Sequence record: OZ035800.1
Source: Felixounavirus LF82P5
Direction: 5' to 3' (one strand)
Length of the DNA: 64,000 nucleotides
Below, in pieces: positions 1 through 64,000 of the stretch; positions within the stretch are counted from its first letter, which is position 1, and each line of letters opens with the position of its first letter. The notes under the pieces are model-generated. The model saw nothing but the letters and a program-made list of their open reading frames with translations. It made no database searches and was not told the origin of the DNA. The position numbers were made by a program, and so were the translations under genes.

Positions 1-1024
1 GTCTAACTTAGATGCTAGATATTTTGTTAAAACTCAGTTATTAAACCAATCCTTAATGACTGTTTCTGTAGATAACCTTGAAAACCCTTCAGGTTTTAAT
101 CTTGGATATTCAGGTTTTGTCAGAAACAATCAGGTTGCTAGTGGACTGAGAGAATTGGCAATTCATGTTGCTCACTCTAATAAGACTGCTGCACATGCAA
201 GAGGAATCTCTTTTGTGTATGGCTCAAATGGACTGGCAACATTTACCTATGCCTATGACAAAAATGGTGACTATGCCGGAGAGGCACAGCTTTACACAAC
301 TGATTTTAAACCAACCCCTTCAGATATCGGTGCATACACTAAAGCTGAAACTGACCAGAAGATTGCACAGGCAGTAAGTGACTCTACAGACCTTAATAAA
401 ATCTACCCAGTTGGTATTGTAACGTGGTTTAACAGTAATGTTGACCCTAATACGGCACTTCCTGGTCTAACTTGGACGTACCTTAACAATGGTGTTGGTA
501 GAACTATCAGGATTGCAGCAGCAAACGGTTCAGATGTTGCTACAACAGGTGGTTCAGATTCTGTGACGCTAGCTGTTGGTAACTTACCATCACACACCCA
601 TAGTTTCTCTGCTACCACTTCATCTTTTGATTATGGTACGAAGAGCACTAATAGTACTGGTGGTCATACTCACTCTGTAAGTGGTACAACAAGTGCTGCT
701 GGTAACCACGCCCACCACTTAGGTCTGCTATTGGTTAATGGTGGTGATGCTCAGTATGGTTACACAACTGTTAGCAATAACAAGACGAGAACTCTTGACT
801 GGCTTGACAGAACTGATAACAAGTTCCCTAACACTAACACAACTGGTAACCATACACACACATGGTCTGGTACTACAAGTAACACTGGTGCTCACACCCA
901 CTCTGTAGGTATTGGTGCTCACACCCATACAGTTAGTGGTAACACTGGTGGTACAGGTTCTGGTTCAGCATTTAGTGTCACTAACCAGTTCTACAAGTTA
1001 ATGGCTTGGGTGAGAACTGCTTAA
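1..1024 (+). CDS. tail fibre protein, C-terminal part (5' end lies outside the window)
   Basis: Reading frame is open from window position 2 with no upstream stop; Gly/Ser/Thr-rich with seven or more HTHS/HTHT/HAHH (HxH) repeats, resembling metal-binding tips of T-even gp37/gp12 fibres. Confidence 0.5.
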   Translation, partial: SNLDARYFVKTQLLNQSLMTVSVDNLENPSGFNLGYSGFVRNNQVASGLRELAIHVAHSNKTAAHARGISFVYGSNGLATFTYAYDKNGDYAGEAQLYTTDFKPTPSDIGAYTKAETDQKIAQAVSDSTDLNKIYPVGIVTWFNSNVDPNTALPGLTWTYLNNGVGRTIRIAAANGSDVATTGGSDSVTLAVGNLPSHTHSFSATTSSFDYGTKSTNSTGGHTHSVSGTTSAAGNHAHHLGLLLVNGGDAQYGYTTVSNNKTRTLDWLDRTDNKFPNTNTTGNHTHTWSGTTSNTGAHTHSVGIGAHTHTVSGNTGGTGSGSAFSVTNQFYKLMAWVRTA

Positions 1025-1103
1025 TCCCTTGTTGACTGATTATTAAGATGGTGTTAATATTCTTTATGGGTATTCTCACCATCTTGGCTGATGAGGTGAT
1101 TAA

Positions 1104-1298
1104 ATGCCTACAATCCTAGCAATTCTTCTAAAAAATCTAGGTAGCTTCTTCTGGAAACTCATTTTATCCCTTCTAAGTGAATACATGATTGAGAAAGTGT
1201 TCTTTAAGCTTGCAAGATACCTTGCGAGTAAAACAGACACACCTATTGATGATGAGTTCGTAGATAACTTAGAAAAAGCTTTTAAGGGGGAGAAATAA
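1104..1298 (+). CDS. small membrane protein (holin-like?)
   Basis: ATG with GAGGTGA Shine-Dalgarno upstream; 64 aa with a hydrophobic N-terminal segment. Confidence 0.45.
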   Translation: MPTILAILLKNLGSFFWKLILSLLSEYMIEKVFFKLARYLASKTDTPIDDEFVDNLEKAFKGEK

Positions 1299-1670
1299 AT
1301 GAAGTGGCTAGAGGAAGCTTTTAAAAATAATATTGGTGCAATTGTAGTTGGTATTTTTAGTGTTATTGGGATGTATACCACTATGCAAGTTTCAAGTGGT
1401 AAGCAAGAAGTGTCTGTCACAACAAAGTTACAGCAGCTAGATAATTATTCCAAAAGTAACTATTCAGCTATTCGTGATTTACAGTCTGACATGAGACTGA
1501 TTCAGCTAGGGATGGAGAACCAGAAAGTTCAGTTAGAGAATGTTAAGGGTGAAAACGCAAAACTTACCAAAACTCTTGATAAATTCTCTGACAGTGTGAA
1601 TAATCTGGCTCAATCAGTATCAGCCCTCCAAGCTATTACTGAAAAGAACACAAAGAATACTGAAAAATAA
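1299..1670 (+). CDS. membrane-anchored coiled-coil protein
   Basis: GGGGAG Shine-Dalgarno; N-terminal TM helix (IGAIVVGIFSVIGMY) then heptad-like charged region; followed by a terminator. Confidence 0.5.
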   Translation: MKWLEEAFKNNIGAIVVGIFSVIGMYTTMQVSSGKQEVSVTTKLQQLDNYSKSNYSAIRDLQSDMRLIQLGMENQKVQLENVKGENAKLTKTLDKFSDSVNNLAQSVSALQAITEKNTKNTEK

Positions 1671-1675
1671 AGTTT

Positions 1676-1708
1676 AAGGCTCCTTTTTACGGGAGCCTTT
1701 TTTGTTTT
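1676..1708 (+). terminator. rho-independent terminator
   Basis: AAGGCTCC / GGAGCCTT stem with 8-nt loop followed by TTTTTTGTTTT. Confidence 0.7.
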
Positions 1709-2606
1709 ACTTACCTACTGACAGAGGTGCTTCAATCTTCCCTGCATGTTGGTAGTTGTTAATGCCACCAATAAAATCACTTGCAGTAAGATGTTTTAAG
1801 TCACTTAAAGTGTTAAGTGGTACACCAATCTCAAAAGTAGGTGCATGGAACTCTTCGTTGTTCATCAGTTCATAAACCTGCTTCATATGATTCTGATAAA
1901 TCTGAGTATCCCCAAAGACACCTATCAAGTATCGTGGAGTGTACCCAGTCATCTTACAAAGAACTTCCAGAATAAAACCATAAGACGCAATATTAAACGG
2001 AAGTCCTAAAAAGGTGTCTACAGAACGTTGATACCATTGTAAGTCAACTTCACCTTCGTTAGTGATATAAATCTGAAACAGAACATGACAAGGTGCTAAA
2101 GCCATCGAGTTGGCTGCAATATCTGCTGCATTCCAAGCATTAACAAGCATGTAACGGTCTGTGATATCACCTTTCATCTTCGTTACTAAGGTCTCTAACT
2201 GGTCTACAACACAACCATTATGACCTTCAAAGTTTCTCCACTGAACCCCGTAGATTCTCCCACCTGCATCCTCTAACCAGTCTTGCTCAGAAGAATAGTT
2301 AGAGCTTAACCAGCGTTTAAAGTCATCTGACCAGATAGTCCAGCGTTCTCCATCATTTTCACCCCAAGTGCGATAACGGAGTTCACCAAGTTTATTCTCA
2401 CCATTCAGGAACCATAAAGCTTCCCCAATAACTTGCCGTGTAAACACCTGTTTAGATGTTAAGAGTGGGAAACCAGTACGCATATCAAAACGAAACTGTG
2501 GTGGAGCAAATGCAGAGATAACATCTCCAGTTCGTGTAGTACGCAGTTCACCAACGGATAAAACATGGTTCAGGATATTTTTGTAACTTGAATCTGCTTG
2601 TGACAT
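1707..2606 (-). CDS. thyA: thymidylate synthase
   Basis: 299 aa; sequence resembles the ThyA family throughout; adjacent to DHFR as in the T4 td-frd pair. Confidence 0.85.
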   Translation of the reverse strand: MSQADSSYKNILNHVLSVGELRTTRTGDVISAFAPPQFRFDMRTGFPLLTSKQVFTRQVIGEALWFLNGENKLGELRYRTWGENDGERWTIWSDDFKRWLSSNYSSEQDWLEDAGGRIYGVQWRNFEGHNGCVVDQLETLVTKMKGDITDRYMLVNAWNAADIAANSMALAPCHVLFQIYITNEGEVDLQWYQRSVDTFLGLPFNIASYGFILEVLCKMTGYTPRYLIGVFGDTQIYQNHMKQVYELMNNEEFHAPTFEIGVPLNTLSDLKHLTASDFIGGINNYQHAGKIEAPLSVGK

Positions 2607-2607
2607 A

Positions 2608-3153
2608 TCAAAAGTGTCCTTTTACTTGTGGAACATAAATTTCAAAAGTTGCTTTACCATCCTCTGATGGTTTTGACTGTACCTTTGTAAATACACGGTT
2701 ATCATACAGCTTCTCAAAGAAGTTTTCAAAAGGTAAATGCACAGTAGCCTCTTCAGTAACTTTATGGAAGACTGTATGGAACACCACACCAGCATACGGT
2801 AAAGCATTGACAAGGACACCTGCACCACCAATTACAAAGACATCTTCATCAATAGAGCTATCAAGATACTTCAAAAATGCTCCAAAGGATTCTTTGCTGG
2901 CCTTAGCATACATTACACCATCTTTGCCAAAATCTATACCTAAGTATGGTACAGAATTTGTTAAGATTAGGTTTGCACGTTCTGGTAGAGGTTTACTACC
3001 CAGAGTCTTAAAAGTCTCATTACCCATGACTACTAAGTTATTTTTAGTGAGTCTCTTAAACTCTTGCATGTCCTGTTTATGTCGAGGCCACGGCATACCA
3101 GTCGGTGTACCAAATTCACCGTTTTCACCACTTGCAAATATTAGTTTAATCAT
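2608..3153 (-). CDS. folA: dihydrofolate reductase
   Basis: 181 aa; DHFR-like N-terminus (MIKLIFA...GxxGxMPW) and size; next to thyA. Confidence 0.8.
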   Translation of the reverse strand: MIKLIFASGENGEFGTPTGMPWPRHKQDMQEFKRLTKNNLVVMGNETFKTLGSKPLPERANLILTNSVPYLGIDFGKDGVMYAKASKESFGAFLKYLDSSIDEDVFVIGGAGVLVNALPYAGVVFHTVFHKVTEEATVHLPFENFFEKLYDNRVFTKVQSKPSEDGKATFEIYVPQVKGHF

Positions 3154-3410
3154 TTTGTAAACCCTTTCTTAATGAACCAGTTGATGACACTCTTCACAAC
3201 TTTACTACGATGGTAGATAAAATGTGGAGATGGTTGGTATGAACCATAAGCCCAGAAAGCGATAATTTCATTACACCCTGTGCATCGGGTACTTTCTTCA
3301 GCAATATGACCGTTGACTATTTCACTTACCTCACCTTGTAAGTCTGTACACCCGCAATGTGGACAACGGATAGGTGTTCCATCAGACTCATAGCAGTGTT
3401 CAATTTTCAT
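3150..3410 (-). CDS. zinc-ribbon protein
   Basis: 86 aa with CPHCGC...CTGC cysteine pairs; ATGA overlap with folA start. Confidence 0.45.
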   Translation of the reverse strand: MKIEHCYESDGTPIRCPHCGCTDLQGEVSEIVNGHIAEESTRCTGCNEIIAFWAYGSYQPSPHFIYHRSKVVKSVINWFIKKGFTK

Positions 3411-3926
3411 CTATTTAACCTCAAAAACTGGTTCAAGAACCAATATAAAGTCTACACAGTCATCTTCTTCATCCAGAATACCATCAAAGTTCTTAGGTAC
3501 AAAGTCGAAGAGGCTCATAGAATATCGGTCAGAAGTAACCCTGATAGTGTTCCCTATATTCTCTACAGTTAATATTGTACGGCTTTCTGTTACCTCACTT
3601 AGAAGATTACTCACAAAGTCATCTAAGAAGTGTTTCATCAGTGACTTGAAGCCTTTAGGGTAATCTGTACCAGAGTATGTTTCAATCTGAGGAACAAGCT
3701 TAACATTTATACTAGTCTTTGTTAAGAACGTTTTAGAGAACATGCTATCAGGTAGCTTACAAACAGTCTTTCCAGTACCTTCATGTTCAATCTCAACAAA
3801 ACCAGCTTCGTCGCCACATGTAACTATTTTAAAAGATGCTTCATTCTCATACTGTGAAGCCATAAACTTTTTAAGCATTTCTTTAAGGAAATCTGCATGA
3901 GCATCTTGTAAGTAGATATCAATCAT
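3411..3926 (-). CDS. hypothetical protein
   Basis: 171-aa ORF tightly packed in the minus-strand operon. Confidence 0.45.
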   Translation of the reverse strand: MIDIYLQDAHADFLKEMLKKFMASQYENEASFKIVTCGDEAGFVEIEHEGTGKTVCKLPDSMFSKTFLTKTSINVKLVPQIETYSGTDYPKGFKSLMKHFLDDFVSNLLSEVTESRTILTVENIGNTIRVTSDRYSMSLFDFVPKNFDGILDEEDDCVDFILVLEPVFEVK

Positions 3927-3939
3927 AGTTAATCACCTA

Positions 3940-4299
3940 TTATGGGAACAAGCACTTAATGTCATCGTTTTTGAAAACAAAACTTGTGTAGTTGTGGCCA
4001 TCAACATCCAACCAAACAGCCTGAACATCCACACCATCAAGATTGTGGTAAAGTTCTTTGATGAAGTGGTCTTTCACAATCTGGCTGCTAGTTGTTTCCA
4101 GCTTAATGTTCGAGATTGCTGAACCTACAGCCATATAGCCCATGACCCGTTTCTTCTCAGTATGCTTAATCTTACCATCTTTGTAAGCCATAATGAGATT
4201 GGAAAGAATTTTTACACCATAATACTTTTCAAGGTGAGTAGGTACACCATAAAAGCCTAATGCGAAGTTTTCAGAGTGGATAATGTTTTCACGTTTCAT
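3940..4299 (-). CDS. hypothetical protein
   Basis: 119-aa ORF, same orientation and packing as neighbours. Confidence 0.45.
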   Translation of the reverse strand: MKRENIIHSENFALGFYGVPTHLEKYYGVKILSNLIMAYKDGKIKHTEKKRVMGYMAVGSAISNIKLETTSSQIVKDHFIKELYHNLDGVDVQAVWLDVDGHNYTSFVFKNDDIKCLFP

Positions 4300-4300
4300 A

Positions 4301-4600
4301 TTAATCTGCCAACCTTAAATTGAAATTAACACCAAATTTTTCACATACTTCCAACATATACTCAAGGGAGACGTTACCAGTGAGATGGATTATGTTGGAT
4401 ACACGAGCCTGAGAGATACCACAAATTTTAGCAACTTGCTCTTGAGAAAGTCCTCTGGATTTAATCTCTCTCTTAAAACGATGTGCAACGAAGTCTCTCA
4501 TTTCGTCTACATCCATTGGACAAATATAACTCTCCATTTCAGCCTCTCTGTCAGCCTCCCAATCATCTTGTGGAGCATAAGGGTCAAAAACCTCATTCAT
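4301..4600 (-). CDS. helix-turn-helix DNA-binding protein (XRE-like)
   Basis: HTH signature LSQEQVAKICGISQARVSNI; start moved to internal ATG with GGAAG Shine-Dalgarno (track start 4630 is TTG). Confidence 0.5.
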   Translation of the reverse strand: MNEVFDPYAPQDDWEADREAEMESYICPMDVDEMRDFVAHRFKREIKSRGLSQEQVAKICGISQARVSNIIHLTGNVSLEYMLEVCEKFGVNFNLRLAD

Positions 4601-4805
4601 CTTTCTTCTTCCGTTTGCGTGAAGTGTCAATCAATGAATCTATGTTTGTAGCCCTAACCTTTTCACGTTCATCATTGAGATAATCATCAAGAGCCTTCTC
4701 AATCTGTGAATCATCTTGACAGATGACTGTAAAGACTGTAAAGCCATCTGTATCATCAATTATATTACCATAACCGCTTCTGGGATGTAACTTTTTAAGA
4801 GCCAT
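4593..4805 (-). CDS. hypothetical protein
   Basis: 70-aa ORF with ATG start and basic C-terminus. Confidence 0.4.
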   Translation of the reverse strand: MALKKLHPRSGYGNIIDDTDGFTVFTVICQDDSQIEKALDDYLNDEREKVRATNIDSLIDTSRKRKKKDE

Positions 4806-4806
4806 A

Positions 4807-5190
4807 TTAGATACCTGTACAGCTTCTGTTTTCTAAGAAATACTCAACACCATACATAGCTTTTTGCATCAAATCTTCTTTAAACTGAATACGATGATTG
4901 AGCATAGTTTGTACATCAATATCGTCATGGTGTTTCTCTTTAATATTTGCAGATTGTAGGAAATACTCTGCAAGAACACGATACTGATAGTCAGTTACCT
5001 TATCAGTCATCTCTGTCAAAGACTCTTCAGAGATTGGTTTAAGTAGCTCACCATTAGCCAGAGCAACACCTTTTACAATCTGGCAAGTGTCTTCTGGAAC
5101 ACCTGATAAGTCTACATTTGGAAGTTCTGTTGCATTGACTGGTAAATTCATTGCCATAACCATTGCAGCGGCTAATAAAATCTTTTTCAT
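4807..5190 (-). CDS. secreted protein of unknown function
   Basis: N-terminal signal peptide MKKILLAAAMVMAMNLPVNA; GAGGT Shine-Dalgarno. Confidence 0.55.
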   Translation of the reverse strand: MKKILLAAAMVMAMNLPVNATELPNVDLSGVPEDTCQIVKGVALANGELLKPISEESLTEMTDKVTDYQYRVLAEYFLQSANIKEKHHDDIDVQTMLNHRIQFKEDLMQKAMYGVEYFLENRSCTGI

Positions 5191-5389
5191 AATGACCTCA
5201 AAGTTATATTAAATTTTGTATTACATTGAGTATAAAAATAAGCTATAACACCTGACTTGTCAACAGATTTTATAGCTTATTTGGCAGATTTTTTATAAGG
5301 CTACTGCCATCCTTCCATACTTTACCGAACATCACCCTACTGAACCCGACCCTACCTCACCCGACCCAACCGAACCGTACCGAGCACAG

Positions 5390-5468
5390 CCTTATTAAAA
5401 GACCCTCTTTAAAGACCTTTTAAAAAGGTAAGTCTCATTTTAATGTAGCTGAGACTAACTACCCATAC
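5390..5468. repeat. repeated intergenic element, copy A
   Basis: About 79 bp: CCTTATTAAAAGACCCTCTTTAAAGACCTTTTAAAAAGG plus hairpin AGTCTCA-12 nt-TGAGACT; near-identical copy at 6788-6866. Confidence 0.6.
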
Positions 5469-5527
5469 CTCACCTTACCACGCCGAACAGCACCGGACTA
5501 TACCAGACCATGCCGAACATTGCCGAG

Positions 5528-5566
5528 CCTTATTAAAAGACCCTCTTTAAAGACCTTTTAAAAAGG
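5528..5566. repeat. repeated intergenic element, partial copy B
   Basis: 39-bp quasi-palindromic core identical to the start of copy A. Confidence 0.55.
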
Positions 5567-5585
5567 AGCCTCCGAAGAGGCTACC
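5555..5585 (-). terminator. rho-independent terminator (minus strand)
   Basis: On the minus strand AGCCTC-UUCG-GAGGCT hairpin followed by a U5 run, immediately downstream of the 5594..6034 stop. Confidence 0.55.
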
Positions 5586-5593
5586 TAGTCAAC

Positions 5594-6034
5594 TTAGAAA
5601 GGTTTTCTACGTTGCTTGTTAATGTTAGCTTTCATAGCAGCTAAATGGTTTTGCTGTTCAATTAGTCGTGAACGTTCTTGATGGCTAAGTACCATAGTGT
5701 TCACATTCTCAATCGCTTGAGTGGCTTGCTTTAAAGCACGACCAATCTTACCAGACATTTTACGTTTTGCAATAGTTGCTTGATGCTTAGGTTCAACCAC
5801 ACGATAACCAACACCCATTGAAGCAACCAGATAAATCTTCTCTTCTTTAAGAAGCTTCTCAATAAACTTCTCAAGTCGATTTAAGCGTGTAAGCGCATAA
5901 GCCTTCATTTCATCTTCGTACTTAACAATGTCACCTTGATAAGTTGGCTTCACAATACCTAAGAAGGTGTCCATCTCAGAATGTGATACAGTGTCACCGT
6001 AACTAAACTTTGCTGCTAATGCTTTTGTATTCAT
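5594..6034 (-). CDS. hypothetical protein
   Basis: 146-aa ORF with ATG start; flanked by repeat elements. Confidence 0.5.
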   Translation of the reverse strand: MNTKALAAKFSYGDTVSHSEMDTFLGIVKPTYQGDIVKYEDEMKAYALTRLNRLEKFIEKLLKEEKIYLVASMGVGYRVVEPKHQATIAKRKMSGKIGRALKQATQAIENVNTMVLSHQERSRLIEQQNHLAAMKANINKQRRKPF

Positions 6035-6036
6035 AA

Positions 6037-6642
<606 letters not shown>

Positions 6643-6787
6643 TTAGTTGATTGTTAAGTTGTTTGTAAAGAACCCTCAACAGAAGACTCTTTAGAAACTT
6701 GGTAGATTTTTAACGTGCATACTACCATCCACCCATACCGTGCCACACCACACCGGACCGTACCATTCCCAACCCTACTACACCAGA

Positions 6788-6866
6788 CCTTATTAAAAGA
6801 CCCTCTCCAAAGACCTTTTAAAAAGGTAAGTCTCATTTTAATGTAGCTGAGACTAACTACCCATAC
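6788..6866. repeat. repeated intergenic element, copy C
   Basis: Near-identical to 5390-5468 (one CC/TT difference); flanked by CA-rich tracts. Confidence 0.6.
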
Positions 6867-6994
6867 ATTACCGCACCATATTATACCCTACCCCACCATA
6901 CTTCACTGCACCGAGCCACGCATTACATCACTTAAAAACCCTTTTCAAAGACTCTTAAGTGATGCTGGTGAGTACCCGTTGGTTTATGATGCTC

Positions 6995-7022
6995 AGTATA
7001 CTCACCAAATTTCCTATGTCAA
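6995..7022 (-). promoter_or_regulatory. sigma70-like promoter (minus strand)
   Basis: Minus-strand TTGACA-16 nt-TATACT upstream of the 6037..6624 gene. Confidence 0.4.
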
Positions 7023-7178
7023 CAACTTTTATAAAAAAGTTCTGATAGCTATATGCGTCACGAAACAAAAGATTGTAAACAAGACACCCATTGCAAAAGA
7101 TGTGTCCAAAAGCTTACTTGCAACGTATGACAATACAAAGACAACCAGTATAAATAGAATGACTGTACTGAACATAGT

Positions 7179-8282
7179 TTACTCATAATCCCTAATAACT
7201 AGCCCTACAGGAAACTGTAAAGAACCTTTACGAGTCATCTTCTGGAACTGAACAGTTAAAGGTTTCCCGATAAACTCTTCAGGATGTTCAGCAAGATACT
7301 GTTTCTTCTCGTGTGTAGTTTTCCATGAAACATCTACAAAGACGTTAGGAAGAGTCTCTACAACGAACTTACCATGACCACGCTTATCGGTCTTTACACC
7401 AGTCACTTTAAACTCTTCAGTGTGCATCTTCTTGTGCTTAATCAAGAAGTATGAACGGTGACAACACTCATAGAAGGAGTCTTCAGAGATTGAACGGTAC
7501 ATTGCACCTTCAAACTTAGCTTCAACCCACTTATCATGAGCTTCATCAAACTCTTCCCAAGAATTTACACGACGAGATTTAACAGGAACAACTTTACAGC
7601 CGTCTCTAAAGTCATTCAATGGTGAAGTCTCAATAATATCTCTACGCTCAGGCCACGTTTTAGTACTGTCACAGATATCATACCAGTAGAACTTAAGTAA
7701 GTGTCTGTCAGGATTGTCTTCATTTTTAATCATAGAGACAATATCTTCTAAGTCCCACCCATGAGCATAAATCTCACCATCAAATTCATCAACATCTTTA
7801 TGGAGCCTCAACATTGCCATAATGTCAGGTATTAGCTCAGTAGGAATTTTATAAATAGTGTTCTCACGAGAATATGCTGTAAATACACTGCCAATGCTTA
7901 AGTGTCTTGAAATTCTACAACGTACACCATCAAGCTTCGGTTGGGCATCAGCAGGGAATTTCAAATACTTTGCATGGCTAACCTTTGCAGTATCATGAGC
8001 AAGCTGTACACCTACCTTCTCAGTATTCTGTGCAGACTCTTTTGTGTAAGCATAACCTTTGCGGTCAACTTGCTTTTTATACTTAGCAGCAACTTCAAAG
8101 AGGGCTTGCTGTTCAGCATTACGCTCATTCTTTTTACCGATGTTTTTAGGTTCTGCTGTATACTCTTCAAACATCATCTTGCCATTTTCTTTACCGTAGG
8201 TTGTAATAACTTTGTCACCTACAGCAACACATGACCAGACGTTAAAAGAGCCGTCTTTATTTTGTTTGTACAGAATTGTCAT
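7179..8282 (-). CDS. ATP-dependent DNA ligase
   Basis: 367 aa; adenylation motif I KLDGVRC; size like T7-type ligases. Confidence 0.75.
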   Translation of the reverse strand: MTILYKQNKDGSFNVWSCVAVGDKVITTYGKENGKMMFEEYTAEPKNIGKKNERNAEQQALFEVAAKYKKQVDRKGYAYTKESAQNTEKVGVQLAHDTAKVSHAKYLKFPADAQPKLDGVRCRISRHLSIGSVFTAYSRENTIYKIPTELIPDIMAMLRLHKDVDEFDGEIYAHGWDLEDIVSMIKNEDNPDRHLLKFYWYDICDSTKTWPERRDIIETSPLNDFRDGCKVVPVKSRRVNSWEEFDEAHDKWVEAKFEGAMYRSISEDSFYECCHRSYFLIKHKKMHTEEFKVTGVKTDKRGHGKFVVETLPNVFVDVSWKTTHEKKQYLAEHPEEFIGKPLTVQFQKMTRKGSLQFPVGLVIRDYE

Positions 8283-8485
8283 TTTCTCTTACCACCAATC
8301 TCTACGTCGATAACTTGAACATCGCCAGCAACATCAAACTTATGTATGATGCTTTCCACAGTATAAGTCCAACCATCAATGCGAACCATCTCACCTTCTC
8401 GTGGAACTATTGGATTACGTTGAGCTACAGTTGTAGTGGAGTGAACAACATCATAACGATAGATATAGTTTACTAGGACTTCCAT
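8279..8485 (-). CDS. hypothetical protein
   Basis: Start moved to internal ATG with GAGG Shine-Dalgarno; stop abuts the ligase start. Confidence 0.4.
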   Translation of the reverse strand: MEVLVNYIYRYDVVHSTTTVAQRNPIVPREGEMVRIDGWTYTVESIIHKFDVAGDVQVIDVEIGGKRK

Positions 8486-8495
8486 CGTGAAAACC

Positions 8496-8756
8496 TCACT
8501 CAATAACCGTAGTATGTGATTGTCCATTTTTGCCATAGCTGTAAGATGTTGTTGTTTGAGAGTTTGGACATCTGACAACAACAATATCTCTGCTTATAGC
8601 ATCACCATGTAACTTGTATACTCTGCAATCTTGCATCTCTGGTGGGAGGCTATAAGAAGCATTTTTATCTTCATAAGAAGGGTTGCAGCCAGATAGAAAA
8701 ATAACACCAAGCGCAATTACCACTTTCCACATAACACTACTCCTATTACTGTTCAC
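8496..8756 (-). CDS. putative lipoprotein
   Basis: Signal sequence with lipobox VIFLSGC. Confidence 0.45.
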   Translation of the reverse strand: MNSNRSSVMWKVVIALGVIFLSGCNPSYEDKNASYSLPPEMQDCRVYKLHGDAISRDIVVVRCPNSQTTTSYSYGKNGQSHTTVIE

Positions 8757-8901
8757 GATGTTCTACTTCTCTGTACGTTCGTCGATAGTATATAATAAGC
8801 TGTGCTAACTCGTTGCTTTTAACATCTGAACGTAGCAGTTGCCAATCAAAACCTTTACCGACTCTTCCATATAAACTAAACAGTTTTACTTTGCGTTTCA
8901 T
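8746..8901 (-). CDS. hypothetical small protein
   Basis: Track ORF trimmed to an internal Met to avoid overlap with the upstream gene. Confidence 0.3.
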   Translation of the reverse strand: MKRKVKLFSLYGRVGKGFDWQLLRSDVKSNELAQLIIYYRRTYREVEHREQ

Positions 8902-8917
8902 TTTGGTATACCAATAC

Positions 8918-9145
8918 TCAGAAGTCAATATTAATACGTTCGCCCTTAAGGACTCCAGTACGGTCTCTTGCAATCTTGCCGTCAACAATAAGGATATGTG
9001 CAGCCCTTAAAGAGTCACTATTAAAAGCTTTTACGAACTTACTAGGCATCACTACAATGGGCATCTCCTGAATCAACTCTGGAGTATAGCAATTGTCGTG
9101 AAGTTGCTGAATAACGTCTGCAAGTGTCATTTTTGATGTCTCCAA
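8918..9145 (-). CDS. hypothetical protein
   Basis: 75-aa ORF in operon context. Confidence 0.4.
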   Translation of the reverse strand: METSKMTLADVIQQLHDNCYTPELIQEMPIVVMPSKFVKAFNSDSLRAAHILIVDGKIARDRTGVLKGERINIDF

Positions 9146-9336
9146 TACTCAATGTCAATAAGTTCTTGTGCAATGCTTTTAAGGTTACCTTTCAAGAAAA
9201 CCTTCTCAGAACCTGAAAGAGATGAATTGTCAATTAACCTGTTCATTCTCTCAAACAACTTCTGCTTACGATTTTTGATAGTCTCCTTTGAAGCACCTTT
9301 CATCATTGCTGCATGGGTTCTTCCACGATGGCTCAT
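9127..9336 (-). CDS. hypothetical protein
   Basis: 69-aa basic ORF. Confidence 0.4.
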   Translation of the reverse strand: MSHRGRTHAAMMKGASKETIKNRKQKLFERMNRLIDNSSLSGSEKVFLKGNLKSIAQELIDIEYWRHQK

Positions 9337-9387
9337 AATCCCTCCTATACAAGATGTAGTATAAGGTACTCTTCCCTGAGCACCTTG

Positions 9388-9903
9388 TCAACTTAGTTTT
9401 GCAAACTCTCCGTGGAGTTTAATAGCAGCTTCACAGTAAGCTTTATGGGCTTCTTCTTCTGTTGTGTATGTTCCTATATGTATGGTCTTGCCATTATGGT
9501 TAATCTGGGCTATCCACTTACCAGACTTGCTTCTACTTGTGCCTTTTAAGTTTTTTGATGTTCTAGGTTGTCTCCTATTAGACATGTTCTGCTCTTTTGT
9601 GGCCTCTCTTAGATTGTCCCAAGCGTTATTCAAACCATCTCCATCTTTGTGGTCAATGTGTTTATCAGGCCACTTACCTGTCATCCAGAACCAAGCAATT
9701 CGGTGATTGCCTGTCCTGTATCCTAAAATCTGTGTGTGCATATACACACCAGACCTTGTGCGCTTAATTGCTCCGGCTTGGCTTCCAATAACCACCCTAC
9801 TACTATGTGGAGGTCTGCCAATCCATGTTAAGACCCCTGTTTCGGGGTCATAATCTAACCAAGACTTTAACTGTTCATGTGTGAATCCACAATCTCTCAT
9901 CAA
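9388..9903 (-). CDS. HNH homing endonuclease with AP2 DNA-binding domain
   Basis: HNH motif HIDHKDGDGLNNAWDNLREATKEQN; C-terminal AP2-like GKWIAQINHNGKTIHIGTYTTEEEA; 4-nt overlap with the polymerase gene. Confidence 0.8.
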   Translation of the reverse strand: MMRDCGFTHEQLKSWLDYDPETGVLTWIGRPPHSSRVVIGSQAGAIKRTRSGVYMHTQILGYRTGNHRIAWFWMTGKWPDKHIDHKDGDGLNNAWDNLREATKEQNMSNRRQPRTSKNLKGTSRSKSGKWIAQINHNGKTIHIGTYTTEEEAHKAYCEAAIKLHGEFAKLS

Positions 9904-12599
9904 TGCACCTCATACCAGCTCTTACCAACCTTACCTGTGCCAGTTACAAGCGTCTCACTCTTCAAACCTAAATTCTTAGATGCCTGACCATACATCCAGT
10001 CAGTTATGGCTTTAACTTCTTGAGTCATACTTTCTGGGCATTCCCAACTGTTTTCATCGTGGTATGCCAGCAAAAGCCTAGCACCGATTGCTGGTTTTCG
10101 TCCATTTAATTTTGTCAACCCTTCTTCACATGCTCTTCTACAAGCAAGGTTAATTGCCTCATTTTGAATCTGAGCCTCCGAACCCATAAGCAAATAATTC
10201 AATAACTTATGTGGAGATTTACACCACAACCAAGCTCCAGCAACCTTTACAAAACCCCCTTTAGAGATTGCAGCAGTCTTACCAAACACCTCTTCAAGTG
10301 CCTTTTTAGTTGCTTTGTAGTCAGCTTCCAAGTCATCTAGCAGCTTCTTAATTTTAGGCAAACGAATAAAGTAAGTCTGTTTAGTCAGCGCACCTTCCTG
10401 AGTAGTTGCAGCTTTAATCGTCTTAGCAAACTTCTCATCACCTGCACCGAACAGTAGTGCATAGATACCATTCTTAGCTTTCTTACGACCTTTGCTAATC
10501 TCATGAAGAAGATTCTCATCCTGAGTAGCTCGACAAGTCAAGATATCCTGCTCATCATTCAAGCTAAAGTAAATACTGTTCAGTGTATGTGCATCAGTCC
10601 CTGAATAGACAACGTACAGGTCATTCTCAGAGTCATAACGAAGGTACTTATCAATCTCTGGGTTGAGGTACTCATCAAAGTGTTTGCAGTAATAGCGTCC
10701 ATCTTCTTGACGAATAAACTCAATCTCTTCTTTACCTTGCGTTACCGCTTTGGTGAACTCTTTATCACCCATAAAGTTACAAAGAAGAACTAGCTGGGCT
10801 GAGTTCATATCTACAGAGACAACGTTAGTACCTTCCTCACAAATCCACACTGCCCTCATTGGTTCCCCATAGACAGCAGCACCAGACGGTACGTTTACAA
10901 TACCATATTGTGTCATACGTCCAGTTGAAGTACCAAATACCATTGCACCAGCACTAAGGCGACCATCTGGACGAATCTGGTTCAGCCAACCTTTCTCGTC
11001 ATCCTTTGAGTTCTCAATAGTTCTGCGTCGGTGCATCAAAGTATAGTACTTAGCAATCTTCTGTCCAAGCTCACCTTCAATCGTATCATAAGATGATTCA
11101 GTAAGTTTTGGTGAAGTACGGATTAAGCAAGGTTCAAGCAAATCTGTGTATTTCTTCACAGACCAGTTATGCTCGATGTACTGTACACCTTCATGTTCAA
11201 CATAACTCAAACCACACCGCTCAACCATTTCCTGCCACTTAGGATGCTTTGTAATCATCTTTTTATTGTCTTTGAAACGACAAACTTTGACAGGGCGACC
11301 ATCTGAGTCTTTCTTGTAGTTCCAGTCATCTGGAATCCAACCAACTGATTTCAAGTAGTCTTTAACAACTGCTACCTGAGTCATACGAGAAACTTCAAAC
11401 TCAATTGGTGTATATGGTGCATCAATCAAACCTGTGTAGCGACTTGACTCAAGTTCAAAGTGGTTAACAACATGACTGTTATAGTACTTCACAGTTTTGA
11501 CTGTTTTTACTGGCTTCCAGTCTTTGCATTTCTTACCAATCTTTGCGTTCAACTCATTGCAAATTGCACGAGCATCCTTCATTGCTACAAAACCTTCCTT
11601 GTACTCTTCACCAGTTACAGAGTTGGTTGGTGTATAGCAATTTCTCTTTTCAATGTTAAAAATCTTTGTAGTTGGTTTACCAAATGGCTTGATTTCGTAT
11701 GTCTGCATCTCACCGTTACGCACCTGCTGACGGTACTTTGTCTTAGGGTACTTGGTAATTCTCTTCAGTCCATCTGCATGACCAAATGTTTCAACATACT
11801 CATTCCAAGCTTTTGCAAACTCTTCTCCAGTCACTTTACCTTTGGTCTTAATAGTTGGTGGAAGGTGTGGTTCAACTTCTGAAGCAAGCTCATTAGTCAA
11901 CTTGTCAAGCTCCTTTACATGGAACTCCATAAGCTCCTTATCAGCTTTCCAACCATTGATAGCTTGTTGACTCATCCAGAAAGATGTTTCTTTAGCTCGC
12001 ATGTAGGTTTCATAAGTATCTACGCCACACTTCTTCAGCTTGAGATATTCATTATCCAGTGCACGTTTAGTTTTGGCGTTAATACGGATATCTTCTACAA
12101 CACGAGTGAAGATTTCTGCATTCCAAACACCCCAATGCTCAATCTCTGGCTTACGAACACCAACACGAGCACCCCATGCAGCCAAGCCATGAGCACCCTT
12201 ATAACCTTTTGGGGTTGGTCTATCCATCCACTGAACACGAGACTGGATAAGAGAATCCTGAAAGAAATTACTCCACGGTTTACACTTTGGATTATCAAAG
12301 TTCCACAAATCAGGTGCAATGTGATTGAAAACCCACCAGTCATAACCCAGACCATTATGGATGCAAAGTCGTTTTGCCTTTAACGCAAACTCAATACCTT
12401 CACGTAAACCGCCTTTGATGTACTTGGTGTATTTGTGACCGAGGATAGGCTCATCTGTAAAGACCCATACAGGTGGCTCTTCATCGTCAGATTTATAGTC
12501 TGCGAAAGCCATTACGTGCACTTTAGTGAACTCAAGGAGTAAACCATCAGTTTCTGTATCACCAACTAAATGTAAGTTTTTAAAATCTATGTTTTCCAT
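9900..12599 (-). CDS. DNA polymerase, family A, with 3'-5' exonuclease domain
   Basis: Exo I DTETDG; Pol A motif A DMNSAQLVLL, motif B RKKAKNGIYALLFGAG, motif C YHDE; start placed at ATG 12599 with GAGGGAG Shine-Dalgarno (track start 12629). Confidence 0.85.
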   Translation of the reverse strand: MENIDFKNLHLVGDTETDGLLLEFTKVHVMAFADYKSDDEEPPVWVFTDEPILGHKYTKYIKGGLREGIEFALKAKRLCIHNGLGYDWWVFNHIAPDLWNFDNPKCKPWSNFFQDSLIQSRVQWMDRPTPKGYKGAHGLAAWGARVGVRKPEIEHWGVWNAEIFTRVVEDIRINAKTKRALDNEYLKLKKCGVDTYETYMRAKETSFWMSQQAINGWKADKELMEFHVKELDKLTNELASEVEPHLPPTIKTKGKVTGEEFAKAWNEYVETFGHADGLKRITKYPKTKYRQQVRNGEMQTYEIKPFGKPTTKIFNIEKRNCYTPTNSVTGEEYKEGFVAMKDARAICNELNAKIGKKCKDWKPVKTVKTVKYYNSHVVNHFELESSRYTGLIDAPYTPIEFEVSRMTQVAVVKDYLKSVGWIPDDWNYKKDSDGRPVKVCRFKDNKKMITKHPKWQEMVERCGLSYVEHEGVQYIEHNWSVKKYTDLLEPCLIRTSPKLTESSYDTIEGELGQKIAKYYTLMHRRRTIENSKDDEKGWLNQIRPDGRLSAGAMVFGTSTGRMTQYGIVNVPSGAAVYGEPMRAVWICEEGTNVVSVDMNSAQLVLLCNFMGDKEFTKAVTQGKEEIEFIRQEDGRYYCKHFDEYLNPEIDKYLRYDSENDLYVVYSGTDAHTLNSIYFSLNDEQDILTCRATQDENLLHEISKGRKKAKNGIYALLFGAGDEKFAKTIKAATTQEGALTKQTYFIRLPKIKKLLDDLEADYKATKKALEEVFGKTAAISKGGFVKVAGAWLWCKSPHKLLNYLLMGSEAQIQNEAINLACRRACEEGLTKLNGRKPAIGARLLLAYHDENSWECPESMTQEVKAITDWMYGQASKNLGLKSETLVTGTGKVGKSWYEVH

Positions 12600-12658
12600 T
12601 TTTACTCCCTCTAAAATCATTAACCTCATACATTACTGCAAAAAATTATAAAAAGCAA

Positions 12659-12683
12659 GTTGACAATGTACTTGACAAGGTGT
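12659..12683 (+). promoter_or_regulatory. conserved tandem-TTGACA module (candidate early promoter or operator)
   Basis: GTTGACAATGTACTTGACAAGGTGT; 24 of 25 nt identical to 56049-56073; both sit in divergent intergenic regions. Confidence 0.45.
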
Positions 12684-12857
12684 TAATCTTTGCGAAGTGG
12701 GTTTTTACTTAAAAGGTTACTTAACAGTTTAACTATACAGATACTTTAAAACTCTTAAAAGATTATTTAATAGCTTTTTAAAAAGCTTTAAAGTATAACG
12801 TATAGAATACGTTAAGATAAAAGATTAAAACTTAATAGTTACTTAAAAGAGGCTTAC

Positions 12858-13280
12858 ATGCAGAAAATGTTTGTTCACCCAGACATAGCTGACTTTGTTA
12901 GAGCTTTGCAGAAGTTGGAAGAACTTGACATTGCTGCTCAACGGGAATATGCTCACCATCACAGGAGAATGGTTGATATACAACATGAAATAGAGTTGTC
13001 TGAAGACTATGAAGATGACTTAAAATGCTCTGTATTTGAGCATATGAAAGATGTTGCTACAGCGAGACGTAAAGCTAAAGACACAGTTGCTTTACTAGAT
13101 TCTCTTAAAAAGAGGTTGCAAAGTGGTACAGACCTGTGTAATCTAGCATCACTGATTAACGATGTTGAAACTTCTTGGGATAGGCACTATTATCCACGTT
13201 CTGAAAAGACACTTGACTTTTCTTCATCCGAAAACTTAAAATGTTCTAGAAAGAAACTTAACCAACTGAGAGAGAAATAA
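12858..13280 (+). CDS. hypothetical protein
   Basis: 140-aa ORF, first gene of the plus-strand block. Confidence 0.5.
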   Translation: MQKMFVHPDIADFVRALQKLEELDIAAQREYAHHHRRMVDIQHEIELSEDYEDDLKCSVFEHMKDVATARRKAKDTVALLDSLKKRLQSGTDLCNLASLINDVETSWDRHYYPRSEKTLDFSSSENLKCSRKKLNQLREK

Positions 13281-13281
13281 T

Positions 13282-14082
13282 ATGAATATCGATGTAGAAA
13301 AGATGCTTGAAGAGAAAGGTGTTGATGAAGCATTCTTAATCAATGCCGTAGAAAGCATGGCTATGATTCTTCGTGGTAATAACTACACAGAACAGTTTAT
13401 GCCTGCAAGCTATAACTTGCCTGAAGACAAGTCTGATAACGGTGCTTTTGCAGAACAGGTTAATATGATGTTGACAGACACTACACTTGCTCTGGCATCT
13501 ATTGCGGTTGGTGTTGATGCACTTGCTGAGTTCATTTTTTATGAAATGCAAAAGAATGACTATATCAGGATGTCAGACGAAGATAAGGAACTGTTGCTGA
13601 CTAAGGACACAGATTTCATTATTGATACGCTTATCTCATCAACGAGTGCTGTTATGGCTGCTCTTGAGAAGCGAATGGAAGAGAAGCTGTCACGATATGA
13701 AAAGCTTGATTGGGGTGTAGAGGAATTAAACCCACGAATCAAAGAGATTATCCAGCAAACCAAAGATTCTTTGGAAGAAGCTGTAAAAAATGATTCTGTA
13801 GCTGACATAGAACCACTTCAGGTGAAAGTTGCATTGATGATTCCAGCCATCTCTACGATGATGAATATCGTTGCACTAATCCAGCTTTCACAGATGATGG
13901 GCACAAGCATTGAGTTCATTGAGAGTATGACTGGTGGTGTTAGTATGCAAGCAATCAATGATGTTCTGGTGAGCATTGGTGCTTCAATCATTGAAGAGAA
14001 GCTTCGCATTAACTTTGGTGATGATTTTGTGAAGCAAATCTCAGCTATGGCTGAAAAAGAGTCTGCTGAGCAACTGCACTAA
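13282..14082 (+). CDS. hypothetical protein
   Basis: 266-aa acidic ORF, 1-nt spacing to the upstream gene. Confidence 0.5.
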   Translation: MNIDVEKMLEEKGVDEAFLINAVESMAMILRGNNYTEQFMPASYNLPEDKSDNGAFAEQVNMMLTDTTLALASIAVGVDALAEFIFYEMQKNDYIRMSDEDKELLLTKDTDFIIDTLISSTSAVMAALEKRMEEKLSRYEKLDWGVEELNPRIKEIIQQTKDSLEEAVKNDSVADIEPLQVKVALMIPAISTMMNIVALIQLSQMMGTSIEFIESMTGGVSMQAINDVLVSIGASIIEEKLRINFGDDFVKQISAMAEKESAEQLH

Positions 14083-14098
14083 GTCTTTATAAATCTTA

Positions 14099-14124
14099 CA
14101 AGCCTCCTTAGTTGGGGGCTTTTT
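14099..14124 (+). terminator. rho-independent terminator
   Basis: AGCCTCC-6 nt-GGGGGCT hairpin followed by TTTTT. Confidence 0.5.
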
Positions 14125-14143
14125 AGTAATTAAGGGAGATAAA

Positions 14144-14887
14144 ATGAGTAATATTATCGCATTTACTGGAAAGGCACGCTCTGGAAAAGACACCTCATGT
14201 TCTATTGTGAAGAACATCTTAGAGGATGAGTACGGCTACAATGTTGCTGTAATGGCCTTTGCAGACAACCTTAAACTGTCTGCATCAAAGATATTTGACC
14301 TGACTTGGAATGACCTGTATGGTGAAACTAAAGAGACTCCACAGGTATTTGACTTATCATATCCTGAACTGATGTTTAAAGTTACGGAAGCTATGGAGTT
14401 CACCTTCAGAGATGAACGTTACCATATGGACTTCAAGCTTATGTCAGAGTTAACCGGACGATTAATCATGGAGCTTAAGAAGGTTGCTAAACCTACCCTA
14501 TTAACACGTCTGGGATTTAGTAAAAAGTATAAATTCTCATCAAGACAAATTCAACAGATTTGGGGTACTGAAGTTGTCCGTAAAGTAATGGGCGACAAGT
14601 TCTGGTCTAAAGACCTTGAAAAAAGAATGGTTAGATTCCATGAAATGTGCTCACTTAGAAATCAATATGGTTTTGTCTTAATCAGTGATTTAAGATTTGA
14701 CTCTGAAGCTGAATGGCTGAGTAGATTTGCACACCAAACTATTGAAGTAAAAAGAGACAATGTGGACAAAGTTTCATCACATGTTTCAGAAAATGGGATT
14801 TCTACAAAATATGAGCGTGACATTATTCATAATAATGGTACTCTTGCAGACCTTGAGAACAAGCTAAGAGCCATCATTAAAGTTTAA
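14144..14887 (+). CDS. deoxynucleoside monophosphate kinase
   Basis: N-terminal P-loop FTGKARSGKDT, closely resembling the T4 gp1 dNMP kinase N-terminus (SGVKRSGKDT). Confidence 0.65.
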   Translation: MSNIIAFTGKARSGKDTSCSIVKNILEDEYGYNVAVMAFADNLKLSASKIFDLTWNDLYGETKETPQVFDLSYPELMFKVTEAMEFTFRDERYHMDFKLMSELTGRLIMELKKVAKPTLLTRLGFSKKYKFSSRQIQQIWGTEVVRKVMGDKFWSKDLEKRMVRFHEMCSLRNQYGFVLISDLRFDSEAEWLSRFAHQTIEVKRDNVDKVSSHVSENGISTKYERDIIHNNGTLADLENKLRAIIKV

Positions 14888-14895
14888 AAGAGAGA

Positions 14896-15096
14896 ATGAA
14901 GATGAGAGTAAAAGACAATTTTAAAGTTATTGACCACCGTTTAGTGGAACTCTCATCTCTTTCCAATGAGGTAATGATTGAACGTCTTAAGAGAGTTGAA
15001 TCACGAAGGAAAGAGATTGCAGATGAAATTCATGAACTGGACAAGATTGAAAATGGATTGAAGGCAGAACTACAACGAAGAGGTGCTAATGTCTAA
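14896..15096 (+). CDS. hypothetical coiled-coil protein
   Basis: 66-aa charged ORF. Confidence 0.4.
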   Translation: MKMRVKDNFKVIDHRLVELSSLSNEVMIERLKRVESRRKEIADEIHELDKIENGLKAELQRRGANV

Positions 15097-17074
15097 GGGT
15101 CGTAAATTGAAAGAGGCTGGTCAGTTTGTTGGTCATTGCGCATGTCCACGTTGTGGTTCATCAGATGCTGGTTCAATCTATCATCATGACGATGGTTCTT
15201 ATTCAATGACTTGCTTTAGTTGTAACAAAGGTTTCCCAGAGTGGGATTTTGATAAAGGACAAATCGTGAGCACTTATTCTACTGGTTCAGACAATAAAAA
15301 CCGTACTTTCCGTGGAATGGATTTAGACGATGTGAAAGAAAACCTTGAAGCAATGGACTTAAAGGACAGGAAGATTCCTGCAAAAGTTCTTGAGCGTTTG
15401 GGTATCAAGGTTGACATTGACAGTGATGGTGAAATTGACGCGCATTTCTACCCAACTTACAAACGCAATGAAGATGGCAAGCTAGAGCATGTTGGCTACC
15501 GTGTTCGTCACCGTTACCCAGAAGACCATCCAAAAGAGCACCTACGAGGTAAGTTAAAAGACTTTTCTGGTGGTGTTGGAGACATTAAAGGTGAACTGGC
15601 AATGTTCGGTTCATGGATTGCTCCAGAAGGTGGTAACCGTCTATTCATCTGGGAAGGTGAGATGGAATGTGCGACAGCAATCTATATGACTTCTCTTGCG
15701 ATTAAGGACAAATCTCGTCGTAAGAATTACTGTCACGTATCTGTTCCATCAGGTGCAAACATCAAGTCTATCAAGGATAACTATCAGTACATTACATCAT
15801 TTGATGAGATTTACTTGTGCTTTGATAACGATGAAGCAGGTGCTAAAGCCACTAAAGAGGCTGCTGGTATCCTACCTATTGAGAAGGTTCGTTTATTCCA
15901 GTATCCAGAAGGTGTAAAAGACCTTAACGAGTGGTGGACAAAGTTCTATAAAGAAAAAGATACAGTTCTGGAAGGATTTAAGCAGCGTATCTACAATGCA
16001 CCCCGTTACTGCCCTGCTGGTATCAAGAACTTCGCAGATGGTTTTGAGGCAATGAAGAATCGTGGTCAGATTCCATTGATTCCTTTCCCAGAATCTTTCG
16101 GAGATTTGAACAGACTGACTTATGGCGGTTATGGTTTAGGTGAGATTACAACTATTGCAGCACCATCTTCAGTAGGTAAGTCAGCTTACACTCGTGAGAT
16201 GATTTACTCAGCTTGGAAAGAAACTGATTATAATATCGGTGTAATTCCTGTAGAAGATACCTATGAAGAGTTGATGGAGATGCTCTGTGCAATCCACCTG
16301 AGCAAGCAGATTTCTGAGATTCCTTATGACGAACGTGATTGGGATGAATTGAAGAAGGCACACGCAGAACTGTCTAAAGGTCGTCGTATCCACATCGTTG
16401 ACCATCAAGGGGCAATTGACCAAGATAACTTGCTGGAGTTTGTTGACTATCTTGTTAACAGCTTAGACTGTAAGATTATTATTCTTGACCCTATCACGTT
16501 AGCCCTGTCACGTTCTGATACGGATGAAGAAGAAGTTTTGTCTGAGCTATTGCGTCGTTGCAAACGCTACCAGTATGCGCAGGTAAACGTATGTCACGTT
16601 CGTAAGAGTGCAGGCGGTCAGAAAGCTAACTCTGAAGGTGGAGATATCTCTGAAGAGGATATCAAAGGTTCTGGTGCGTATTTTCAGATTTCTATGAACA
16701 ACATTCTGTTAATGCGTAACAAGGTTGACCCAGACCCTGTTAAGAAAAACTTGACAAAAATCAAGTTAACTAAGTGTCGTCGTCATGGTAAGTCAACAGG
16801 TATTGCTGGTCATACTTGGTACAATCCAGATACAGGCCGTCTTATCAAAGCTTCTGGATGTGGTGTTGATATTGATGGTGCAGCAGAAAATATTCGCCAG
16901 CAGTTTGGTATTGGTGAAGCTGAAGACCATTACGATGACTCTTTGCCACATTATGAGGACGAAGTGTTTGACCGTGAGACTGGTGAAGTCTATACTGAAG
17001 AGCAGCGTCAAAGCTCAACGATTCCACCTGTATTAAGTGAGGATGCAGATGACTGCCCGTTCGAAACTGAGTGA
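15083..17074 (+). CDS. DNA primase/helicase (T7 gp4-like)
   Basis: N-terminal Cys4 zinc ribbon (CPRCGS...CFSCNKG), TOPRIM glutamate and DxD (CFDNDEAG), Walker A APSSVGKS. Confidence 0.85.
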   Translation: MLMSKGRKLKEAGQFVGHCACPRCGSSDAGSIYHHDDGSYSMTCFSCNKGFPEWDFDKGQIVSTYSTGSDNKNRTFRGMDLDDVKENLEAMDLKDRKIPAKVLERLGIKVDIDSDGEIDAHFYPTYKRNEDGKLEHVGYRVRHRYPEDHPKEHLRGKLKDFSGGVGDIKGELAMFGSWIAPEGGNRLFIWEGEMECATAIYMTSLAIKDKSRRKNYCHVSVPSGANIKSIKDNYQYITSFDEIYLCFDNDEAGAKATKEAAGILPIEKVRLFQYPEGVKDLNEWWTKFYKEKDTVLEGFKQRIYNAPRYCPAGIKNFADGFEAMKNRGQIPLIPFPESFGDLNRLTYGGYGLGEITTIAAPSSVGKSAYTREMIYSAWKETDYNIGVIPVEDTYEELMEMLCAIHLSKQISEIPYDERDWDELKKAHAELSKGRRIHIVDHQGAIDQDNLLEFVDYLVNSLDCKIIILDPITLALSRSDTDEEEVLSELLRRCKRYQYAQVNVCHVRKSAGGQKANSEGGDISEEDIKGSGAYFQISMNNILLMRNKVDPDPVKKNLTKIKLTKCRRHGKSTGIAGHTWYNPDTGRLIKASGCGVDIDGAAENIRQQFGIGEAEDHYDDSLPHYEDEVFDRETGEVYTEEQRQSSTIPPVLSEDADDCPFETE

Positions 17075-17330
17075 TAGCTATAAAAGAGAGGGGTTCACAC
17101 CCTTCTTTGAAGAAAAAAGTTTAAATAAATTTCATGAAGAGTGTTTGACAAAGATTGATAGGTTCTATAGAATGCTCCACATGAAATGCGATGGAGAAGT
17201 TGAAATAGAACAACAGTTCCATCAAAGTATGATTACAGTCATCATTACACTGCCTCAGCATAATATTGGTTGGCTGTTTATAATGAAAGAAAATGTGTTT
17301 GAATATCAAGTATATCGGAGAATATCATGA
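17037..17330 (+). CDS. hypothetical protein
   Basis: 97-aa ORF overlapping the primase-helicase 3' end; ATGA overlap with the next small ORF. Confidence 0.3.
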   Translation: MRMQMTARSKLSDSYKREGFTPFFEEKSLNKFHEECLTKIDRFYRMLHMKCDGEVEIEQQFHQSMITVIITLPQHNIGWLFIMKENVFEYQVYRRIS

Positions 17331-17476
17331 AACACTCTAAAGCATTTGAAAAAGTTTTTGGGGATTCCTTAAAAGCCACTGCTGGAAAACCAGCAAAATA
17401 CTATGAAGAAAAACGTGTAAGAACTGGAAAAACTGCACGTAAAGCAGCTTCTAAAGATAAGCACAACTTCCAGTAA
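17327..17476 (+). CDS. small basic protein
   Basis: 49-codon ORF (MKHSKAFEKVFGDSLK...) with GGAG Shine-Dalgarno; below the ORF-track size cutoff. Confidence 0.3.
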   Translation: MKHSKAFEKVFGDSLKATAGKPAKYYEEKRVRTGKTARKAASKDKHNFQ

Positions 17477-17548
17477 TTAGTATTTGACAATAGAGTATCA
17501 ACAAATTAGAATTGGTACTCTTCATAAATTGAGATAGAGGTTTAAATA

Positions 17549-18406
17549 ATGTCTAAAGTTGTTAAAATGAAAGCTCCGGTAGAGAAGTACAACGGTACTG
17601 AACGTCAAACTCTGCGTTACCTGCTGAAAGATGTCTGGTTTTATTACCTGAACACTTCACCACGTCCGGGTAAAGGTAAATCTATTGACAAGAAATTCCC
17701 AGGAAAAGATTGTAACTACAGCGTATCAATTCTGGCAGAAGACGGTAACAAACTCTTTAAAGAGTTTACTAAGTCTAAGAAGAACCCAGAAGGTTGGGAT
17801 AAAGTTACTACTGAAGCAGTTGATGCAGATGACTTCGAAGAGAAGTTTGGTTGCAAACCACCTTTTGAAGCAGACACTTACTACATCTTGAAAGTAAGTC
17901 GTGCAGCAGCTTATAAAGATGGTGCTGTATGGACAGCTAAACAGTCATTCCCTGTAATGCTGATTGAAGAAGTAAACGGTAAACGTGTAGCTGTTAAACA
18001 GCCGATGAAGAAAATCAAAGCTCAAGCATCTGATAAGCATGAAGATGATAAGAACTATGATGTAATTCATCCAGATATTGCAGTTGGTAACGGTTCTTTT
18101 GGTAGTGTGATTCTTTCTACTCACTTCTACACTTTTGAGAACAATGTTCTGACTAAACCTATTCAGGAACAGTTTATCATTGATACTCTTGTACCTTACA
18201 CTGGTGGTAACGGTGCTAATGGTGAACCTGAACTGGATGAAGATGAACTGGCTATGCTTGGTCTTGATGGTGTCGAAGATAACGGTGAAATCACTGAAGA
18301 AGACGCAACAGACCATAAATCTTCGAATGATTCTGATGATGGTGATGATGAAGATTTGCCAGACCCAGATGACGAAGAGGATGAAGACTTCGATACAGAA
18401 GACTAA
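17549..18406 (+). CDS. single-stranded DNA-binding protein (T7 gp2.5-like)
   Basis: 285 aa with a long acidic C-terminal tail (DDGDDEDLPDPDDEEDEDFDTED); sits between primase-helicase and exonuclease. Confidence 0.55.
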   Translation: MSKVVKMKAPVEKYNGTERQTLRYLLKDVWFYYLNTSPRPGKGKSIDKKFPGKDCNYSVSILAEDGNKLFKEFTKSKKNPEGWDKVTTEAVDADDFEEKFGCKPPFEADTYYILKVSRAAAYKDGAVWTAKQSFPVMLIEEVNGKRVAVKQPMKKIKAQASDKHEDDKNYDVIHPDIAVGNGSFGSVILSTHFYTFENNVLTKPIQEQFIIDTLVPYTGGNGANGEPELDEDELAMLGLDGVEDNGEITEEDATDHKSSNDSDDGDDEDLPDPDDEEDEDFDTED

Positions 18407-18421
18407 TCTCTAAAAGTTACT

Positions 18422-18452
18422 TTAAAGCCCTGTACTTAGTATGGGGCTTTTT
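18422..18452 (+). terminator. rho-independent terminator
   Basis: AAAGCCC-13 nt-GGGCTTT hairpin followed by a T run. Confidence 0.45.
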
Positions 18453-18468
18453 CATATGGAGAGCCATA

Positions 18469-19515
18469 ATGGAGAAGTACACATTAACAAAACTTCCCGA
18501 TTCAGTTACACATGTTTTTATTGACTCTGACAGCATTGCTTATAAAGGTGCTTGTGTAGTTGAGAAAGCAAAATATAAATACGTCAATAAACTCACAGCA
18601 GAAGAATCTGAACCATTTGACAATGCGAAAGATGCTGCAAGATGGTTAGCAGACCAGAGAATCCTTGTGGAAGAACTTGGCCTGACATTTGATGAAGATG
18701 AATGGGAAAGACAGACTTGGAAAGAAGCTAAGAGTGAAAAAGAAGCTATCATGGCTACTCAACAGGTGCTTCAGGAATGGCTTAAGATTGTTGGTAAAGA
18801 AAGAACTTGGGTAGGTTATTTAACAGAGAAAGGTGTGCATAAACATAAAGACATTAAAGGTCTTGAGCACCAATATCAAGGTAACCGTAAAGATGCTGTC
18901 ACACCAACACACTTAGTCGCTTGTCGTGAATACCTTCTGTCAAGACCAGAGTTCAAACTAATTCTTGATGGATTTGAAGCCGATTCTATCGTTATTGCTA
19001 AAGCTGAAAAGATGGGTAAAAAGGCTGCCTTGATGAGTATTGATAAAGACCTTCGCCAAGCTGAAGGGACTTACTGCATTGATATGACCTATGAAAAGTC
19101 GCCTTTGATTTTCATTGCTGACAACAACGTAGGTGAAATTTGGGATTGCCCAATAAAATCAACACCAAAAGCTAAGAAGACAGTTGGTGTAGGTTTTAAA
19201 TTCCTTTGTTATCAAGCTGTGGCTGGTGACAATGCTGATAATTATTTTGGTTTAAAGGGTGTTGGTAAGGCTACTGTAATGAAAGCCCTTGAAGGTAAAA
19301 ATACTTATAAAGAGTGTCTTGATGCTATCTATGAACTTTATGCTAAGAAAGAGTCATACACTTATGTATCATGGGATGGTCAAACAATTACCAGAACACC
19401 TTTAGAGTTAATGCAGCAACACTTTTTCTTAGCTTATCAGGAAAGAAACAAGAAAGACGATTTCACTTTTGATAAGTATGGGTGGACACCAAATGTTAAC
19501 TCAACAAACTCTTAA
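18469..19515 (+). CDS. 5'-3' exonuclease (T7 gp6 / FEN-like)
   Basis: Motifs SIDKDLRQ and QAVAGDNADNYFGLKGVG match the T7 gene 6 signatures (SCDKDFKT, KGDITDGYSGIAGWG). Confidence 0.7.
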   Translation: MEKYTLTKLPDSVTHVFIDSDSIAYKGACVVEKAKYKYVNKLTAEESEPFDNAKDAARWLADQRILVEELGLTFDEDEWERQTWKEAKSEKEAIMATQQVLQEWLKIVGKERTWVGYLTEKGVHKHKDIKGLEHQYQGNRKDAVTPTHLVACREYLLSRPEFKLILDGFEADSIVIAKAEKMGKKAALMSIDKDLRQAEGTYCIDMTYEKSPLIFIADNNVGEIWDCPIKSTPKAKKTVGVGFKFLCYQAVAGDNADNYFGLKGVGKATVMKALEGKNTYKECLDAIYELYAKKESYTYVSWDGQTITRTPLELMQQHFFLAYQERNKKDDFTFDKYGWTPNVNSTNS

Positions 19516-19993
19516 AGAATACCTGCACTATGACCCCGAAACAGGGGTCTTTACTTGGTTAGTTGGTAGAAGAGGTAAGGCCAAAGCTGGCTCAGTAGCA
19601 GGTCTTAAACACCATAGTGGTTATATCTATATAAAACTCTTCGGAAAAAGATATGCAGCACACAGACTGGCATTCTTGTATATGAAAGGCTACCTCCCAA
19701 AATTTGTTGACCACAAGAATGGTATCAGGCACGACAACTGGTTCGACAATTTGAGAGAGTGTAGCAGGTCAGACAACAACTGCAATGCAGTCAAAAGAAA
19801 AGATAATAAGTCTGGTGTGAAGGGTGTATATTACCACAAGCAAAGAGGTAGATGGGCTGCACAAGTCAAGCATAATAAAGTATGCTACCATCTAGGTTTA
19901 TTTGACTCTATCACTGAGGCTGAATCAGTTGTCAAAAAGAAAAGAGAAGAACTACATAAAGAGTTTTCAAATCACGGAGAAGCTTATGAATGA
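19469..19993 (+). CDS. HNH homing endonuclease with AP2 domain
   Basis: HNH motif VDHKNGIRHDNWFDNLRE...DNNCN; AP2-like GVKGVYYHKQRGRWAAQV; N-terminal YDPETGV motif shared with 9388..9903. Confidence 0.8.
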   Translation: MISMGGHQMLTQQTLKEYLHYDPETGVFTWLVGRRGKAKAGSVAGLKHHSGYIYIKLFGKRYAAHRLAFLYMKGYLPKFVDHKNGIRHDNWFDNLRECSRSDNNCNAVKRKDNKSGVKGVYYHKQRGRWAAQVKHNKVCYHLGLFDSITEAESVVKKKREELHKEFSNHGEAYE

Positions 19994-20487
19994 AGATTAA
20001 AGGATTTGGCAATTGCCCTACCTATGGTCATTGGGTGTCTTTATGTGGGGAAGTTGACCCCACTAAACATTTTGGCTTTGTCTATTTAGTGCACTGTAAG
20101 AAGACTGGACAATATTATATCGGAAAGAAACAGCTTAACAGTGTGACCAAAAGAAAAGTTGCTGGGAAGACTCGGAAGAAGGTAGTCACTAAGGAAAGTG
20201 ATTGGATGACTTATGAGACTTCTTCCGAGTATATTAAAAAAGATATTGAGAGCTTTGGAAAAGAATTTTTTGACTTTTACATTATTCAGACCTACTACAC
20301 AAAAGGTGGCCTAGTCTATGGTGAAGCAAACCTTCAACATAAATTCGATGTAATGACAAAAAGGATTGACTCGAAGCTCAGACTCTTCTACAATGCCAAT
20401 ATTGCAGCAATTAAGTTTATCACTAAAGAAACTTATGAAGATGCTGAAAAAAGAATCCATAAGGTAATGAAAGCAAATTGTGCTTGA
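19990..20487 (+). CDS. possible GIY-YIG-like nuclease
   Basis: FVYLVHCKKTGQYYIGKK fits the G-I-Y...Y-I-G spacing with an Arg about 10 aa later; weak. Confidence 0.35.
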   Translation: MKIKGFGNCPTYGHWVSLCGEVDPTKHFGFVYLVHCKKTGQYYIGKKQLNSVTKRKVAGKTRKKVVTKESDWMTYETSSEYIKKDIESFGKEFFDFYIIQTYYTKGGLVYGEANLQHKFDVMTKRIDSKLRLFYNANIAAIKFITKETYEDAEKRIHKVMKANCA

Positions 20488-20508
20488 TAACTATTGAGAG
20501 AGAATAAA

Positions 20509-20739
20509 ATGTTTAACAAAAGCAAAGCTGTGAGTCATGTAGCAAAAGTTGACAGCAAGATTGAAGAACTTGAGCGCATCCTTGCAAATGCTAGAGAGTC
20601 AATAATCAAAGAAGTTGAAGCTGTTGAATCTCAAATGCAGCACCTAATGCTTAAACGTCAAGAGCTACGTGAGCATCTAGAATATATTGAAACACGAGAG
20701 CTAAAAGTTAACAGATTTTTAAGGAGTCCAAATGTTTAA
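20509..20739 (+). CDS. hypothetical coiled-coil protein
   Basis: Track start 20494 is TTG; moved to ATG 20509 with GAGAG Shine-Dalgarno. Confidence 0.45.
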   Translation: MFNKSKAVSHVAKVDSKIEELERILANARESIIKEVEAVESQMQHLMLKRQELREHLEYIETRELKVNRFLRSPNV

Positions 20740-21487
20740 CTCAAGAGAAGCAGTAAAAAACTGGAATCTTCGTTGTGGAAACACTCAAAAGCAACCTTAC
20801 AGTTATGAGTATTGGGAATCTTTAAAATCCCAGTCTCTGTGTATGCTGGAAGAAGCAAAAGAGCTTGTAAAAGCAATTGAAGAGAAAGACCCCATTGAGA
20901 CACTGGATGCTCAGGCAGATTTGCAATATGTTCTTGATGGTCTGATTTATCTGTCACAACATGACCATAACGGTGCTATGAAAGCTGTTTGCCATAATAA
21001 TGACCTGAAGTACACAGATGACTATGAAGAAGCTTTAAAACGTCTTGCAGACATTGAAAAGCGTACTGGTCAAGAGTGTGTTATCAGAATGTCAGTAGTT
21101 GATGGTAAAGAGTGGTATGCGATTGTCCGTGCAGCCGATGGGAAGATTATGAAGCAATCAAATCTCCCTAAAGTACAGCTTGGTGAATACATTGTAGAAC
21201 TTGAAAGCCAAGAACTTTTTGTGGTAGTATCTGAGACATGCGTTATCTGCAAAGGTATTGTAGGTAGCTTAAAGGATTTGGGTGTAGATGGTTTTGTAGA
21301 AGTTAATCCAATTACCTCTAAAGCAGATAAAGATTTCTGTAAAGAGAATGGACTATGGATTGCAGATATTATCTACTATGATGGTGAGCAGTTCCATGTA
21401 ACCTCATACCCGAAACTGAATTATGATGCTAATAACCTGAAGTGTTGGTTAAAAGGGGTTGGTTATAATGGATTCACAGAACATTAA
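20732..21487 (+). CDS. MazG-like nucleotide pyrophosphohydrolase domain protein
   Basis: N-terminal EExxE...E.LD..ADL pattern (LEEAKELVKAIE...ETLDAQADLQYVLDGL). Confidence 0.35.
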   Translation: MFNSREAVKNWNLRCGNTQKQPYSYEYWESLKSQSLCMLEEAKELVKAIEEKDPIETLDAQADLQYVLDGLIYLSQHDHNGAMKAVCHNNDLKYTDDYEEALKRLADIEKRTGQECVIRMSVVDGKEWYAIVRAADGKIMKQSNLPKVQLGEYIVELESQELFVVVSETCVICKGIVGSLKDLGVDGFVEVNPITSKADKDFCKENGLWIADIIYYDGEQFHVTSYPKLNYDANNLKCWLKGVGYNGFTEH

Positions 21488-21791
21488 TAAAGAGGGTGTG
21501 GCTCAGAAGAGCCACTTCTCAAACTACAATATTTCTATGACGGTGTTTATGAATGACCCGTTACTAGAAAAATATGGTGAGACTCCAGATACACTTCTGG
21601 ACAATGAACAAGTTTTAAAAGCAGTCCTGTACAAATATGGGATTGATATTGAGAAAGAGTATTCTTTTGAAATCTGCCAACACAGAAATACTTTTGGGAA
21701 AGTTGTAATGGCTCCACTCTTCATGGGTGTAGAAAGGACTGACTATGGTTGGTTATATCTAAAAAGAAACTTGGAGAAATACCGTGTCTAA
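21459..21791 (+). CDS. hypothetical protein
   Basis: 110-aa ORF. Confidence 0.4.
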   Translation: MVIMDSQNINKEGVAQKSHFSNYNISMTVFMNDPLLEKYGETPDTLLDNEQVLKAVLYKYGIDIEKEYSFEICQHRNTFGKVVMAPLFMGVERTDYGWLYLKRNLEKYRV

Positions 21792-22119
21792 AACAAAAAA
21801 GCTATCTTATGATGACATTATCTCAGGTGCTAAGTTAGGTGTTGACAGTATCGGACAAGATATCAAGCACGGAGACACAGTCATGTACTGTGATGACCGA
21901 AGAGGAAGAAGTGCAATCTTGTTTGGAAGGATTGTTTGCAAGATGCGAGGTAATTACGTTGTTGCAGACATGGATGTGAACGTTACACAAAAACTTGAAA
22001 CAATTATGGATGATAATACATCATCATGGCTCCTGAATTGTATGCACACTTCTTCAGTCACAAAAGTAAGTGATAAGTTTTACGATATGTGGCAGAATGA
22101 GCAAATTTTCAAGATTTAA
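21784..22119 (+). CDS. hypothetical protein
   Basis: 111-aa ORF followed by a terminator. Confidence 0.45.
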   Translation: MSKTKKLSYDDIISGAKLGVDSIGQDIKHGDTVMYCDDRRGRSAILFGRIVCKMRGNYVVADMDVNVTQKLETIMDDNTSSWLLNCMHTSSVTKVSDKFYDMWQNEQIFKI

Positions 22120-22125
22120 ACTAGG

Positions 22126-22147
22126 GAGCCTCTTCGGAGGCTCTTTT
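22126..22147 (+). terminator. rho-independent terminator
   Basis: GAGCCTC-TTCG-GAGGCTC hairpin followed by TTTT. Confidence 0.65.
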
Positions 22148-22165
22148 CATCTGTAGGATTCGAAA

Positions 22166-24400
22166 ATGATTAAGACAATTAAAAAATCAAATGGTACAGT
22201 AGTAAGCTTTGACCCAGAAAGACTGAATAAGTGGGCATCATGGGCAGATAAACGTGGAATTATCTGGTCAGAAGTCACTATGGAAGCTATGAAACGTGTC
22301 TATGAAGGTTGCACTACAAAAGAGATGCACCAAGCCATGATTGATGTTTGTGTTGATAAACAAACTCAAGAGTACTCAGATATGGCTGGACGACTGCTTT
22401 TGGGTATTATCTACAAAGAAGCCTTTGGAGGCTTTACTAAGGTTCCTACGCTGATTACCTTCGTTAAAAATATGGAGAGAGCAGGACTTTGGGAGAAGAT
22501 GGATTATTCACAGGAAGAGCTTGAATACCTGCAAGGTTACATCGTGCACTCAAAAGATATCTCTTACGGTTATGCAGTCTTGAAACAGTTCAGAGACAAG
22601 TACGGCATCCGTGATATTAAAACGGGAAGACTGTTTGAGTCACCACAATTTATGTTTATGGGTATGGCTATGAAAGCCTTTGAGAAGCAACCAAAGCACC
22701 GTAGACTGCAAGATGTTATCAAGCTGTACACTTACCTATCTGACCTGAAGATTAACGCTCCTACGCCTTATTTAAACGGTTTAAGAGCCACCAAGTCAGG
22801 CTATGCGTCATGCTGTTTGATTAAGGCAAATGATACTGCTGAATCACTTGGTATTGCTGCAAAGGTTGCTTATGATATGACTACAAAGCAAGCTGGTATT
22901 GGTATGCTGATGGAGACTCGCACTATTGGTGATGGTATCCGTCAAAATACTATTGAGCACATGGGTAAACTACCTTATTACAAGCTTGTACGTTCATCTG
23001 TAGAGGCAAACAAACAGAAGAGTCGTGGTGGTTCAGCTAATAACTTCTACACTGCTCTAGACCCGCAGATTGAAGATTTACTGCGTTTGAAGCACCCTAC
23101 AACGGTTCCTTCTAAACGTATTAATGAGATGGACTACTCATTCGGCACAAACGATTATTTCTGGCAGTGTGTTCAGTATGATACAGATTGGTTGCTATTC
23201 TCTTACAAAGATGCACCAAAACTCTATGACATGTTCTACACAGCATCTGCTGATGAGTTTGCTATGGCAGTTGGTCATGCAGTACATTCAGGTGTTAAGC
23301 ACAGACGGGTAAAGGCTCGTGAAATTGCTAAGCTGTTTATTCAACAGCGTTATGCTACAGGTCGTGTGTATCCATTCTTCACTAACAATGCAAACACACA
23401 TACACCATTTAAAGAACCATTGAAGATGTCAAATCTTTGTATGGAAATTGTATTGCCAGTGTATGGTTTTGAGAAAGAGACAGACCTTTACAGATATGAT
23501 GCTGTGAAAGAGGATGGTGAGGTGGCTCTTTGCTTCCTAGCTAGTTTGGTTGCAGGGAGAATTTCAGAAGATGAATACGCTGACGTTGCTTATTATGCTC
23601 TTGCAATGGTTGACTCCGTTATTGACCTTATGGATTATCCGTATCCGTCGATGCGTAACCACGTTCAGAAGCGTCGTTCTGTTGGGATTGGCCTTACAAA
23701 TGTGGCTCATTACCTTGCGAAGAACTACGTGAACTACTCTTCACGAGCAGGTAAAACGAAACTTCATGAACTGGCAGAGATGCACTCTTACTATCTGCAT
23801 GAAGCCTCTCTGAGACTTGCTAAAGAGCGTGGCGTTCCAGAATACATGAAGTTCACTAAGTATCCTGAAGGCTGGGTTCCTCCAAAGACAGCTAACAAGA
23901 AGATTGATGAAAAGCATGATGCAAAACTACGATATGATTGGGATGACTTAGCACAACGTATCAAAGAAAATGGTGGAATCCGAAACTCTGTATTAGAAGC
24001 TTACATGCCTAATGAGAGTTCTTCACTGGCAACCAATACGACAAATGGCTTGTATCCAATTCGTGACTTTATTTTAACTAAAAAGTCTGCAACTGGTAAC
24101 GTACTGTTTATTGTTCCAGATTATGAAGAGTTGAAGTATGTATATGAAATTGCTTGGGGTATTGACACCTTTGATATGATTGATTGTTATGCAATTGTTC
24201 AAAAGTTCACTGGTCAAGCTATCTCTTCAGACTTCTATGTTGACTATGCAAAGTCTAAGAAGGTATCATTGGCTCAAGCTCTGAAGTACATGATTTATGC
24301 CAACTCGGTAGGTATGAAAACCATGTACTATCTGAACAGCCGTATCGGTGTAGGTAAATCTGCACTGCAAGATGCTTATTGCGAGGGTTGTGGTGTTTAG
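22166..24400 (+). CDS. nrdA: ribonucleoside-diphosphate reductase, large subunit
   Basis: 744 aa; class I RNR large-subunit-like sequence; followed by nrdB. Confidence 0.85.
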   Translation: MIKTIKKSNGTVVSFDPERLNKWASWADKRGIIWSEVTMEAMKRVYEGCTTKEMHQAMIDVCVDKQTQEYSDMAGRLLLGIIYKEAFGGFTKVPTLITFVKNMERAGLWEKMDYSQEELEYLQGYIVHSKDISYGYAVLKQFRDKYGIRDIKTGRLFESPQFMFMGMAMKAFEKQPKHRRLQDVIKLYTYLSDLKINAPTPYLNGLRATKSGYASCCLIKANDTAESLGIAAKVAYDMTTKQAGIGMLMETRTIGDGIRQNTIEHMGKLPYYKLVRSSVEANKQKSRGGSANNFYTALDPQIEDLLRLKHPTTVPSKRINEMDYSFGTNDYFWQCVQYDTDWLLFSYKDAPKLYDMFYTASADEFAMAVGHAVHSGVKHRRVKAREIAKLFIQQRYATGRVYPFFTNNANTHTPFKEPLKMSNLCMEIVLPVYGFEKETDLYRYDAVKEDGEVALCFLASLVAGRISEDEYADVAYYALAMVDSVIDLMDYPYPSMRNHVQKRRSVGIGLTNVAHYLAKNYVNYSSRAGKTKLHELAEMHSYYLHEASLRLAKERGVPEYMKFTKYPEGWVPPKTANKKIDEKHDAKLRYDWDDLAQRIKENGGIRNSVLEAYMPNESSSLATNTTNGLYPIRDFILTKKSATGNVLFIVPDYEELKYVYEIAWGIDTFDMIDCYAIVQKFTGQAISSDFYVDYAKSKKVSLAQALKYMIYANSVGMKTMYYLNSRIGVGKSALQDAYCEGCGV

Positions 24401-24455
24401 TTTTAACAACTATGAGGGTCGTAAAAGACCCTCTAAAAATAACTTTGGAGAGAGT

Positions 24456-24713
24456 ATGAAGGACTTAATAGCAAATCATGAGTGGCCAATTTATCTGCTC
24501 TACAAACCTCGGAAAACGTTGTACTATGTAAGTAGTACAGATATGATGATAAAACAAAATGATGACTCATGGGTCGATGGTGTGTCATACATCTCTACAG
24601 CAGATGGTAAAATCTATGCAAGACCATATGAGATGTTCAATGAAGAAAATTGGGAAGTTCTAGACCGAAAACAAGCCTTAGAAATGATAAAGAAAGGAGA
24701 AATCACACTATGA
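24456..24713 (+). CDS. hypothetical small protein between nrdA and nrdB
   Basis: Track ORF trimmed to ATG with GGAGAG Shine-Dalgarno; ATGA overlap with nrdB start. Confidence 0.4.
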   Translation: MKDLIANHEWPIYLLYKPRKTLYYVSSTDMMIKQNDDSWVDGVSYISTADGKIYARPYEMFNEENWEVLDRKQALEMIKKGEITL

Positions 24714-25783
24714 TTAACCAACACCCAATCTTTTTAGGTGGTGAGAGAAAGACATTTGACTCACTTAATAAACACTACCCAAAAATCTTTGAGCTTTATA
24801 AACAACAAAAAGCACAAGATTGGTCAGAAGATGAGTTCCCTTTTGAACAATCACGTCTTGATTTTGAGAGTGTCCCAGCATCAATGTCAGGTGTAATGCT
24901 TGAGATTCTTAAGTGGCAGTGGGAAGCAGATACCCAAGTTGCTAAGAGCTTGGCATTCGCCTTTGCACCATTCATCTCTGATGACATCTATGCAACTGCA
25001 ATTATGAAGCAGTCTGAGATTGAAAACCTACATGCTCTTACTTACTCAGAGATTGTAAGGCAATGTATTAAAAACCCTGAAACAATCTTAGATGAGATTA
25101 ACCAGAATGTTGCTGTGCAAGACCGATTAAAAACTGTGAATCGTGTTCTTGAAGAATTACTGGATGAAGGCATAAACTATCGTCTCAGTTATGTGCGTGA
25201 CTCACTTCTGGACAAAGACCCATTACACTTCCATAAAGTGATTCTAAAAGGTCTATTTGCAGTGACTGCACTTGAAGGTATTTCCTTCATGGCATCCTTT
25301 GCATGTACCTTTGCACTTGATGCTCAGGATAAATTTCAGGGTATTGCTCAAGCTGTCCAGAAAATTATGCTTGATGAAATCCTTCACACTAAAATTGATA
25401 TTGAAGTTTTAAAAGAAACTTTAAGAGATGATGAGTGGCAGAAAGCTTTTCAACAAATTCTTCCAGAGATTAAAGTAATCTTAGATGAAGTAGTTGAAAG
25501 TGAAGAGAAATGGTCGTATTATATCTTCTCCGAAGGACGTGCTGTAGTTGGCTTAAATACAAAGCTTCTTCATGAGTGGGTTTACTATAATGCTGCCCCA
25601 CTGTATGATATGTTTGGAATTCCCAGAGATTTTGTAGCTCCTAAAGAACCACCTTTGAAGTACATGATTAAGAAGATGGAAATTGATAAAGAGCAGAATG
25701 CTAATCAGGAGCAACAGAACGGTGCGTACCTGTTGAATACTGTTGTAGATGATTTGAATAGTGGATTTTTAGAGGTTCCTTAA
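24710..25783 (+). CDS. nrdB: ribonucleoside-diphosphate reductase, small subunit
   Basis: Start moved to ATG (MINQHPIF) with AGGAGA Shine-Dalgarno; class I R2-like sequence. Confidence 0.85.
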   Translation: MINQHPIFLGGERKTFDSLNKHYPKIFELYKQQKAQDWSEDEFPFEQSRLDFESVPASMSGVMLEILKWQWEADTQVAKSLAFAFAPFISDDIYATAIMKQSEIENLHALTYSEIVRQCIKNPETILDEINQNVAVQDRLKTVNRVLEELLDEGINYRLSYVRDSLLDKDPLHFHKVILKGLFAVTALEGISFMASFACTFALDAQDKFQGIAQAVQKIMLDEILHTKIDIEVLKETLRDDEWQKAFQQILPEIKVILDEVVESEEKWSYYIFSEGRAVVGLNTKLLHEWVYYNAAPLYDMFGIPRDFVAPKEPPLKYMIKKMEIDKEQNANQEQQNGAYLLNTVVDDLNSGFLEVP

Positions 25784-26025
25784 TGACTTATGTAATTTAC
25801 TCCAAAACTGGATGCCCTCAGTGTGAGACTGCAAAGAATTTTGCAAAAGCTCGTGGTATTGACCATGTTGTGAGAATGTTAGGGCAGGACTATGAACTAT
25901 CAGACCTGATGGATATTGCACAGATGCCAGTGCGTCAGATGCCATTCATCATGAAAACTGATGGGCAAAACCTAAAGCCTGTTGGAACGCTACAGAATTT
26001 TATGGCAGAGGTGAATAATGCTTAA
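25783..26025 (+). CDS. nrdH: glutaredoxin-like protein (NrdH/NrdC-like)
   Basis: 80 aa with CPQC redox motif near the N-terminus; sits between nrdB and nrdD. Confidence 0.7.
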   Translation: MTYVIYSKTGCPQCETAKNFAKARGIDHVVRMLGQDYELSDLMDIAQMPVRQMPFIMKTDGQNLKPVGTLQNFMAEVNNA

Positions 26026-26224
26026 ACGCCTTTGGGAAGGTTTGGTTGTTGATGCACCAGCTATTGTGATTGGTATGCTTATTGTTAACCTATTTACTGA
26101 CTTTGAACAAGGTTCATTGTTTGGAGCTATGTTACTATGGGTTATCTTCGAAATATTAGAGATACAGTTAGGTATCACTGAAAAACTAAGAGAACTCTTT
26201 TCGAAGTTTTCTAAAAAGATTTAA
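26018..26224 (+). CDS. small membrane protein
   Basis: 68 aa with two hydrophobic segments. Confidence 0.35.
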   Translation: MLKRLWEGLVVDAPAIVIGMLIVNLFTDFEQGSLFGAMLLWVIFEILEIQLGITEKLRELFSKFSKKI

Positions 26225-26231
26225 AATGAAA

Positions 26232-26253
26232 GGGTCTCTTCGGAGACCTTTTT
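26232..26253 (+). terminator. rho-independent terminator
   Basis: GGGTCTC-TTCG-GAGACC hairpin followed by TTTTT. Confidence 0.6.
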
Positions 26254-26272
26254 AGCATGTAAAGGGGCAATA

Positions 26273-28417
26273 ATGAACAAAGTACAGATTATTAAAAAGA
26301 ACGGCTCACTTGAAGAACCTGATATCAAAAAAGTTTTAGCAGCAGTCACAAAGTCAGCTAACAGAGTTGGTTATAAAGAGCTTCCACCAGATGTTACTCA
26401 AGCTCTTGAGTCAGCATTTATGAGGATTCTGGTAAAGTCCACTAAGCAGAATAATTTGCTAATTTCTGTAAATGATATTCACAGTATTGTTGAGGGTGCT
26501 TTGGCAGAAGTCAATCACGAGATTTATGAGTCTTACTCAACATATAGAAATTACCGTAAAGAAGTTGCTCAAAATTGGGATGAGCTTTACCAGAAGACCA
26601 AAGATACACTCTTCTTAGGTGACCGAGAAAACGCTAATTTTGACAGCAGTTTAATTTCTACAAAAGGTTCAATTATTCGTGGTTATCTGACTAAAGAAAT
26701 CTTTAAACAGTACCACTTAACACCAGAGGAACTTGAAGCCATTGAAAAAGGGTTTATCTATATCCATGATTTAAGAGACCTAATTTTTGGTGGTATCAAC
26801 TGTTGCCTGTTTGACATTGGTAAAGTCCTGAAAGGTGGCTTTGAAATGTCTGGCATCGAATATTGTGAACCGAAGTCTGTACTGTCAGCCTTACAGGTTA
26901 TTGGTGATGTAGTTCTTTCAGCAACTGCACAGCAATTTGGTGGCTTTACTTTAGCAGAGATTGATAAGGTACTCATACCGTATGCTAAGAAGTCTCTACG
27001 CTATCATGCTGAGAAAGCAGCATCTTATGGTATTCCTAAAGAACATTACCACAATTATGTCATGGAGCAGCTACAGATTGAACTGACTCAAGGTTTCCAG
27101 TCACTTGAAATGAAACTAAACACTGTACCTTGTAGTCGTGGGGATTTTGCATTTACAACTTTGACATTTGGTTTACTTGATTCAGATATGTCCAATGAAG
27201 ATAACCGACTGCAATATATGATTGCAAGTACTCTCCTAGATGTTCGTATTAATGGACAAGGTAAGAGCAAGAAACCTGTTGTATTCCCTAAACTGGTTTA
27301 TATTTATGACCAGAAGAGACATAATGAGAATATCTGTCAAGGCCACCTGTACAGTAAAGCTATTGAGTGTTGCTCTAAAGCAATGTACCCAGATTTCTTA
27401 AGTGTGTCTGGTCATGGTGCTGTAGCAGGGGCTTTTGAGCGTTCTGGCAAGGTAATTTCACCGATGGGTTGCAGAGCTTTCTTATCCCCATATCTTAACG
27501 AGAATGGAGAAGAGTTCTACGTTGGTCGTGCTAATATTGGTGCTGTATCTTTGAACTTACCAATGATTTACCAGTATTCTAAAGAGAATGGTTTAGATTT
27601 CTGGAAAGAGCTTGATAAGTACCTAGAGATGATTCGTAGTTTCCACAAGAAACGTTACGAAATGATTGCTAATATGCCAGCAAGTTCTAACCCTCTTGCA
27701 TTTACACAAGGTGGTCTGTACAAAGGAACTAAGAAGCCTACTGACAAGGTTGGTTGGGATATTGTGAAGTCCTTCACAGCTTCTTTTGGTGTTACTGCGC
27801 TTGATGAGCTATCTGTTCTTGCTGAAGGTAAACGACTTCATGAAGTTGGAAGCTGTAGTTTTGCATACGATGTTCTGGCATACATCAACATGAAAACTGA
27901 AGAGTTTAAAAATGAAGATGGCTTCTTATATGCCGTCTATGGTACTCCAGCAGAATCACTTTGCGGAACTCAGTTAAAACAGTTCAGAGATATGTTTGGC
28001 GTTATCAAAGGTGTTTCTGATAAGGAATACTTTACAAACAGTTTCCATATGAATGTTGCAGCAGACATCTCACCATTTAAGAAGCAGGACTTAGAAGAGC
28101 CATTCTTCCATATCTGTAGAGGTGGCAGAATCCAGTATGTCAGGGTAGCTAACCCAGAAAACTTACCAGCACTTAAAAGCTGTATTACCAGAGGGATGTT
28201 GAAAGGTTTCTATCAGGGACTTAACTTTGACTTAGCAATCTGTGAACATTGTGGTAACAGACCAAAATCAGATGTTGAAGAGTGTGAAGTTTGTCACTCA
28301 CATGATATCTCTGTGATTAACAGGGTGTGTGGTTATCTTGGATGGACTAAGATTAAAGGTGAATCACGAATGAATGATGCAAAAATCGCTGAGATTCGTG
28401 ACAGAGTTTCTATGTAA
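26273..28417 (+). CDS. nrdD: anaerobic ribonucleoside-triphosphate reductase
   Basis: 714 aa; C-terminal glycyl-radical motif RVCGYLG and zinc-ribbon cysteines CEHCGN...CEVCHSH. Confidence 0.85.
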   Translation: MNKVQIIKKNGSLEEPDIKKVLAAVTKSANRVGYKELPPDVTQALESAFMRILVKSTKQNNLLISVNDIHSIVEGALAEVNHEIYESYSTYRNYRKEVAQNWDELYQKTKDTLFLGDRENANFDSSLISTKGSIIRGYLTKEIFKQYHLTPEELEAIEKGFIYIHDLRDLIFGGINCCLFDIGKVLKGGFEMSGIEYCEPKSVLSALQVIGDVVLSATAQQFGGFTLAEIDKVLIPYAKKSLRYHAEKAASYGIPKEHYHNYVMEQLQIELTQGFQSLEMKLNTVPCSRGDFAFTTLTFGLLDSDMSNEDNRLQYMIASTLLDVRINGQGKSKKPVVFPKLVYIYDQKRHNENICQGHLYSKAIECCSKAMYPDFLSVSGHGAVAGAFERSGKVISPMGCRAFLSPYLNENGEEFYVGRANIGAVSLNLPMIYQYSKENGLDFWKELDKYLEMIRSFHKKRYEMIANMPASSNPLAFTQGGLYKGTKKPTDKVGWDIVKSFTASFGVTALDELSVLAEGKRLHEVGSCSFAYDVLAYINMKTEEFKNEDGFLYAVYGTPAESLCGTQLKQFRDMFGVIKGVSDKEYFTNSFHMNVAADISPFKKQDLEEPFFHICRGGRIQYVRVANPENLPALKSCITRGMLKGFYQGLNFDLAICEHCGNRPKSDVEECEVCHSHDISVINRVCGYLGWTKIKGESRMNDAKIAEIRDRVSM

Positions 28418-28571
28418 AACTTGACATGGTGGTGTGAGTCTTGATAGGCTTACATCACCTTTTTTATTGGATGTTAGATATGGCAGAGAGTATTATTGGG
28501 TTGTTCATAGGTTCTGTCTTACTAGGGTTCTTTTTAGGACTCTCTTATTGTGAATTAAGAGGCAAGTTAAA

Positions 28572-28772
28572 ATGTTTAAAATATCAAAAGCGTTGATATA
28601 CATTCTCCACATTCTAATCTTCTTATTTGGGGTTAGTGTTATGGTATGGGGTTTTTCAGACCCACAATGGAGTTTCGCATATCAGGGTCAGATGGATTTA
28701 TGGTCATGCTTCAAACCATTTTTAGGGTTAGTCATAGCATTCAGTGCATTGCCAACTAAGGTGAAATTATGA
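28572..28772 (+). CDS. small membrane protein
   Basis: 66 aa with two predicted TM helices. Confidence 0.4.
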   Translation: MFKISKALIYILHILIFLFGVSVMVWGFSDPQWSFAYQGQMDLWSCFKPFLGLVIAFSALPTKVKL

Positions 28773-29164
28773 TTAAGTTGAACAAAAAACAGTTAGAGTG
28801 GATTAAAGATTATGCCTCAGAGTGTGGCTCTTGCGAAAAGAATCACGTAAGATATTCAACATTCCATACGACCTTCACATTGTACCTCAGCGACAACGTT
28901 CTAAGTGATTCCGTAGAAGATGGTGTAGCGTTACCTAATGAATTGCTTGACAAATTAGCTGTAGTCTCTGGAACTTGGTCTGAAGAAGACGGTCATGAAT
29001 TATCTAACGATGTTGTCTTCTACACTCTTGAAAACATTATGAATCCAGAGTACATTATACTAATGACTTGTGCACAAGATTGTGTGCCATTACAAAACTT
29101 CATTAAAGAACACTGCGAAGAATTTATTACTAAACAGGTTCCTTGTCAGGTGGTGTTTGAATGA
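28769..29164 (+). CDS. hypothetical protein
   Basis: 131-aa Cys-rich ORF. Confidence 0.4.
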   Translation: MIKLNKKQLEWIKDYASECGSCEKNHVRYSTFHTTFTLYLSDNVLSDSVEDGVALPNELLDKLAVVSGTWSEEDGHELSNDVVFYTLENIMNPEYIILMTCAQDCVPLQNFIKEHCEEFITKQVPCQVVFE

Positions 29165-29460
29165 GTAAAACAATTCGAAGAAAAGGTTTAAAGAACGTTC
29201 ATGGACTCTATGAGTGGAGAAATGAGGTACGTAACAGAGAAAATGCTTCAGATGTCTACTTCCATTCTGATATGATGTCCAGAAAAGGTGGCTCTTACGA
29301 CTTCACAAGCCAGCCTTGTAGAGAGATTAAGAAGGCCACTAAACGTCTTACAAGAACACAAATAAGGCAGCTTTCTAAGACATCCTTCTTAGATGAAGAT
29401 TTTGATATTGATAGCAAGTCTCCAAAGAAAGCCGCTAAGAACACTTATATGTATTGGTGA
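29161..29460 (+). CDS. hypothetical protein
   Basis: 99-aa basic ORF. Confidence 0.4.
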   Translation: MSKTIRRKGLKNVHGLYEWRNEVRNRENASDVYFHSDMMSRKGGSYDFTSQPCREIKKATKRLTRTQIRQLSKTSFLDEDFDIDSKSPKKAAKNTYMYW

Positions 29461-29469
29461 GGTAACTAG

Positions 29470-29955
29470 ATGAATTACATGGAGATTCGACCATTTGACA
29501 CAGCTAATGGTGAAGGGGTTCGTGTAAGCCTCTTCGTAGCTGGTTGTAAGCATCACTGTGAAGGTTGCTTTAATAAGGAATCTTGGAAGTTTAATGCTGG
29601 TAAAGAGTTCACTTATGCAAACCTTTATGGCATCATTAAGTTAATGGATGATAATGCCATCAGTGGGCTGTCAATACTTGGTGGAGAACCTCTGGATGAT
29701 AGAAACATTCAAGAGGTTACCAACATATGCAAACGTATTAAAACCGTTTACCCAGAAAAATCTATCTGGCTCTGGACAGGTTTTCAGTTACATGAAAAAA
29801 TTCACCTTGATGTGATGAAATATGTTGACGTGGTGATTGATGGTAAGTATGATTCATCTAAACCAACAGTTAAACCGTATCGTGGTTCAGATAACCAAAA
29901 CCTCTGGAGAAAAGAGTACGGATGGCAAGGTGATTGTCAGTGGAGAGCAGAGTGA
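29470..29955 (+). CDS. nrdG: anaerobic ribonucleotide reductase activating protein (radical SAM)
   Basis: 161 aa; cysteine cluster CKHHCEGC near the N-terminus; downstream of nrdD. Confidence 0.8.
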   Translation: MNYMEIRPFDTANGEGVRVSLFVAGCKHHCEGCFNKESWKFNAGKEFTYANLYGIIKLMDDNAISGLSILGGEPLDDRNIQEVTNICKRIKTVYPEKSIWLWTGFQLHEKIHLDVMKYVDVVIDGKYDSSKPTVKPYRGSDNQNLWRKEYGWQGDCQWRAE

Positions 29956-30051
29956 TTATTCTGGCAAATGGACTAAGGTATAACTCCAATTGGTATCACT
30001 GAAGAAGAACTTCATAAGTTCTGTATTAAACTTTAATGAGAGAGACTAAAA

Positions 30052-30318
30052 ATGGGAATTTTAGGTAATATGAAAGCTGGATTCTTGAAGGCACTGGAAA
30101 AAGCAGCAGCAATTGTTTCTATGACTGGAAAGCAGGTCGGTGTAGATGCTTCAGCGGTTGCACAGGTTCTTGCAAGCCAAATTGAACAGCAGCCTTACAT
30201 CTACGTAGGACGTGGTAAAGGTGGTAAGAAACAAGCCCACCGCCAATCTGGTGCAGCAGCTATTAAACGAGCAGCTAAGAAAGCTCGTAACCGTAAACGT
30301 AACAAGAAGGTTAAATAA
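30052..30318 (+). CDS. hypothetical protein with basic C-terminus
   Basis: 88 aa ending in a Lys/Arg-rich tail. Confidence 0.4.
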   Translation: MGILGNMKAGFLKALEKAAAIVSMTGKQVGVDASAVAQVLASQIEQQPYIYVGRGKGGKKQAHRQSGAAAIKRAAKKARNRKRNKKVK

Positions 30319-30320
30319 CC

Positions 30321-30641
30321 ATGAGCAAAGTTTATAACACTCGTAAATTACAGATTTTCGTACTGTGCCAGTTTATGGCTAAAGAATACAACTTCTACTA
30401 TTGTGGTACAGGTTTTATTAGCGATGATGATGGCTCATACCTCCCATTCAAAGAAGCTGTAAAACTCTTTAATGAAGAGAAAAGCTCTAAGAAAGATATT
30501 GAAAAGGTTAAGCTAACCTACAGCAAGAAAGATAAGAAGATTATCTGCCTAGATAACTTTGTGAAAGTTACTAGAGAAGCAAAAGAGTTTATGGATGAGA
30601 GTGATATTTCATTCACAAGCATCTTGAAAGTAGCTCAGTAA
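30321..30641 (+). CDS. hypothetical protein
   Basis: 106-aa ORF. Confidence 0.4.
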   Translation: MSKVYNTRKLQIFVLCQFMAKEYNFYYCGTGFISDDDGSYLPFKEAVKLFNEEKSSKKDIEKVKLTYSKKDKKIICLDNFVKVTREAKEFMDESDISFTSILKVAQ

Positions 30642-30692
30642 ACAGATACTATAAGGGGACTGTAAAGGTTCCCTTTTTATTTTGGAGGTAAA

Positions 30693-31208
30693 ATGTATCT
30701 GTCAAACCTGAAACGTTCGGTTGCAATGTCAGTTCTAAGACTCAGCTTTGATGAGCGTCAAGAGTTTATAGACTCCCACAAATATGACCCTTCAAATTCT
30801 AATCACATGGTTCTTTGGAATCGTGATAACTTCCGTGAAAGAGCACTTGTCCGTTATTACCCACACTACACAATAGATAACCTGTATGAATGGTGTGTTG
30901 TGAAGAACACCATTGCAACACTGAACAATCTTTGCAGGTATACGGGTAAGCAAACATTTACATTAGGTCATCACAAACCTGTTACAAAAGGTGGTGAACA
31001 TCACTGTGCAAACTGGTTTATCCAAACTAAAACTGATAACCAGAAGCAAGGAGATAGCCTCCTAAGTATCCCTAAGATGACCTATGAAGAGCAAGAGAAA
31101 TATATCAAAAATAATATGCCAGATGTGCTTGACAACAACTATACAGATTTGGCAATATCTCTCCTGTTGAAGTTCGAGACAGTTTATAGGGCAACTTATA
31201 ATGGCTAA
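30693..31208 (+). CDS. HNH-like endonuclease
   Basis: TLGHHKPVTKGGEHHCANWFIQTKTDNQKQGD resembles HNH (His-His...Asn...Asn) nuclease motifs. Confidence 0.45.
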   Translation: MYLSNLKRSVAMSVLRLSFDERQEFIDSHKYDPSNSNHMVLWNRDNFRERALVRYYPHYTIDNLYEWCVVKNTIATLNNLCRYTGKQTFTLGHHKPVTKGGEHHCANWFIQTKTDNQKQGDSLLSIPKMTYEEQEKYIKNNMPDVLDNNYTDLAISLLLKFETVYRATYNG

Positions 31209-31479
31209 AGAAAAGTGGGAGATTTTACCATTAGTCAGTGAAGGAGGTAATGGTTGTGAAATGTACATGATACGTGGTCATGTTCCAGAGCCAATTGCAC
31301 TTGAGATGGTAAACAACTTTACAGATGGTTCTTACAAAGACTTAGGCGAACCAACTGTCAAGCAACAATGGGTTAAACCTGTACCAGACAGCACAGGTAA
31401 CTGTAGTGTACTTTATCACGTTGTAGACCCTGCAAAATGCAAATCTGCAATGGCAGTAACAAACGTAACTTTTGATTGA
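31201..31479 (+). CDS. hypothetical protein
   Basis: 92-aa ORF. Confidence 0.4.
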   Translation: MAKEKWEILPLVSEGGNGCEMYMIRGHVPEPIALEMVNNFTDGSYKDLGEPTVKQQWVKPVPDSTGNCSVLYHVVDPAKCKSAMAVTNVTFD

Positions 31480-31490
31480 GAGAGAAAACT

Positions 31491-32372
31491 ATGAAAACAT
31501 CTATCCGTGTTACAGTTCATTCACCAACTAAAGGAACTCATGAAGAAGAGTTTAACATCATCCAATTTCCTTCTGGTGAGATTGGTGGACACTTTTCTCC
31601 AGAGTTTGTTGATTTCACTGCTTATGCAGCATCATCCATCAACAATGTGATTATGATTGTAAAAGGTTATGATAAGGATACATTGTTTGCTGTGGCACTT
31701 GCTAAAGAAGCAATTGATGATTTAATTCCTCATGATTATGCTTTAAAGACTGTCATCTTTTACTACTTACCAAATGCACGTTATGACCGTCACATGTTTA
31801 AAGGCGACGCAGCAGCTTTAAAGGTTTTTGCTAAACAGGTAAATGCAATGGGATTTGGTGCAGTCTGTGCAGTTGACCCTCACAGTTACGTTCCAGATAA
31901 CCTGTTTAACTGCTTCCAGAGTATTCCTCAAAAGGAGATTGCAGTTCACTACGCAAATGACCCACTGATTGATTACTTAGTAGCCCCAGATGCAGGTGCT
32001 GCTAAGAAGATTGCAGAGACTGCTAAAGAGGTGGATAAACCATACATCACAATGTCTAAGGTGCGTAACCTTAAGACTGGTGAAATTACTGGTATGCGAA
32101 TCCTTGACGATGTTGATTTGACAGATAAAACTGTCATGATTCTGGATGATATTTGTGATGGAGGTCGAACCTTCATAGAAGCAGCCAAACATCTTCGTGA
32201 AGCAGGTGCAAAACGTGTGGAACTCTATGTAACTCATGGTATTTTCTCTAAAGATGTTGAAAACTTGCTTGACAATGGTATTGACCATATCTACACTACA
32301 AACTCTTTAGGGGAAGCTAAAGACCGTGGCTTAACACATTATAGCCAAGTTACTGTAGCAAACCTTGATTAA
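31491..32372 (+). CDS. prs: ribose-phosphate pyrophosphokinase (PRPP synthetase)
   Basis: PRTase-type motif MILDDICDGGRT and VDPHS-type element; start moved to ATG with GAGAGAG Shine-Dalgarno. Confidence 0.65.
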   Translation: MKTSIRVTVHSPTKGTHEEEFNIIQFPSGEIGGHFSPEFVDFTAYAASSINNVIMIVKGYDKDTLFAVALAKEAIDDLIPHDYALKTVIFYYLPNARYDRHMFKGDAAALKVFAKQVNAMGFGAVCAVDPHSYVPDNLFNCFQSIPQKEIAVHYANDPLIDYLVAPDAGAAKKIAETAKEVDKPYITMSKVRNLKTGEITGMRILDDVDLTDKTVMILDDICDGGRTFIEAAKHLREAGAKRVELYVTHGIFSKDVENLLDNGIDHIYTTNSLGEAKDRGLTHYSQVTVANLD

Positions 32373-32381
32373 AACTTTATA

Positions 32382-32402
32382 GGGGCTTCCAAGCCCCATT
32401 TT
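32382..32402 (+). terminator. hairpin (weak terminator)
   Basis: GGGGCTT-CC-AAGCCCC hairpin followed by ATTTTG. Confidence 0.35.
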
Positions 32403-32417
32403 GAGAGAGATTAAAAG

Positions 32418-34199
32418 ATGACTAAATCACTTTATGCAGTACCAGCAGGTTTAAATGCAGATGCTTACAAATCTGGTCATGTTTACCAGTATCCTAGCGC
32501 AACAGAGTACTTGATGTTCAATCTGACACCACGTAGCGACAAATGGTTTAACAGCCCCTTAGCAATTGACGGTGTAGTGGCTTTTGGTATTCAACGTTTT
32601 GTTAAAGATTACTTGATAGACCACTGGAATGCCACTTTCTTTGAACGTGATAAAAAAGAAGCAATTGACGAAATCTTAGAAGTCATGAATGGTGTTCTGG
32701 GCAAAGATGCTATCGGTCGAGAGCATTGGGAAGCACTCCACGATTTAGGTTATCTACCAGTTGAAGTATATGCTGTAGAAGAAGGTACAGTTGTCCCGAT
32801 GCGTGTCCCAATGATTGTCTTCCAGAACACTGTTTCAGGCTTCCATTGGGTAGCAGGTTATCTGGAAGATGCTTTCTCTGCTGAGATTTGGAAGGCTTGC
32901 ACCATTGCGACTATTGCATTGCACTACAAACGTATATGTAAGAAGTGGGCTGACCTTACTTGTGACAATGACCTACATTTACCTTATCAGTGTCACGACT
33001 TTGCTATGCGTGGTATGTCCGGCTTTACTGATGACGCATTTAACGCTGTAGGTCACTTAACCAGCTTTAAAGGAACCGATAGCTTCCCTGCTGTATACAC
33101 GGCTAAACGCATCTATGGACAGTCTTACCCAATCTCTGATATTGGTAGTTCTGTACCAGCCACTGAACACTCTGTAATGTGTGCAAACATTGCTTGGGAA
33201 GGTGGTAATGAGTTGATTGAAGAAGAAAGACGCTTTAAAGGTGAGTTACAAACCTTCCGTCGTTTCTTAACAGAAACTTACCCAACAGGTATTGCAAGCA
33301 TTGTTTCAGATACTTATAACTTCTGGAGAACTGTGTCAGAAATCTTACCAGCACTTCGTAAAGAAATTATGGAACGTGATGGCAAACTGGTAATTCGCCC
33401 TGACTCTGGAGACCCTGTACATATTGTCACAGGTTATAAAGCAATCCACTTAGAATGTGCTAAGAAGGCTTATTACGAGCACCTAAGCAAGCTGGAAGCC
33501 AGTGACACAATGTTGAATGCTGTTCTGAACATGAAGCTTGAGAACATCAACTATGGTATTGCTGGATGGCTACTGTCAGAAGGCTACGAGATGGTTGTTG
33601 ACAGAGAAGACTTTGAAGTTGCTGATACAGTGATGTTGAAAAATGCTTATATGGTTGGTTCTGCAAACGTTGTAACACGTCCTGTAGCTGAGATTGATGG
33701 AGCTATTAAGACACTGTACAACATCTTTGGGGGAACTATTAACTCTAAAGGCTTTAAAGTACTGGATGAGCATATTGGACTTATTTATGGCGACTCTATC
33801 ACGTTGGAACGTGCAAATGAAATACTGAAGCGTTTGTATGAAATGGGTTTTGCAAGCTCTAACGTAGTGTTTGGTGTAGGTTCTTACACTTACCAGTACA
33901 TGACTCGTGACACCTTTGCATTTGCTGTCAAAGCAACCCTTGCAAGCATTGGTGGTAAAGAGATTATGCTTGCAAAAGACCCTAAAACAGATAGTGGTGT
34001 TAAGAAGTCTGCTTTTGGTGGTGTAGCACCTATGTGGGATGGTGAAAATCTGAAAGCTGTAGATGGCTATGGGTTCCAGAGCTTTGCAGATGCACTTGAA
34101 CATCCAGCTTGTGCTTTACGTCTAGTCTTTAGTGACTCTGAGCAGTTCGGCTACACAACTCTTGGTGATATTCGAAATAATATTGACAAGCAGCTTTAA
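32418..34199 (+). CDS. nadV: nicotinamide/nicotinate phosphoribosyltransferase family protein (NadV-like)
   Basis: N-terminal DAYKSGH motif typical of the NAPRTase/NAMPT family; sits next to prs. Confidence 0.6.
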   Translation: MTKSLYAVPAGLNADAYKSGHVYQYPSATEYLMFNLTPRSDKWFNSPLAIDGVVAFGIQRFVKDYLIDHWNATFFERDKKEAIDEILEVMNGVLGKDAIGREHWEALHDLGYLPVEVYAVEEGTVVPMRVPMIVFQNTVSGFHWVAGYLEDAFSAEIWKACTIATIALHYKRICKKWADLTCDNDLHLPYQCHDFAMRGMSGFTDDAFNAVGHLTSFKGTDSFPAVYTAKRIYGQSYPISDIGSSVPATEHSVMCANIAWEGGNELIEEERRFKGELQTFRRFLTETYPTGIASIVSDTYNFWRTVSEILPALRKEIMERDGKLVIRPDSGDPVHIVTGYKAIHLECAKKAYYEHLSKLEASDTMLNAVLNMKLENINYGIAGWLLSEGYEMVVDREDFEVADTVMLKNAYMVGSANVVTRPVAEIDGAIKTLYNIFGGTINSKGFKVLDEHIGLIYGDSITLERANEILKRLYEMGFASSNVVFGVGSYTYQYMTRDTFAFAVKATLASIGGKEIMLAKDPKTDSGVKKSAFGGVAPMWDGENLKAVDGYGFQSFADALEHPACALRLVFSDSEQFGYTTLGDIRNNIDKQL

Positions 34200-34213
34200 A
34201 AGTATATGATAAG

Positions 34214-34235
34214 AGGCTCCTACGGGAGCCTTTTT
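34214..34235 (+). terminator. rho-independent terminator
   Basis: AGGCTCC-TACG-GGAGCCT hairpin followed by a T run. Confidence 0.6.
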
Positions 34236-34252
34236 AATTTCTGGAGAAAACT

Positions 34253-34588
34253 ATGAAAATCAAAGAGATGAACATCAACATTGTCTTAGAAGAACGTTGG
34301 GAGAACATCAAGAAGCCTGAAGATGGCCATAAGTTTCTTAACAAAATTTTAGTAGCAGCTAAAGAAGAACTGACTGGCAAGGTCGCAGCAGCAATTACAA
34401 TAAAGGTCTGTGTAAAAGGTCTTCCAGATAATCACCAATTTGCACTTGACGAGTTTAAAGAAAGCTTCTACAATCCAAACAAACAGATGCTTGAAAGTAA
34501 CTTTGCAGTATCTACAAGTATCGTCCATGACAGAAGCTTTATCCTTTACAAGAATATGAGAGGTGAGTCATGCAAGCATATTGGATAG
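34253..34588 (+). CDS. hypothetical protein
   Basis: 111-aa ORF. Confidence 0.45.
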   Translation: MKIKEMNINIVLEERWENIKKPEDGHKFLNKILVAAKEELTGKVAAAITIKVCVKGLPDNHQFALDEFKESFYNPNKQMLESNFAVSTSIVHDRSFILYKNMRGESCKHIG

Positions 34589-34746
34589 AAATTTTACTGT
34601 CACTTGGTGGCGTAGCAGTGTTTGTTTACCTTCTTTGTAAGTACTATGCAGAGCACAAAAAATGTGACTACTGTAATGGGGAAGGTTATACAAGAGCAGG
34701 TTGTTGCCCTATGTGTGGTGGTTCTGGTAAAATGTTTAACAAGTAA
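34570..34746 (+). CDS. small membrane-anchored zinc-ribbon protein
   Basis: 58-codon ORF (below track cutoff): hydrophobic helix then CDYCNGEGY...CPMCGGSG. Confidence 0.3.
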   Translation: MQAYWIEILLSLGGVAVFVYLLCKYYAEHKKCDYCNGEGYTRAGCCPMCGGSGKMFNK

Positions 34747-34774
34747 TTTAACAGTAAACTAAGAGGAAAGTATT

Positions 34775-37141
34775 ATGCGCATGGTAAACGACCACGCAGA
34801 AGTGATTAAGAGTTCAACTTCTTTAGAGACGTCTCAAGCACAGATTACAATGACACCTGAAATGTTCAGCCTTTTGAGTTCTGGTGTATATACCTTTAAA
34901 GAAAGGGCAGTGATTCGTGAACTGTCATGTAACGCAGTAGATGCTCAGAAAGAGGCTGGAAAAGAGAACATCCCGTTCCATGTGCATTTGCCTACTCGTT
35001 TTGAGCCTTACTTTGAAGTTCGTGATTTTGGAACTGGATTAACTCATGACAAAGTTATGAGCTTGTACCTAAACTACGGGGCTTCTACAAAGAATGACTC
35101 CAATGACTACATTGGTGCAATGGGTATCGGCTCAAAGTCACCATTTGCAATTGCTCAGTCATTCACAGTATCTAGCTATGTTGATGGTGTTGTTAATAAG
35201 TACTCTGTTTACCTTGAGAATGGTATCCCTCAAGTAACTAAGCTGACAACTAACCCAACAAAAGAACCTAATGGTTTAGCTGTACGTGTGGCAGTTGCTG
35301 ACCACCGTATCTCAAAGTTCTTTGAAGAGGCTGGTCACGTATACTCATACTTTGCTGTAAAACCAGAGAGTAATGTGGAGTATAATGATATATTAGCAGA
35401 TATGGATGTGATTGCTCGTGAAGAAGGTGTCTATGATGCCATGACTCATAAGCATAGCTGGCGTTCAAGCAGCAATAGAACAGAGTTTAACGTGGTTATG
35501 GGTAATATTGCCTACCCAGTTAATATGGAGGCATTACTTGGTGATGATTTCTTCAAAGTATTACCAGAATTTTTCCGCAGGAGCATAGACCTTGTAAACA
35601 TCTACATGCCTATTGGTTCAGTTGCTATTGCAGCTTCTCGTGAAGCATTGCAGATGAATGACACGACAAAAAATGTTATCATCGAGGCTACTAAAAAGAT
35701 AACTGAAGCAATTACAAAGGATGTTATCAAGAAAGTTAATAGTCAACCTACACTCATGGATGCTGCACAGGCTTATGCTGAGTTACGCTTAAACTCACGA
35801 GAGATGTTTAATGTTGTGTGTCCAAAGCTAGAGTGGGGAGGTGTTAAGCTTGATTCTCTGGAAGAAGAATTACTAAACATTCGTCGTGGAATTATCTACG
35901 CAGAAGACGGCTCAGTCATTTATGAACGTGACGGCAAAGGCAATATTAAGGTTGATAGGAACGGGAACAATATTCCTAAAGTAGATTATCTTTATGACCC
36001 AGTTGCTTATGTCAAATTCAACTCTTTAGAGAGTAAGATTCGTGCAACATCGCTTTCCTACACTCAAGAGGCAAGCATGTTCAATATCTTTGGCGCAATG
36101 CGTAAAAGCCAAATTGAACAGTTTTTGTTTGTTATAAATGACCGTCGCAATAAAAACGGTACTGAGAAGACTGTAGGACGCAATCAAATCTTGCGTGGTG
36201 CATGTCGAGACTATGCCAGTGAGTCTAGTCTGTTTCACAGATACAATGGTATTGTATTTGTATTCTCGACTGAAAAAGAGCTAGATGACTTAGTCAATCT
36301 ACACAAACTTGATAAAAGCTTGTTAAAGATTGTGAAGATGTCTGAGAAGGAACACCATTATCAGCGTAAAGAAGCTGTAAGAGGTGTTGTAAAACTCTGG
36401 AAAGCTGTTCCAGCAGAAGGTGTAGCTTCCTATAAAGAGGTTTCAGAGGACTTTGATACAATTGAAGAGCCTCAGCTTTACATTAAGGCAGTTGGTGATA
36501 CAGTTGATGGTAGATGTTTTTGCTCATCTCCAGAAGATGTAGCTAAGTCAGTTGCTAATGTTACAGGTAAGACAGTCTATGTTTTCCGAAAAGCAAATTG
36601 GAAAAAGATACCAGAAGATTGGATTGAAGTAGATGAGAAACTCTTGAACGACAGCTTAACTGATGTTCACTGGATTAACCATAACAGATATATGACGCGT
36701 ATCTATATGAATGGTGTCCTTGACCTTACAAGCAGTTGGATTATTGCCAGAAACTTTACGTTTAATAACAGGAAGATTTCTCGCGGGTATTGTTATTCAA
36801 GGGATACTATTAAGACAATCTTCTTAGAAGGGAATGAAGATGCTGTTGAGGCAATGTTTGGTAAGATTCAGTATGTGGCTGCACCGTTTGCATACACTTA
36901 CACTATCAGTGTTCTTCAGGATTTGAAGTCATGCCTTGATAATGACACAAAACTGTACAAAAAGATTAAGAAAGCAGGTGACCGCATGGTTATCAAGCTG
37001 ACAAACTATCTTTCAAAAAGAAAACAAGAAAACTTCTTGCTTTCACACTTAGATTGGAATAAAGTATCACCTATCGAAGTGAGTAAGTTTTTAGGCTTTG
37101 ATGTGAAGTGTGTTCCAGAAGGGACTACAATTTACGATTAA
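34775..37141 (+). CDS. rIIA: rIIA-like protein with GHKL-type ATPase domain
   Basis: 788 aa; Bergerat-fold motifs N-box ELSCNAVDA, G1 DFGTGL, G2 GAMGIGSKS at the N-terminus; followed by an rIIB-sized gene. Confidence 0.55.
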   Translation: MRMVNDHAEVIKSSTSLETSQAQITMTPEMFSLLSSGVYTFKERAVIRELSCNAVDAQKEAGKENIPFHVHLPTRFEPYFEVRDFGTGLTHDKVMSLYLNYGASTKNDSNDYIGAMGIGSKSPFAIAQSFTVSSYVDGVVNKYSVYLENGIPQVTKLTTNPTKEPNGLAVRVAVADHRISKFFEEAGHVYSYFAVKPESNVEYNDILADMDVIAREEGVYDAMTHKHSWRSSSNRTEFNVVMGNIAYPVNMEALLGDDFFKVLPEFFRRSIDLVNIYMPIGSVAIAASREALQMNDTTKNVIIEATKKITEAITKDVIKKVNSQPTLMDAAQAYAELRLNSREMFNVVCPKLEWGGVKLDSLEEELLNIRRGIIYAEDGSVIYERDGKGNIKVDRNGNNIPKVDYLYDPVAYVKFNSLESKIRATSLSYTQEASMFNIFGAMRKSQIEQFLFVINDRRNKNGTEKTVGRNQILRGACRDYASESSLFHRYNGIVFVFSTEKELDDLVNLHKLDKSLLKIVKMSEKEHHYQRKEAVRGVVKLWKAVPAEGVASYKEVSEDFDTIEEPQLYIKAVGDTVDGRCFCSSPEDVAKSVANVTGKTVYVFRKANWKKIPEDWIEVDEKLLNDSLTDVHWINHNRYMTRIYMNGVLDLTSSWIIARNFTFNNRKISRGYCYSRDTIKTIFLEGNEDAVEAMFGKIQYVAAPFAYTYTISVLQDLKSCLDNDTKLYKKIKKAGDRMVIKLTNYLSKRKQENFLLSHLDWNKVSPIEVSKFLGFDVKCVPEGTTIYD

Positions 37142-37220
37142 AGTGTTTGACAAGGGGCTTCAAAGCCCCTTAGAATAGCCTCACAAATTGATTGATTAAC
37201 TAACAAGAGAGAGTAATAAG

Positions 37221-38330
37221 ATGACTACTAAAACTAAAGCACAGATTGACGCAGAAATTTACAAACTGGTTAAAGAAGGTAAGCTGACCAAAACAGCTAT
37301 TGCACAGAAATTTAACACTTCAACCCGTTCAGTTGGTCGTGCTGTAGAGCGTCATGAAGCAACCTTAAAAGGGAAGAAGAAGGTGACTTCTACACCAGCT
37401 ACGAAGACTTTGAAGCAAGTTGCTAAGACTTTTAAAAAGAAAGCTGGCAAACCAGTTGAAAAGGTCGTTAAAGACGCTGTACAGAAAGCTCCAGTAAATA
37501 AACTGCACGAAGCTATGCAGAAAGATGACAAGATTGAGTACATGATTACTGGTGATTCTGTAATTATGACTTATGGTTCAGAATCTGAAATTGTTGAGTC
37601 TACTCATCCGAACTATCAAGAGATTGTAGTTCATGTTGTGAAAGGTGAGTTCAAGAAAGCATTTGAACTGATGAACATTCGTAAGTCTATCGAAAACTTC
37701 ACTCAGGGTGCTATCACAATCAAAGGCGACAAGCTATTCTACGGTGCTGTTGAGATGCGTTCTACTCTGGTTGACCGTATTCTTCACATGATGAAAACTG
37801 GCGATAAAGGTTTTGAACGACTTGTAATGTTCTTCGAAAAACTGATGGAAAACCCATCTAAAGATTCTGTAGAACAACTTTGGGGATTTGTATCTCACCT
37901 TGATGTTGAAATTGATGAAGAAGGCTACATCATTGGTTGGAAGAAAGTCTCTACTCGTGAAGGCAAGCTGGTTGACTCTCACACCTACAAAGTGCCTAAT
38001 GATTTGGGTAACATTGTAGAAATGCCACGTTGGATGGTTGATAATAACCGTAACGTAACTTGCTCTCAAGGTCTTCATGTTGGTGCTTGGGATTATGTTC
38101 GTTGCTTCTCAGGTGATACAATCCTGAAGGTTCGCGTACATCCACGAGATGTTGTATCTGTTCCAACTGATTACAACGATATGAAGATGCGTTCCTCTCG
38201 TTATGAAGTTGCAGCAATCGTTGATAATCAACGTAAAGTGCTGGAAGCATGGGACGGTAAGACTGAAGCTTTGCATGTCATCGTTGGCACTGCTGGTGAA
38301 CTCATCTCTCAACGTAAACGTGAAATCTAA
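37221..38330 (+). CDS. rIIB: rIIB-like protein
   Basis: 369 aa directly downstream of the rIIA-like gene; N-terminal HTH-like segment and Lys-rich linker; assignment by context. Confidence 0.45.
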   Translation: MTTKTKAQIDAEIYKLVKEGKLTKTAIAQKFNTSTRSVGRAVERHEATLKGKKKVTSTPATKTLKQVAKTFKKKAGKPVEKVVKDAVQKAPVNKLHEAMQKDDKIEYMITGDSVIMTYGSESEIVESTHPNYQEIVVHVVKGEFKKAFELMNIRKSIENFTQGAITIKGDKLFYGAVEMRSTLVDRILHMMKTGDKGFERLVMFFEKLMENPSKDSVEQLWGFVSHLDVEIDEEGYIIGWKKVSTREGKLVDSHTYKVPNDLGNIVEMPRWMVDNNRNVTCSQGLHVGAWDYVRCFSGDTILKVRVHPRDVVSVPTDYNDMKMRSSRYEVAAIVDNQRKVLEAWDGKTEALHVIVGTAGELISQRKREI

Positions 38331-38345
38331 TAAGTAATTTCTTAA

Positions 38346-38368
38346 AAGGCTGCTTCGGCGGCCTTTTT
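38346..38368 (+). terminator. rho-independent terminator
   Basis: GGCTGC-TTCG-GCGGCC hairpin followed by TTTTTT. Confidence 0.55.
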
Positions 38369-38370
38369 TA

Positions 38371-38398
38371 TTTGTATTTTGTGCAGAGTGCTGTATAA
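38371..38398 (+). promoter_or_regulatory. sigma70-like promoter
   Basis: Perfect -10 TATAAT with a weak -35; the spacer contains the TTGTGCAG motif also found in the 42540-42719 repeats. Confidence 0.4.
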
Positions 38399-38430
38399 TT
38401 GTTGTCACGATAAACTAAACAGGAGAACCA

Positions 38431-38979
38431 ATGAAGAAATTGATTCTAGGTTTGTGCTTAATGTTTACAGCACACTTATCTTATGCAGTTGACTGCCCAG
38501 AGCTATCAATTAGCCAAAAAGTGAACATGTTAAAAGCTTACCAGTATGGTGAGAATAACATGGGTAAAGGTTGGGGTATCACTCTAGCAGCTATAGCCTT
38601 ACAAGAGTCAGAGTTAGGTCTGAAGGTAGAAAATAAAAAGACCCATGACTATGGTATCTTCCAGAATCACTTGAAGACTGTTGTAAAGCGTAACAAAATT
38701 AGTCCTAATGTTGCTAAAAAGAAACTCTTAAAAGACTTTGACTATGCTGCGAAGGAAACTCACAAAGAGCTTGAGTTTTGGACAAAGGTGCATGGTCAGC
38801 CAAAGTCAAAGAAGACTTTACAAAAAGTTTTAGCATCATATAATGCTGGGTATTCGTACAGAATCCCTAAAGCTAAGAAATATTCTCAAGATGTCTATAA
38901 CAACATGAAAGTTATTGCTCAATGTGAATTTGCAACAAACATTTCTAAGGTAAACCATGAAAAAATTAAAAAAGTCTGA
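38431..38979 (+). CDS. secreted lytic transglycosylase-like protein
   Basis: Signal peptide MKKLILGLCLMFTAHLSYA; SLT-like catalytic segment ALQESELG...YGIFQN. Confidence 0.5.
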   Translation: MKKLILGLCLMFTAHLSYAVDCPELSISQKVNMLKAYQYGENNMGKGWGITLAAIALQESELGLKVENKKTHDYGIFQNHLKTVVKRNKISPNVAKKKLLKDFDYAAKETHKELEFWTKVHGQPKSKKTLQKVLASYNAGYSYRIPKAKKYSQDVYNNMKVIAQCEFATNISKVNHEKIKKV

Positions 38980-39652
38980 TGAAGTACTGTGTCATGCTTA
39001 CGACTTACATCCTCATGAGTTAGGTCTTGATTCCTGTGTATGGACTCCAGAACAGTGTAGGGATTTTGAAGACACTGCAAGAGAAGTTGTATGTTCACTC
39101 GAAGAGTTCCACACATCAGAACCAATTGTGAATGTTGTAGATAAAGAGACTGGACAAACTATAGGTGTAAGTCGTGATAGCTTAGTCATAGTCAATAAAG
39201 ACCTTGTAGAAAAAGGGAATCTCATCTTAGCAGATATTGATGGTGTTCTTACAAATTTTAATCACGAAGATTGTTCAACGGAATTGACTGACGGTTCATT
39301 CTCGCAGTACACTAATCTTCTTGACTCTGTAAGAGCAAAACCAACGTATGTTTTCAATATCATTGATGCAATTGCTAATCATGCTGCTGTTGGACTCTTG
39401 ACAGCGAGAGGTGAATCTCAGAGAATACCTACTGAGATGTTTTTAAGGCATAACACAGAGCATGACTACATGCTTTTTATGCGTGGTTTTGGGACTAACT
39501 CTATAAGCGCAGAAAGTTTGAAAGTGAGGATGATTCAGTCTTGCATTCTGCCTTACTTTAATATAGTATGTTTTATAGAAGACACAGAGAAGAATGTGCA
39601 GAAGGTGAACAGAATCCTTCCACACATTAAAACCATGTTAGTTAAACATTGA
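38957..39652 (+). CDS. HAD-superfamily phosphatase (5'-nucleotidase-like)
   Basis: HAD motif I LILADIDGVLTNF (DxDGxL). Confidence 0.4.
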   Translation: MKKLKKSDEVLCHAYDLHPHELGLDSCVWTPEQCRDFEDTAREVVCSLEEFHTSEPIVNVVDKETGQTIGVSRDSLVIVNKDLVEKGNLILADIDGVLTNFNHEDCSTELTDGSFSQYTNLLDSVRAKPTYVFNIIDAIANHAAVGLLTARGESQRIPTEMFLRHNTEHDYMLFMRGFGTNSISAESLKVRMIQSCILPYFNIVCFIEDTEKNVQKVNRILPHIKTMLVKH

Positions 39653-39662
39653 GAGAAAACTT

Positions 39663-40127
39663 ATGAACAATATCATTACGGTAGCACTGGACGATACGGT
39701 AAACAAATCTGCAATAGTTCGTAAAATGATTCAAGGTAACTTTGAAGGTAAAATTTTTCGTGCTGTTAATGTAAAAGCTGATGGCAGCATTCGTGAATAT
39801 CGTGCATTATTGAATGTTAAAAAACACGTAAAAGGTGCTGGTTCAACTACTGCACACAAAGAAAACCTGATGACTATCTATGATATGGGCAAGGCTTCAG
39901 AGTTAGGTGCTGAAGGTATCGTTAAAGAAGGTGCTCCGTATCGCTCTTTCAATCTGGAAACTACTCTTATGCTTTCCTTTACAAGTGGTTCTAAAACAAT
40001 CACTTATCTCTTTACTGATGCTGCAACGGTATCTGCTATTAAGGATAGCACTGTCAAAGCTGGCGTAGTTGCTGCTGCAAAAGCTTCTTCGATGGCTGCG
40101 AATATCCTTGCTAAAGTCCTCGGTTAA
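39663..40127 (+). CDS. hypothetical protein
   Basis: 154-aa Ala/Lys-rich ORF followed by a terminator. Confidence 0.45.
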   Translation: MNNIITVALDDTVNKSAIVRKMIQGNFEGKIFRAVNVKADGSIREYRALLNVKKHVKGAGSTTAHKENLMTIYDMGKASELGAEGIVKEGAPYRSFNLETTLMLSFTSGSKTITYLFTDAATVSAIKDSTVKAGVVAAAKASSMAANILAKVLG

Positions 40128-40138
40128 GGTTAAGATAC

Positions 40139-40160
40139 AGGCTCCTTCGGGAGCCTTTTT
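40139..40160 (+). terminator. rho-independent terminator
   Basis: AGGCTCC-TTCG-GGAGCCT hairpin followed by TTTTT. Confidence 0.65.
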
Positions 40161-40179
40161 CATTTTAGGAGATTGTTAA

Positions 40180-40527
40180 ATGACATTTAAAGAGTTCTGT
40201 CAAGCTACTTTCATAATTGTTTTCTTAGTTGGTGCAGGTGTCTGGGGAGGATACTCTTACAGAGACTATCAAGTTGCTGAAACTGAGCTAAATAATGAGA
40301 AACTAATAAGTGTTGCTAAAGATGCTTATCAGGAAGGTTTAGCCACACTCAGCACCAATTACAAAAATGATTTGAAAGATGTGCTTGCTAAGAATAAGCA
40401 TACAAAAGAGGTACTAACATATGAAAAAACTAAGCCAGAGTTTTATAATGTTTGTGTTACTGATAACTATGTCAGGGTGTTCAACGAACAAAGTGAGCAG
40501 TACATTCAAAAACTCCCAAGTAAGTGA
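40180..40527 (+). CDS. i-spanin-like protein
   Basis: 115 aa: N-terminal TM helix then charged periplasmic-type region; a lipoprotein ORF overlaps its 3' end in another frame. Confidence 0.35.
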   Translation: MTFKEFCQATFIIVFLVGAGVWGGYSYRDYQVAETELNNEKLISVAKDAYQEGLATLSTNYKNDLKDVLAKNKHTKEVLTYEKTKPEFYNVCVTDNYVRVFNEQSEQYIQKLPSK

Positions 40528-40690
40528 GGGTGATAAGTACACCCAAGAAGAATCACGGTATATCATCAAAGGCAACACAGGCAGCGATGTAGCAGCAGCC
40601 CTTGAGTTCTATCGTGACGGCTTTTACCAGTGCACAATCAAAGCTAACAACCTTATTGACATGATTTTATTAGGGAATAAGCAGCAATGA
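40421..40690 (+). CDS. o-spanin-like lipoprotein
   Basis: Signal plus lipobox LLITMSGC; ATG with AGAGG Shine-Dalgarno; overlaps 40180..40527 by about 107 nt. Confidence 0.35.
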   Translation: MKKLSQSFIMFVLLITMSGCSTNKVSSTFKNSQVSEGDKYTQEESRYIIKGNTGSDVAAALEFYRDGFYQCTIKANNLIDMILLGNKQQ

Positions 40691-40956
40691 CAGAGAATCA
40701 AGATACTTTTTACGTAGAAGGGTACTTACTGTTACCACGACCAAAAGAGACTTATATGCGAATTGATTTCTCACCAACCATTATGGATAATGTGATGTGC
40801 CATATCTTTATGCAAGGTGTCACAGCACAGCTTAAACATGTTGGTAAAGAGTGCAAAATAAAGGTTGACACTCATCCAGAAATCAAAGAGAATCACTACA
40901 CATGGTTCTTACCAGATTCTAAAGAAATCTTAGCAGTTCTTAAAACGAGGAAGTAA
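40687..40956 (+). CDS. hypothetical protein
   Basis: 89-aa ORF. Confidence 0.4.
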   Translation: MTENQDTFYVEGYLLLPRPKETYMRIDFSPTIMDNVMCHIFMQGVTAQLKHVGKECKIKVDTHPEIKENHYTWFLPDSKEILAVLKTRK

Positions 40957-40958
40957 CT

Positions 40959-41285
40959 ATGCAGATTAATGGAAGAGACTTTGTAGCCGTTTACTATGAG
41001 AAAGGTAAAGAAGTTGGCGTAGCACAAGTATCTTACGGCAATGGTAAGTGGCTATATGGAACAATCGCAGTAGTAGGAACAAGAAGTGATACAAAAACCT
41101 TTAAAGATTGTGTTGACCTTCTTGAAGAATCCATCCAGAATCATTGGTGTCTGATATGGATGACTGATAACGAAGTGATGGAGCGTTTCAAAAAGATTGA
41201 TATCAACATTGACAGTATTGAGCATGTTGATTTATATGAACTAACTGAGAAGGTAAACTATGAAAGTAATACTAGCCAGAGATAA
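40959..41285 (+). CDS. hypothetical protein
   Basis: 108-aa ORF. Confidence 0.4.
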   Translation: MQINGRDFVAVYYEKGKEVGVAQVSYGNGKWLYGTIAVVGTRSDTKTFKDCVDLLEESIQNHWCLIWMTDNEVMERFKKIDINIDSIEHVDLYELTEKVNYESNTSQR

Positions 41286-41487
41286 AAAGACACGAAAACT
41301 TATAAGGTCAGCAGTATTCATTGGACGAAATGAGGTCATCCCATTTACAGCAAATGATGTGATAGCTTACAGGAAGAACTTAGTATTCACTGACTGCTTA
41401 CGTGGCTTCATCTCTGAACCATTGGAAGACTTTAAAAGTCGTTGTGGTAAAGGTATCATCATTCAAGAGGCAATTATTCATGGCTGA
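41260..41487 (+). CDS. hypothetical protein
   Basis: 75-aa ORF. Confidence 0.35.
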   Translation: MKVILARDKKTRKLIRSAVFIGRNEVIPFTANDVIAYRKNLVFTDCLRGFISEPLEDFKSRCGKGIIIQEAIIHG

Positions 41488-41680
41488 CTTCTGTAAAGAC
41501 TGTTCTATCGAAATGTTCGGACGTGATACAGGTGACTTAAAAGGTCTTATCACTGAAGATGATTTTAAAGCTGGTTATGCAATGCCAGTAATCTGTGAAG
41601 GTTGTGGGTGCATCTGGGTAGACCATGAGGGGCAACGTGTAAAACCTTCAGAAGATAAAGAATCTTGGGAGAGATGCTAA
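41480..41680 (+). CDS. small zinc-binding protein
   Basis: Track ORF trimmed to internal ATG; cysteine pairs CKDC...CEGCGC. Confidence 0.35.
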   Translation: MADFCKDCSIEMFGRDTGDLKGLITEDDFKAGYAMPVICEGCGCIWVDHEGQRVKPSEDKESWERC

Positions 41681-42466
41681 ATGGGTATTGTAAAAATCAT
41701 CAATGGTGATATCTTTGCTGCATTTGATAAAGGTAAGTTTGACATCATTGGTCATGGTTGTAACTGCATGAACCTAATGGGCGCAGGTATCGCTGACAAG
41801 ATTTCTAAACTTTACCCAAAAGCATATGAGACCGATACAGAAGTTTATCTCTATGCAGGTGGTATAGGTCACAAACCCTGTGAGAATTTACTAGGTAATT
41901 TCTCTGTAGCACGCTTAAAACAAGGTCGTATAGCTAACCTTTACACTCAGCTTAAGACTGGTAAAGATGCCCGATACAGTGCTTTAGAGTCATCTTTGAA
42001 ACAGCTTAACAGATACTGTGAAGTTAATCAGTTGAAGAAAGTTGGTTTACCTATGATTGGTGCAGGTATCGGTGGACTTGACCCTCAAGCCATCACAGTT
42101 ATCATCAATCAGGTGATGAAGAGTGTAGATGTTTATCTGTATGTCTATGAAGGCGAGATGTACCACAAGTTACGCTCAGGTTGGAAGAACTACTGTGAAC
42201 CAGAATACTTTGCAGGTGTAGCAGTGTTCACAGATAACGCAGTTACCCTCTTCAGACGAAGAAAAGGTAAGATACATCAAAGTAACCCTCCGGTTGAAAA
42301 GATGTCTCTAAGTAACGCTCTAGTTACCCACCTGTCAAAGAGCAATCACAGAATTGCTGTAACATTTGGTAGTGATGCAGAAGCTTATATCTATGCAAGA
42401 ACTGATGAGGATATCGAGGCAATCTTCTCTTCACCAGAAGTTACCTTCTTAGACGCAAAGAACTAA
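41681..42466 (+). CDS. macro-domain protein (putative ADP-ribose-binding/hydrolase)
   Basis: N-terminal GDI...DII.HGCNCMNLMGAGIA and GLPMIGAGIGGL resemble macro-domain signatures (GDIT...VNAAN.LLGGGGV; FPAISTGVYG). Confidence 0.45.
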   Translation: MGIVKIINGDIFAAFDKGKFDIIGHGCNCMNLMGAGIADKISKLYPKAYETDTEVYLYAGGIGHKPCENLLGNFSVARLKQGRIANLYTQLKTGKDARYSALESSLKQLNRYCEVNQLKKVGLPMIGAGIGGLDPQAITVIINQVMKSVDVYLYVYEGEMYHKLRSGWKNYCEPEYFAGVAVFTDNAVTLFRRRKGKIHQSNPPVEKMSLSNALVTHLSKSNHRIAVTFGSDAEAYIYARTDEDIEAIFSSPEVTFLDAKN

Positions 42467-42539
42467 GAAACTCTGTAGGATATTCACAATAGCCTAAGCC
42501 TTTCTTATCTGGTAAATTTTTCAGGTAAGGAGGGCTTTT

Positions 42540-42561
42540 TCATTTTAGAATTGTGCAGGTA
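42540..42561 (+). repeat. iteron-like direct repeat R1
   Basis: TCATTTTAGAATTGTGCAGGTA; identical to R4. Confidence 0.6.
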
Positions 42562-42612
42562 GAGTTCTGTAGAGAAATCTGTAGAGAGAATTTTGAACTC
42601 CAAAGAGAAAAT

Positions 42613-42634
42613 TCATTTTCAAACTGTGCAGGTA
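42613..42634 (+). repeat. iteron-like direct repeat R2
   Basis: TCATTTTCAAACTGTGCAGGTA. Confidence 0.6.
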
Positions 42635-42651
42635 ATCTCCAAAGAGCTTTT

Positions 42652-42673
42652 TCATTTTCAAAACGTGCAGACC
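42652..42673 (+). repeat. iteron-like direct repeat R3
   Basis: TCATTTTCAAAACGTGCAGACC. Confidence 0.55.
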
Positions 42674-42696
42674 CCGCTCAGGTCGGGCAAGAAAAA

Positions 42697-42718
42697 TCAT
42701 TTTAGAATTGTGCAGGTA
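42697..42718 (+). repeat. iteron-like direct repeat R4
   Basis: TCATTTTAGAATTGTGCAGGTA. Confidence 0.6.
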
Positions 42719-42733
42719 GGTTTTTATAGACAG

Positions 42734-42772
42734 CCAGCCCAACCCCTCTCCCCCTCTTACTCCCCCTCTCCC
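42734..42772 (+). other. polypyrimidine (C-rich) tract
   Basis: CCAGCCCAACCCCTCTCCCCCTCTTACTCCCCCTCTCCCC, strongly out of character for a roughly 39% GC genome. Confidence 0.6.
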
Positions 42773-42894
42773 CAAAAGTCAAGAGAAAAATTTGTAGCGG
42801 ATTGAAAAATAATTCTTGATTTGCGTTCTGTTTTGTGGTAGTCGTGCGCACCCGTTTCATTACAGTTTTGCCAAAAATATTTTTAAAATTTTTA

Positions 42895-42986
42895 TTGACT
42901 CTTTGAACGTGGTTATCTAATATTTACATCAACGGGGAGGGAATGACCTTCCCCACTAAATAAAATCCTAAACTGGAGATTCAAAA
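42895..42986 (+). promoter_or_regulatory. promoter-hairpin-RBS cassette, copy 1
   Basis: TTGACT-17 nt-TAATAT, then GGGGAGGGAATGACCTTCCCC hairpin, then ...CCTAAACTGGAGATTCAAAA-ATG. Confidence 0.6.
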
Positions 42987-43175
42987 ATGGCATCAAGAAA
43001 AATTAAAGTTGGCGATGAGGTTAACATTAAGCACGAATACTCTTACAAAATGCTAACTATACGCTCTTATAAGGTTTATCAGGTGGAAGCTATCCACAAA
43101 GATAATACTTTTTCCTTAAAAGGGTATAGCGAACGTTTCCCTGCTGAACTCTTTGAGAAATGGAGCGCGAAATAA
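42987..43175 (+). CDS. hypothetical small protein
   Basis: 62-aa ORF driven by cassette copy 1. Confidence 0.5.
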   Translation: MASRKIKVGDEVNIKHEYSYKMLTIRSYKVYQVEAIHKDNTFSLKGYSERFPAELFEKWSAK

Positions 43176-43381
43176 TGCTTTACAGTCGCGAATTGATGGT
43201 TACAACTAACGTTAACACAAAGGCAAAACGTTTTTACATGCAAATCTGTGGCGTATGGTCCAGAATATCAGAAGCTGACTATTGCAACTATGTAGAAACA
43301 GCTATAAACTCTAATTGCTACCTTACAAGAAATACTAAAAAATTTACGAGACAGACAGCAATTTACTACTACGATAAATAA
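43175..43381 (+). CDS. hypothetical small protein
   Basis: Start at ATG overlapping the upstream stop (TAATG); 68 aa. Confidence 0.4.
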   Translation: MLYSRELMVTTNVNTKAKRFYMQICGVWSRISEADYCNYVETAINSNCYLTRNTKKFTRQTAIYYYDK

Positions 43382-43395
43382 AAAGTACTTTACAA

Positions 43396-43424
43396 GGGGC
43401 TTATAGTTCGATAAAGTAAGCCCC
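43396..43424 (+). other. intergenic hairpin upstream of conserved leader
   Basis: GGGGCTTA-13 nt-TAAGCCCC then the conserved leader ...CCTTAAACTAGGAGATTCAAAA-ATG; no T run. Confidence 0.4.
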
Positions 43425-43467
43425 AGATAAAGAGCTTTACACAATCCTTAAACTAGGAGATTCAAAA

Positions 43468-44010
43468 ATGAAATGCTATCACGGAACTACTCAAGAAAAT
43501 TTCCTCAACCTGATTAATAACGGTGATAAACCATCAGGCGCATGGAATTGTTCGGATATGGACGGCAATTTTTACGTGTATCCAGAAAATAAAATCTATG
43601 GCGACGATGAGGAAGAAATAGCATCAGAGGGCATTCAGCAAGCTCTAGGCAATGCCACTATCACCGCAGCTTTTCAGATGAAGACTCAAAATATTGTTAT
43701 CTTAGAACTCGATATTCCAGAGGATGAGCTAAATGATGATTATTCTTGTGATAATATGTCGAGTGTAGCAAGTTTTACAGAGTACTTTGATGTAAATTGG
43801 ATTAAAAAGGTCTATACAACAGAGTTTAACGCTATGTATTCACCTTTTTGTCTTCCTTCATTGGATAACCCAAATTTAAACTATCTTGATGAGTCTCTGG
43901 AGCTTCTTGCTAAAAGTGTTCAACAGTCGGACAGTATTCAGGTTTATTGTGACATCATGGATACACTGACAGGAAACATTGCAGAAGAGGATTTAAAGAG
44001 CTTTTTCTAA
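43468..44010 (+). CDS. hypothetical protein
   Basis: 180-aa acidic ORF with conserved leader and RBS. Confidence 0.5.
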   Translation: MKCYHGTTQENFLNLINNGDKPSGAWNCSDMDGNFYVYPENKIYGDDEEEIASEGIQQALGNATITAAFQMKTQNIVILELDIPEDELNDDYSCDNMSSVASFTEYFDVNWIKKVYTTEFNAMYSPFCLPSLDNPNLNYLDESLELLAKSVQQSDSIQVYCDIMDTLTGNIAEEDLKSFF

Positions 44011-44041
44011 AAACCTATGCAATCACCTTATAAACACTAAT

Positions 44042-44062
44042 CAGCCCCTTGTAGGGGCTTTT
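44042..44062 (+). terminator. hairpin (weak terminator)
   Basis: AGCCCC-TTGTA-GGGGCT followed by TTT. Confidence 0.35.
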
Positions 44063-44076
44063 AGAGGGCTTAAATC

Positions 44077-44310
44077 ATGCTTACAACCATTTACCTCATC
44101 CTTTCCATCTGTAATGGTCATTCATGTGATTTTAAAGGGCTTGAAGAGTTTACAGGAAGTAAAGAAAATGCTATTCAAGTTTGCCAGATAGCAAGACAAG
44201 ACTATCCCGCTAGTGATGATATACAATGTTACTTTAAGACAGAAGATGAAGACGGTATCTATTTTGACAGCGTAGATGGTCAGTATGAAATTATCATTGA
44301 AAAAGACTAG
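44077..44310 (+). CDS. hypothetical small protein
   Basis: 77-aa ORF. Confidence 0.45.
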   Translation: MLTTIYLILSICNGHSCDFKGLEEFTGSKENAIQVCQIARQDYPASDDIQCYFKTEDEDGIYFDSVDGQYEIIIEKD

Positions 44311-44401
44311 ACAAGCCTGATAAAAATCTGTAAATTGTCAATCAACGGGGAGGGAATGACCTTCCCCACTAAGTACAATCCTTAAACTAGGAGATTCAAA
44401 A
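44308..44401 (+). promoter_or_regulatory. promoter-hairpin-RBS cassette, copy 2
   Basis: TAGACA-17 nt-TAAATT, the same GGGGAGGGAATGACCTTCCCC hairpin, AGGAG RBS; -35 overlaps the upstream stop codon. Confidence 0.55.
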
Positions 44402-44743
44402 ATGGCTTATGTAACCGTAATTACCGATAAAGAAAATTCATCTTGGTCAACTCAAGTAAGTGATAAGATGTCACCTATGCAGTGCCTAAAATACTTTGAA
44501 CAGTGGAACAAAGGCGAGGACACAAGCCCCTTTCAAGTGATGCAGATTATCCATGTAGATAACGAAGGGAATAAAACGGTTTTAAATAGTGAGTACTACG
44601 CAAGCCGTTTTGAAACGAGAAGTAAAACAATGAAGCTTTTACGTGAATCCGGTTATGCCCATATCGCCGCGTTAATCTGGGATGACCTGCTAAAAAACCA
44701 ACGTATCAGCTATGTAAAACCTGAAAAAATATTCATCAGTTAA
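44402..44743 (+). CDS. hypothetical protein
   Basis: 113-aa ORF driven by cassette copy 2. Confidence 0.5.
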   Translation: MAYVTVITDKENSSWSTQVSDKMSPMQCLKYFEQWNKGEDTSPFQVMQIIHVDNEGNKTVLNSEYYASRFETRSKTMKLLRESGYAHIAALIWDDLLKNQRISYVKPEKIFIS

Positions 44744-44774
44744 TCAATAACTTACAAAAAACTTTTAAAAAAAT

Positions 44775-44796
44775 GTTGACAATACCCCTTGACATT
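44775..44796 (+). promoter_or_regulatory. tandem TTGACA module (third copy, divergent)
   Basis: GTTGACAATACCCCTTGACATT; same tandem -35-like architecture as 12659 and 56049. Confidence 0.35.
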
Positions 44797-44872
44797 GGTA
44801 ACTTTGTTCGAGGGGGTTTATCTAAAAGGGATTCACTTAAAAGATTCTTTATAGATAAGCTCAAAAAATTAC

Positions 44873-44966
44873 TTGCAATCAGCTATCAAAACAAGTAAAT
44901 TACTAATCAACGGGGAGGGAATGAACTTCCCCACTAAACAAAGCCCTTAAACTAGGAGATTCTAAA
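44873..44966 (+). promoter_or_regulatory. promoter-hairpin-RBS cassette, copy 3
   Basis: TTGCAA-17 nt-TAAATT, hairpin GGGGAGGGAATGAACTTCCCC, AGGAG RBS. Confidence 0.55.
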
Positions 44967-45497
44967 ATGAACAAGTTCAAAGCTATCAACTACATCCGTT
45001 CAAATGCTGTAATGTCTAAGCCTGTAAAAGATACATACGAATTTCGTTGTAATGGGGTACACTTTGCAACCATCACTAAGTCAGAAAACGGGGCTTATTA
45101 TGTACATCGTCGTAATGTTGCAACCGTTGTAGTCTCTCACTTTATGCAAGCTGTAGCGGAATTATTACCGTTATTCTTAGAGATTTACTTAAATGAGTGT
45201 AAAAACGTTCACAACCACGTTAAAAACCTTTTAAACGGTTATAAAATGGCTTATGAACGCTCTATCAAGTCACTAAACAAGTTTTACAATGCACCTGCAA
45301 ATACTGTTTCAATGGCTTATGATGTAAACGGTGAGTTAGTTAGTCTCTTTAAAGTGGAAGAGATTAAACTGTATAATTTACGTCCTAGTGGTTACTCTAA
45401 GACTCTTGGTGAAGGTTTAACGTTCAATATCAAGAACTTAGAAAAAACTTTAAAAGATATTGAAAAAGATATTGACGAGACACTTAAAAGTCTGTAA
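44967..45497 (+). CDS. hypothetical protein
   Basis: 176-aa ORF driven by cassette copy 3. Confidence 0.5.
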   Translation: MNKFKAINYIRSNAVMSKPVKDTYEFRCNGVHFATITKSENGAYYVHRRNVATVVVSHFMQAVAELLPLFLEIYLNECKNVHNHVKNLLNGYKMAYERSIKSLNKFYNAPANTVSMAYDVNGELVSLFKVEEIKLYNLRPSGYSKTLGEGLTFNIKNLEKTLKDIEKDIDETLKSL

Positions 45498-45563
45498 ATT
45501 GTCAATCAACGGGGAGGGAATGACCTTCCCCACTAAATAAAGTCCTAAACTGGAGTTATCAAG
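45472..45563 (+). promoter_or_regulatory. promoter-hairpin-RBS cassette, copy 4
   Basis: TTGACG-17 nt-TAAATT where TAA is the stop codon of the upstream gene; same hairpin; GGAG RBS. Confidence 0.6.
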
Positions 45564-45827
45564 ATGGAAAACGTAGAATTAACCACACTTTTACAAATTG
45601 CAACCGACAAAGAAAACGTAGCTTTATTTCACCGCATCGAAAGTGATTTGTTCAATGGTGAAATCATCAAAGAGTCTTACGAGGTTGTTGGATTCAAAGA
45701 TGGTAAAACATTTGGATTCTTTGACCTCGAAAAAGGCAACGCTGTTACAAAATATGATGTTTTATCTTGTGAGATTCTTACAAAATACAACGAAAAAAGG
45801 CTTGCAACATACGCTAATATGCAGTAA
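45564..45827 (+). CDS. hypothetical small protein
   Basis: 87-aa ORF driven by cassette copy 4. Confidence 0.5.
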   Translation: MENVELTTLLQIATDKENVALFHRIESDLFNGEIIKESYEVVGFKDGKTFGFFDLEKGNAVTKYDVLSCEILTKYNEKRLATYANMQ

Positions 45828-45893
45828 ATTACTAATCAACGGGAGGCGATAACCTCCCCACTAAATAAAACCCTTAAACTAGGAGATTCAAAA
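45802..45893 (+). promoter_or_regulatory. promoter-hairpin-RBS cassette, copy 5
   Basis: TTGCAA-17 nt-TAAATT (TAA is the upstream stop), variant hairpin GGGAGGCGATAACCTCCCC, AGGAG RBS. Confidence 0.55.
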
Positions 45894-46142
45894 ATGGCAA
45901 CTATCCGCGCTACTGTTAACGAGTTCGGTTTTTCCTCTCTGGATGTTAAATTTGACATTGCAGGCACTGATAACGCCTTTGAAATGGTGAAAGGTCTTAT
46001 CAGTCAGACCATCAAAGACTATAATCCTTCTGATGAGTTCTGGAAAGAAACAAAACAGGAAGTTCTCAAAGAGGGTTATTCTTATCACTATTGGGGTGAA
46101 AAAATTGTCTCTCTGTACTACGACAAAGAAGGCACTAACTAA
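45894..46142 (+). CDS. hypothetical small protein
   Basis: 82-aa ORF driven by cassette copy 5. Confidence 0.5.
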   Translation: MATIRATVNEFGFSSLDVKFDIAGTDNAFEMVKGLISQTIKDYNPSDEFWKETKQEVLKEGYSYHYWGEKIVSLYYDKEGTN

Positions 46143-46182
46143 ACGCCGCAGCGGGGCTAAATAGCCCCAGATACCTTTATAC

Positions 46183-46204
46183 AGCCCCTCATAGGGGCTT
46201 TTTT
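46183..46204 (+). terminator. rho-independent terminator
   Basis: AGCCCC-TCAT-AGGGGCT followed by TTTTTT; preceded by a second hairpin GGGGCT-AAAT-AGCCCC. Confidence 0.7.
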
Positions 46205-46205
46205 A

Positions 46206-47801
46206 CGTCTATCCAATCCTTATACAATCCCTTTCCCTTTCCTTTCCAGAATCTTATCAGACCTTAAAAACAATAACTCTATAGTCTACTCTATAACCCT
46301 TTATCAAATCAACTTAAATATAAGCCCATAACCCGAAAGGGAAGGGCAACCATTAAAACGCTCTATAAAGCTCTATAACAGCCTTATCAACCTAACTTAA
46401 GGGATTGCATTAACCTATCTTAAAAAGCTCTTTACAGGGCTTTATAGAGCCTTAAAAGAATCTTATAAGGGTGTAAGCTTTATCATCTCGTTAGCTATCT
46501 TGTGAATAACTAAAAAGGGCTATGAGATAGGAATCTATCGAATCCTATTGATAGTGTCTAAAAAGTATGTTATAGGGGCTATAAAGTTACTTTGAAGTAG
46601 CTTAAAAGTTACGTAAATGCTAGCCCCCTTAACATTCTCTTAACAAATTCTTAACAATCCCTACATAGTTATGCTTGTTAGCAACTTGTTAGCCCCTTGT
46701 TAAATCTCTGTTAAGACCACGTAAAAGCCTTGTAAGAGCCTTTGACATAGCCTTAAAAGCTCCTGTAAAGCCCTATAAAGAGCTTTCTTCATAGTTGGGG
46801 TGTAATTACTAGGAAGAGCCTTAAAAGAGCTTACAAGGAGCTATAGAGAGCTTTTAAGAGGTATGTTTAAAGAGTCACTAAGAGGGAAAGGGAACGATAA
46901 GAAAAGAGATAGTGACCATGTTAATAGCTTGTTAAAAAGATTAAATACTTGTTAGAAACTTGTTAATTATCTTAACAAAATAACTCTTTAAAATTAACTT
47001 GTTAGCTCTTGTTAGTCATCTGTTAAGCCTCTGTAAAGACTATTCAGCAACTGTTAAGAAACTGTTACAGCCTTGTTAGTTCTGTTAAGAATCTGTTAAG
47101 ACCTTTGAAGAGCTGTTAAGAAGATGTGAGAACTGTTAAGAGATTGTTAAGGATATTTTAAAATTTTGCAAAGTACTTGTAAGGGAGCTGTTAAGGGCTA
47201 CCAAGCAGATATACATCTTCTACAGATATTTTTGAGTTCCTTCAAAGACCCTAAAAAATGACTTGACAGTCCTATTTTATAAAAATTTTAAGATTCTGAA
47301 TAATTACCTATACAGTCTTTTAAAAATACAGGTAGAAACAGGTTTATAAGATACCTTGTTAGTACCGTGTTAGACCTTGTGAGATAAGGTCTGTAAAGAT
47401 ATTCCTGTTAAGTTTGTTAAAACAGTCTATATAGAGGCTTAGTAATACCTAGTGAACACCTATAGAGAGTGTCATAGCTTACATAGAGATTAAGAGGTGT
47501 ATAGGAGCTTCTAAGAGTGTGTAGAGAGATGGTTAAGATGATTGTATAGGTTGTTTAGAAGGCTTGTTAGAAGAGTGTTTAGATGGCTATTTAGAAGGGC
47601 TATACAGAGGGCTATTAAGACCACTAGATAGTTGCTAAGATACTATATAGTACTATATAACTATATAGAGAGTAAGATTAAGAAGGTTGTTAAGAAGGGT
47701 AGATATTTTGTTCACATATGATGGTGACCCAGAGGTTGGGACAACCGATAAAATTTTATAAAAATTAAAAAGCCCCCAATTAAGGAGGCTCTTAAGATAT
47801 T
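46206..47801. other. 1.6-kb repeat-dense region with no ORF of 60 codons or more
   Basis: No track ORF on either strand; dense short direct and inverted repeats (CTGTTAAG, CTTGTTAG, AGCCTTAAAAG, CTATAAAGAGC, TTTAGAAGG, ACTATATA). Confidence 0.6.
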
Positions 47802-48425
47802 TTAAATCAGTGTTTCCAGAACTGTCTTCAGTGATGACTTGGTTGTCTGATAAAAATGAGTAAATCCATTGTTGTTATCGAATATCTGCATCATGATATC
47901 ATCTCCCTTGATTGGGTACACTCGGATATCATAGTGAAAACCATTAAAGACACAAGAACCACTACAGAATGCACTAAAGTCAGCCACTGAGATGTACTCT
48001 TCATGACCTGTGATTTTTATACAGACACCCTTACTTGGTCTCTTAGGGTTGATATCTTCCATCACAGACATACTCTGTCCACCAAGAGATACCATAGTGA
48101 CCACTTTACGGTTCTTCTGTCTAAAGTACATCTTAACTTTCTGTAAAGTGTCTTCATAGAACGGATAAGACCTTTCTACAAAGATTCCTTCAAGTGGCTC
48201 TTTACCATTTTCAACTTCTCGGTTATGCCGTACTGCAAAGATAATTTGTTCGAACCAGTCAAGATTTTCTTCGGAGAGTGCTTCTCGAACATCACTCCAG
48301 TCAAGTACTAGGTAGTTACCTTCAACTTCTTTTAAGTTATCTTTTTCCATAGATATCACACCATTATCGTAAAACTTGATATTCTGGTACTGCGAATTTA
48401 TTACTATTGTTCTTGATGAGGTCAT
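47802..48425 (-). CDS. hypothetical protein
   Basis: 207-aa ORF, last gene of a compact minus-strand block. Confidence 0.45.
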   Translation of the reverse strand: MTSSRTIVINSQYQNIKFYDNGVISMEKDNLKEVEGNYLVLDWSDVREALSEENLDWFEQIIFAVRHNREVENGKEPLEGIFVERSYPFYEDTLQKVKMYFRQKNRKVVTMVSLGGQSMSVMEDINPKRPSKGVCIKITGHEEYISVADFSAFCSGSCVFNGFHYDIRVYPIKGDDIMMQIFDNNNGFTHFYQTTKSSLKTVLETLI

Positions 48426-48828
48426 CCTCTGAAACTAAAAATGTAATACCACATAAGTGTCTGTAACGACTATCATACTCGAATATCTTAAACAGATATT
48501 TACCATCATGATAAACCTGTTGCACTTCACCTTCTGCAACAATCTCGCCTGTAATAAAATTTTTTAGTTTATACACATTACCAACTTTAGGTACTGTTTT
48601 CATCTCAGGCTCTTTTAGTGCTACACCTATTTTTGCATCACCGAGTAAATGAGAACTCTCAAAAGCTACGTGTTTCATATAAGCTTCTGAACATTCCCAA
48701 ATAAAACAATGTACAAGAATCTTAGCAGCATGTCTTGAACAGTTCAACTTATCACAAATTTCTGTGTACATCTCATCTTTAGTGGAATTGTCAAGCATTG
48801 CTCTTTGCACTACTTCTTTAATTTTCAT
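48364..48828 (-). CDS. hypothetical protein
   Basis: 154-aa ORF. Confidence 0.45.
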   Translation of the reverse strand: MKIKEVVQRAMLDNSTKDEMYTEICDKLNCSRHAAKILVHCFIWECSEAYMKHVAFESSHLLGDAKIGVALKEPEMKTVPKVGNVYKLKNFITGEIVAEGEVQQVYHDGKYLFKIFEYDSRYRHLCGITFLVSEDDLIKNNSNKFAVPEYQVLR

Positions 48829-49246
48829 AAGCTCTCCGAATAACCCTATTAAGCATCTCTAAAGTCAGCTTTCCAGATTCTAAATGCGGCATAACAAGCT
48901 TTAAAGCTTTTTCAACATCATGCACAACATCTATTATACCTTCTGCATAGGCTTCCACAAGGATATCTTTTACGTTTTGTGGATTACCTTTTTGTGGTAT
49001 CACTAGGCACATATCAAACTCATTTGCTTGAGGATGGTTCTTACCACGCCAGTAACCATCTTTGTTAAAGCTGATGTAGTCACCGTGGTAAAAGTGTACA
49101 CCATTAGCTTTAAACTTCTCCAGCACAAGGCATTGAATTGGGTATTCAGTATTCCACTCCCTGACTCCTATAACCTTCACTGTTGCGATGTACTCCTGTG
49201 TTTTTGCATCTATGATGTCAAGTTCTTGACCAGCAATGATTTGCAT
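48818..49246 (-). CDS. hypothetical protein
   Basis: 142-aa ORF. Confidence 0.45.
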   Translation of the reverse strand: MQIIAGQELDIIDAKTQEYIATVKVIGVREWNTEYPIQCLVLEKFKANGVHFYHGDYISFNKDGYWRGKNHPQANEFDMCLVIPQKGNPQNVKDILVEAYAEGIIDVVHDVEKALKLVMPHLESGKLTLEMLNRVIRRAYEN

Positions 49247-49299
49247 ATTCGCTACCTTCTAAGTTTCTACAAAGGGGCTATCAAGTAACCCCTAAGTTA

Positions 49300-49524
49300 T
49301 TACTCAGACTTTTCAGTCTTCTTATCGGATTTCTTACTAGTCTTCTTCTCAGCCTTCTGCTCAGGTTCCTTCTCAGAAGTTGCCTTGATAACCATATCAA
49401 GAAGCTCTGATAAGTCACTCTTCAGCAAAGTAACAGGCTGCTCGTTGTAGAAGTTTTTGTCAAGATAAACTTTGAACTCTTCTATAGAAGGAAATCCAAA
49501 AATTGGTACAGGTGTCTTAATCAT
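49300..49524 (-). CDS. hypothetical protein
   Basis: 74 aa with Lys/Ser-rich C-terminus. Confidence 0.4.
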   Translation of the reverse strand: MIKTPVPIFGFPSIEEFKVYLDKNFYNEQPVTLLKSDLSELLDMVIKATSEKEPEQKAEKKTSKKSDKKTEKSE

Positions 49525-49600
49525 TACTTAGTCTCTCCATAGGCATCTTTTAAGATTGCCTTGTTAATCATTTCAGCGATTGCAAAACGAACACATACAG

Positions 49601-50134
49601 CTATAATTGTAGGTTGCATTCTTTACTTACCTCTTCAAGTTTAACCTCAGAATCCTTAAGTCGTTTCTTATAAACTCTGAACCTCATTAGTGAGATGATG
49701 ATACCAGCTAAAGGAACAACATACAAGTACCAGACATCATGCAACTTTGCAGTAATCTGTGTAATGGTCAAGTCTTGAGCTATACAACTGATTGCTGATA
49801 CTACCAGTAACATTGCTAAGAAGAACGCCAATACCATAACAATACTTAGGCATCCTCTGGCATGGTGTTCATGCTTAATACACTTGTTCTTTTCATCAAC
49901 AACCATGTTGTAGTCGTTTGTAAAGTCTCTGTAGAAAGCTTTCAAGTATTCTTGACTGTAGCCCTCAAAGCAACCTGTACCGTACCAATAATCACCACCA
50001 AAATGTGCTATGATACCGGTATCTCCATTCGGTTTGGTTACTCTAAGAGAAGTATGATGACCAGTCTTCTGGTAATCTATTTTGTATCTTTCTTCGTAAA
50101 TCATTTCCCAACCCCTCTCAATCGTTTGTTCCAC
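49601..50134 (-). CDS. membrane protein of unknown function
   Basis: 177 aa with two hydrophobic helices in the C-terminal half. Confidence 0.45.
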   Translation of the reverse strand: MEQTIERGWEMIYEERYKIDYQKTGHHTSLRVTKPNGDTGIIAHFGGDYWYGTGCFEGYSQEYLKAFYRDFTNDYNMVVDEKNKCIKHEHHARGCLSIVMVLAFFLAMLLVVSAISCIAQDLTITQITAKLHDVWYLYVVPLAGIIISLMRFRVYKKRLKDSEVKLEEVSKECNLQL

Positions 50135-50319
50135 TCAAGGTCAACAAGCCTTTGCAGGACTTTCCCTCTAGGTGTTACACCCTTTAAATCTGCATCGTAG
50201 CAACGGTAAAAGTCACCTTCAGCGTGTTTACCATAGCATTTTCTGATATTCTGGCTCCTACGATACTGCTCTAACAGGGACAGTTTGTAGTAGTTTTCAA
50301 CTGTAGTTAGTTTTTTCAT
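50101..50319 (-). CDS. hypothetical protein
   Basis: 72-aa ORF. Confidence 0.35.
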   Translation of the reverse strand: MKKLTTVENYYKLSLLEQYRRSQNIRKCYGKHAEGDFYRCYDADLKGVTPRGKVLQRLVDLEWNKRLRGVGK

Positions 50320-50861
50320 TCTTTCACCATAGCATTTCTGAACTGGCGTTGAGTCTCTCTTGTAATTTCGTTTGGAGTAAACCCTGCTTTTAGCATATCT
50401 CTGAAAAGAACTTCTAAATGGTTCCTCTCAATGATGTAAATGGCATTCTGAATAGCTGTTTTGCGCTCCTTCAGGTCACTACTAATCTCTTCGCACTTAC
50501 TGGTAAGTTCTGTGTCAACTTTCTTATAGACTGGCATAACATGTGCGTAGCAACCTTTATTAGTCTCCATGAAAAATTTAAAAGATTCTTCAGAGTCCTT
50601 TAGAGCAATCCCTATAAAGTTTTTGTAAGCACCTGTGAAAGATAAGGAATCAATCTCAGCAGTTGAGTATACAGTCCCTGCACACAGTCTTGCAGAAGTA
50701 CTGAATGTGTGGTTTGGTGTTGTGTCAAAGTCTAAGTTCTTCAGTGGTCGGAAATAAACTGTACCATTGTGTGAGATGTGTGTTACAACAGCCTCAACAC
50801 TCTTTGAAGGATTCTGTTTAACATACAAAATAATTTTATCGTGTTCTTTCACTTTAGCCAT
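50316..50861 (-). CDS. hypothetical protein
   Basis: 181-aa ORF. Confidence 0.45.
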   Translation of the reverse strand: MAKVKEHDKIILYVKQNPSKSVEAVVTHISHNGTVYFRPLKNLDFDTTPNHTFSTSARLCAGTVYSTAEIDSLSFTGAYKNFIGIALKDSEESFKFFMETNKGCYAHVMPVYKKVDTELTSKCEEISSDLKERKTAIQNAIYIIERNHLEVLFRDMLKAGFTPNEITRETQRQFRNAMVKE

Positions 50862-50933
50862 ATCTATTCTCCAGAAACTAAAAAGGGAACTACCTCTCGA
50901 TAGCTCCCATCATAATCAATATTGTATACTCGG

Positions 50934-51515
50934 TCAAGAGTATTTTTTAGGCAGCAATGCACTGCGCTTGTTGCTCTCTTCACTCAATAGTGCAATGAAA
51001 TCATCACTTTTACCTTTCCACGGGCTGAATGAAGGGATATGTTCACGGATAGCCTCGATAACCGTCTTAAGTGCCGTGTTCTTCATCCACCAATCAGAAT
51101 CTGCTGATGCCACCACGTAGTATCCACCGTCATCAGTTAAAATTGGCTCTGAAATACATGGTGAAATCAAAGTGGTGATAATTGAACCATTGTTCATGTA
51201 GTATGTGCGTTTCATAACCTTTTCAAGAAGCTTGTGAAGGTCGCCAAACAATGTTACAAGTTCTTTGTGGTCAATATCTTTTTCGAGGTTTGCTCGATAC
51301 TTCAATAGTGCAGCATCAACCTCTCTGTCATTGAACTTGAAATATTGAACCTCTTCAACAAGGCAAACACTGATATTGTTGACATTCATAGTCAACTTGC
51401 AAACTTTTACAGGAGAGTTGATATTTGGTTGAAAAAGTGCAATACAACCTTCAATATTTCCAAAATGTTGTACCAGTGTTACTTGTGGAGTAATATTCTG
51501 TTGCTCTTCGGACAT
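50934..51515 (-). CDS. hypothetical protein
   Basis: 193-aa ORF. Confidence 0.45.
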   Translation of the reverse strand: MSEEQQNITPQVTLVQHFGNIEGCIALFQPNINSPVKVCKLTMNVNNISVCLVEEVQYFKFNDREVDAALLKYRANLEKDIDHKELVTLFGDLHKLLEKVMKRTYYMNNGSIITTLISPCISEPILTDDGGYYVVASADSDWWMKNTALKTVIEAIREHIPSFSPWKGKSDDFIALLSEESNKRSALLPKKYS

Positions 51516-51859
51516 TACAGTTTCCTCATTAAATACTTTTTAAGTTGTGTGTTAGGTTTCTCAAAAACTTCTATAGAAGATATCTTGACAGATTCACCTC
51601 GCATACCAGTATGTTTGAATATGTAATACTCTAACATCCCTATGTACTTTGCTGGTAAGTCATGCTTGACATACACCGTTACAGAATCTTCAAATTCGAC
51701 AACCTTCGTACCATCTTTGTAGTTAAACTCTTTAGGATGGTTGTAGTTATCTATGTCGTACATTAAAAATAGTCTTTTACGTTGTAAGTCAAGCTTATTT
51801 GTTAAAGACTCTTTGATATCTGAGAAGTTTTTGTAAACTGTGACATGGAGCTTACTCAT
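51515..51859 (-). CDS. hypothetical protein
   Basis: 114-aa ORF; 1-nt overlap with neighbour. Confidence 0.45.
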   Translation of the reverse strand: MSKLHVTVYKNFSDIKESLTNKLDLQRKRLFLMYDIDNYNHPKEFNYKDGTKVVEFEDSVTVYVKHDLPAKYIGMLEYYIFKHTGMRGESVKISSIEVFEKPNTQLKKYLMRKL

Positions 51860-52145
51860 CGTTAAACTCTCTGACGAAGAAATAGTTGACTTTATTATTA
51901 CCTACCATAAGGTCAAAGCAGGTATTCTCAAAAGGTTTGTTGTAGGCATCATATGAAACGTATGGGTCAGATACTTGCTTAGTACTTAACTTCTTACTTG
52001 ATGGGTTTAAGAGGCCACCATACAGCTTCTTGATAGCCTCTTCTACAACAGACCAGATAATTTCGTCAGTAATTTCTTCGTACAGGTCAAGTTCACGCTC
52101 TAGTGAGAAGTCACAAATAGGGAAAACAACCTGTACTTTACTCAT
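51852..52145 (-). CDS. hypothetical protein
   Basis: 97-aa ORF. Confidence 0.45.
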   Translation of the reverse strand: MSKVQVVFPICDFSLERELDLYEEITDEIIWSVVEEAIKKLYGGLLNPSSKKLSTKQVSDPYVSYDAYNKPFENTCFDLMVGNNKVNYFFVREFNDE

Positions 52146-52534
52146 TAACGAATCACCTGTGAGACTTGAATTGCTTCAGTTACTGACAAGTCACCTACTT
52201 TCTCTTCTTTGATAAAAGTGAAGGTGAGTTCAACAGGCTCTTGCTCTTCTTGCTCAACTGGAATGCCATTAAGCTCATCGCGGATTGATTGAGTTGTCCA
52301 GTCTTCTCCACCATCTGGATAATGGATGGCGTAACGAGGAAACTCCATATCATACCAGCCAAATACAGGACAACCATCTTCATCATCTCGCATTCTGCGA
52401 AGGGTGCTACCTGAGCCTGTAAAGCGAAGACTAATATTCCCATTACACTCAAAAATCACTGCGTCGGCAAGTCCAGCATCTTCTCGACCATCATGTCCAA
52501 AAGTGTCAACTTTTACTTGAATCTCTTTATTCAT
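52145..52534 (-). CDS. hypothetical protein
   Basis: 129-aa acidic ORF. Confidence 0.45.
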   Translation of the reverse strand: MNKEIQVKVDTFGHDGREDAGLADAVIFECNGNISLRFTGSGSTLRRMRDDEDGCPVFGWYDMEFPRYAIHYPDGGEDWTTQSIRDELNGIPVEQEEQEPVELTFTFIKEEKVGDLSVTEAIQVSQVIR

Positions 52535-52925
52535 AAAAACCTCTCTCTGCTTGTTCGATTTTTGCTCTTAAAACTTCACAACGTTCTATGTGATATCTGG
52601 CCTCATGCTCATGTGTTGCCAAAGTCCTTTCAAGAACTGTTTTATAGTAACTCGCAAGCTGCTCTCTTGTCAAGGGGTGTTCTGAAATAATATCAAGGCC
52701 ACTTTCCCCTAGAGTATTAAACTGCCCGTGTTCATTTACATGGTAAGTCTCAAACTTGAACAGGCCGTTGTTAGCAGATTCAATAGGTGATAGTTCAGCC
52801 AACTCAACAGTGAACATTGTGTGTACCCTATCACCAATTGTAACAATGTTACTCCCAATGATTCTCACCATTGAGCCATTGCGAGTGTACTTAAAAGCCC
52901 CAACATCATCAGCCCAAAGTTTCAT
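52527..52925 (-). CDS. hypothetical protein
   Basis: 132-aa ORF. Confidence 0.45.
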   Translation of the reverse strand: MKLWADDVGAFKYTRNGSMVRIIGSNIVTIGDRVHTMFTVELAELSPIESANNGLFKFETYHVNEHGQFNTLGESGLDIISEHPLTREQLASYYKTVLERTLATHEHEARYHIERCEVLRAKIEQAERGFYE

Positions 52926-52943
52926 AGTTTTCTCCTTAGAAAA

Positions 52944-52967
52944 TAAAAAAGGCTCCCGAAGGAGCCT
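52944..52967 (-). terminator. rho-independent terminator (minus strand)
   Basis: On the minus strand AGGCTCC-UUCG-GGAGCCU hairpin followed by a U6 run, downstream of the endolysin stop. Confidence 0.6.
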
Positions 52968-52976
52968 ATGAAGATA

Positions 52977-53441
52977 TTACTTTGGGTATACACTGTCAAG
53001 ATAAATGTCAGCTTCCATTCTACGTCTGTTTTTCAGGCCGTTTGAAGTGACCTTCTTACCTTTGACTGTAACCTTGTTCCACCACTGCATAGCTTCTGCA
53101 CAACCGACCTTATTACCAGCATTGTGGCGCTTGATAAATGTGGAATCCTGCATAGCTGTGATACCGATGTTGTATGTTTCACTTACAAGTGCATCAAACT
53201 CGTTCTGAGAAGTTGGAACCTTGATGGCTTTATTCACTGCTGCAACGAATTTTTCAACATCTGCAAGAAGATACTGTTCAGCTTGTTCAGCAGTAATTTT
53301 CATACCCATCTTAACAGGTTTTCCGTCAATACGGATTGTTCCATAACCGATTGTTGGGATTCCGGCAGAGTCTTCGTAAGCCTCTAACTTCAGACCTTCA
53401 AAGAACTTAATAGCCTCTAAACCTTTTCTTGAGAGTTGCAT
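52977..53441 (-). CDS. endolysin, T4-lysozyme-like (GH24)
   Basis: 154 aa; GLKLEAYEDSAGIPTIGYG contains the Glu-8 aa-Asp-5 aa-Thr catalytic arrangement of T4 lysozyme. Confidence 0.7.
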   Translation of the reverse strand: MQLSRKGLEAIKFFEGLKLEAYEDSAGIPTIGYGTIRIDGKPVKMGMKITAEQAEQYLLADVEKFVAAVNKAIKVPTSQNEFDALVSETYNIGITAMQDSTFIKRHNAGNKVGCAEAMQWWNKVTVKGKKVTSNGLKNRRRMEADIYLDSVYPK

Positions 53442-54574
53442 TATGCCTCCCCTGCTGGATTAACTGTAACTGTTGCTGCGTTAGATGTTACAGAGCCACC
53501 TGCACCAGTAACTACACAGGTGTAGCTTCCTGAATCAGCAGCGGTTGCACCTTCTTTGGTGTAAGTTGCAGTAGTTGCATCGAGGATGTCTTCCTCACCT
53601 TTCTTCCACTGGTAACTTGTTGCACCTGTTGCCACAACATTCAGCGTTAAGGTATCACCTTCAGTGATTCCTTGATTGGTTGGCTGTTGAGTGATTACTG
53701 GAAGTGCGTTCACAGTTACTACAGCAGCATTAGATTCCACTGCACCACCTGCACCTGTTACAACGCAAGTGTATGAACCTGCATCTGCTGGCAGAGCACC
53801 AGACTTGCTATAGGTGGCATCTGTAGCCGAAGGAATGTCAGAGCCATCTTTCTTCCACTGATAACCTGTTGCACCTGTTGCAGTCACTTCCAAGTTGATG
53901 TTTCCACCCTCATTGATAGTCTGGCTAGAAGGTTGTTGTGTAATCACAGGTAGTGCGTTCACAGTCACTGTTGCTGCATCTGAGGTAACACTTGTTCCAC
54001 CCTCTCCAGATACAACACAAGTATAAGAACCAGCATCAGAAGGTGCTACAGACTGTTTTGTGTAGGTTGCAGATGTGGCGCTAGTGATATCCTCACCATC
54101 CTTTTTCCATTGATATCCAGTGGCATTAGTTGCAATAATGCTTAGGGTAAGTGTACCACCTTCATTTACTGTTTGATTGGTTGGTTGCTGAGTAATTGAT
54201 GGTGGCTTGATAGCGTCCTTCAACTTAGCATTCAACATTGAGAATGGTTTAACTCTTGCCAGCCATTCACAATAAACTGTATCAACGTCTTTACCATTGA
54301 TAATTGCATATTGTAAGTCCATGAAGAAGTCAGAAGTTCTCATTTGAGCACCAACGCTATAAAGCAACTCATCACTAAATGGAACTTTGTAGTCTGGTTT
54401 GTAGTCAAACTTCTCAACTTCTGCGATATCAGCTTCAGGCCAATATGAGCTATAGGTGAGTGGTAAAATAGCCTCTTGATATGTTCTAAAATCATATCTC
54501 TTACCAGCCTTTACATTTGCAATGAAGCCCTTCACAAACTCTTTGAAGTCTGGGTAAGTCTTTGCTTTAATCAT
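53441..54574 (-). CDS. protein with three tandem Ig-like domains
   Basis: N-terminal roughly 130-aa domain plus three repeats of about 80 aa (ITQQP...YQWKKDG...AGSYTCVV...VTVN). Confidence 0.55.
   Translation of the reverse strand: MIKAKTYPDFKEFVKGFIANVKAGKRYDFRTYQEAILPLTYSSYWPEADIAEVEKFDYKPDYKVPFSDELLYSVGAQMRTSDFFMDLQYAIINGKDVDTVYCEWLARVKPFSMLNAKLKDAIKPPSITQQPTNQTVNEGGTLTLSIIATNATGYQWKKDGEDITSATSATYTKQSVAPSDAGSYTCVVSGEGGTSVTSDAATVTVNALPVITQQPSSQTINEGGNINLEVTATGATGYQWKKDGSDIPSATDATYSKSGALPADAGSYTCVVTGAGGAVESNAAVVTVNALPVITQQPTNQGITEGDTLTLNVVATGATSYQWKKGEEDILDATTATYTKEGATAADSGSYTCVVTGAGGSVTSNAATVTVNPAGEA
53460..54200. repeat. tandem DNA repeats (three units of about 250 bp) encoding the Ig-like domains
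   Basis: Repeated blocks on the plus strand such as CACCTGCACCAGTAACTACACAGGTGTAGCTTCCTG / CACCTGCACCTGTTACAACGCAAGTGTATGAACCTG. Confidence 0.5.
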
Positions 54575-54942
54575 TTCTTTTTAGCCTCTAAATGTGCGTT
54601 TAGTCTAAAATAACCTTTGTGATGCGGAGATACATCACCAACAACAATACCTTTAACCTTATAACCTTTACCAATTACATACTGGATATCCATAAGGAAT
54701 CTTCCAAGACCAACAATATGGAACATTGGATATAATAGATTCTCAGAATCTGGAATATTGATTTCAGGTTTGTAGGTACGCTGTTCGCTTGTTGGTGTAA
54801 TATCTTCTTCAGGCCACTTACTGAGTCTCCATGTCAAAGGTGTTGGGATAACATCATTAAGGTTGTACCTTTCACCATTTTGCACGGAATTGATATAGGA
54901 TTGTAGGAAGCAATAAAAGTCTTTTGCACTCTTAGCTTTCAT
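54571..54942 (-). CDS. paralogue of the N-terminal domain of 53441..54574
   Basis: MKAKSAKDFYCFLQSYINSVQNGERY... aligns with MIKAKTYPDFKEFVKGFIANVKAGKRY...; shared ...FLMDIQYVI motif. Confidence 0.45.
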   Translation of the reverse strand: MKAKSAKDFYCFLQSYINSVQNGERYNLNDVIPTPLTWRLSKWPEEDITPTSEQRTYKPEINIPDSENLLYPMFHIVGLGRFLMDIQYVIGKGYKVKGIVVGDVSPHHKGYFRLNAHLEAKKK

Positions 54943-54989
54943 TAAATATCCTTATAAATAGTTAAAGGGGCATCAGCCCCTATTCACAC

Positions 54990-55580
54990 TTAAGCTTTGG
55001 TCTTAAGTAGGTTCTTAAGTTTTTTAAGATTCATACTCTCATCAAACTTAAAACCAAATCCATTGACATAATCAATGAACTCGGATTTCTTACTAAGTGA
55101 CAATGCGTAACTCATATCAAAGTTCTTACTTGTTTCTGCGTCTGGACTAGAGTTCACATCAAATGAAATTTCTGTAGGCTCTTGCTTACTTTTTCTCATA
55201 TTATCAACCAACAAACATGTATAGTTTGCTGGATAGAAGTTTACACTACCATCAACGTAGCTGTACTTATTATTATGGATAAGGTTGGAAAATACCTTAA
55301 GAAATGTTTCTGAGTCGTGGCAAACAAGTTTGAATTGGCTGCTCTCTCCAAGCGCAACTAATGAGTACGGACTTTCACTATCAAAGTCATAATTTGGATT
55401 CGATGCCGTCACTGTTACACGCATCAAGTTATTAGCAATAGTCTTCTGTTTAAAAGAATTTTGAACATAGTGAAGACCTCTATCACACTGATTGACTAGC
55501 TCTTTAAGTAGGTCATTTGCATATGGTGAATTAATTGATACAGAGCCATCACTATTGTAATTAAAACTTACTGTTAACAT
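54990..55580 (-). CDS. hypothetical protein
   Basis: 196-aa ORF. Confidence 0.45.
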   Translation of the reverse strand: MLTVSFNYNSDGSVSINSPYANDLLKELVNQCDRGLHYVQNSFKQKTIANNLMRVTVTASNPNYDFDSESPYSLVALGESSQFKLVCHDSETFLKVFSNLIHNNKYSYVDGSVNFYPANYTCLLVDNMRKSKQEPTEISFDVNSSPDAETSKNFDMSYALSLSKKSEFIDYVNGFGFKFDESMNLKKLKNLLKTKA

Positions 55581-55807
55581 TTTTCAGTTCTCCTGCGATT
55601 TATAATTTTGCTGCAATAGAGAAACGAAGTAAACTCACTGGAAGAAACCATCAAGTGTTGTTCACTAGATTGAGCCATTGCCCTGAAATACATTCCAGTC
55701 AAAGCATCATAGTGACTATTCTTTCCAATTGAGGTTATATAGCCATGACTCTTTGCAGTTTGATATAAATCTATAATATCTGCGATTTCTAATTGGGAAC
55801 TACACAT
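55574..55807 (-). CDS. hypothetical protein
   Basis: 77-aa ORF. Confidence 0.35.
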   Translation of the reverse strand: MCSSQLEIADIIDLYQTAKSHGYITSIGKNSHYDALTGMYFRAMAQSSEQHLMVSSSEFTSFLYCSKIINRRRTEKC

Positions 55808-55971
55808 AGATAATCCTCTTGTCTTCTGTAATTTTGAAAGAACAGGTACAGACCAATTTCAGAGGATGAATAGTAGATTAACTCTACCCTTTTTGATTCC
55901 TTACAGTGATTGGTATTCTTACCTTTCTTCGGTTTATTTGATTTTCTCATTAAGTCTCCTTTGTAGAACAA
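55789..55971 (-). CDS. hypothetical small basic protein
   Basis: 60-aa ORF, first gene of the minus-strand block. Confidence 0.3.
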   Translation of the reverse strand: MFYKGDLMRKSNKPKKGKNTNHCKESKRVELIYYSSSEIGLYLFFQNYRRQEDYLCVVPN

Positions 55972-56048
55972 GGCAGACCTACAGCTTTAAGTAAGATGGT
56001 ACAGTAATCCATACAACAAGTCAAGAACTATTGCAAGTTAAAAAAGTT

Positions 56049-56073
56049 GTTGACAAAGTACTTGACAAGGTGT
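56049..56073 (+). promoter_or_regulatory. conserved tandem-TTGACA module (second copy)
   Basis: GTTGACAAAGTACTTGACAAGGTGT; downstream shares ACTTAAAAGGTT with the 12659 copy; TATAAATA at about 56079. Confidence 0.45.
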
Positions 56074-56199
56074 AGGCTTATAAATACTTAGAAGATAACT
56101 TAAAAGGTTCCTCTAAAAAGGCTATTTAAACAGATATCTTTCTGGATATCTATCTTTTATCTTAAAAGCCTTTTAAGAGGTCTTATAAGAGGCATACCA

Positions 56200-56571
56200 A
56201 TGAAAAACAGAACAAACAAAGGCCAGTTTAAAAAAGGCCAGTCTGGAAACCCATCTGGAAGACCGAAAGGCTCTCGTAACAAAAGCTCACTCGTAAAAGC
56301 TCAACTGACCATTGATAATTCTGCTGAGTTTGCTGCAAAGTTGTTTGAGGCAATTGTTACAAGGGACGCTGCTAAGCTTGCAGAGTTCGGTTTAAACACA
56401 GATGACGTAACCATCAAGAGCATGATTGAGGTCGGTAAAACTATCTTTACTCACTCAGCAGGTGAGATGAAGGCACTTGCAGCAGACACTAAGAAGACTC
56501 CTGATAATGGTGGTCAACAACAGACAGATAACAAACCAACGTTCTCTGCTGTAGCGACTCTCAAAAAATAA
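56200..56571 (+). CDS. hypothetical protein with GNPSGRPKG motif
   Basis: 123 aa; N-terminal basic KGQFKKGQSGNPSGRPKGSRNK. Confidence 0.45.
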   Translation: MKNRTNKGQFKKGQSGNPSGRPKGSRNKSSLVKAQLTIDNSAEFAAKLFEAIVTRDAAKLAEFGLNTDDVTIKSMIEVGKTIFTHSAGEMKALAADTKKTPDNGGQQQTDNKPTFSAVATLKK

Positions 56572-56652
56572 TTTTAAAAGGTGTTGACAGACTCTACAAA
56601 GTTGCTCTAAAGTCTGTCACATCAAACAACAGATGAGAGAAGAGAGTAAAAT

Positions 56653-58068
56653 ATGAGCGAGTTATTTAAACATGCGCACCTTCATGCAGGTCGAACTGAA
56701 AATGGTGCTGTAAACCATACTTCATCAATGTCTGCTCTGGTAGACTTCTACAAAGCCGCTGGCTCAAGCCGTAGCAATGTAGAAATCTTACCAGACCTGT
56801 TCTACAAAGCTTTGCGTGAGGATGTTGATGTTGCAGTTCGTATTTTACTGCATATGCGAGATGTACGAGAAGGTATGGGTGAGCGTAAAGCTTTCCGAAC
56901 TGTTTTACTTCAAGCGATTGAAGATAAAGTTTTAGAGCCTACACAGGTTCTTCGCATTATGGACAAGATTGCAGAACTTGGTCGTTTTGATGACTTCAAA
57001 ATCTTCGTAGGTACTCGTTTCGAGACAGATGCCTTCAAACATTTAGAAGCAGCATTACTAGACCCTGCAACAGCAGGTTTAGCAGCTAAGTGGTTGCCAC
57101 GAGTAAAACCACGCCACAAACAGTTTGTAAAACGTTTCTGTAAGTTTGCAAACTTAAGTGAGAAGGAGTATCGCACACTGTTATCTGCACTGTCTGATAC
57201 GGTTGAGCAAAAAATCTCTGCGAATGAGTTTGGTAAGATTGACTACAGCAAGATTCCTTCACTCGCTGCTGCACGTTACCAAAAACTCTTTAACCGTAAA
57301 GATGGGGAACGTTACAAAGCTTACATCGAGTCACTCTCAAAAGGTGAGTCTAAGATTAACGCTGGTGCTGTTTACCCATACGATGTGATTAAATCTATTA
57401 AGTATGGTAATGCAGATGTTGCTAATGAGCAGTGGAAAGCACTTCCAAACTGGATGGCAGAAGGTGAAAACATCTTGTGTATGACTGATGTTTCAAGCTC
57501 AATGTCTTGGGTGAATCTTGGCTCAATTACTGCCCTTGATATTGGTGTATCACTTGCCTTATATGTAGCAGAACGCAATACAGGTTGCTTTAAAGATGAG
57601 TTAATGGTCTATTCAACAAACCCTCATTTCATTGAACTGAGTGGTGATTTACGAAACCGTCATCGTCAGGTAATGCGTCATGTTGAATATGGTTCAACTA
57701 ACTTACAAGCAGCTTTTGACCGTATTCTTGAGATAGGTAAGAGAAACAACTTGACTCAGAAAGATATGCCAAGTAAGCTTATCATCTTCTCCGATATGGA
57801 GTTCAATCAGGTTGATGGAGCTAACGGTCGTACAAACTTTGAAGCAATTCAGAGTAAGTACAAAAAAGCTGGATATGAGATGCCACAACTAGTATTCTGG
57901 TACTTAGCAAACCGTAATGGTACTTGCGAAGTGTCTGTTAAGGATAATGGTGTAGCAATGGTATCAGGGTTCTCTCCAGCCACTTTAAAAGCTCTGCTTG
58001 GTGGTGAGAAGTTTGACCCAATCAGCGTAATGCTCAAAGCAGTAATGATTGACCGTTACATCTGGTAA
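56653..58068 (+). CDS. vWA-domain protein with N-terminal helical domain (possibly Ro60/TROVE-like)
   Basis: 471 aa; MIDAS-type DxSxS (MTDVSSSMS) with downstream Thr and LIIFSDMEF; helical N-terminal half; directly upstream of the tRNA array. Confidence 0.45.
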   Translation: MSELFKHAHLHAGRTENGAVNHTSSMSALVDFYKAAGSSRSNVEILPDLFYKALREDVDVAVRILLHMRDVREGMGERKAFRTVLLQAIEDKVLEPTQVLRIMDKIAELGRFDDFKIFVGTRFETDAFKHLEAALLDPATAGLAAKWLPRVKPRHKQFVKRFCKFANLSEKEYRTLLSALSDTVEQKISANEFGKIDYSKIPSLAAARYQKLFNRKDGERYKAYIESLSKGESKINAGAVYPYDVIKSIKYGNADVANEQWKALPNWMAEGENILCMTDVSSSMSWVNLGSITALDIGVSLALYVAERNTGCFKDELMVYSTNPHFIELSGDLRNRHRQVMRHVEYGSTNLQAAFDRILEIGKRNNLTQKDMPSKLIIFSDMEFNQVDGANGRTNFEAIQSKYKKAGYEMPQLVFWYLANRNGTCEVSVKDNGVAMVSGFSPATLKALLGGEKFDPISVMLKAVMIDRYIW

Positions 58069-58086
58069 AAAGTTTTAAAAAGGGTA

Positions 58087-58115
58087 TTGACAATGTGTTT
58101 GATACCCTTTAATAT
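58087..58115 (+). promoter_or_regulatory. sigma70-like promoter for the tRNA array
   Basis: TTGACA-17 nt-TAATAT; the -35 is embedded in the inverted repeat AGGGTAT...ATACCCT. Confidence 0.55.
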
Positions 58116-58233
58116 GTTCTACATAGAAACGAAATGAGAGCTTTTCTAAGATACTGAAAAATATTTTAAAAAAGTTCTTGACAACCACTAAAAAATAATG
58201 TTAAAGTGGTTACATAGAGTTTGAAAAGTTTAT

Positions 58234-58310
58234 CTCTGTTTAGCTCAGCTTGGTAGAGCGTTCCGTTTGGGGCGGTAAGGCCGGAGGTTCAAGTCCTCCA
58301 ACAGAGACCA
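58234..58310 (+). tRNA. tRNA-Pro (anticodon TGG)
   Basis: Hand-folded cloverleaf: acceptor CTCTGTT/AACAGAG, D-stem GCTC/GAGC, anticodon loop TTTGGGG, T-arm GGAGG-TTCAAGT-CCTCC, encoded CCA. Confidence 0.6.
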
Positions 58311-58317
58311 AATTAAT

Positions 58318-58395
58318 GTTCCAGTAGACAAAATGGTAAAGTCACCACTCTTTCAAAGTGGATATTTGAGGGTTCAAATCCCTTCTGGAACGCCA
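58318..58395 (+). tRNA. tRNA-Glu (anticodon TTC)
   Basis: Acceptor GTTCCAG/CTGGAAC, anticodon stem CCACT/AGTGG, loop CTTTCAA, T-loop TTCAAAT, CCA. Confidence 0.65.
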
Positions 58396-58402
58396 GTTTT
58401 GA

Positions 58403-58475
58403 CAGAAGACCAATTGCAGCAAACTTAATCTTATTCATCTGACACGAAATCGGACAAAGAAGAGATTTGGTCTGG
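58403..58475 (+). ncRNA. stem-closed structured element E1 (candidate small RNA)
   Basis: 5' CAGAAGACCAATTGCAGCAA ... 3' TTTGGTCTGG; 7-bp closing stem AGACCAA/TTGGTCT. Confidence 0.35.
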
Positions 58476-58486
58476 TCATTAAGAAT

Positions 58487-58563
58487 TGCGGGTATAGAGA
58501 AAGGGCGTCTCACATGTCTCATTAGCATGGTATCGGCAGGTTCGACTCCTGCACCCGCCTCCA
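58487..58563 (+). tRNA. tRNA-Met (anticodon CAT)
   Basis: Anticodon stem CATGT/GCATG, loop CTCATTA, T-arm GCAGG-TTCGACT-CCTGC; U1-C72 mismatch in the acceptor stem. Confidence 0.55.
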
Positions 58564-58569
58564 ATTTTG

Positions 58570-58629
58570 CAGAAGACCGTATTCAGCAACAAAATACTTT
58601 TTGCGGATAAAAGAAAAAACACGGTCTGG
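58570..58629 (+). ncRNA. stem-closed structured element E2
   Basis: 5' CAGAAGACCGTATTCAGCAA ... 3' CACGGTCTGG; closing stem AGACCG/CGGTCT. Confidence 0.35.
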
Positions 58630-58640
58630 CAATGTATTAA

Positions 58641-58717
58641 GGTTAGGAAGCACATAAGGTATGTGCGGTCGCCTGTTAAGCGAATGGCACAGGGTTCGAA
58701 TCCCTGACTAACCGCCA
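58641..58717 (+). tRNA. tRNA-Asn (anticodon GTT)
   Basis: Acceptor GGTTAGG/ACTAACC, D-stem GCAC/GTGC, loop CTGTTAA, T-arm CAGGG-TTCGAAT-CCCTG, CCA. Confidence 0.6.
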
Positions 58718-58726
58718 AATTTAAAT

Positions 58727-58814
58727 GTGTCGTTATCCCGTAGATGGTAGCGGTGGGGACTGTAAATCCCTTGTCATTGAGACTCGGTAGGTTCGACTCC
58801 TACACGGCACACCA
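58727..58814 (+). tRNA. tRNA-Tyr (anticodon GTA), long variable arm
   Basis: Anticodon stem GGGGA/TCCCT, loop CTGTAAA, 14-nt variable arm, T-arm GTAGG-TTCGACT-CCTAC, CCA. Confidence 0.6.
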
Positions 58815-58820
58815 AATAAA

Positions 58821-58898
58821 GGTTATGTAGTTTAATCTGGTTAAAATACTCCCCTGTCACGGGAGATGATGAGGGTTCAAATCCCTTCGTAACCGCCA
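58821..58898 (+). tRNA. tRNA-Asp (anticodon GTC)
   Basis: Anticodon stem CTCCC/GGGAG, loop CTGTCAC, T-arm GAGGG-TTCAAAT-CCCTT, CCA. Confidence 0.65.
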
Positions 58899-58985
58899 AA
58901 TTATAATAAGTATTTCAAGATGATGTTTTGAGATGGCTATTTAGCCCCTCCCTTAAAGAGTTCTTACGAGTATTCTTTAAAGGAG

Positions 58986-59062
58986 CAGAAGACCAAATTC
59001 AGCAAGTACGTATGATATTTTCAAGCCAATTTAATTTTGAAAAAATTTAAAACTTGGTCTGG
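58986..59062 (+). ncRNA. stem-closed structured element E3
   Basis: 5' CAGAAGACCAAATTCAGCAA ... 3' ACTTGGTCTGG; 7-bp closing stem. Confidence 0.35.
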
Positions 59063-59075
59063 CTCAACAAATTTA

Positions 59076-59207
59076 CAGAAGACCGTTTACAGCAAAACTT
59101 AAACAATCTATTTCTCCGGTAAAGAAAAGGCGAAGGTTCGATTCCTTCACTCGGCAGATGTCGAGTTGGTGTAATGGTAGCACTTAAGATGATAAACAAC
59201 GGTCTGG
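59076..59207 (+). ncRNA. stem-closed element E4 with embedded permuted tRNA-like module (candidate Y-RNA-like RNA)
   Basis: 8-bp closing stem AGACCGTT/AACGGTCT; inner helix CTTAA/TTAAG; T-arm GAAGG-TTCGATT-CCTTC; acceptor-like helix ACTCGGC-AGAT-GTCGAGT capped by a 4-nt loop; D-arm GTGT-AATGGTA-GCAC. Confidence 0.4.
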
Positions 59208-59356
59208 TAATTATCTTTGTAGATAAGTTATTAAGCTTACCTGTGAGTATGCGACCACAAAGGGTGAAAGGGTAAATTCTAGATTTAAACCCAACAAGGC
59301 ACATCGCTACAGACCTTAAGCAAGTCTGGGTAGCTTATCTACAAAGATAATTTAAT

Positions 59357-59432
59357 GGAAGTGTAGCAGAATGGTGATGCGGCAGACTTTTAATCTGACA
59401 GGCGATGGGTTCGAATCCCTCCACTTCTACCA
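59357..59432 (+). tRNA. tRNA-Lys (anticodon TTT)
   Basis: Acceptor GGAAGTG/CACTTCT, anticodon stem CAGA/TCTG, loop CTTTTAA, weak T-stem, CCA. Confidence 0.5.
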
Positions 59433-59436
59433 ATAT

Positions 59437-59513
59437 GGTTCAGTCGCAGATAAGGTAATGCAGGGGTCTCATAAGCCCTATGAATGTGGGTTCGATTCCC
59501 ATCTGAACCTCCA
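59437..59513 (+). tRNA. tRNA-Met or tRNA-Ile2 (anticodon CAT)
   Basis: Acceptor GGTTCAG/CTGAACC, loop CTCATAA, T-arm GTGGG-TTCGATT-CCCAT, CCA. Confidence 0.55.
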
Positions 59514-59514
59514 A

Positions 59515-59590
59515 GCTGGTATAGTTAAGAAGGTTATAACACTCCCCTGATAAGGGAACATCGGTGGTTCGATTCCACCTACCAGTACCA
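59515..59590 (+). tRNA. tRNA-Ile (anticodon GAT)
   Basis: D-stem GTTA/TAAC, loop CTGATAA, T-arm GGTGG-TTCGATT-CCACC, CCA. Confidence 0.6.
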
Positions 59591-59605
59591 ATTTCAATAA
59601 AGTTG

Positions 59606-59634
59606 TTGACATTGAGATGTGACCACTTTATAGT
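59606..59634 (+). promoter_or_regulatory. internal sigma70-like promoter within the tRNA array
   Basis: TTGACA-17 nt-TATAGT. Confidence 0.5.
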
Positions 59635-59837
59635 AACCTTAGTTTTCGTTGCGTAGCGTCTATTTTGCAAATTTAAAATAAATGCAAACGACAATGTTTT
59701 TCTGGCAGTAGCTTGATAGGCTAAACACCAGTGAGGTCTTCCAATCCCTCATCAAAGAATTTGGCGTACTCGCCCACGGTATGATTAATAAGGTGGGCAT
59801 CTTTAAGGGCTTTCTAAGAGAGTCTTTAAAGATTAAT

Positions 59838-59914
59838 GCACCCTTAGTTCAATTGGATAGAGCAACGGTCTTCTAAATCGTTAGTTACAGGTTCGAATCC
59901 TGTAGGGTGTGCCA
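59838..59914 (+). tRNA. tRNA-Arg (anticodon TCT)
   Basis: Acceptor GCACCCT/AGGGTGT, D-stem GTTC/GAGC, loop CTTCTAA, T-arm ACAGG-TTCGAAT-CCTGT, CCA. Confidence 0.65.
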
Positions 59915-60062
59915 AATAGTTAGCAGATTGCTTAGACGACCTTATCGGGTCTCCGTGTAAGGAGGTGGTCTGTATCTCATGTTTTCCAGAACATGTAAAT
60001 AATCTGAGAAGGGGCTTTACAGTGTTGCGAAAATACGGTAAGCTTCGAATTATAGTTTTAAT

Positions 60063-60133
60063 AGGGGTGAGCTATGGCAGCAATAGAGTCTCCAAAATTC
60101 TTGATTAGAGTTCGAATCTCTACACCCCTGCCA
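60063..60133 (+). tRNA. tRNA-like sequence with degenerate anticodon arm (possible pseudogene)
   Basis: Good acceptor AGGGGTG/CACCCCT, D-stem CTAT/ATAG and T-arm TAGAG-TTCGAAT-CTCTA, but no pairable anticodon stem and only about 68 nt. Confidence 0.3.
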
Positions 60134-60147
60134 GAACAGGTGCTTGT

Positions 60148-60552
60148 ATGAAACTTTGTAGAAAATGTTCTCAAGAAAAGCCTTTAAGCTGCTTTCATAA
60201 AAGAGGTAATGGCTATCAGTCTGCTTGCAAAGATTGTAAAGCTAAGTACTCAGCAAAGAGATACAAAGAAGACCCTACTTATAAAGCAAAAAGAAAAGTT
60301 AGGGCGAAATATGACAAAAAGAGGAACAGAGAGTTCCTTAGTAGATATAAAAAGTTTTGCAAATGCAGAATATGTGGCGAATCTGAGCCAGTAGCTTTGG
60401 ATTTTCATCACTTAGACCCTAAAGAGAAAGATTTTGCTCCAAGCAATCTTAAGACTTACTCTAGAGGCACTATTAAGCGTGAAGTCCGTAAGTGTGTTGT
60501 GCTTTGTTCAAACTGTCATAGGAAAGTTCATGCAGGACTGTTAAGTATTTAA
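60148..60552 (+). CDS. HNH endonuclease embedded in the tRNA array
   Basis: 134 aa; Cys-rich zinc-binding N-terminus and HNH core DFHHLDPKEKDF...CSNCHRKVH. Confidence 0.7.
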   Translation: MKLCRKCSQEKPLSCFHKRGNGYQSACKDCKAKYSAKRYKEDPTYKAKRKVRAKYDKKRNREFLSRYKKFCKCRICGESEPVALDFHHLDPKEKDFAPSNLKTYSRGTIKREVRKCVVLCSNCHRKVHAGLLSI

Positions 60553-60565
60553 CAGTCTTATTAGG

Positions 60566-60655
60566 GGTAGGTAGCGGCTAATGGCAGCCAAACAGTCTTG
60601 AAAACTGTTGCCACTGTAGAGATACGGTGAGGGTTCGACTCCTTTACTTACCGCC
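60566..60655 (+). tRNA. tRNA-Ser (anticodon TGA), long variable arm
   Basis: Anticodon stem ACAGT/ACTGT, loop CTTGAAA, roughly 20-nt variable arm, T-arm GAGGG-TTCGACT-CCTTT. Confidence 0.6.
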
Positions 60656-60811
60656 TAATAAGATTTAAAGCCAAGCTTCATTCGGATGTTGCTTTGGTAT
60701 CCCTCGTGTATTGTCGTACACGCACAGTAAAGCACCTAGTAGGTGTCACGGAGAAGAGATAATATCAAGCTCTCCAAAGGTTCTAGTCACCGGATTAAAC
60801 AAGACTATGCA

Positions 60812-60832
60812 AAGACCAAATTAGGTCTTTTT
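60812..60832 (+). terminator. hairpin plus T run inside the tRNA array
   Basis: AGACC-AAATTA-GGTCT followed by TTTTT. Confidence 0.4.
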
Positions 60833-60911
60833 AGAGGGCTTCTAAGGTTATTACAGCTTGTTGTGGAACCTTGTTGCTTAGGTTCTTAGAAGTTCTCTAA
60901 AAAGATTTAAT

Positions 60912-60988
60912 GCACCTATAGCCCAATTGGTAGAGGCAGCAGACTTAGAATCTGCTCAGTGTGAGTTCGAATCTCTCTAGGTGTACCA
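60912..60988 (+). tRNA. tRNA with Leu-type anticodon TAG, short variable arm
   Basis: Acceptor GCACCTA/TAGGTGT, Leu-like D-arm GCC-CAATTGGTAGA-GGC, 6-bp anticodon stem AGCAGA/TCTGCT, loop CTTAGAA, 5-nt variable region. Confidence 0.45.
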
Positions 60989-60995
60989 AATTAAT

Positions 60996-61071
60996 GCAGG
61001 TGTAGCAAAATGGTTATGCGGCTGACTCTTAATCAGTAAGACGATGGGTTCAATTCCCTCCACCTGTACCA
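60996..61071 (+). tRNA. tRNA-Lys (anticodon CTT)
   Basis: Acceptor GCAGGTG/CACCTGT, loop CTCTTAA, same weak T-arm as the other Lys tRNA, CCA. Confidence 0.5.
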
Positions 61072-61077
61072 AACATT

Positions 61078-61153
61078 GGGGTCATAGTTTATATGGTTAA
61101 AATTCGAGTTTTGCAAACTTGGGAACTGAGTTCAATTCTCAGTGACTCCACCA
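61078..61153 (+). tRNA. tRNA-Ala (anticodon TGC)
   Basis: Anticodon stem CGAGT/ACTTG, loop TTTGCAA, T-arm CTGAG-TTCAATT-CTCAG, CCA. Confidence 0.55.
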
Positions 61154-61159
61154 ATTAGT

Positions 61160-61234
61160 GCATCCATAGTTTAAACGGGAAAATTACAGTCTTCCAAACT
61201 GAGGTTGAGGGTTCGATTCCCTCTGGATGCTCCA
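61160..61234 (+). tRNA. tRNA-Gly (anticodon TCC)
   Basis: Acceptor GCATCCA/TGGATGC, loop CTTCCAA, T-arm GAGGG-TTCGATT-CCCTC, CCA. Confidence 0.6.
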
Positions 61235-61241
61235 AATTAAT

Positions 61242-61317
61242 GCTCCTATCGTATAATTGGCTATTACGGTTGCCTTGTAAGCAACTTATCAGGGTTCGAA
61301 TCCTTGTGGGAGCACCA
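61242..61317 (+). tRNA. tRNA-Thr (anticodon TGT)
   Basis: Anticodon stem GTTGC/GCAAC, loop CTTGTAA, T-arm CAGGG-TTCGAAT-CCTTG, CCA. Confidence 0.65.
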
Positions 61318-61321
61318 ATTC

Positions 61322-61408
61322 AGAGGTCAAGTGAAAGACCGCTTTGAGTCAACTGAAGACCGTAACAAATCCCACGGAGTTGAGTTAGCGGCACAACTTC
61401 AGACCTCT
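61322..61408 (+). ncRNA. stem-closed structured element E5
   Basis: Perfect 7-bp closing stem AGAGGTC/GACCTCT enclosing about 73 nt with two AGACCG motifs and internal hairpins; no T-loop. Confidence 0.3.
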
Positions 61409-61413
61409 TTCAT

Positions 61414-61488
61414 ACTCGCTTAGTTTATATGGTAAAACATCACCCTTACAAGATGAAGAAAAAGGTTCAAGTCCTTTAGTGAGTACCA
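61414..61488 (+). tRNA. tRNA-Val (anticodon TAC)
   Basis: D-stem GTTT/AAAC, loop CTTACAA, T-arm AAAGG-TTCAAGT-CCTTT, CCA. Confidence 0.55.
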
Positions 61489-61489
61489 T

Positions 61490-61567
61490 GTTCCAGTATC
61501 CCAATTGGCAGAGGATGCAAGCTCAAACCTTGTACTAGTGACGGTTCGAATCCGTCTTGGAACACCA
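61490..61567 (+). tRNA. tRNA with Leu-type anticodon CAA, short variable arm
   Basis: Leu-like D-arm TCC-CAATTGGCAGA-GGA, anticodon stem GCAAG/CTTGT, loop CTCAAAC, T-arm GACGG-TTCGAAT-CCGTC, CCA. Confidence 0.45.
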
Positions 61568-61572
61568 ATTTT

Positions 61573-61648
61573 GCAGGATTAGTTCAAATGGATAGAGCAA
61601 CAGTCTACGAAGCTGTTAATAGGGGTTCGAATCCCTTATCCTGCGCCA
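61573..61648 (+). tRNA. tRNA-Arg (anticodon ACG)
   Basis: Acceptor GCAGGAT/ATCCTGC, loop CTACGAA, T-arm AGGGG-TTCGAAT-CCCTT, CCA. Confidence 0.6.
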
Positions 61649-61667
61649 ATTTAAAGAGGCTATTTAG

Positions 61668-62225
61668 ATGAGATATTTGAAGTATGCTTCATGGATTTTC
61701 TTAGCTTTGTTAGAGCCATTTGCAGCAATCTTAGCAGTTATCTTAGCACCTTTCGTAGTTCCATTCTACAGTGAGAAGAAAGGACATCTCCCTTTTGGAT
61801 TCAGATGGATGGAGACATATGACAACCAAATTGATGGTGATAAAGGTCATGTCGAACGATGGGCTAAGATTAGAAAGATTGGTAAGCTTGGTGTCTATAT
61901 GCAGAGAGTTGGTTGGCTCTGGAGAAACAAAGCTTATAACTTCTCTTACCATGTGTTAGGAAGAGATGTAAAAGATGTTACTAAGTGGAAAGGCAATATC
62001 AATGTAAGTTCTAACCCTGAAGATAATCAGACAGGTTATCTCCTAATGTGGAACAGTAATGCTTGGGGATTATTCGCTTTTGTACCATCAATTAAAATCT
62101 TTGGTAAACAATTCTACTGGAGAATTTATGTTGGGTGGAAACTTAAAAGTGTTGTCCCAGAAGAAAGGGCATTCTCAAGGGAAAGAGTTATGTTGGCATT
62201 CTTTATTCATCCACTAAGAAAATAA
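61668..62225 (+). CDS. membrane protein of unknown function embedded in the tRNA array
   Basis: 185 aa with AGAGG Shine-Dalgarno; hydrophobic N-terminus (WIFLALLEPFAAILAVILAPFVVPF). Confidence 0.5.
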   Translation: MRYLKYASWIFLALLEPFAAILAVILAPFVVPFYSEKKGHLPFGFRWMETYDNQIDGDKGHVERWAKIRKIGKLGVYMQRVGWLWRNKAYNFSYHVLGRDVKDVTKWKGNINVSSNPEDNQTGYLLMWNSNAWGLFAFVPSIKIFGKQFYWRIYVGWKLKSVVPEERAFSRERVMLAFFIHPLRK

Positions 62226-62233
62226 AGATTTAA

Positions 62234-62309
62234 AGGGGATTAGTTTACAAGGTTAAAACCTCGGTCTTTGAAATCGAAGAAGTTGGTTCAATTCCAACAT
62301 CCCCCGCCA
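62234..62309 (+). tRNA. tRNA-Gln (anticodon TTG)
   Basis: D-stem GTTT/AAAC, anticodon stem TCGGT/ATCGA, loop CTTTGAA, T-arm GTTGG-TTCAATT-CCAAC, CCA. Confidence 0.55.
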
Positions 62310-62311
62310 AT

Positions 62312-62390
62312 GCTCCATTACTCCAATTGGCAGAGAGGCCAGACTTAAAATCTGTGTTATGTATCGGTTCGAATCCGATATGGAGTACCA
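62312..62390 (+). tRNA. tRNA with Leu-type anticodon TAA, short variable arm
   Basis: Leu-like D-arm CTC-CAATTGGCAGA-GAG, anticodon stem CAGA/TCTG, loop CTTAAAA, T-arm ATCGG-TTCGAAT-CCGAT, CCA. Confidence 0.45.
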
Positions 62391-62395
62391 AATTT

Positions 62396-62471
62396 AGCGG
62401 TATAGCATAACTGGCAATGCAACAGTCTCTGAAGCTGTCTTATTAAGGTTCAAATCCTTATGCCGCTGCCA
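62396..62471 (+). tRNA. tRNA-Gln (anticodon CTG)
   Basis: D-stem GCAT/ATGC, anticodon stem ACAGT/GCTGT, loop CTCTGAA, T-arm TAAGG-TTCAAAT-CCTTA, CCA. Confidence 0.55.
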
Positions 62472-62502
62472 CTTCTAAGGGTTCTTACGAGAGTCCTTAA
62501 AT

Positions 62503-62578
62503 GTGGCCTTATCATAAATGGTAATGACCCATGCTGTGAACATGGTCTATACGGGTTCAAATCCCGTAGGTCACCCCA
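62503..62578 (+). tRNA. tRNA-His (anticodon GTG)
   Basis: Anticodon stem CCATG/CATGG, loop CTGTGAA, T-arm ACGGG-TTCAAAT-CCCGT, CCA. Confidence 0.6.
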
Positions 62579-62583
62579 ATTTA

Positions 62584-62658
62584 TAGTCCAAGTAGCTTAT
62601 ATGGTTAAAGCGCGTGTCTGAAAAACATGAGAAGAGGGTTCAAATCCCACTGGACTAC
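62584..62658 (+). tRNA. tRNA-Phe (anticodon GAA)
   Basis: Perfect acceptor TAGTCCA/TGGACTA, loop CTGAAAA, T-loop TTCAAAT; D-arm register uncertain. Confidence 0.45.
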
Positions 62659-62676
62659 CAATTTCAAAGGTGCTTA

Positions 62677-63411
62677 ATGAAAGAGATGACAGAACAAGGT
62701 AAGGAGATTTTTAATCTCTTAAAAACCGGTAGAGGGTTTTCTAATCCCCTTATTACTGGTGCAGCAGTTCTCGGTGGAACCGTAGCTGCCTCTACATCAC
62801 TTGTAAGCTCTATTAGCTCTGTATCAGACCCTACAGTAAAGGATAAGCTTGTTGCTGCTGGACTTACAACAGTTCTGCTTAACAGCTTTACCACGAGTCT
62901 GACAAGCACTACATCAACTACCAAAACACTAACAGATTACGGTCAAAAGTCCATTGATGAGTTTTCATCACGTATGCAGGTAGCAAAAGGTTACTCTAAT
63001 GTTATGGGTGCAGCAGGTGAACAAGTTGGCTGTACACCATTTAGTGGTATTATGGGTGTTGCTACAGAGTATGGTCAAAAAGCTATTGACACGATTAACA
63101 GTACACTAGATAGTGTTAACGATGTGTTAAGTGACTTACAAGATGCTATTGATAAGGGTCTTGATACTGTTTCTGATTTAGCTAACCAAGCTGTTAGTAA
63201 GATTAATGAAGGTATCTCAAAGATTACAGCTTATGCAGATGAAGTTGTGCAGATGATTGAAGAAGAAGCTGCCCTTATTGCAGAGTACCTTAAAACGAAT
63301 ATCAATGGGTTCTTAGCAGGTATCTTACCAGACTGGTTTGATGATGCCTGTAAAACTGGTGTAATTGACACTATTGCAACACCAGAAATGAAGAGCGCAT
63401 TACAGAAATAA
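62677..63411 (+). CDS. Ser/Thr-rich protein of unknown function
   Basis: Track ORF begins with GTG inside tRNA-Phe; start moved to ATG 62677 with AAAGG Shine-Dalgarno. Confidence 0.45.
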   Translation: MKEMTEQGKEIFNLLKTGRGFSNPLITGAAVLGGTVAASTSLVSSISSVSDPTVKDKLVAAGLTTVLLNSFTTSLTSTTSTTKTLTDYGQKSIDEFSSRMQVAKGYSNVMGAAGEQVGCTPFSGIMGVATEYGQKAIDTINSTLDSVNDVLSDLQDAIDKGLDTVSDLANQAVSKINEGISKITAYADEVVQMIEEEAALIAEYLKTNINGFLAGILPDWFDDACKTGVIDTIATPEMKSALQK

Positions 63412-63412
63412 T

Positions 63413-63505
63413 GGAAGATTAACCCTAAAAGGTAAGGGAGCAGTTTGCTAAACTGCCAGTAGCTGAGAAATCGGTGTACCAGTTCAAGTCTGGTATCTTC
63501 CTCCA
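63413..63505 (+). tRNA. tRNA-Ser (anticodon GCT), long variable arm
   Basis: Perfect acceptor GGAAGAT/ATCTTCC, anticodon stem GCAGT/ACTGC, loop TTGCTAA, 20-nt variable arm, T-arm ACCAG-TTCAAGT-CTGGT, CCA. Confidence 0.65.
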
Positions 63506-63509
63506 ATTT

Positions 63510-63585
63510 GAATCCGTGACAGAAATGGATATGTACCTGTCTGCAAAACAGGTTTATAAGGGTTCGAGTCCCTTCGGATTCTCCA
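63510..63585 (+). tRNA. tRNA-Cys (anticodon GCA)
   Basis: Perfect acceptor GAATCCG/CGGATTC, anticodon stem CCTGT/ACAGG, loop CTGCAAA, T-arm AAGGG-TTCGAGT-CCCTT, CCA. Confidence 0.65.
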
Positions 63586-63621
63586 AGTTATTTTACTCTC
63601 TCTCAATTAAAATAATAATAA

Positions 63622-63681
63622 TGCCCTGCTATAAGTATTCTTCCTTTCGCTACCGAAGAGTATTTTTAGACAGGGCTTTTT
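63622..63681 (+). terminator. large hairpin terminator closing the tRNA array
   Basis: GCCCTG...CAGGGC stem enclosing an imperfect inner hairpin, followed by TTTTTT. Confidence 0.5.
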
Positions 63682-63807
63682 TACAGAGTTATACTTTATA
63701 GGAAGACTTATACAGTATGTCTCTGACGTACATTGTGGTTTCTCCTTGACGGTCTCTGTGCCGTCTTTTTTAAGGGGAAACATGGTTAATTATTTGGAGA
63801 AAACATA

Positions 63808-64000
63808 ATGAGCGAGACCGTTTACAAAGAACTTTATGAAGCTAATAAAAAGCTAGAATTTATGCAGAACACTATCATGGCAATTGCAGATAGATTATCT
63901 GTAGCAACAGGTATTGATATTAAAGAAGCATCTATGGATGCACTTCTTGATGCTGTTGATGAAAAGTTCGAAGTTAAGAAAGAAGAGACTGCTACAGACT
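63808..64000 (+). CDS. hypothetical protein (3' end outside the window)
   Basis: ATG with GGAGA Shine-Dalgarno; frame open to the window end (MSETVYKELYEANKK...). Confidence 0.4.
   Translation, partial: MSETVYKELYEANKKLEFMQNTIMAIADRLSVATGIDIKEASMDALLDAVDEKFEVKKEETATD

Follow-up and report, generated by a model that had tools for sequence, protein, structure and literature searches.

A compact tRNA-Trp gene beside an HNH gene

The locus at 60063-60133 of the window (the whole 64,000-nucleotide stretch of Felixounavirus LF82P5 DNA that was analyzed, record OZ035800.1) lies inside a cluster of 27 tRNA genes detected by ARAGORN, which called it tRNA-Trp(CCA). It is the sole Trp tRNA of the cluster, and with it included all 20 amino acids are covered. 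The features of the locus and its neighborhood are given in Table 1. An earlier note on this DNA had described the locus as tRNA-like, too short and structurally abnormal. We agree, and the length of about 68 nt that it gave corresponds to an RNA of 68 nt followed by an encoded CCA; the abnormality, though, lies in the D-arm. The three arms that the note named are present as described: AGGGGTG/CACCCCT, CTAT (60072-60075) with ATAG (60083-60086), and the T-arm at 60106-60122.

Table 1. Features at the tRNA-Trp locus and in its neighborhood
Feature	Position	Strand	Details and basis
Sigma-70-like promoter	59606..59634	+	TTGACA-17-TATAGT, 11/12 matches; consensus match only
tRNA-Arg(tct)	59838..59914	+	Conserved left flank of the dimorphic slot
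tRNA-Trp + HNH cassette (allele A)	60057..60553	+	497 bp; alignments, BLAST, mosaic identity pattern
tRNA-Trp(CCA) gene, compact D-arm	60063..60133	+	68 nt + encoded CCA; ARAGORN, Rfam RF00005, type C model R2
Acceptor stem	60063-60069 / 60123-60129	+	AGGGGUG / CACCCCU, seven Watson-Crick pairs
Compact D region	60070..60084	+	A8 60070; D-stem GCU 60071-60073 / AGC 60079-60081
Compact D region, rest	60074-60078; 60082-60084	+	5-nt D-loop AUGGC; linker AAU
Anticodon arm	60085..60101	+	Stem AGAGU 60085-60089 / AUUCU 60097-60101; ARAGORN, Rfam tRNA model
Anticodon loop	60090-60096	+	CUCCAAA; anticodon CCA 60092-60094
Variable loop	60102-60105	+	UGAU; sequence, Rfam, ARAGORN
T-arm	60106-60122	+	UAGAG-UUCGAAU-CUCUA; sequence, Rfam, ARAGORN
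G73; CCA	60130; 60131-60133	+	Sequence
Spacer	60134..60147	+	14 nt, Shine-Dalgarno-like AGGTG 60138-60142 before the HNH start; sequence
HNH endonuclease gene, free-standing	60148..60552	+	134 aa; ORF; PHROG 2255 'HNH endonuclease', E=1.5e-45
tRNA-Ser(tga)	60566..60655	+	Conserved right flank of the dimorphic slot

Outside the D-arm, the gene has the canonical parts of a tRNA. The 7-bp acceptor stem, the discriminator and the 3' CCA are canonical, the anticodon arm has a 5-bp stem and a 7-nt loop in which position 33 is U and position 37 a purine (C-U-CCA-A-A), and the T-arm has a 5-bp stem and the T-psi-C loop consensus. A canonical D-arm would have U8, a two-base connector, a stem of 3-4 bp and a loop of at least 7 nt with A14 and G18G19. 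Of these features only the loop GG is retained; position 8 is A, the connector is a single base, the stem has 3 bp and the loop 5 nt. Rfam's alignment leaves three model positions empty on the D-stem's 5' side, where the only D-pairs proposed by ARAGORN are U-A and G.U. In a local search of 301 nt, Rfam RF00005 scored the gene at 33.2 bits, with the gathering score at 29 (E=2e-05). The gene is borderline for general tRNA models, since it was absent from the Rfam listing of the whole window at the gathering threshold. ARAGORN made no call on the copy in phiSUSP1, which carries the T13A variant described below, and GenBank labels differ, some records giving the gene as tRNA-Pseudo or tRNA-OTHER. 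The E-value of the local search, the location within the 27-tRNA cluster and the near-invariance of the sequence in 22 phage genomes speak against a chance resemblance. We read 60063-60133 as a real, unusually small tryptophan tRNA gene of the Felixounavirus phage, with the D-arm as its abnormal part.

The HNH ORF just downstream, to which the earlier note had drawn attention, is meaningfully placed, as the tRNA gene and the HNH gene always co-occur. Pfam HNH families match its product only below their cut-offs. Compared with phiSUSP1, the HNH gene has 43 synonymous and 17 non-synonymous codon differences; judged from its sequence, it is under purifying selection and encodes a predicted nuclease of a homing-endonuclease family. 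The spacer between the two genes has two variable sites among carriers. In FO1a, and likewise in a Pseudomonas phage, HNH paralogues lie next to tRNA genes. The promoter-like site precedes tRNA-Arg, tRNA-Trp, HNH and tRNA-Ser, and a scan of 58000-62300 listed no terminator-like site on the + strand downstream of it.

Register of the D region and structural relatives

The earlier note had reported that the locus lacks an anticodon stem and that the nucleotides between the D- and T-arms are unable to make a 5-bp stem with a 7-nt loop. The latter is correct if the 4-bp D-stem CTAT/ATAG is kept; otherwise AGAGU/AUUCU closes the loop CUCCAAA. The missing anticodon stem is thus an artefact of register: when A23 and G24 are given to the anticodon arm, they pair with U39 and C38, and a perfect 5-bp stem results. 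The note had named, as what would refute it, an automated tool that finds a canonical tRNA in a different register. This has largely come about, since ARAGORN, one of the tools suggested there, recovered tRNA-Trp(CCA) in another register, although the recovered tRNA is not fully canonical.

It is very improbable that CUAU/AUAG is the real 4-bp D-stem and that the locus, lacking a functional anticodon stem, is a non-decoding, structured element of another kind. All four D-stem pairs of that register are able to form, but it evaluates at -13.3 kcal/mol, 4.6 kcal/mol above the -17.9 kcal/mol of the cloverleaf with the 5-bp anticodon stem and the 3-bp D-stem. The T13A variant of five records disrupts the U13-A21 pair of the 4-bp-D-stem register and so weakens that register, leaving the 5-bp-anticodon register unchanged. 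ARAGORN, the Rfam tRNA model and the type C model described below all choose the 5-bp anticodon stem, and no Rfam family besides tRNA matched the region around the gene. The suggestion in the earlier note of a structured element of another kind is not needed. The register with the 3-bp D-stem is the lowest-energy cloverleaf, and the GCU/AGC stem was also formed by RNAfold; the minimum-free-energy fold of the RNA is not a cloverleaf. The GCU/AGC stem is supported by energy and by analogy with type C, itself invariant in the D-stem, and not by covariation.

Type C is an unannotated Trp tRNA-like element of KPP10-like and Otagovirus-like Pseudomonas phages, on which ARAGORN makes no call. Its acceptor, anticodon and T stems show covariation. 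A covariance model, R2, was built from the Pseudomonas-phage type C members alone, and it ranked the tRNA-Trp of the window first (47.6 bits, model positions 1-73); the next tRNA of the window scored 29.4 bits, canonical phage Trp tRNAs scored 25.3 and 19.7, and E. coli trpT was unmatched at E <=1. R2 places GCU/AUGGC/AGC/AAU onto the type C D-arm GGUC/UUGGC/GACC/AGU. On this match, the tRNA-Trp belongs with type C in a recurring compact-D-arm class of phage Trp tRNAs. In both, a short D-stem adjoins the acceptor stem, the 5-nt D-loop reads NUGGC and the linker consists of 3 nt rich in purines; the loop CUCCAAA, G73 and CCA are shared as well. Type C differs in lacking the connector base, in its 4-bp D-stem (GGUC/GACC), 5-nt variable loop and G-U-rich acceptor stem starting from G1-C72, and in having no adjacent HNH gene in the loci examined.

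The gene was also compared with standard and other reduced tRNAs. With E. coli trpT and the 76-nt tRNA-Trp of Erwinia phage Rouille, a phage of the same subfamily, it shares acceptor pairs 1-5 (A1-U72, G2-C71, G3-C70, G4-C69 and G5-C68 in trpT), G73, CCA, the CUCCAAA loop on a 5-bp stem and the T-loop UUCGAAU. It is 5 nt shorter than trpT. Position 8 is A rather than U, a single connector base stands where there are normally two, the D-stem has 3 bp, the 5-nt D-loop lacks A14, 3 nt link the D-arm to the anticodon stem, and the variable loop is 4 nt long. In tRNA-Pyl and mammalian mt-tRNA-Ser(UCN), one base separates the acceptor and D stems and the D-loop is 5 nt long, for which an anticodon stem of 6 bp and a variable loop of 3 nt compensate. 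The phage tRNA-Trp resembles them in the single connector base and the 5-nt D-loop but has a 5-bp anticodon stem, a 3-nt linker, a 4-nt variable loop, GG in the D-loop and a standard T-loop. An engineered tRNA without a D-arm, 'mini HisT', demonstrates that the translation machinery of E. coli tolerates the loss of this arm, being accepted by HisRS, EF-Tu and the ribosome (PMC11551756).

A dimorphic slot and the tRNA-Trp + HNH cassette

Between the conserved flanks tRNA-Arg and tRNA-Ser, the slot is dimorphic. Allele A, the tRNA-Trp + HNH cassette, is present in 22 phage records, and 236 others carry an 84-nt allele B at the same slot; by organism counts the two are mutually exclusive, and the slot always holds a Trp-anticodon gene. 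An HNH protein of at least 80% amino-acid identity was found in 22 records, and a 1-kb query spanning the tRNA and HNH genes was matched across both genes in 22 records. By alignments and BLAST, the cassette boundaries fall at 60056/60057 and 60553/60554, exactly at the ends of the tRNA-like elements.

Allele B, a family of the Ounavirinae, is an unannotated, covariation-supported Trp tRNA-like gene of 8/4 geometry, with an 8-bp acceptor stem, a 4-bp T-stem, an invariant connector of 8-9 nt and no long variable arm. Its 12-bp branch is like that of the 8/4 'allo-tRNA'-type cloverleaves, as in bacterial and phage Ser and His 8/4 tRNAs; its Trp anticodon, its lack of a long variable arm and its invariant 8-9-nt connector are unlike those of allo-tRNAs (PMC5389517). 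The tRNA-Trp of the window has the standard 7/5 geometry and falls outside the 8/4 group. Derivation of allele A by decay of allele B was considered and rejected: R1, the covariance model of allele B, scored the tRNA-Trp no better than unrelated tRNAs (27.5 bits, against up to 39 for unrelated tRNAs and 93-106 for true members), and the window does not contain the core motif of allele B. Our literature search found no description of allele B, of type C or of the structure of the compact tRNA-Trp.

The cassette is decoupled from the haplotype that surrounds it and is present or absent at a fixed site between conserved flanks. It is 99-100% identical in wV8, a UViG and VpaE1_ev78, the flanks of which are 88-95% identical to the window, and the left flank of the window is 99.6% identical to that of the allele-B phage ekra. 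VpaE1_ev78 (allele A) and VpaE1_ev035 (allele B) were considered as isogenic laboratory derivatives in which homing would be seen directly, and this was rejected; their flanks are only 96-97% identical, which makes them distinct phages. In Pectobacterium phage Wc4-1, the ORF next after allele B has no detectable homology to the HNH protein. Searches for diverged relatives or a canonical donor of allele A returned only the same phages and one unrelated canonical tRNA-Trp from pattern scans of viral contigs; in a metagenome scan the single match was due to chance and not a tRNA, a genome scan gave Vibrio matches only, of which the one examined is a 3' fragment of tRNA-Trp, and BLAST against E. 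coli genomes gave nothing.

The earlier note had also raised the possibility of a tRNA disrupted by the endonuclease. This is not supported by the junction, where the HNH ORF begins 14 nt past an intact CCA; the abnormal D-arm is at the 5' end, ~70 nt away. The mosaic identity pattern indicates that tRNA-Trp and HNH travel between phages as a unit, and it resembles the homing of T4 SegB. SegB spreads itself and neighboring tRNA genes, for which cleavage and biased inheritance have been demonstrated (PMC2330249). As with SegB, the nuclease gene lies among phage tRNA genes, is present or absent between close relatives and is inherited together with adjacent tRNA genes (PMC2330249, PMC13096335). 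SegB, however, is a GIY-YIG enzyme, whereas here the enzyme is of the HNH type and both cleavage and biased inheritance are presumed by analogy. Rather than adding tRNAs, the cassette puts a Trp tRNA-like gene of different structure in place of the resident one. The HNH endonuclease most likely cuts phage genomes with the alternative allele at the slot. During co-infection, repair from the HNH-carrying genome would copy in HNH and tRNA-Trp, replacing the resident Trp tRNA-like gene, and the divergent tRNA-Trp sequence would also shield carriers from self-cleavage.

Probable function of the tRNA-Trp and wider significance

Among carriers from Felixounavirus and Suspvirus, the tRNA-Trp has one variable site in 71 nt, and the only natural variant is T13A at 60075, in the D-loop. 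Between the window and phiSUSP1, 1 of 71 positions differs in tRNA-Trp and 77 of 405 in the HNH gene (Fisher p=3.5e-5), and the carrier genera are ~14% divergent overall. This strong constraint contradicts the decayed tRNA that the earlier note had raised as one possibility. The determinants of TrpRS recognition are C34, C35, A36, G73, A1-U72 and pairs 2-71 to 5-68 (PMC9976931). By sequence, this full published set is present in the phage tRNA-Trp and identical to that of E. coli trpT. We therefore favor, with a probability of about 60%, the reading that 60063-60133 is a working, compact-core tRNA-Trp(CCA) gene and one half of a 497-bp mobile HNH module. From the promoter-like site at 59606-59634, tRNA-Trp would probably be co-transcribed with its neighbors, and it is probably excised from the precursor as the other tRNAs of the cluster are. 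Recognition of the anticodon, G73 and the first acceptor pairs by the host TrpRS would then lead to charging, and the charged tRNA would read UGG in translation. The D-loop AUGGC retains the GG that normally docks on the T-loop.

Since only 22 of ~260 related phages carry it, the tRNA-Trp is dispensable, and even a tRNA that functions poorly could be spread as the passenger of a selfish HNH drive. A decayed, non-working pseudogene that has lost ~3-4 nt on the 5' side of the D-arm and hitch-hikes with a selfish HNH gene is nevertheless improbable. Neither relaxed constraint nor broken stems were found, as the acceptor, anticodon and T stems are fully paired and all identity elements are intact. 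Compared with a Vibrio phage tRNA-Trp and the Rfam model, the missing bases do belong to the 5' parts of the D-stem and D-loop, and the 3' spacing is canonical; the same compact plan, however, is conserved in distant Pseudomonas phages, and the type C model ranks the tRNA-Trp above any canonical tRNA. The low or borderline scores, the 'Pseudo' annotation in some records and the presence in a minority of relatives would fit decay, and passengers that are neutral or slightly deleterious can be carried along by homing drive (PMC2330249), but a single difference in 71 nt between genera ~14% apart, next to 77 in 405 in HNH, argues against it.

The conservation of the tRNA-Trp could also reflect a cis role in HNH expression rather than translation. 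We consider it unlikely, if somewhat less so than decay, that a tRNA-shaped RNA or DNA element has been selected for a non-decoding role. It might be a processing handle, with RNase P and 3'-end cleavage fixing where the HNH mRNA begins; the 14 nt that separate the CCA end from the HNH start codon contain no promoter-like site. It might be a variant of the HNH target site that renders carriers immune, and the strict linkage of the two genes (22/22) and the recognition of the tRNA T-psi-C motif by SegB, by which tRNA genes can be homing targets (PMC2330249), would be in keeping with this. For a handle or an immunity site there would be no need to keep the Trp anticodon loop intact, together with G73 and all the TrpRS determinants; moreover, type C elements share the compact plan, with no HNH gene seen in the short stretches retrieved around them, and both alleles of the slot hold a Trp-anticodon gene. 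It might, finally, be a decoy or replacement against a host factor acting on tRNA-Trp, as defences that target tRNAs have been described, and so have phage tRNAs that counteract such defences (PMC13096335; PMC12916289). All these roles are also compatible with a tRNA-Trp that decodes as well.

The Hirsh-type D-arm suppressor is a tRNA-Trp that reads UGA. A role of the phage tRNA-Trp in UGA read-through or recoding found no support in a crude, ORF-based count, in which TGA ends 15 of 62 long ORFs and in-frame extensions after it are no longer than those after TAA or TAG.

A broader reading takes in the other Trp tRNA-like genes. Felix-O1-related myophages of enterobacteria and Pseudomonas may have systematically swapped the standard tRNA-Trp for non-canonical, charged and used Trp tRNAs, whose altered core would escape agents acting on the canonical tRNA-Trp body and which gene finders miss in ~300 sequenced phages. 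We hold this to be speculative and, as a whole, rather doubtful. Two kinds would be involved, the compact-D-arm kind (tRNA-Trp, type C) and the 8/4 long-connector kind (allele B); the candidate agents are a host tRNA-targeting defence and phage-induced turnover of host tRNA.

The slots of allele B and type C hold conserved, covariation-supported Trp tRNA-like genes that are annotated as tRNA in no record examined. This annotation blind spot extends over 236 phage genomes, that of Felix O1 among them, and, at a related slot, over 48 genomes of Pseudomonas phages, and published tRNA counts, 22 for Felix O1 and 3 for KPP10-like phages, therefore omit Trp. A natural reduced-D-arm tRNA of this sort was treated as unknown in bacteria by a recent engineering paper (PMC11551756). 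If it is charged and decodes UGG, the phage tRNA-Trp would be a natural reduced-D-arm tRNA that works on E. coli ribosomes. The tRNA + HNH cassette would provide a clean natural case of homing endonucleases reshuffling phage tRNA sets, and one suited to the question of whether a tRNA variant doubles as target-site immunity.

A tRNA-Trp gene with a compact D-arm

Around the tRNA gene at 60063-60133, a 1-kb stretch matches LF82_P5 at 100% identity and wV8, TH10 and others at 94-99%; judged from sequence, the source is a Felixounavirus. ARAGORN called 27 tRNA genes within 58234-63585, covering all 20 amino acids. The only one for Trp is tRNA-Trp(CCA), whose anticodon at position 30 is the earliest among the cluster's tRNAs. 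In a local Rfam search of 301 nt, the tRNA model matched the gene with 33.2 bits (gathering score 29, E=2e-05), and the gene was absent among the 24 tRNAs from the whole-window run at the gathering threshold. Several GenBank records already label the locus tRNA-Trp, and the wV8 record labels it 'tRNA-OTHER'.

Two other ARAGORN calls, tRNA-Met and tRNA-Tyr, were missing from the whole-window Rfam gathering run. The tRNA table of the Felix O1 paper gives a Cove score of 28.9 for its tRNA-Met (no. 3) and marks its tRNA-Tyr (no. 5) as 'Pseudo'. Several cluster tRNAs are thus atypical. A 265-aa ORF from the mechanical ORF listing runs over the 3' portion of tRNA-Phe, and ekra's annotated homologous CDS likewise overlaps tRNA-Phe; its real start codon may lie further downstream.

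The earlier note had described an acceptor stem, a T-arm and a 4-bp D-stem (CUAU/AUAG), all of which are present in the sequence, together with a lack of any anticodon stem, which proved incorrect. The stem seemed missing only because A23 and G24 had been assigned to the D-stem; with both in the anticodon arm, as placed by Rfam and ARAGORN, a 5-bp stem forms (AGAGU/AUUCU, one G.U pair), closing a canonical Trp loop, C32-U33-CCA-A37-A38. The ARAGORN check proposed in the note thus recovered a tRNA-Trp(CCA) in another register, but with a poorly formed D-arm: only U11-A20 and G9.U22 were paired, and three 5'-side D-stem positions were deleted in the Rfam alignment. Explicit cloverleaf registers were evaluated with ViennaRNA. 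The 5-bp anticodon stem gave -17.9 kcal/mol with a D-stem of G9-C19, C10-G18 and U11-A17 and -15.4 kcal/mol with the D-stem absent, and the 4-bp D-stem with a 3-bp anticodon stem gave -13.3 kcal/mol. The unconstrained minimum-free-energy fold (-21.6 kcal/mol) was not a cloverleaf and was treated as uninformative. In the compact register, the RNA reads AGGGGUG A GCU AUGGC AGC AAU AGAGU CUCCAAA AUUCU UGAU UAGAG UUCGAAU CUCUA CACCCCU G CCA.

An 86-nt query (60055-60140) matched 22 Ounavirinae records at 96.5-100% identity. Among the aligned carriers, from Felixounavirus and Suspvirus, one site in 71 nt varies, T13A in the phiSUSP1 group, which is a D-loop position in the compact model and would break U13-A21 of the 4-bp D-stem. 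In a comparison of the window with phiSUSP1, 1 of 71 tRNA positions differs, against 77 of 405 in the HNH gene 14 nt downstream (Fisher p=3.5e-5); the other cluster tRNAs are 57% to 100% identical. The gene shares A1-U72, G2-C71, G3-C70, G4-C69, G5-C68, the G73 discriminator and the entire anticodon loop with E. coli trpT, and tryptophan identity elements are listed at these positions (acceptor pairs, G73, anticodon) (PMC9976931). The suggestion of a decayed tRNA therefore fits poorly, given the contrast with the HNH gene, the retained identity elements and the lack of a second Trp tRNA among the 27. We conclude that the tRNA-Trp gene is genuine and under constraint; its D-arm is compact, and it is not a relic devoid of an anticodon arm.

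Coordinates of features in the window and, where an L number is given, in locus excerpts from other genomes
Feature	Location	Strand	Size	Remarks
tRNA-Trp(CCA)	60063-60133	+	71 nt	ARAGORN
Allele A cassette (replaced segment)	60057-60553		497 bp	starts 6 nt before tRNA, ends 1 nt past HNH stop
HNH ORF	60148-60552		134 aa	PHROG 2255 'HNH endonuclease', E=1.5e-45
Sigma-70-like promoter, near-consensus	59606-59634	+		consensus scan
Spacer	59915-60062		148 nt	
21-mer	59958-59978		21 nt	TAAGGAGGTGGTCTGTATCTC
Hairpin	~59979-59996			follows 21-mer
tRNA-Met	58487-58563			
tRNA-Tyr	58727-58814			
tRNA-Phe	62585-62660			
ORF overlapping tRNA-Phe	62614-63411		265 aa	
Type C	L024 4010-4082 (KPP10)		73 nt	also L023, L025-L027
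Allele B	L001 3358-3440 (ekra); L010 721-804 (Felix O1a)			also L009, L012-L017; outside window
Nuclease insertions	L008 2736-3083 (VpaE1_ev78); L010 191-583, 1501-1914 (FO1a gp44, gp46)			hits H160, H161
phiSUSP1 insertion	L003 ~1211-1337		127 nt	
Vibrio renipiscarius tRNA-Trp 3' fragment	L030 1023-1049			

A similar element in Pseudomonas phages

We scanned viral contigs with a pattern requiring shortened spacing from the acceptor start to the Trp anticodon loop, which, beyond the known carriers, identified an element (type C) in Pseudomonas phages KPP10 and PAO1_Ab03. Type C was matched in 48 Pseudomonas phage records: identity is ≥99% in 41 (all those listed KPP10-like) and ~78% in the remaining 7, including Otagovirus M5.1. 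No record examined annotates it as a tRNA; it is unannotated or lies under 'hypothetical protein'. ARAGORN did not call it, and its Rfam score is 17.8 bits. The published tRNAs of KPP10-like phages are only tRNA-Asn, tRNA-Tyr and tRNA-Gln (PMC4309531). Four divergent copies fit a cloverleaf with 98.8% of cells paired and compensatory double changes at 5 pairs, and covariation backs three of the four stems.

Type C has no connector after the acceptor stem, a D-stem of GGUC/GACC, a 5-nt D-loop of UUGGC and a linker of AGU or AGG before the anticodon stem; the corresponding parts of the window gene are A8, GCU/AGC, AUGGC (AAGGC in phiSUSP1) and AAU. The D-stem is invariant in type C and in the window gene group and thus cannot itself show covariation. 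The four type-C sequences alone were used to build a covariance model, which was run on the window and six other loci. The window gene scored best, at full length (47.6 bits), followed by a 71-nt UViG tRNA-Trp (37.9 bits), the next-best window tRNA (29.4 bits) and the Trp tRNAs of a Vibrio phage (25.3 bits) and an Erwinia phage (19.7 bits); E. coli trpT gave no match. This model-based result independently supports the compact register, as well as the view that the short D-arm is a maintained design, not damage.

A second Trp tRNA-like gene in the same slot

ekra and most relatives carry neither the window-type tRNA-Trp nor the HNH gene; between identical flanks, the slot holds an 84-nt element (allele B), which reads (A/G)UGGGACG AUGUUAAGA C(U/A)C UAAGGCAU G(A/U)G ... 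C CUCCAAA A ... GGGG UUCGAAU CCUC CGUCCCAU G CCA. It is present in 236 phage records, with a tRNA annotation in 0 of the 40 records listed. In the loci scanned with ARAGORN it went uncalled, and Rfam scored it at just 23 bits, under the tRNA-Sec model. Seven divergent copies from Felixounavirus, Mooglevirus, Suspvirus and a Pectobacterium phage were aligned, yielding a cloverleaf of 20 pairs with 140 of 140 cells paired and compensatory double changes at 8 pairs, against 33-56% pairing and zero double changes in registers shifted by 1-3 columns. The acceptor stem has 8 bp and the T-stem 4 bp, and the connector of 8-9 nt is invariant. Such 8/4 tRNAs are known in bacteria and phages for Ser and His (PMC5389517), and we found no report of this geometry for Trp in the literature.

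Felix O1a carries allele B (106 bits with the allele-B model). In its copy, the anticodon loop UUCCAAC replaces CUCCAAA, positions 32 and 38 being changed and CCA kept. The 22 tRNAs published with the Felix O1 genome include none for Trp, and the wV8 paper counts 23. Counts by organism add up as if alleles A and B were mutually exclusive. Erwinia phage Rouille, an outgroup from the same subfamily, carries an ordinary tRNA-Trp of 76 nt at another position in its cluster. Derivation of allele A from allele B was considered and rejected: the allele-B covariance model gives the window gene 27.5 bits, less than several unrelated tRNAs (up to 39), which argues that one Trp tRNA gene was swapped for a different one.

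Mobility and probable expression of the cassette

Pfam HNH families match the HNH product, all below their cut-offs, and the gene differs from that of phiSUSP1 at 43 synonymous and 17 non-synonymous codons. HNH proteins of ≥80% identity occur in exactly 22 phage records, and a 1-kb tRNA+HNH query aligned over both genes in 22 records, with ≥80% of its length covered in 21 and 75% in one. The cassettes of wV8, a UViG and VpaE1_ev78 are 99-100% identical to that of the window; the adjoining flanks are 88-95% identical in the first two, and in VpaE1_ev78 the left is 99.7% (333 nt aligned) and the right 91.8% identical. The left flank of ekra, where the cassette is absent, is 99.6% identical. This segment-wise pattern indicates that the cassette moves independently of genomic background. 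More distant HNH homologues lie between tRNA-Gly and tRNA-Thr in Felix O1a and directly after tRNA-Arg in a Pseudomonas phage.

The nearest documented parallel is T4 SegB, a free-standing endonuclease in the T4 tRNA cluster that recognises a tRNA T-psi-C motif and, in mixed infections, drives its own inheritance along with that of the tRNA genes around it (PMC2330249; see also PMC13096335). SegB is a GIY-YIG enzyme, whereas the cassette encodes an HNH enzyme, for which we infer cleavage, a target site and biased inheritance.

In relatives, a hot spot of independent nuclease-gene insertions spans a few hundred bases around tRNA-Arg, tRNA-Trp and tRNA-Ser; the inserted genes include other HNH genes and, after tRNA-Arg, an endonuclease VII-like ORF. 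Just past tRNA-Arg(tct), phiSUSP1 has an insertion relative to the window that ends in a tRNA-like 3' half (GGTTCGACTCCTACCTTGAC-TGCCA) uncalled by ARAGORN; this could be a further tRNA that is non-canonical or interrupted. The isolated fragment on the Vibrio renipiscarius contig follows an intact tRNA-Trp gene at a distance of ~650 nt and looks like a duplicated attachment site of an integrated element. The spacer before the tRNA is 95% identical to phiSUSP1, with no Rfam match and no convincing ORF. The 21-mer contains a perfect Shine-Dalgarno sequence, is single-copy and is exactly kept in Felixouna-, Moogle-, Susp- and Kolesnikvirus loci; the hairpin differs in sequence between the window and the Erwinia phage, with pairing still possible by eye.

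Within the scanned 58000-62300, the listing had no terminator-like site on the + strand downstream of the promoter-like site, and because of these two features a single transcript from that site would be expected to carry tRNA-Arg, tRNA-Trp, the HNH mRNA and tRNA-Ser. The usual processing enzymes would excise tRNA-Trp, and host TrpRS would charge it, since the identity set is intact. A tRNA without a D-arm is accepted by E. coli HisRS, EF-Tu and the ribosome, PNPase degradation limiting its use (PMC11551756). A reduced D-arm is therefore no bar in principle. In the Hirsh suppressor, an altered D-arm lets tRNA-Trp read UGA; such reading by the window tRNA-Trp found no support in a crude ORF-based test, in which TGA ends 15 of 62 long ORFs, with no excess of read-through extensions.

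Four points appear to be undescribed so far: the window tRNA-Trp has a non-canonical architecture, it belongs to a compact class that recurs, it is strictly linked to a mobile HNH gene, and it replaces another non-canonical Trp tRNA-like gene that is itself entirely unannotated.

Follow-up and report, generated by a model that had tools for sequence, protein, structure and literature searches.

Why should a coliphage carry three tRNA genes with leucine anticodons on bodies with a short variable loop (type I), where do such genes come from, and can their products be charged in the host? These questions are raised by a stretch of 64,000 nucleotides from Felixounavirus LF82P5 (sequence record OZ035800.1), referred to here as the window. 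Textbooks as well as recent biochemistry hold bacterial tRNALeu to be of type II, and the type-I case of Streptomyces coelicolor is seen as a rarity.

ARAGORN identified an array of 27 tRNA genes at 58234-63585, all on the + strand and covering all 20 amino acids, in which three genes encode the only leucine tRNAs of the phage. The tRNA-Leu(UAG) gene (60912-60988, + strand, 77 nt) has its anticodon (tag) at 60946-60948, the 5-nt variable loop TCAGT at 60956-60960, A73 at 60985 and an encoded CCA end at 60986-60988, together with a wobble pair G1.U72 and a T-stem mismatch U50.U64. The tRNA-Leu(CAA) gene (61490-61567, + strand, 78 nt) has its anticodon at 61524-61526 within the anticodon loop CUCAAAC (C38), the 6-nt variable loop ACTAGT at 61534-61539, A73 and an encoded CCA. 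The tRNA-Leu(UAA) gene (62312-62390, + strand, 79 nt) has its anticodon at 62346-62348, the 7-nt variable loop GTTATGT at 62356-62362, A73, an encoded CCA and G1.U72. In the ARAGORN structures, the D arm of all three consists of a 3-bp stem and an 11-nt loop (CAATTGGTAGA or CAATTGGCAGA). The positions, the anticodons, the shared leucine-like D arm and the variable regions of 5-7 nt agree with a preliminary description of this locus, as do the long arms that it had reported for the Tyr and Ser tRNAs of the array: the variable region is 15 nt in tRNA-Tyr (58727-58814, + strand) and 20 and 21 nt in the two tRNA-Ser (60566-60655 and 63413-63505, + strand).

The preliminary description had left a choice between unusual leucine isoacceptors and a wrongly assigned anticodon register, and only the former stood. 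ARAGORN assigned leucine to all three genes with no differing anticodon, and the Rfam tRNA model (RF00005, gathering score 29) matched all of them at 58.9 (UAG), 43.6 (CAA) and 47.5 (UAA) bits (E-values 3e-11 to 5e-7), the matches spanning model positions 1-71, a full-length cloverleaf. Moreover, the comparison with related phages that had been suggested gave the same result: the record KP869106 annotates these three genes as tRNA-Leu, and in Shigella phage Sf13 (Mooglevirus) the syntenic genes were identified by tRNAscan-SE as Leu with the anticodons TAG, CAA and TAA. A wrong register, a prediction artefact or pseudogenes are thus ruled out by the concurrence of two independent programs with the annotation of relatives, including tRNAscan-SE, and the three genes are confirmed as genuine leucine tRNAs with a short variable loop. 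Energy-only folding of the three tRNAs was not distinctive (z of -0.5 to -1.6) and the minimum free energy structure of tRNA-Leu(UAA) was not a cloverleaf; this kind of folding is usually uninformative for unmodified A+U-rich tRNAs.

A total of 403 phage records matched the array, with a coverage of at least 80% in 200 of them, and the three leucine genes occupy fixed positions across the Ounavirinae. In 252 of the 256 phage records matching the Gln-Leu-Gln block around Leu(UAA), Felix O1 included, this block is at least 90% identical. Leu(CAA) differs from the Sf13 copy by a single base in the variable loop, and the differences seen between the leucine tRNAs of relatives were few and situated in loops. 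The syntenic Leu(UAG) slot of Sf13 is occupied by a different type-I tRNALeu, one that belongs to a second family; type I has thus been retained through gene replacement. In phage Sf14, leucine ranks first in the tRNAscan-SE isotype models for all three tRNA-Leu (67.4, 49.1 and 60.2 bits); the paper on these tRNAs makes no mention of the variable arm (PMC12482277).

The three genes had been presented as a local curiosity, and this part of the preliminary description was not borne out, since they belong to a widespread type-I tRNALeu family found on actinobacterial chromosomes and in phage arrays. The family signature comprises U8-A9, a 3-bp D stem with C13, the D-loop AAUUGGYAGA, A73 and often G1.U72, and a variable loop of 5-7 nt with U48, or in rare cases C48, as its last base, which the window loops TCAGT, ACTAGT and GTTATGT fit. 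The D-arm part (U8-A9, C12-C13 and AAYUGGYAGAG) is present in the window genes as UAGCCCAAUUGGUAGAGGC, UAUCCCAAUUGGCAGAGGA and UACUCCAAUUGGCAGAGAG. When this D-arm signature was combined with a leucine anticodon in viral contigs, every match among the 80 of 120 loci listed had a short loop. A covariance model (R1) built from 57 single-copy actinobacterial chromosomal type-I tRNALeu, with no phage sequence included, scored Leu(UAG), Leu(CAA) and Leu(UAA) at 82.6, 72.1 and 68.3 bits. By comparison, the highest score of any other tRNA of the window was 52.3 bits, and the E. coli tRNALeu reached 37.8-56.2 bits and the T5 tRNALeu 37.0 bits. In the 57 actinobacterial members 98.8% of the cells pair, against 74.7% in shuffles, with changes on both sides at 18 of 20 pairs. 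In a set of 199 unique viral type-I tRNALeu, the share of pairing cells is 97.7%, A73 is found in 198 and U48 in 195, and the variable loop has 5 nt in 178, 6 nt in 16 and 7 nt in 4. Judged by this pattern of pairing, the family is under structural selection.

The closest relatives of the window genes, with 76-80% core identity, are type-I tRNALeu of Mycobacterium, Rhodococcus, Cronobacter, Pseudomonas and Streptomyces phages. In a genome pattern scan (at least 120 loci), the family was found as a single-copy chromosomal gene in many Actinomycetota, in dozens of genera among the matches listed. Phage tRNA arrays contain it as well, with hosts from at least four bacterial phyla. The hosts of these phages belong to the Proteobacteria, Firmicutes and Actinomycetota, to which Bacteroidota-associated crAss phages are added, and the Ser and Tyr tRNAs there stay long. 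At 43 of 120 scan loci ARAGORN found no tRNA at the match; 42 of these were chance non-tRNA matches and one (L271) was a real gene cut at the locus edge. This distribution suggests that the family is an ordinary chromosomal tRNALeu(UAA/CAA/UAG) of many Actinomycetota which has spread among phage arrays across host phyla. A limited literature search yielded no paper that describes such tRNAs for coliphages or treats them as a class common to phages, which leaves novelty unproven. The notion that all phage tRNALeu are of type I was rejected, as the T5 gene is of type II and both Enterococcus phage EFDG1 and Rhodococcus phage Trina have both types.

Among characterized tRNAs, the S. coelicolor tRNALeu(CAA) resembles the window genes in its short variable loop, A73, U8:A14 and G18G19, and its own LeuRS charges it with leucine (Fan et al., NAR 2019, PMC6614811). 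Its loop ACAGC (A44-C45-A46-G47-C48) fits the family motif NCAGY; however, position 48 is C in this tRNA and U in the window genes, where U48 can pair with A15 in the manner of E. coli tRNALeu. A Streptomyces relative (L308) has a D loop of 12 nt instead of 11 nt. The S. coelicolor gene is chromosomal and its product is accepted by the LeuRS of its own cell, whereas the window genes reside in a virulent coliphage whose host LeuRS reportedly does not charge the S. coelicolor tRNA. The tRNALeu(UAG) of T5, with which the T4 tRNALeu is grouped as a phage comparison, likewise comes from an E. coli phage whose large tRNA array includes HNH endonuclease genes as well, but it is a type-II tRNA of 85 nt with a 13-nt variable region. 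A tRNALeu(TAG) with a short variable loop also occurs in a mobile array unit with an HNH endonuclease in Mycobacterium, likened here by its description, a passing mention (Behra et al. 2019, PMC6582537). Animal mitochondrial tRNALeu, for example human mt-tRNALeu(UUR), share the short loop and A73 and A14 as identity elements (PMC9976931), again by description. They have a degenerate, floppy structure and are served by a dedicated mitochondrial LeuRS.

[quoted passage not shown] The long variable arm, which the preliminary description had named as an identity element of tRNALeu, is reported to be dispensable for this enzyme and not to be one (PMC9976931). A73, A14, A15, U48, G18G19 and A20a are present in all three window tRNAs, as are U54 and A58 of the T loop UUCGAAU, and the D loop reads AAUUGG(U/C)AGA as in E. 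coli. Because all reported elements are present and the arm is reported to be dispensable, leucylation by the host enzyme is predicted, and the three tRNAs would decode the UUR and CUN codons. Also listed among the E. coli recognition features is the position taken by residue 47n within the arm (PMC6614811); this residue cannot exist in the armless window tRNAs and, like the reported failure of E. coli LeuRS on the S. coelicolor tRNALeu(CAA), speaks against charging by the host enzyme. Position 37 is A in Leu(UAG), against G in the host CUN readers, and position 38 of Leu(CAA) is C; host modifications of the anticodon loop may therefore differ.

In 64 ORFs of the window, the leucine codons are UUA (24.6%), UUG (13.8%), CUU (27.8%), CUA (10.0%) and CUG (17.0%). 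In E. coli, roughly 50% of leucine codons are CUG. The codons that the three tRNAs would decode are over-represented in this phage of 39% G+C relative to its CUG-rich host. The explanation that we consider probable is that the three genes are genuine and functional type-I tRNALeu of the family shared by Actinomycetota and phage arrays, not derived from the type-II tRNALeu of the host, and that they are charged by the host LeuRS and decode leucine codons. Early in infection, the array would be transcribed from the + strand, and the transcript would be processed by host RNases, the CCA ends being already encoded. [quoted passage not shown] The UAA and CAA tRNAs would decode UUA and UUG, and the UAG tRNA CUA and CUG, possibly also CUU. 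Only LeuRS would tolerate the loss of the arm, which would account for an arm that is dispensable in leucine tRNAs and required in Ser and Tyr tRNAs. A consensus scan for sigma-70-like promoters in the array region gave a total not above that of shuffles; it provided three candidates, TTGACA-17-TAATAT (58087-58115, + strand) and TTGACA-18-TAAAGT with a TG (58178-58207, + strand), both just upstream of the first tRNA gene, and TTGACA-17-TATAGT (59606-59634). Felix O1 and its relatives, which are common phages of E. coli and Salmonella, would depend solely on three type-I tRNALeu, and the window genes offer natural short tRNALeu scaffolds for tRNA engineering.

A further reading, compatible with the one just given, concerns the reason for the shape: the armless form may have been selected as an anti-defence trait, as toxins and nucleases that dock on the arm could not attack it. 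Under such selection, phages might have adopted the actinobacterial type-I form for leucine, the single class-II tRNA with a synthetase that tolerates loss of the arm. The recurrence of type-I tRNALeu in phage arrays across phyla while the Ser and Tyr tRNAs stay long, as well as the type-I replacement in the Leu(UAG) slot of Sf13, point in this direction, and T-even infection reportedly leads to cleavage of host tRNALeu1 near the variable arm. However, neither E. coli nor Salmonella is known to have an arm-dependent defence directed against tRNALeu, and many phage arrays, for example that of T5, retain type-II tRNALeu; a scan with the D-loop pattern common to both types gave an estimate of about 105 long against about 17 short tRNALeu, approximately 6 to 1. 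Moreover, Actinomycetota carry the family as a plain chromosomal gene, so that the shape needs no defence rationale. Selection for defence is an unlikely reason for the shape, and it is equally doubtful that armless tRNALeu constitute a pan-phage anti-defence device of actinobacterial type, repeatedly acquired and kept through replacement. If they did, the armless copy would be invisible to nucleotidyltransferases of the MenT/AbiEii type and to arm-directed endonucleases, and a structural route of counter-defence against tRNA-directed toxins would stand beside the known anticodon-loop route. A corollary would be that natural type-I tRNALeu are substrates of E. coli LeuRS, although this enzyme is currently stated to charge type II only.

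The reading that enterobacterial LeuRS does not accept the tRNAs at all, and that they are either inert passengers inherited horizontally or non-decoding RNAs (for example decoys or regulatory RNAs), appears improbable. It draws on the S. coelicolor tRNALeu(CAA), the only type-I bacterial tRNALeu put to a direct test with E. coli LeuRS, which "could not leucylate ScotRNALeu(CAA) completely" and was described as charging type II only (PMC6614811). A blastn search with Leu(UAG) gave zero matches in 5,426 complete E. coli genomes, so these hold no host or prophage copy of it; with no similar tRNA in these genomes, the host LeuRS would never have had to serve such a substrate. Against this stand the fixed positions across the Ounavirinae, the broad conservation of the array, the near-identity of the Leu(UAA) block, and the location in loops of the few differences seen among the leucine tRNAs. 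A73, A15-U48 and the exact D-loop of E. coli are kept, and the genes encode the only leucine tRNAs of the phage, with anticodons that suit its preferred A/U-ending codons.

Comparison with the type-II tRNALeu of E. coli (leuZ, leuW, leuX and leuQPV) bears on a third reading, a local deletion of the arm from a captured host tRNALeu. The window tRNAs share with the E. coli tRNALeu the anticodons UAA, UAG and CAA, A73, the 3-bp D stem, U48 and the identical D-loop core AAUUGGUAGA; the shared D-loop sequence favours this origin. Likewise, leuZ has G1.U72. The variable arm comprises 13-15 nt in E. coli tRNALeu versus 5, 6 and 7 nt in the window; none of the three genes has an arm of at least 10 nt with a stem, the hallmark of type II. 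Nor do they have G9 and a purine at position 13 beside the 3-bp D stem: E. coli tRNALeu have G9 and R13, the window genes A9 and C13, and in viral contigs this signature separates the types (A9/C13 in 155 of 190 type-I, G9/R13 in 155 of 170 type-II tRNALeu). The T loop is UUCAAGU in four of the five distinct E. coli tRNALeu (UUCGAGU in leuX) versus UUCGAAU in the window genes, and the anticodon-loop positions 32, 37 and 38 differ as well. Core identity to the E. coli type-II tRNALeu is only 53-60%, versus up to 81% to actinobacterial and up to 86% to other viral type-I genes. Deletion from a host gene is contradicted by this low identity, by the A9/C13 signature and by the R1 scores, and together with the artefact or pseudogene alternative dismissed above it is extremely improbable.

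Finally, it is hardly credible that the type-I bodies are charged with another amino acid, so that the phage recodes some leucine codons: although a type-I body with A73 and A35-A36 has some tRNAPhe-like features, direct evidence for recoding was not found, the tRNAs have neither G3.U70 (Ala) nor the long arm or G73 typical of Ser, the anticodons recognised by the other synthetases are for the most part absent from them, the isotype models rank leucine first for the Sf14 tRNAs (PMC12482277), the S. coelicolor family member accepts leucine in a biochemical test (PMC6614811), and UUA, UUG and CUA make up 48% of the leucine codons in ordinary-looking phage ORFs.

ARAGORN called 27 tRNA genes in the window (58234-63585, all +), which together cover all 20 amino acids. 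Its calls for tRNA-Leu(UAG) (60912-60988, +), tRNA-Leu(CAA) (61490-61567, +) and tRNA-Leu(UAA) (62312-62390, +) agreed exactly in coordinates and anticodons with the preliminary description, which had read them as tRNAs with leucine anticodons but type-I bodies, with a short variable loop instead of the long variable arm of type II. Their variable loops were TCAGT (5 nt), ACTAGT (6 nt) and GTTATGT (7 nt), and their Rfam tRNA scores were 58.9, 43.6 and 47.5 bits, respectively, all above the gathering score of 29 bits. According to the ARAGORN structure strings, all three genes have a 7-bp acceptor stem, a 3-bp D stem and normal anticodon and T arms; the D loop comprises 11 nt (CAATTGGTAGA or CAATTGGCAGA), and A73 and an encoded CCA are present. 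The long arms described for the Ser and Tyr tRNAs of the same array were also recovered (variable regions of 20 and 21 nt in the two tRNA-Ser and 15 nt in tRNA-Tyr), so that the observation is confirmed in full. The option that the hand-assigned anticodon register was wrong is excluded by the agreement of the ARAGORN anticodons and the Rfam scores.

The anticodon loops of two of the genes differ from those of the host isoacceptors at positions 32, 37 and 38. Leu(UAG) carries CUUAGAA (60944-60950) versus UUUAGGU in the host and thus has no G37 for m1G37. Leu(CAA) carries CUCAAAC (61522-61528) versus UUCAAAA and consequently lacks the A36-A37-A38 motif listed for TrmL recognition (PMC9976931). 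These loops may therefore be modified differently in the host, a point relevant to possible anticodon-nuclease evasion.

The window array shows 100% identity to Felixounavirus LF82P5, and the 403 phage records that match it come from Felix O1-like phages, whose hosts include Escherichia, Salmonella, Shigella and Citrobacter. The annotated tRNA sets of related phages contain three tRNA-Leu at the same places, as in KP869106 (77, 78 and 79 nt), and in Shigella phage Sf13 (Mooglevirus) the syntenic genes were assigned by tRNAscan-SE to Leu, with anticodons TAG, CAA and TAA. Of the 256 records that match the block Gln-Leu(UAA)-Gln, 252 share at least 90% identity with it, Felix O1 included. For the related phage Sf14, Leu was the top tRNAscan-SE isotype of all three genes (67.4, 49.1 and 60.2) in a 2025 paper that never mentions the variable arm (PMC12482277). 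Public records already annotate the genes, and type-I tRNALeu as such is known from mitochondria and S. coelicolor; a mycobacterial tRNA array with a short-loop tRNALeu has also been remarked on in passing (PMC6582537). Our literature search found no paper on the type-I nature of coliphage tRNALeu, none linking phage with actinobacterial type-I tRNALeu and no test of either with an enterobacterial leucyl-tRNA synthetase (LeuRS).

Searching with Leu(UAG) by blastn revealed annotated tRNA-Leu in phages of Mycobacterium, Streptomyces, Rhodococcus, Gordonia, Pseudomonas, Acinetobacter, Enterococcus, Lactobacillus, Cronobacter and Klebsiella as well as in a crAss-like phage. Nine of these arrays and T5 were analysed with ARAGORN. 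All tRNALeu were short-loop in Mycobacterium phage Cali (three), in Streptomyces phage Paradiddles, Cronobacter phage CR3, Pseudomonas phage 16Q, Acinetobacter phage 313 and crAss cr111_1 (two each) and in Lactobacillus phage Bromius (one); Enterococcus phage EFDG1 had one short-loop and one long-arm gene, Rhodococcus phage Trina one and two, and T5 a single long-arm gene. With the variable region removed, the nearest kin of the window genes were foreign phage type-I tRNALeu (76-80% identity); E. coli tRNALeu (53-60%) and other isoacceptors were rejected as nearest kin. The family shares U8-A9, a G10C11C12 stem with C13, the D loop AAYUGGYAGA, A26, the loop NCAGU, A73, frequently G1.U72, and a T arm resembling GUGAG-UUCGAAU-CUCAC. 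Judged by sequence, the window genes are members of this family and not a local oddity.

Viral contigs were scanned for the signature D arm and a Leu anticodon with any variable region of 5-23 nt, yielding at least 120 loci; every match among those listed had a variable loop of 5-7 nt. In the listed loci, a sample biased towards type I, ARAGORN called 181 short and 29 long tRNALeu, together with 71 long and 2 short tRNA-Ser and 34 long and 1 short tRNA-Tyr. The short calls (2/73 tRNA-Ser and 1/35 tRNA-Tyr) are candidates only; Paradiddles also has an annotated 'tRNA-Ser (tga)' of 70 nt (locus L004, 1758-1827), too short for a long variable arm. A second scan, with a D-loop pattern common to both types, gave, by estimate, about 17 short versus about 105 long tRNALeu, so type I is a substantial minority of phage tRNALeu and not the rule. 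Among all viral tRNALeu collected, A9/C13 was present in 155 of 190 type-I and G9/R13 in 155 of 170 type-II genes. The 199 unique type-I genes had A73 in 198 and U48 in 195 cases, and 97.7% of their stem positions pair, with many double changes, although ARAGORN detection favours paired stems.

Family membership was assessed with a covariance model (R1) built solely from an alignment of 57 distinct single-copy actinobacterial type-I tRNALeu genes. In the cloverleaf of this alignment 98.8% of cells pair, compared with 74.7% in shuffles, and 18 of 20 pairs show changes on both sides; slid controls reach just 34-52%. The window Leu(UAG), Leu(CAA) and Leu(UAA) scored 82.6, 72.1 and 68.3 bits, whereas the best other window tRNA reached 52.3 bits, E. 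coli leuX, leuW, leuZ and leuQPV 56.2, 51.5, 49.9 and 37.8 bits, and the T5 tRNALeu 37.0 bits. These scores place the three genes in the actinobacterial-type family.

When 185,579 species genomes were scanned with a pattern combining TGGCAG, a Leu anticodon, a short loop and the T loop, at least 120 loci matched. ARAGORN confirmed type-I tRNALeu in 77 of the 120 listed; the other 43 were chance matches, except one gene cut at the locus edge. Among the 80 loci listed with titles, 44 of 54 true matches belonged to Actinomycetota. The listed genera include Nocardia, Mycobacterium, Rhodococcus, Gordonia, Arthrobacter, Corynebacterium, Bifidobacterium, Amycolatopsis, Pseudonocardia and Streptomyces, and a streamlined actinobacterium of 1.46 Mb is also listed. 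Among the listed matches, the actinobacterial gene is nearly always the sole tRNA in its 8-kb locus and its anticodon mostly UAA, also CAA, UAG or CAG; about half of the non-actinobacterial matches sit in arrays of 5-29 tRNAs. Single-copy chromosomal type-I tRNALeu occur in dozens of actinobacterial genera (listed loci L245-L362) and are far commoner than the published view of the S. coelicolor gene as a rare case. This breadth fits the type-I tRNALeu(CAA) of S. coelicolor, with the loop A44-C45-A46-G47-C48 (PMC6614811), and a remark on M. tuberculosis singling out only tRNALeu-2, -3 and -5 for long variable loops (PMC11541572), which suggests that its remaining Leu isoacceptors are short. One Actinomycetaceae gene (L262) differs from the window Leu(UAG) at about 3 of 43 positions (nucleotides 8-48). 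No similar tRNA was found in 5,426 complete E. coli genomes.

The analysis establishes the genes, their fold, conservation, family and nucleotide content, and the steps from expression onward are predicted. [quoted passage not shown] Every nucleotide of this list is present in the three phage tRNAs, and their D loop equals that of E. coli tRNALeu letter for letter. Only LeuRS would tolerate the loss of the long variable arm, which bacterial TyrRS uses; this explains why the Ser and Tyr tRNAs of these arrays have kept theirs. The anticodons UAA, CAA and UAG would read UUA/UUG and CUA/CUG and possibly CUU as well. In the codon-usage set of 64 window ORFs (G+C 38.8%), the Leu codon shares are UUA 24.6%, UUG 13.8%, CUU 27.8%, CUA 10.0% and CUG 17.0%; about 50% of E. 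coli Leu codons are CUG. Because of the identity nucleotides, the anticodon/codon fit and the 20-amino-acid array, charging by the host LeuRS and ordinary decoding are the probable fate of these tRNAs.

In the sole biochemical test of a bacterial type-I tRNALeu, however, the S. coelicolor tRNA was not charged by EcLeuRS, which the authors of the study called a type-II-only charging enzyme (PMC6614811); the leucine-specific domain of EcLeuRS prefers a variable arm with a large loop. Position 48 is C in the S. coelicolor tRNA and U in the window genes, and the D loop of a Streptomyces relative (L308), CAATTGGCAGCA, is longer than theirs. We conjecture that either difference could matter to an enzyme reading A15-U48 and G18G19 placement. 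Three such genes are strongly conserved across hundreds of enterobacterial phages, which argues for their being functional there. If they work in Enterobacteria, EcLeuRS does accept natural type-I tRNALeu. The finding conflicts with a textbook generalisation and with a recent biochemical statement, in a way open to direct testing, but the mechanism is most likely ordinary.

The simplest reading of the type-I shape is a permissive one, by which the family would have arisen, or would persist, in Actinomycetota, and phages would have captured type-I tRNALeu, which would then spread between phage arrays because LeuRS tolerates it. At the slot syntenic with the window Leu(UAG), Sf13 (L364, 3587-3664) carries a different type-I tRNALeu(UAG) with U8-G9, a GACGG..ACCUA D arm and a UGUUU loop, which scored just 26.9 bits against R1; the type-I state thus survived gene replacement. 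This gene resembles genes of Paradiddles (L004, 7780-7855) and 16Q (L007, 10330-10407) and appears to represent a second type-I family in phages of distant hosts. Such persistence would suit selection of the arm-less shape itself as the main driver, as would the anchoring of MenT3 on the long variable loop and the apparent preference of the abortive-infection toxin AbiEii for class-II tRNAs. But Enterobacteria are not known to have a tRNALeu-directed defence that depends on the arm, many phages retain type-II tRNALeu, and we regard such selection as unlikely, favouring permissive spread.

Further features were observed in the array region. The tRNA-Trp (60063-60133) has just 71 nt, as in T5, with a reduced D arm and the anticodon at position 30, and tRNA-Met (58487-58563) looks initiator-like because 1:72 is unpaired; neither reached an E of 1 or better with the Rfam tRNA model. 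The motif CAGAAGACC-N5-CAGCAA has four exact copies (0.6 expected) in inter-tRNA spacers at 58404, 58571, 58987 and 59077 (+; region 58404-59211). A complementary GGTCTGG lies 40-120 nt after each CAGAAGACC copy and could pair with it in a long-range stem; a tRNA-like fragment (59099-59149, Rfam tRNA 22 bits) is enclosed by the fourth. An inverted repeat at 59209-59352 (22 nt, 95% complementary, 100 nt between arms) lies directly upstream of tRNA-Lys (59357). An HNH endonuclease ORF (60148-60552, +; PHROG 2255) lies between tRNA-Trp and tRNA-Ser, and HNH ORFs likewise lie inside the arrays of T5, CR3, crAss cr111_1 and mycobacterial arrays. Just upstream of the array, a 471-aa protein with DUF2828, DUF7788 and vWA domains (56653-58068, +; PHROG 850 'RNA-binding protein') is possibly Ro/TROVE-like. 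The same gene occupies the same place in Sf13, and Paradiddles has a 'Ro RNA binding protein' within its tRNA array, which suggests a recurrent link of such RNA-binding proteins with phage tRNA arrays.

Follow-up and report, generated by a model that had tools for sequence, protein, structure and literature searches.

Species 1 and 2 of bacteriophage T4 are small RNAs that are cut out of tRNA precursors and that, to our knowledge, have remained without a known function since the 1970s. As annotated in NC_000866, their genes (rnaC and rnaD) encode non-tRNA RNAs within the phage tRNA cluster, on the tRNA strand and abutting a tRNA. A different kind of small RNA with a relation to tRNA is found in the bacterial YrlA Y RNAs, which mimic tRNA and for which a V/T/AS/D layout has been described (PMC4201824).

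The tRNA array of Felixounavirus LF82P5 (OZ035800.1) holds an element that invites comparison with both. In the stretch of 64,000 nucleotides analysed here (the window), which corresponds to the final 64 kb of LF82P5 record OZ035761.1 (100% identity in this region), 27 tRNA genes, 24 of which are confirmed by Rfam, are reported by ARAGORN between 58234 and 63585, without exception on the + strand. One sub-cluster (60912-61648) reads Leu-Lys-Ala-Gly-Thr-[96 nt]-Val-Leu-Arg, the remaining spacers measuring 1-7 nt (ARAGORN). The 96-nt spacer contains an 87-nt element (61322-61408; the Thr-Val element), which is spaced like a tRNA gene: tRNA-Thr (TGT; 61242-61317, +, CCA encoded) ends 4 nt 5′ of it and tRNA-Val (TAC; 61414-61488, +, ARAGORN) lies 5 nt 3′ of it, on the same strand and inside the same tRNA polycistron. 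In its placement, i.e. in a tRNA cluster, on the tRNA strand and abutting tRNAs, it is like rnaC and rnaD; it differs from them in that there is no sequence or model similarity (R1, a covariance model built from the element, has no match in the T4 locus), in lacking the canonical T arm carried by rnaC (CCGGGUUCGAAUCCCGG) and in being shorter (87 nt versus 119-139 nt).

An earlier note, made from the letters of the window, had described a tRNA-sized, stem-closed structured element at this place, and conservation and compensatory changes bear the description out. The sequence features that it listed are all present: AGAGGTC (61322-61328) and GACCTCT (61402-61408) are exact reverse complements of each other and enclose 73 nt; two AGACCG motifs are found at 61336 and 61357; the strands of a CCGT...ACGG hairpin lie at 61360-61363 and 61374-61377, and those of an AGTTG...CAACT hairpin, the helix with the best covariation support (P3 below), at 61378-61382 and 61394-61398; and no GTTCRA occurs, in line with the stated absence of a T-loop. 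A third AGACC, followed by T, is at 61401. Missing from that description were a CCGC/GCGG pseudoknot, a 27-nt invariant core and a Ro60-like gene upstream of the tRNA array.

By itself, the 7-bp stem is at chance level, perfect 7-bp stems enclosing 60-90 nt numbering 230 in the window and 155-198 in shuffled versions of it. The + strand of the 96-nt spacer folds at -30 kcal/mol (z = -3.8, with none of 200 shuffles as good), and the - strand folds almost equally well (z = -3.2). Since the stem is common in shuffles and both strands fold well, neither the stem nor the energy settles whether the element is real or which strand is used, and it is the comparison with relatives that does so.

Promoter-like sites are found upstream of the element, at 58087, 58178 and 59606; on the + strand of 60600-62300 neither promoter- nor terminator-like sites were detected. 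The 59606 site belongs to the tRNA-Ile/tRNA-Arg interval (59591-59837), where a near-consensus sigma-70 promoter (TTGACA-17-TATAGT, 11/12) at 59606-59634 is followed, at about 59676-59711, by a tag-like frame (GCA AAC GAC AAT GTT TTT CTG GCA GTA GCT TGA TAG, i.e. ANDNVFLAVA and two stops), which we take to resemble the tag region of Escherichia coli tmRNA; the interval gives weak Rfam matches to tmRNA (29.6 bits) and tmRNA_permuted (15.9 bits), and ARAGORN reports no tmRNA. The array further contains a 134-aa Cys-/His-rich ORF (60148-60552, +) with no Pfam match. In relatives, the tRNA arrays contain genes annotated as HNH or endonuclease VII at positions that vary, and in phage CHB7 an ORF that is PD-(D/E)XK- or tRNA-endonuclease-like lies 3′ of tRNA-Ser.

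Distribution and conservation of the element

By BLAST, the Thr-Val element occurs in 259 phage records, so that the comparison with related phages suggested in the earlier note recovers it widely. About 253 of them belong to Felixounavirus, Suspvirus and Mooglevirus (Ounavirinae), where it always lies between tRNA-Thr and tRNA-Val; the other six form the Av-05 group (Avunavirus, Vequintavirinae), where the homologue, 82% identical in Av-05, is placed 3′ of tRNA-Gly and 5′ of ORFs. The gene immediately 5′ of the element is thus a tRNA in every family member, namely Thr in Felix-like phages and Gly in Av-05. The sole neighbouring gene common to both clades encodes a predicted membrane protein (DUF7338) with a hydrophobic N-terminus; it lies just 3′ of the element in Felix-like phages and in the Av-05 clade (61668-62225, +, in the window; 20353-20895 in L095) and is missing from that position in Mooglevirus Maleficent.

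Some relatives do not carry the element. In Pectobacterium phage Wc4 and in contig L243 the Thr-Val spacer measures 9 and 35 nt, respectively, and in contig L241 the whole Thr...Gln block is absent. In Yersinia phage vB_YenM_P778 (L242, 14978-15106) the spacer is occupied by a very acidic ORF of 42 aa with its ribosome-binding site instead of the RNA element. The 21 metagenome matches all fall within the same two clades, and IMG/VR and the JGI/ENA metagenomes yielded no third one; two further patterns, used in IMG/VR to look for distant homologues, returned only coding-sequence coincidences, and R1 finds nothing in Wc4, in the rest of Av-05 or in three distant Ounavirinae-like loci. A host-encoded original was considered and rejected: 5,426 E. 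coli genomes gave no match, and the genomes of 185,579 bacterial species gave no copy and a single chance 20-mer.

Among the annotated records listed, the annotation at the element is "none", occasionally "hypothetical protein" or "unknown", and the Felix O1 genome paper makes no mention of it (PMC3185647). Felix O1-like tRNA-array sequence, with 98% identity, is also present in GU169904.1 (Staphylococcus phage SA1, 60609-60854) and in MG065664.1 (Campylobacter phage A132), two records that bear the names of unrelated hosts and are probably chimeric or contaminated.

Across 27 distinct Ounavirinae sequences the mean pairwise identity of the element is 0.965, versus 0.854 for tRNA-Thr and 0.922 for tRNA-Val, and 89% of its columns are invariant, versus 66% and 81%, respectively. 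Judged from these sequences, purifying selection on the element is stronger than that on the tRNAs which flank it. Conservation peaks in a 27-nt core (61348-61374, GUCAACUGAAGACCGUAACAAAUYCCA), which is the same in all 27 variants of both clades, with the exception of alignment column 54 (61371), which is mostly U, the window having C and two variants A. A small protein as the conserved product was rejected: the only ORF that spans the element (61304-61423, 39 aa) is broken among close relatives by 1-nt indels (TTTGAG / TTGAG / TGGTG), a polymorphism from which the element is concluded to be non-coding.

Pairing, covariation and competing folds

Base pairs were counted for three models in a register-preserving alignment (A3) of 95 columns and 21 distinct sequences, in which indels had been converted to N. 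The P1/P2/P3 model consists of three helices, all on the + strand. P1 (columns 5-11/85-91) is the acceptor-like 7-bp closing stem, formed by AGAGGUC (61322-61328) and GACCUCU (61402-61408). P2 (columns 22-25/71-74) pairs CCGC (61339-61342) with GCGG (61388-61391), and P3 (columns 59-65/77-83) pairs GGAGUUG (61376-61382, with AGUUG at 61378-61382 as its core) with CAACUUC (61394-61400). P1 and P2 are joined by a linker, J1/2 (61329-61338, AAGUGAAAGA), whose Av-05 version (AAUGAAAU) is 2 nt shorter; the invariant core, which includes GAAGACCGUA in common with one of the repeated spacers of the array (E2, see below), lies between the CCGC strand of P2 and P3 and may itself form a 3-4 bp hairpin (61348-61350/61358-61360) with a 7-nt loop, AACUGAA. 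As the 3′ strand of P2 is contained in the loop of P3 (61383-61393, AGUUAGCGGCA), P2 and P3 interleave and the supported fold is a pseudoknot, in which P2 makes a "D-like" contact. Only A61401 separates P3 from P1, so that P3 can stack on P1 as the T arm does on the acceptor stem.

In this model 98.1% of the cells are paired, P2 and P3 being paired in full in the 21 sequences, and each helix shows one compensatory double change: G-C to U-A in P1, G-C through G·U to A-U in P2 and A-U through G·U to G-C in P3. More specifically, the P1 pair 8-88 is U-A in the Av-05 clade and G·U in L149; the P2 pair 24-72 is G-C in 19 sequences, G·U in one and A-U in one; and in P3, where no cell is broken, the variants are A-U/G·U/G-C at 61-81, G·U/G-C/A-U at 60-82, G-C/G·U at 59-83 and U-A/U·G at 63-79. 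Three pairs with double changes were reached in 5 of 500 shuffles, the covariation score in none of 500, and slid controls scored far lower; the covariation as a whole goes back to few independent events (the Av-05 clade, L148, L134/L231, L021 and L025/L028). The outcome is the same when the CCGU/ACGG hairpin proposed in the earlier note is added. This optional hairpin (CCGU-AACAAAUCCC-ACGG, 61360-61377, +) is 98.8% paired, with no double change and one C·A break, and is incompatible with the two outer pairs of P3, since both need G61376 and G61377; combined with a short P3 (AGUUG/CAACU) it fits equally well, so that the outer P3 pairs and the hairpin are indistinguishable.

Read on the opposite strand, the G·U forms at 24-72, 60-82, 61-81 and 8-88 would become C·A, which places the RNA on the + strand, i.e. 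that of the tRNAs. Together with the conservation, the covariation makes it very probable that the element acts as a functional structured RNA of this strand. The same pattern bears on the alternative of a site used at the level of the DNA rather than of RNA (for instance, a protein-binding site, the target of a homing endonuclease or a promoter), which would explain an invariant 27-bp block in arrays where homing endonuclease genes come and go. However, the variation obeys RNA pairing rules, down to the strand-specific G·U intermediates, the paired flanks are conserved and not the core alone, and nothing promoter-like was matched, all of which leaves a DNA site very improbable.

A structured RNA could also serve in cis, its only role, as a spacer or processing hairpin, being to assist in the separation or maturation of tRNA-Thr and tRNA-Val. 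This explanation would predict the constant position directly 3′ of a tRNA and a stem-closed shape of a kind that is possible for sites of RNase E, RNase III or RNase P; nevertheless, we regard it as quite unlikely, given that 1-7 nt spacers suffice for the other tRNAs of the cluster, that Wc4 and L243 manage with 9 and 35 nt between the same two tRNAs, that in Av-05 an ORF and not a tRNA comes next, and that an invariant sequence of 27 nt with a covarying pseudoknot far exceeds the needs of a cleavage hairpin.

For Av-05 and L148, which diverge most from the other members, the minimum-energy fold coincides with P1+P3. In Felix-type sequences a nested rod is calculated at -30 kcal/mol, compared with -22.4 kcal/mol for P1+P3 plus roughly -8 kcal/mol for P2, and the 2-nt linker (61392-61393) that has to cross the 4-bp helix of the pseudoknot is tight. 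RNAalifold, which cannot draw pseudoknots, also returns the rod. As the native fold the rod was rejected: natural variants disrupt its helix 12-15/79-82 and its pairs 30-68, 32-66 and 43-60, and its double changes are limited to P1 and CCGC/GCGG. Since the energy model and RNAalifold favour the rod in Felix-type sequences, these calculations leave room for an RNA that may adopt two states, rod and pseudoknot.

Relation to tRNA, Y RNAs and other known families

The likeness of the element to tRNA (RF00005) goes beyond its placement in the array as if it were a tRNA gene. It comprises the 7-bp terminal stem, a T-arm-like hairpin that abuts the 3′ strand of this stem, a 7-nt loop (AACUGAA) on a 3-4 bp stem in the middle and, as in the tRNA elbow, pairing of the P3 loop with a segment at the position of the D arm. 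The element differs in being 87 nt long, in having neither T-loop nor D-loop nor an encoded CCA, and in an elbow contact made of four Watson-Crick pairs. Its 7-bp stem is followed by UUCAU and not by NCCA; both flanking tRNAs, Thr and Val, encode CCA, and so do the other tRNAs of the array that were read at the sequence level. Over 61310-61420 the tRNA covariance model (gathering threshold 29 bits) gives no match even at E ≤ 10, and ARAGORN reports none. When the element was aligned with the phage's own tRNAs the best partner was tRNA-Phe, in a collinear alignment where CAAATCCCAC faces the T-loop and stem; a score as high is reached by 11% of shuffles (p ~0.11), and the alignment depends on a C that few family members have.

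These results concern the proposal of the earlier note that the element might be a decayed tRNA, which would make it a pseudogene on its way to being lost. Its tRNA size, terminal stem, position in the array and weak collinear similarity to tRNA-Phe are indeed what such a remnant would display. Yet it is better conserved than the functional tRNAs beside it, and the 82%-identical Av-05 copy argues against this conservation being an artefact of recent ancestry; its compensatory changes keep helices that are foreign to tRNA, the tRNA-Phe alignment is not significant, and both tRNA detectors are silent. Because a drifting pseudogene is ruled out by the conservation and the invariant core, this proposal has been abandoned and is given next to no probability. 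A tRNA origin is possible as far as the sequence goes, and the RNA is not a tRNA today.

The element was also suggested in the earlier note to be a further member of the structured-RNA family formed by the repeated spacers E1-E4 (58401-58481, 58567-58633, 58983-59066 and 59073-59214, +), all of which contain the motif UNCAGCAA. Their architecture is [4 bp]-AGA-AGACCnnn...nnnGGUCU-G-[4 bp], with outer pairs that covary (UGAC/GUCA, UUGC/GCAA, GAGC/GCUC and UUAC/GUAA), and the exact motif is found in IMG/VR only in Felix-like contigs. In the fourth spacer, E4, the AGACC stem closes a circularly permuted, tRNA-like V/T/AS/D four-way junction, i.e. the layout of YrlA. A further AGACC/GGUCU pair is present in a terminator-like hairpin (AAAGACC-AAAUUA-GGUCUUU, with a U run) at 60812-60836, adjoined by a long hairpin (60834-60900) with weak Rfam matches to microRNA families. 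The E-family motif (U)UACAGCAA by a short terminal stem gives weak Rfam matches (24 and 12.8 bits, at 58575-58628 and 59081-59206) to RF01414, the Dictyostelium Class I RNA, whose conserved motif is CCUUACAGCAA; they are probably a coincidence.

Directly 5′ of the tRNA array lies an ORF of 471 aa (56653-58068, +) with DUF2828 and a vWA-like domain (Pfam). Its AlphaFold model (pLDDT 86) has Ro60/TROVE proteins as its top 11 PDB matches, all over the full length and with E ~1e-7, and in profile comparison its best PDB match is likewise Ro60. Homologues were retrieved from 709 phage records, among them those of mycobacteriophages, in which the annotation is Ro-like. In the related case of Bas63, gp130 has been judged Ro60-like and some of the "tRNAs" have been guessed to be Y RNAs (PhageMaP preprint, PMC11482910). 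Given the YrlA-like layout and the adjoining Ro60-like gene, E1-E4 are most simply phage Y RNAs.

Whether the Thr-Val element belongs with them is a separate matter. As a diverged fifth member, with C-N-GAAGACC as the protein-binding site, it would be a Y RNA-like partner of the Ro60-like protein, an explanation for which the predicted structure and profile of that protein, the Bas63 parallel (PMC11482910), the YrlA-type junction of E4 and the position of the gene, 3.3 kb upstream on the same strand, can be adduced, as can the sequence GAAGACCGTA, the only one that the element and E2 share. Like the YrlA/YrlB Y RNAs (RF02553), the element is a small stem-closed RNA encoded not more than a few kb from a Ro60-type gene, on the same strand. 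It differs from them in that its motif is internal and not at the terminal stem, and in a tRNA-like layout that is not circularly permuted and has neither T nor D loop. What defines the E elements is also missing: they all have the terminal stem, whereas the Thr-Val element has three copies of AGACC and no GGUCU-G partner strand, lacks UNCAGCAA and reads GACCGUAACAAAU in place of CAGAAGACCNNNTNCAGCAA, a motif found four times per Felix-like genome and not at this element. No YrlA match was found there with Rfam. In the window, R1 matches the element alone (122.6 bits), leaving E1-E4 unscored, and outside it retrieves orthologues in relatives.

Inheritance is at variance with a Y RNA role as well. 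Av-05 has the element with an identical core and no E-type motif, and its 120.9-kb genome revealed no Ro60-like gene (tblastn, E ≤ 10), while Pfam showed no TROVE domain in nine ORFs of this genome, namely the four that flank the homologue and five with lengths of 285-478 aa; conversely, contig L241 has a Ro60-like gene (63% identity) with three E elements and does not have the Thr-Val element. The element therefore assorts independently of the Ro60/Y RNA module and is no dependent part of it. Of the earlier family assignment, the shared GAAGACCGTA stands and the kinship does not, and the Y RNA-like partner remains an unlikely identity for the element. Nonetheless, the RNA may bind the Ro60-like protein in Felix-like phages.

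No family of Rfam 15 was recognized in the element, the matches being noise (snoR101 at 15.8 bits, sR4 and IRES_KSHV). A hammerhead or other ribozyme, called to mind by CUGAAGA and GAAA, was rejected on account of an unsuitable helix order and the absence of an Rfam match. The closest known RNAs are rnaC and rnaD of T4 by context, tRNA-like RNAs by layout and Y RNAs by neighbourhood. Because the element fails the defining tests of each of these families, its product is most appropriately treated as a new family, to be grouped loosely with the small stable RNAs that are embedded in phage tRNA clusters.

Possible mode of action and significance

The preferred reading, that of a small structured RNA gene of a new family whose product would be released by tRNA nucleases, protected by its fold and active in trans through the invariant strand, has in our opinion about an even chance of being right as a whole. 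The RNA would be excised from the tRNA precursor by the nucleases with which the host matures tRNAs: RNase P, acting at the 5′ end of tRNA-Val, would leave a 5-nt UUCAU tail, and at the other end the 3′ trimming of the upstream tRNA and possibly a cut by RNase P at P1 might contribute, the P1/P3 stack being itself a candidate substrate. The compact, tRNA-shaped pseudoknotted fold would then protect the molecule, which is expected to be stable because its ends are paired, and the invariant 27-nt strand may offer a recognition surface to a partner in trans, either a protein or a stable RNA. As the core is the same in phages whose hosts are E. coli, Salmonella, Shigella or Citrobacter, and in two phage subfamilies, this partner is expected to be conserved in the hosts or common to both phage groups; it would not be, or not only be, the phage Ro60-like protein.

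Searches for nucleic acid partners gave chance-level candidates. In the window there is no complementary match of at least 13 nt to the element, and complementarity searches of phage genomes returned only a non-conserved site. This lies at 31846-31880, in the ORF (31476-32372, +) of prs, for ribose-phosphate pyrophosphokinase, where a bipartite complementarity to the core stands far above the rest of the genome; antisense action on prs was rejected, as the -32 kcal/mol calculated here weakens, with the core unchanged, to -13 (FelixO1) and -16 (Mijalis), and in the light of this lack of conservation the site is judged to be chance. Complementarity to the anticodon stem of the phage tRNA-Arg(UCU) is limited to 9-mers, as expected by chance, and was likewise discarded, Av-05 being without tRNA-Arg; the anticodon stem of the host tRNA-Lys is presumably complementary to the same chance-expected 9-mer level. 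Mimicry of the decoding site of 16S rRNA was rejected as well: the resemblance of TGAAGACCGTAACAA to E. coli bases 1490-1503 (TGAAG-TCGTAACAA) scores 18, below the mean of 20.2 for shuffled elements, and is therefore attributed to chance.

More specifically, and as a rather speculative proposal that we consider improbable though not negligible, the RNA would be a tRNA-shaped decoy or adaptor, matured like a tRNA and unchargeable, that captures a conserved host factor acting on tRNA by means of the 27-nt strand and the AACUGAA loop. Candidates for this factor are an anticodon nuclease or another defence effector directed at tRNA, and also enzymes of tRNA processing or modification. The use of the rod and pseudoknot folds as a switch is a further possibility.

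Felix O1-like phages are widely used in typing, biocontrol and therapy, and their tRNA arrays are now viewed as arsenals of counter-defence. In this context the Thr-Val element represents an unannotated gene in about 250 sequenced genomes, more tightly conserved than the tRNAs around it, and, after species 1 and 2 of T4, a second and genetically tractable case of non-tRNA stable RNAs in phage tRNA clusters, in which the invariant single strand provides a handle for pull-down and mutagenesis. With a Y RNA-like set beside a Ro60-like protein in the same array, the "tRNA region" of these phages would encode at least three kinds of RNA and, if the RNA does act as a decoy, an RNA-based form of counter-defence would be carried within the tRNA array itself.
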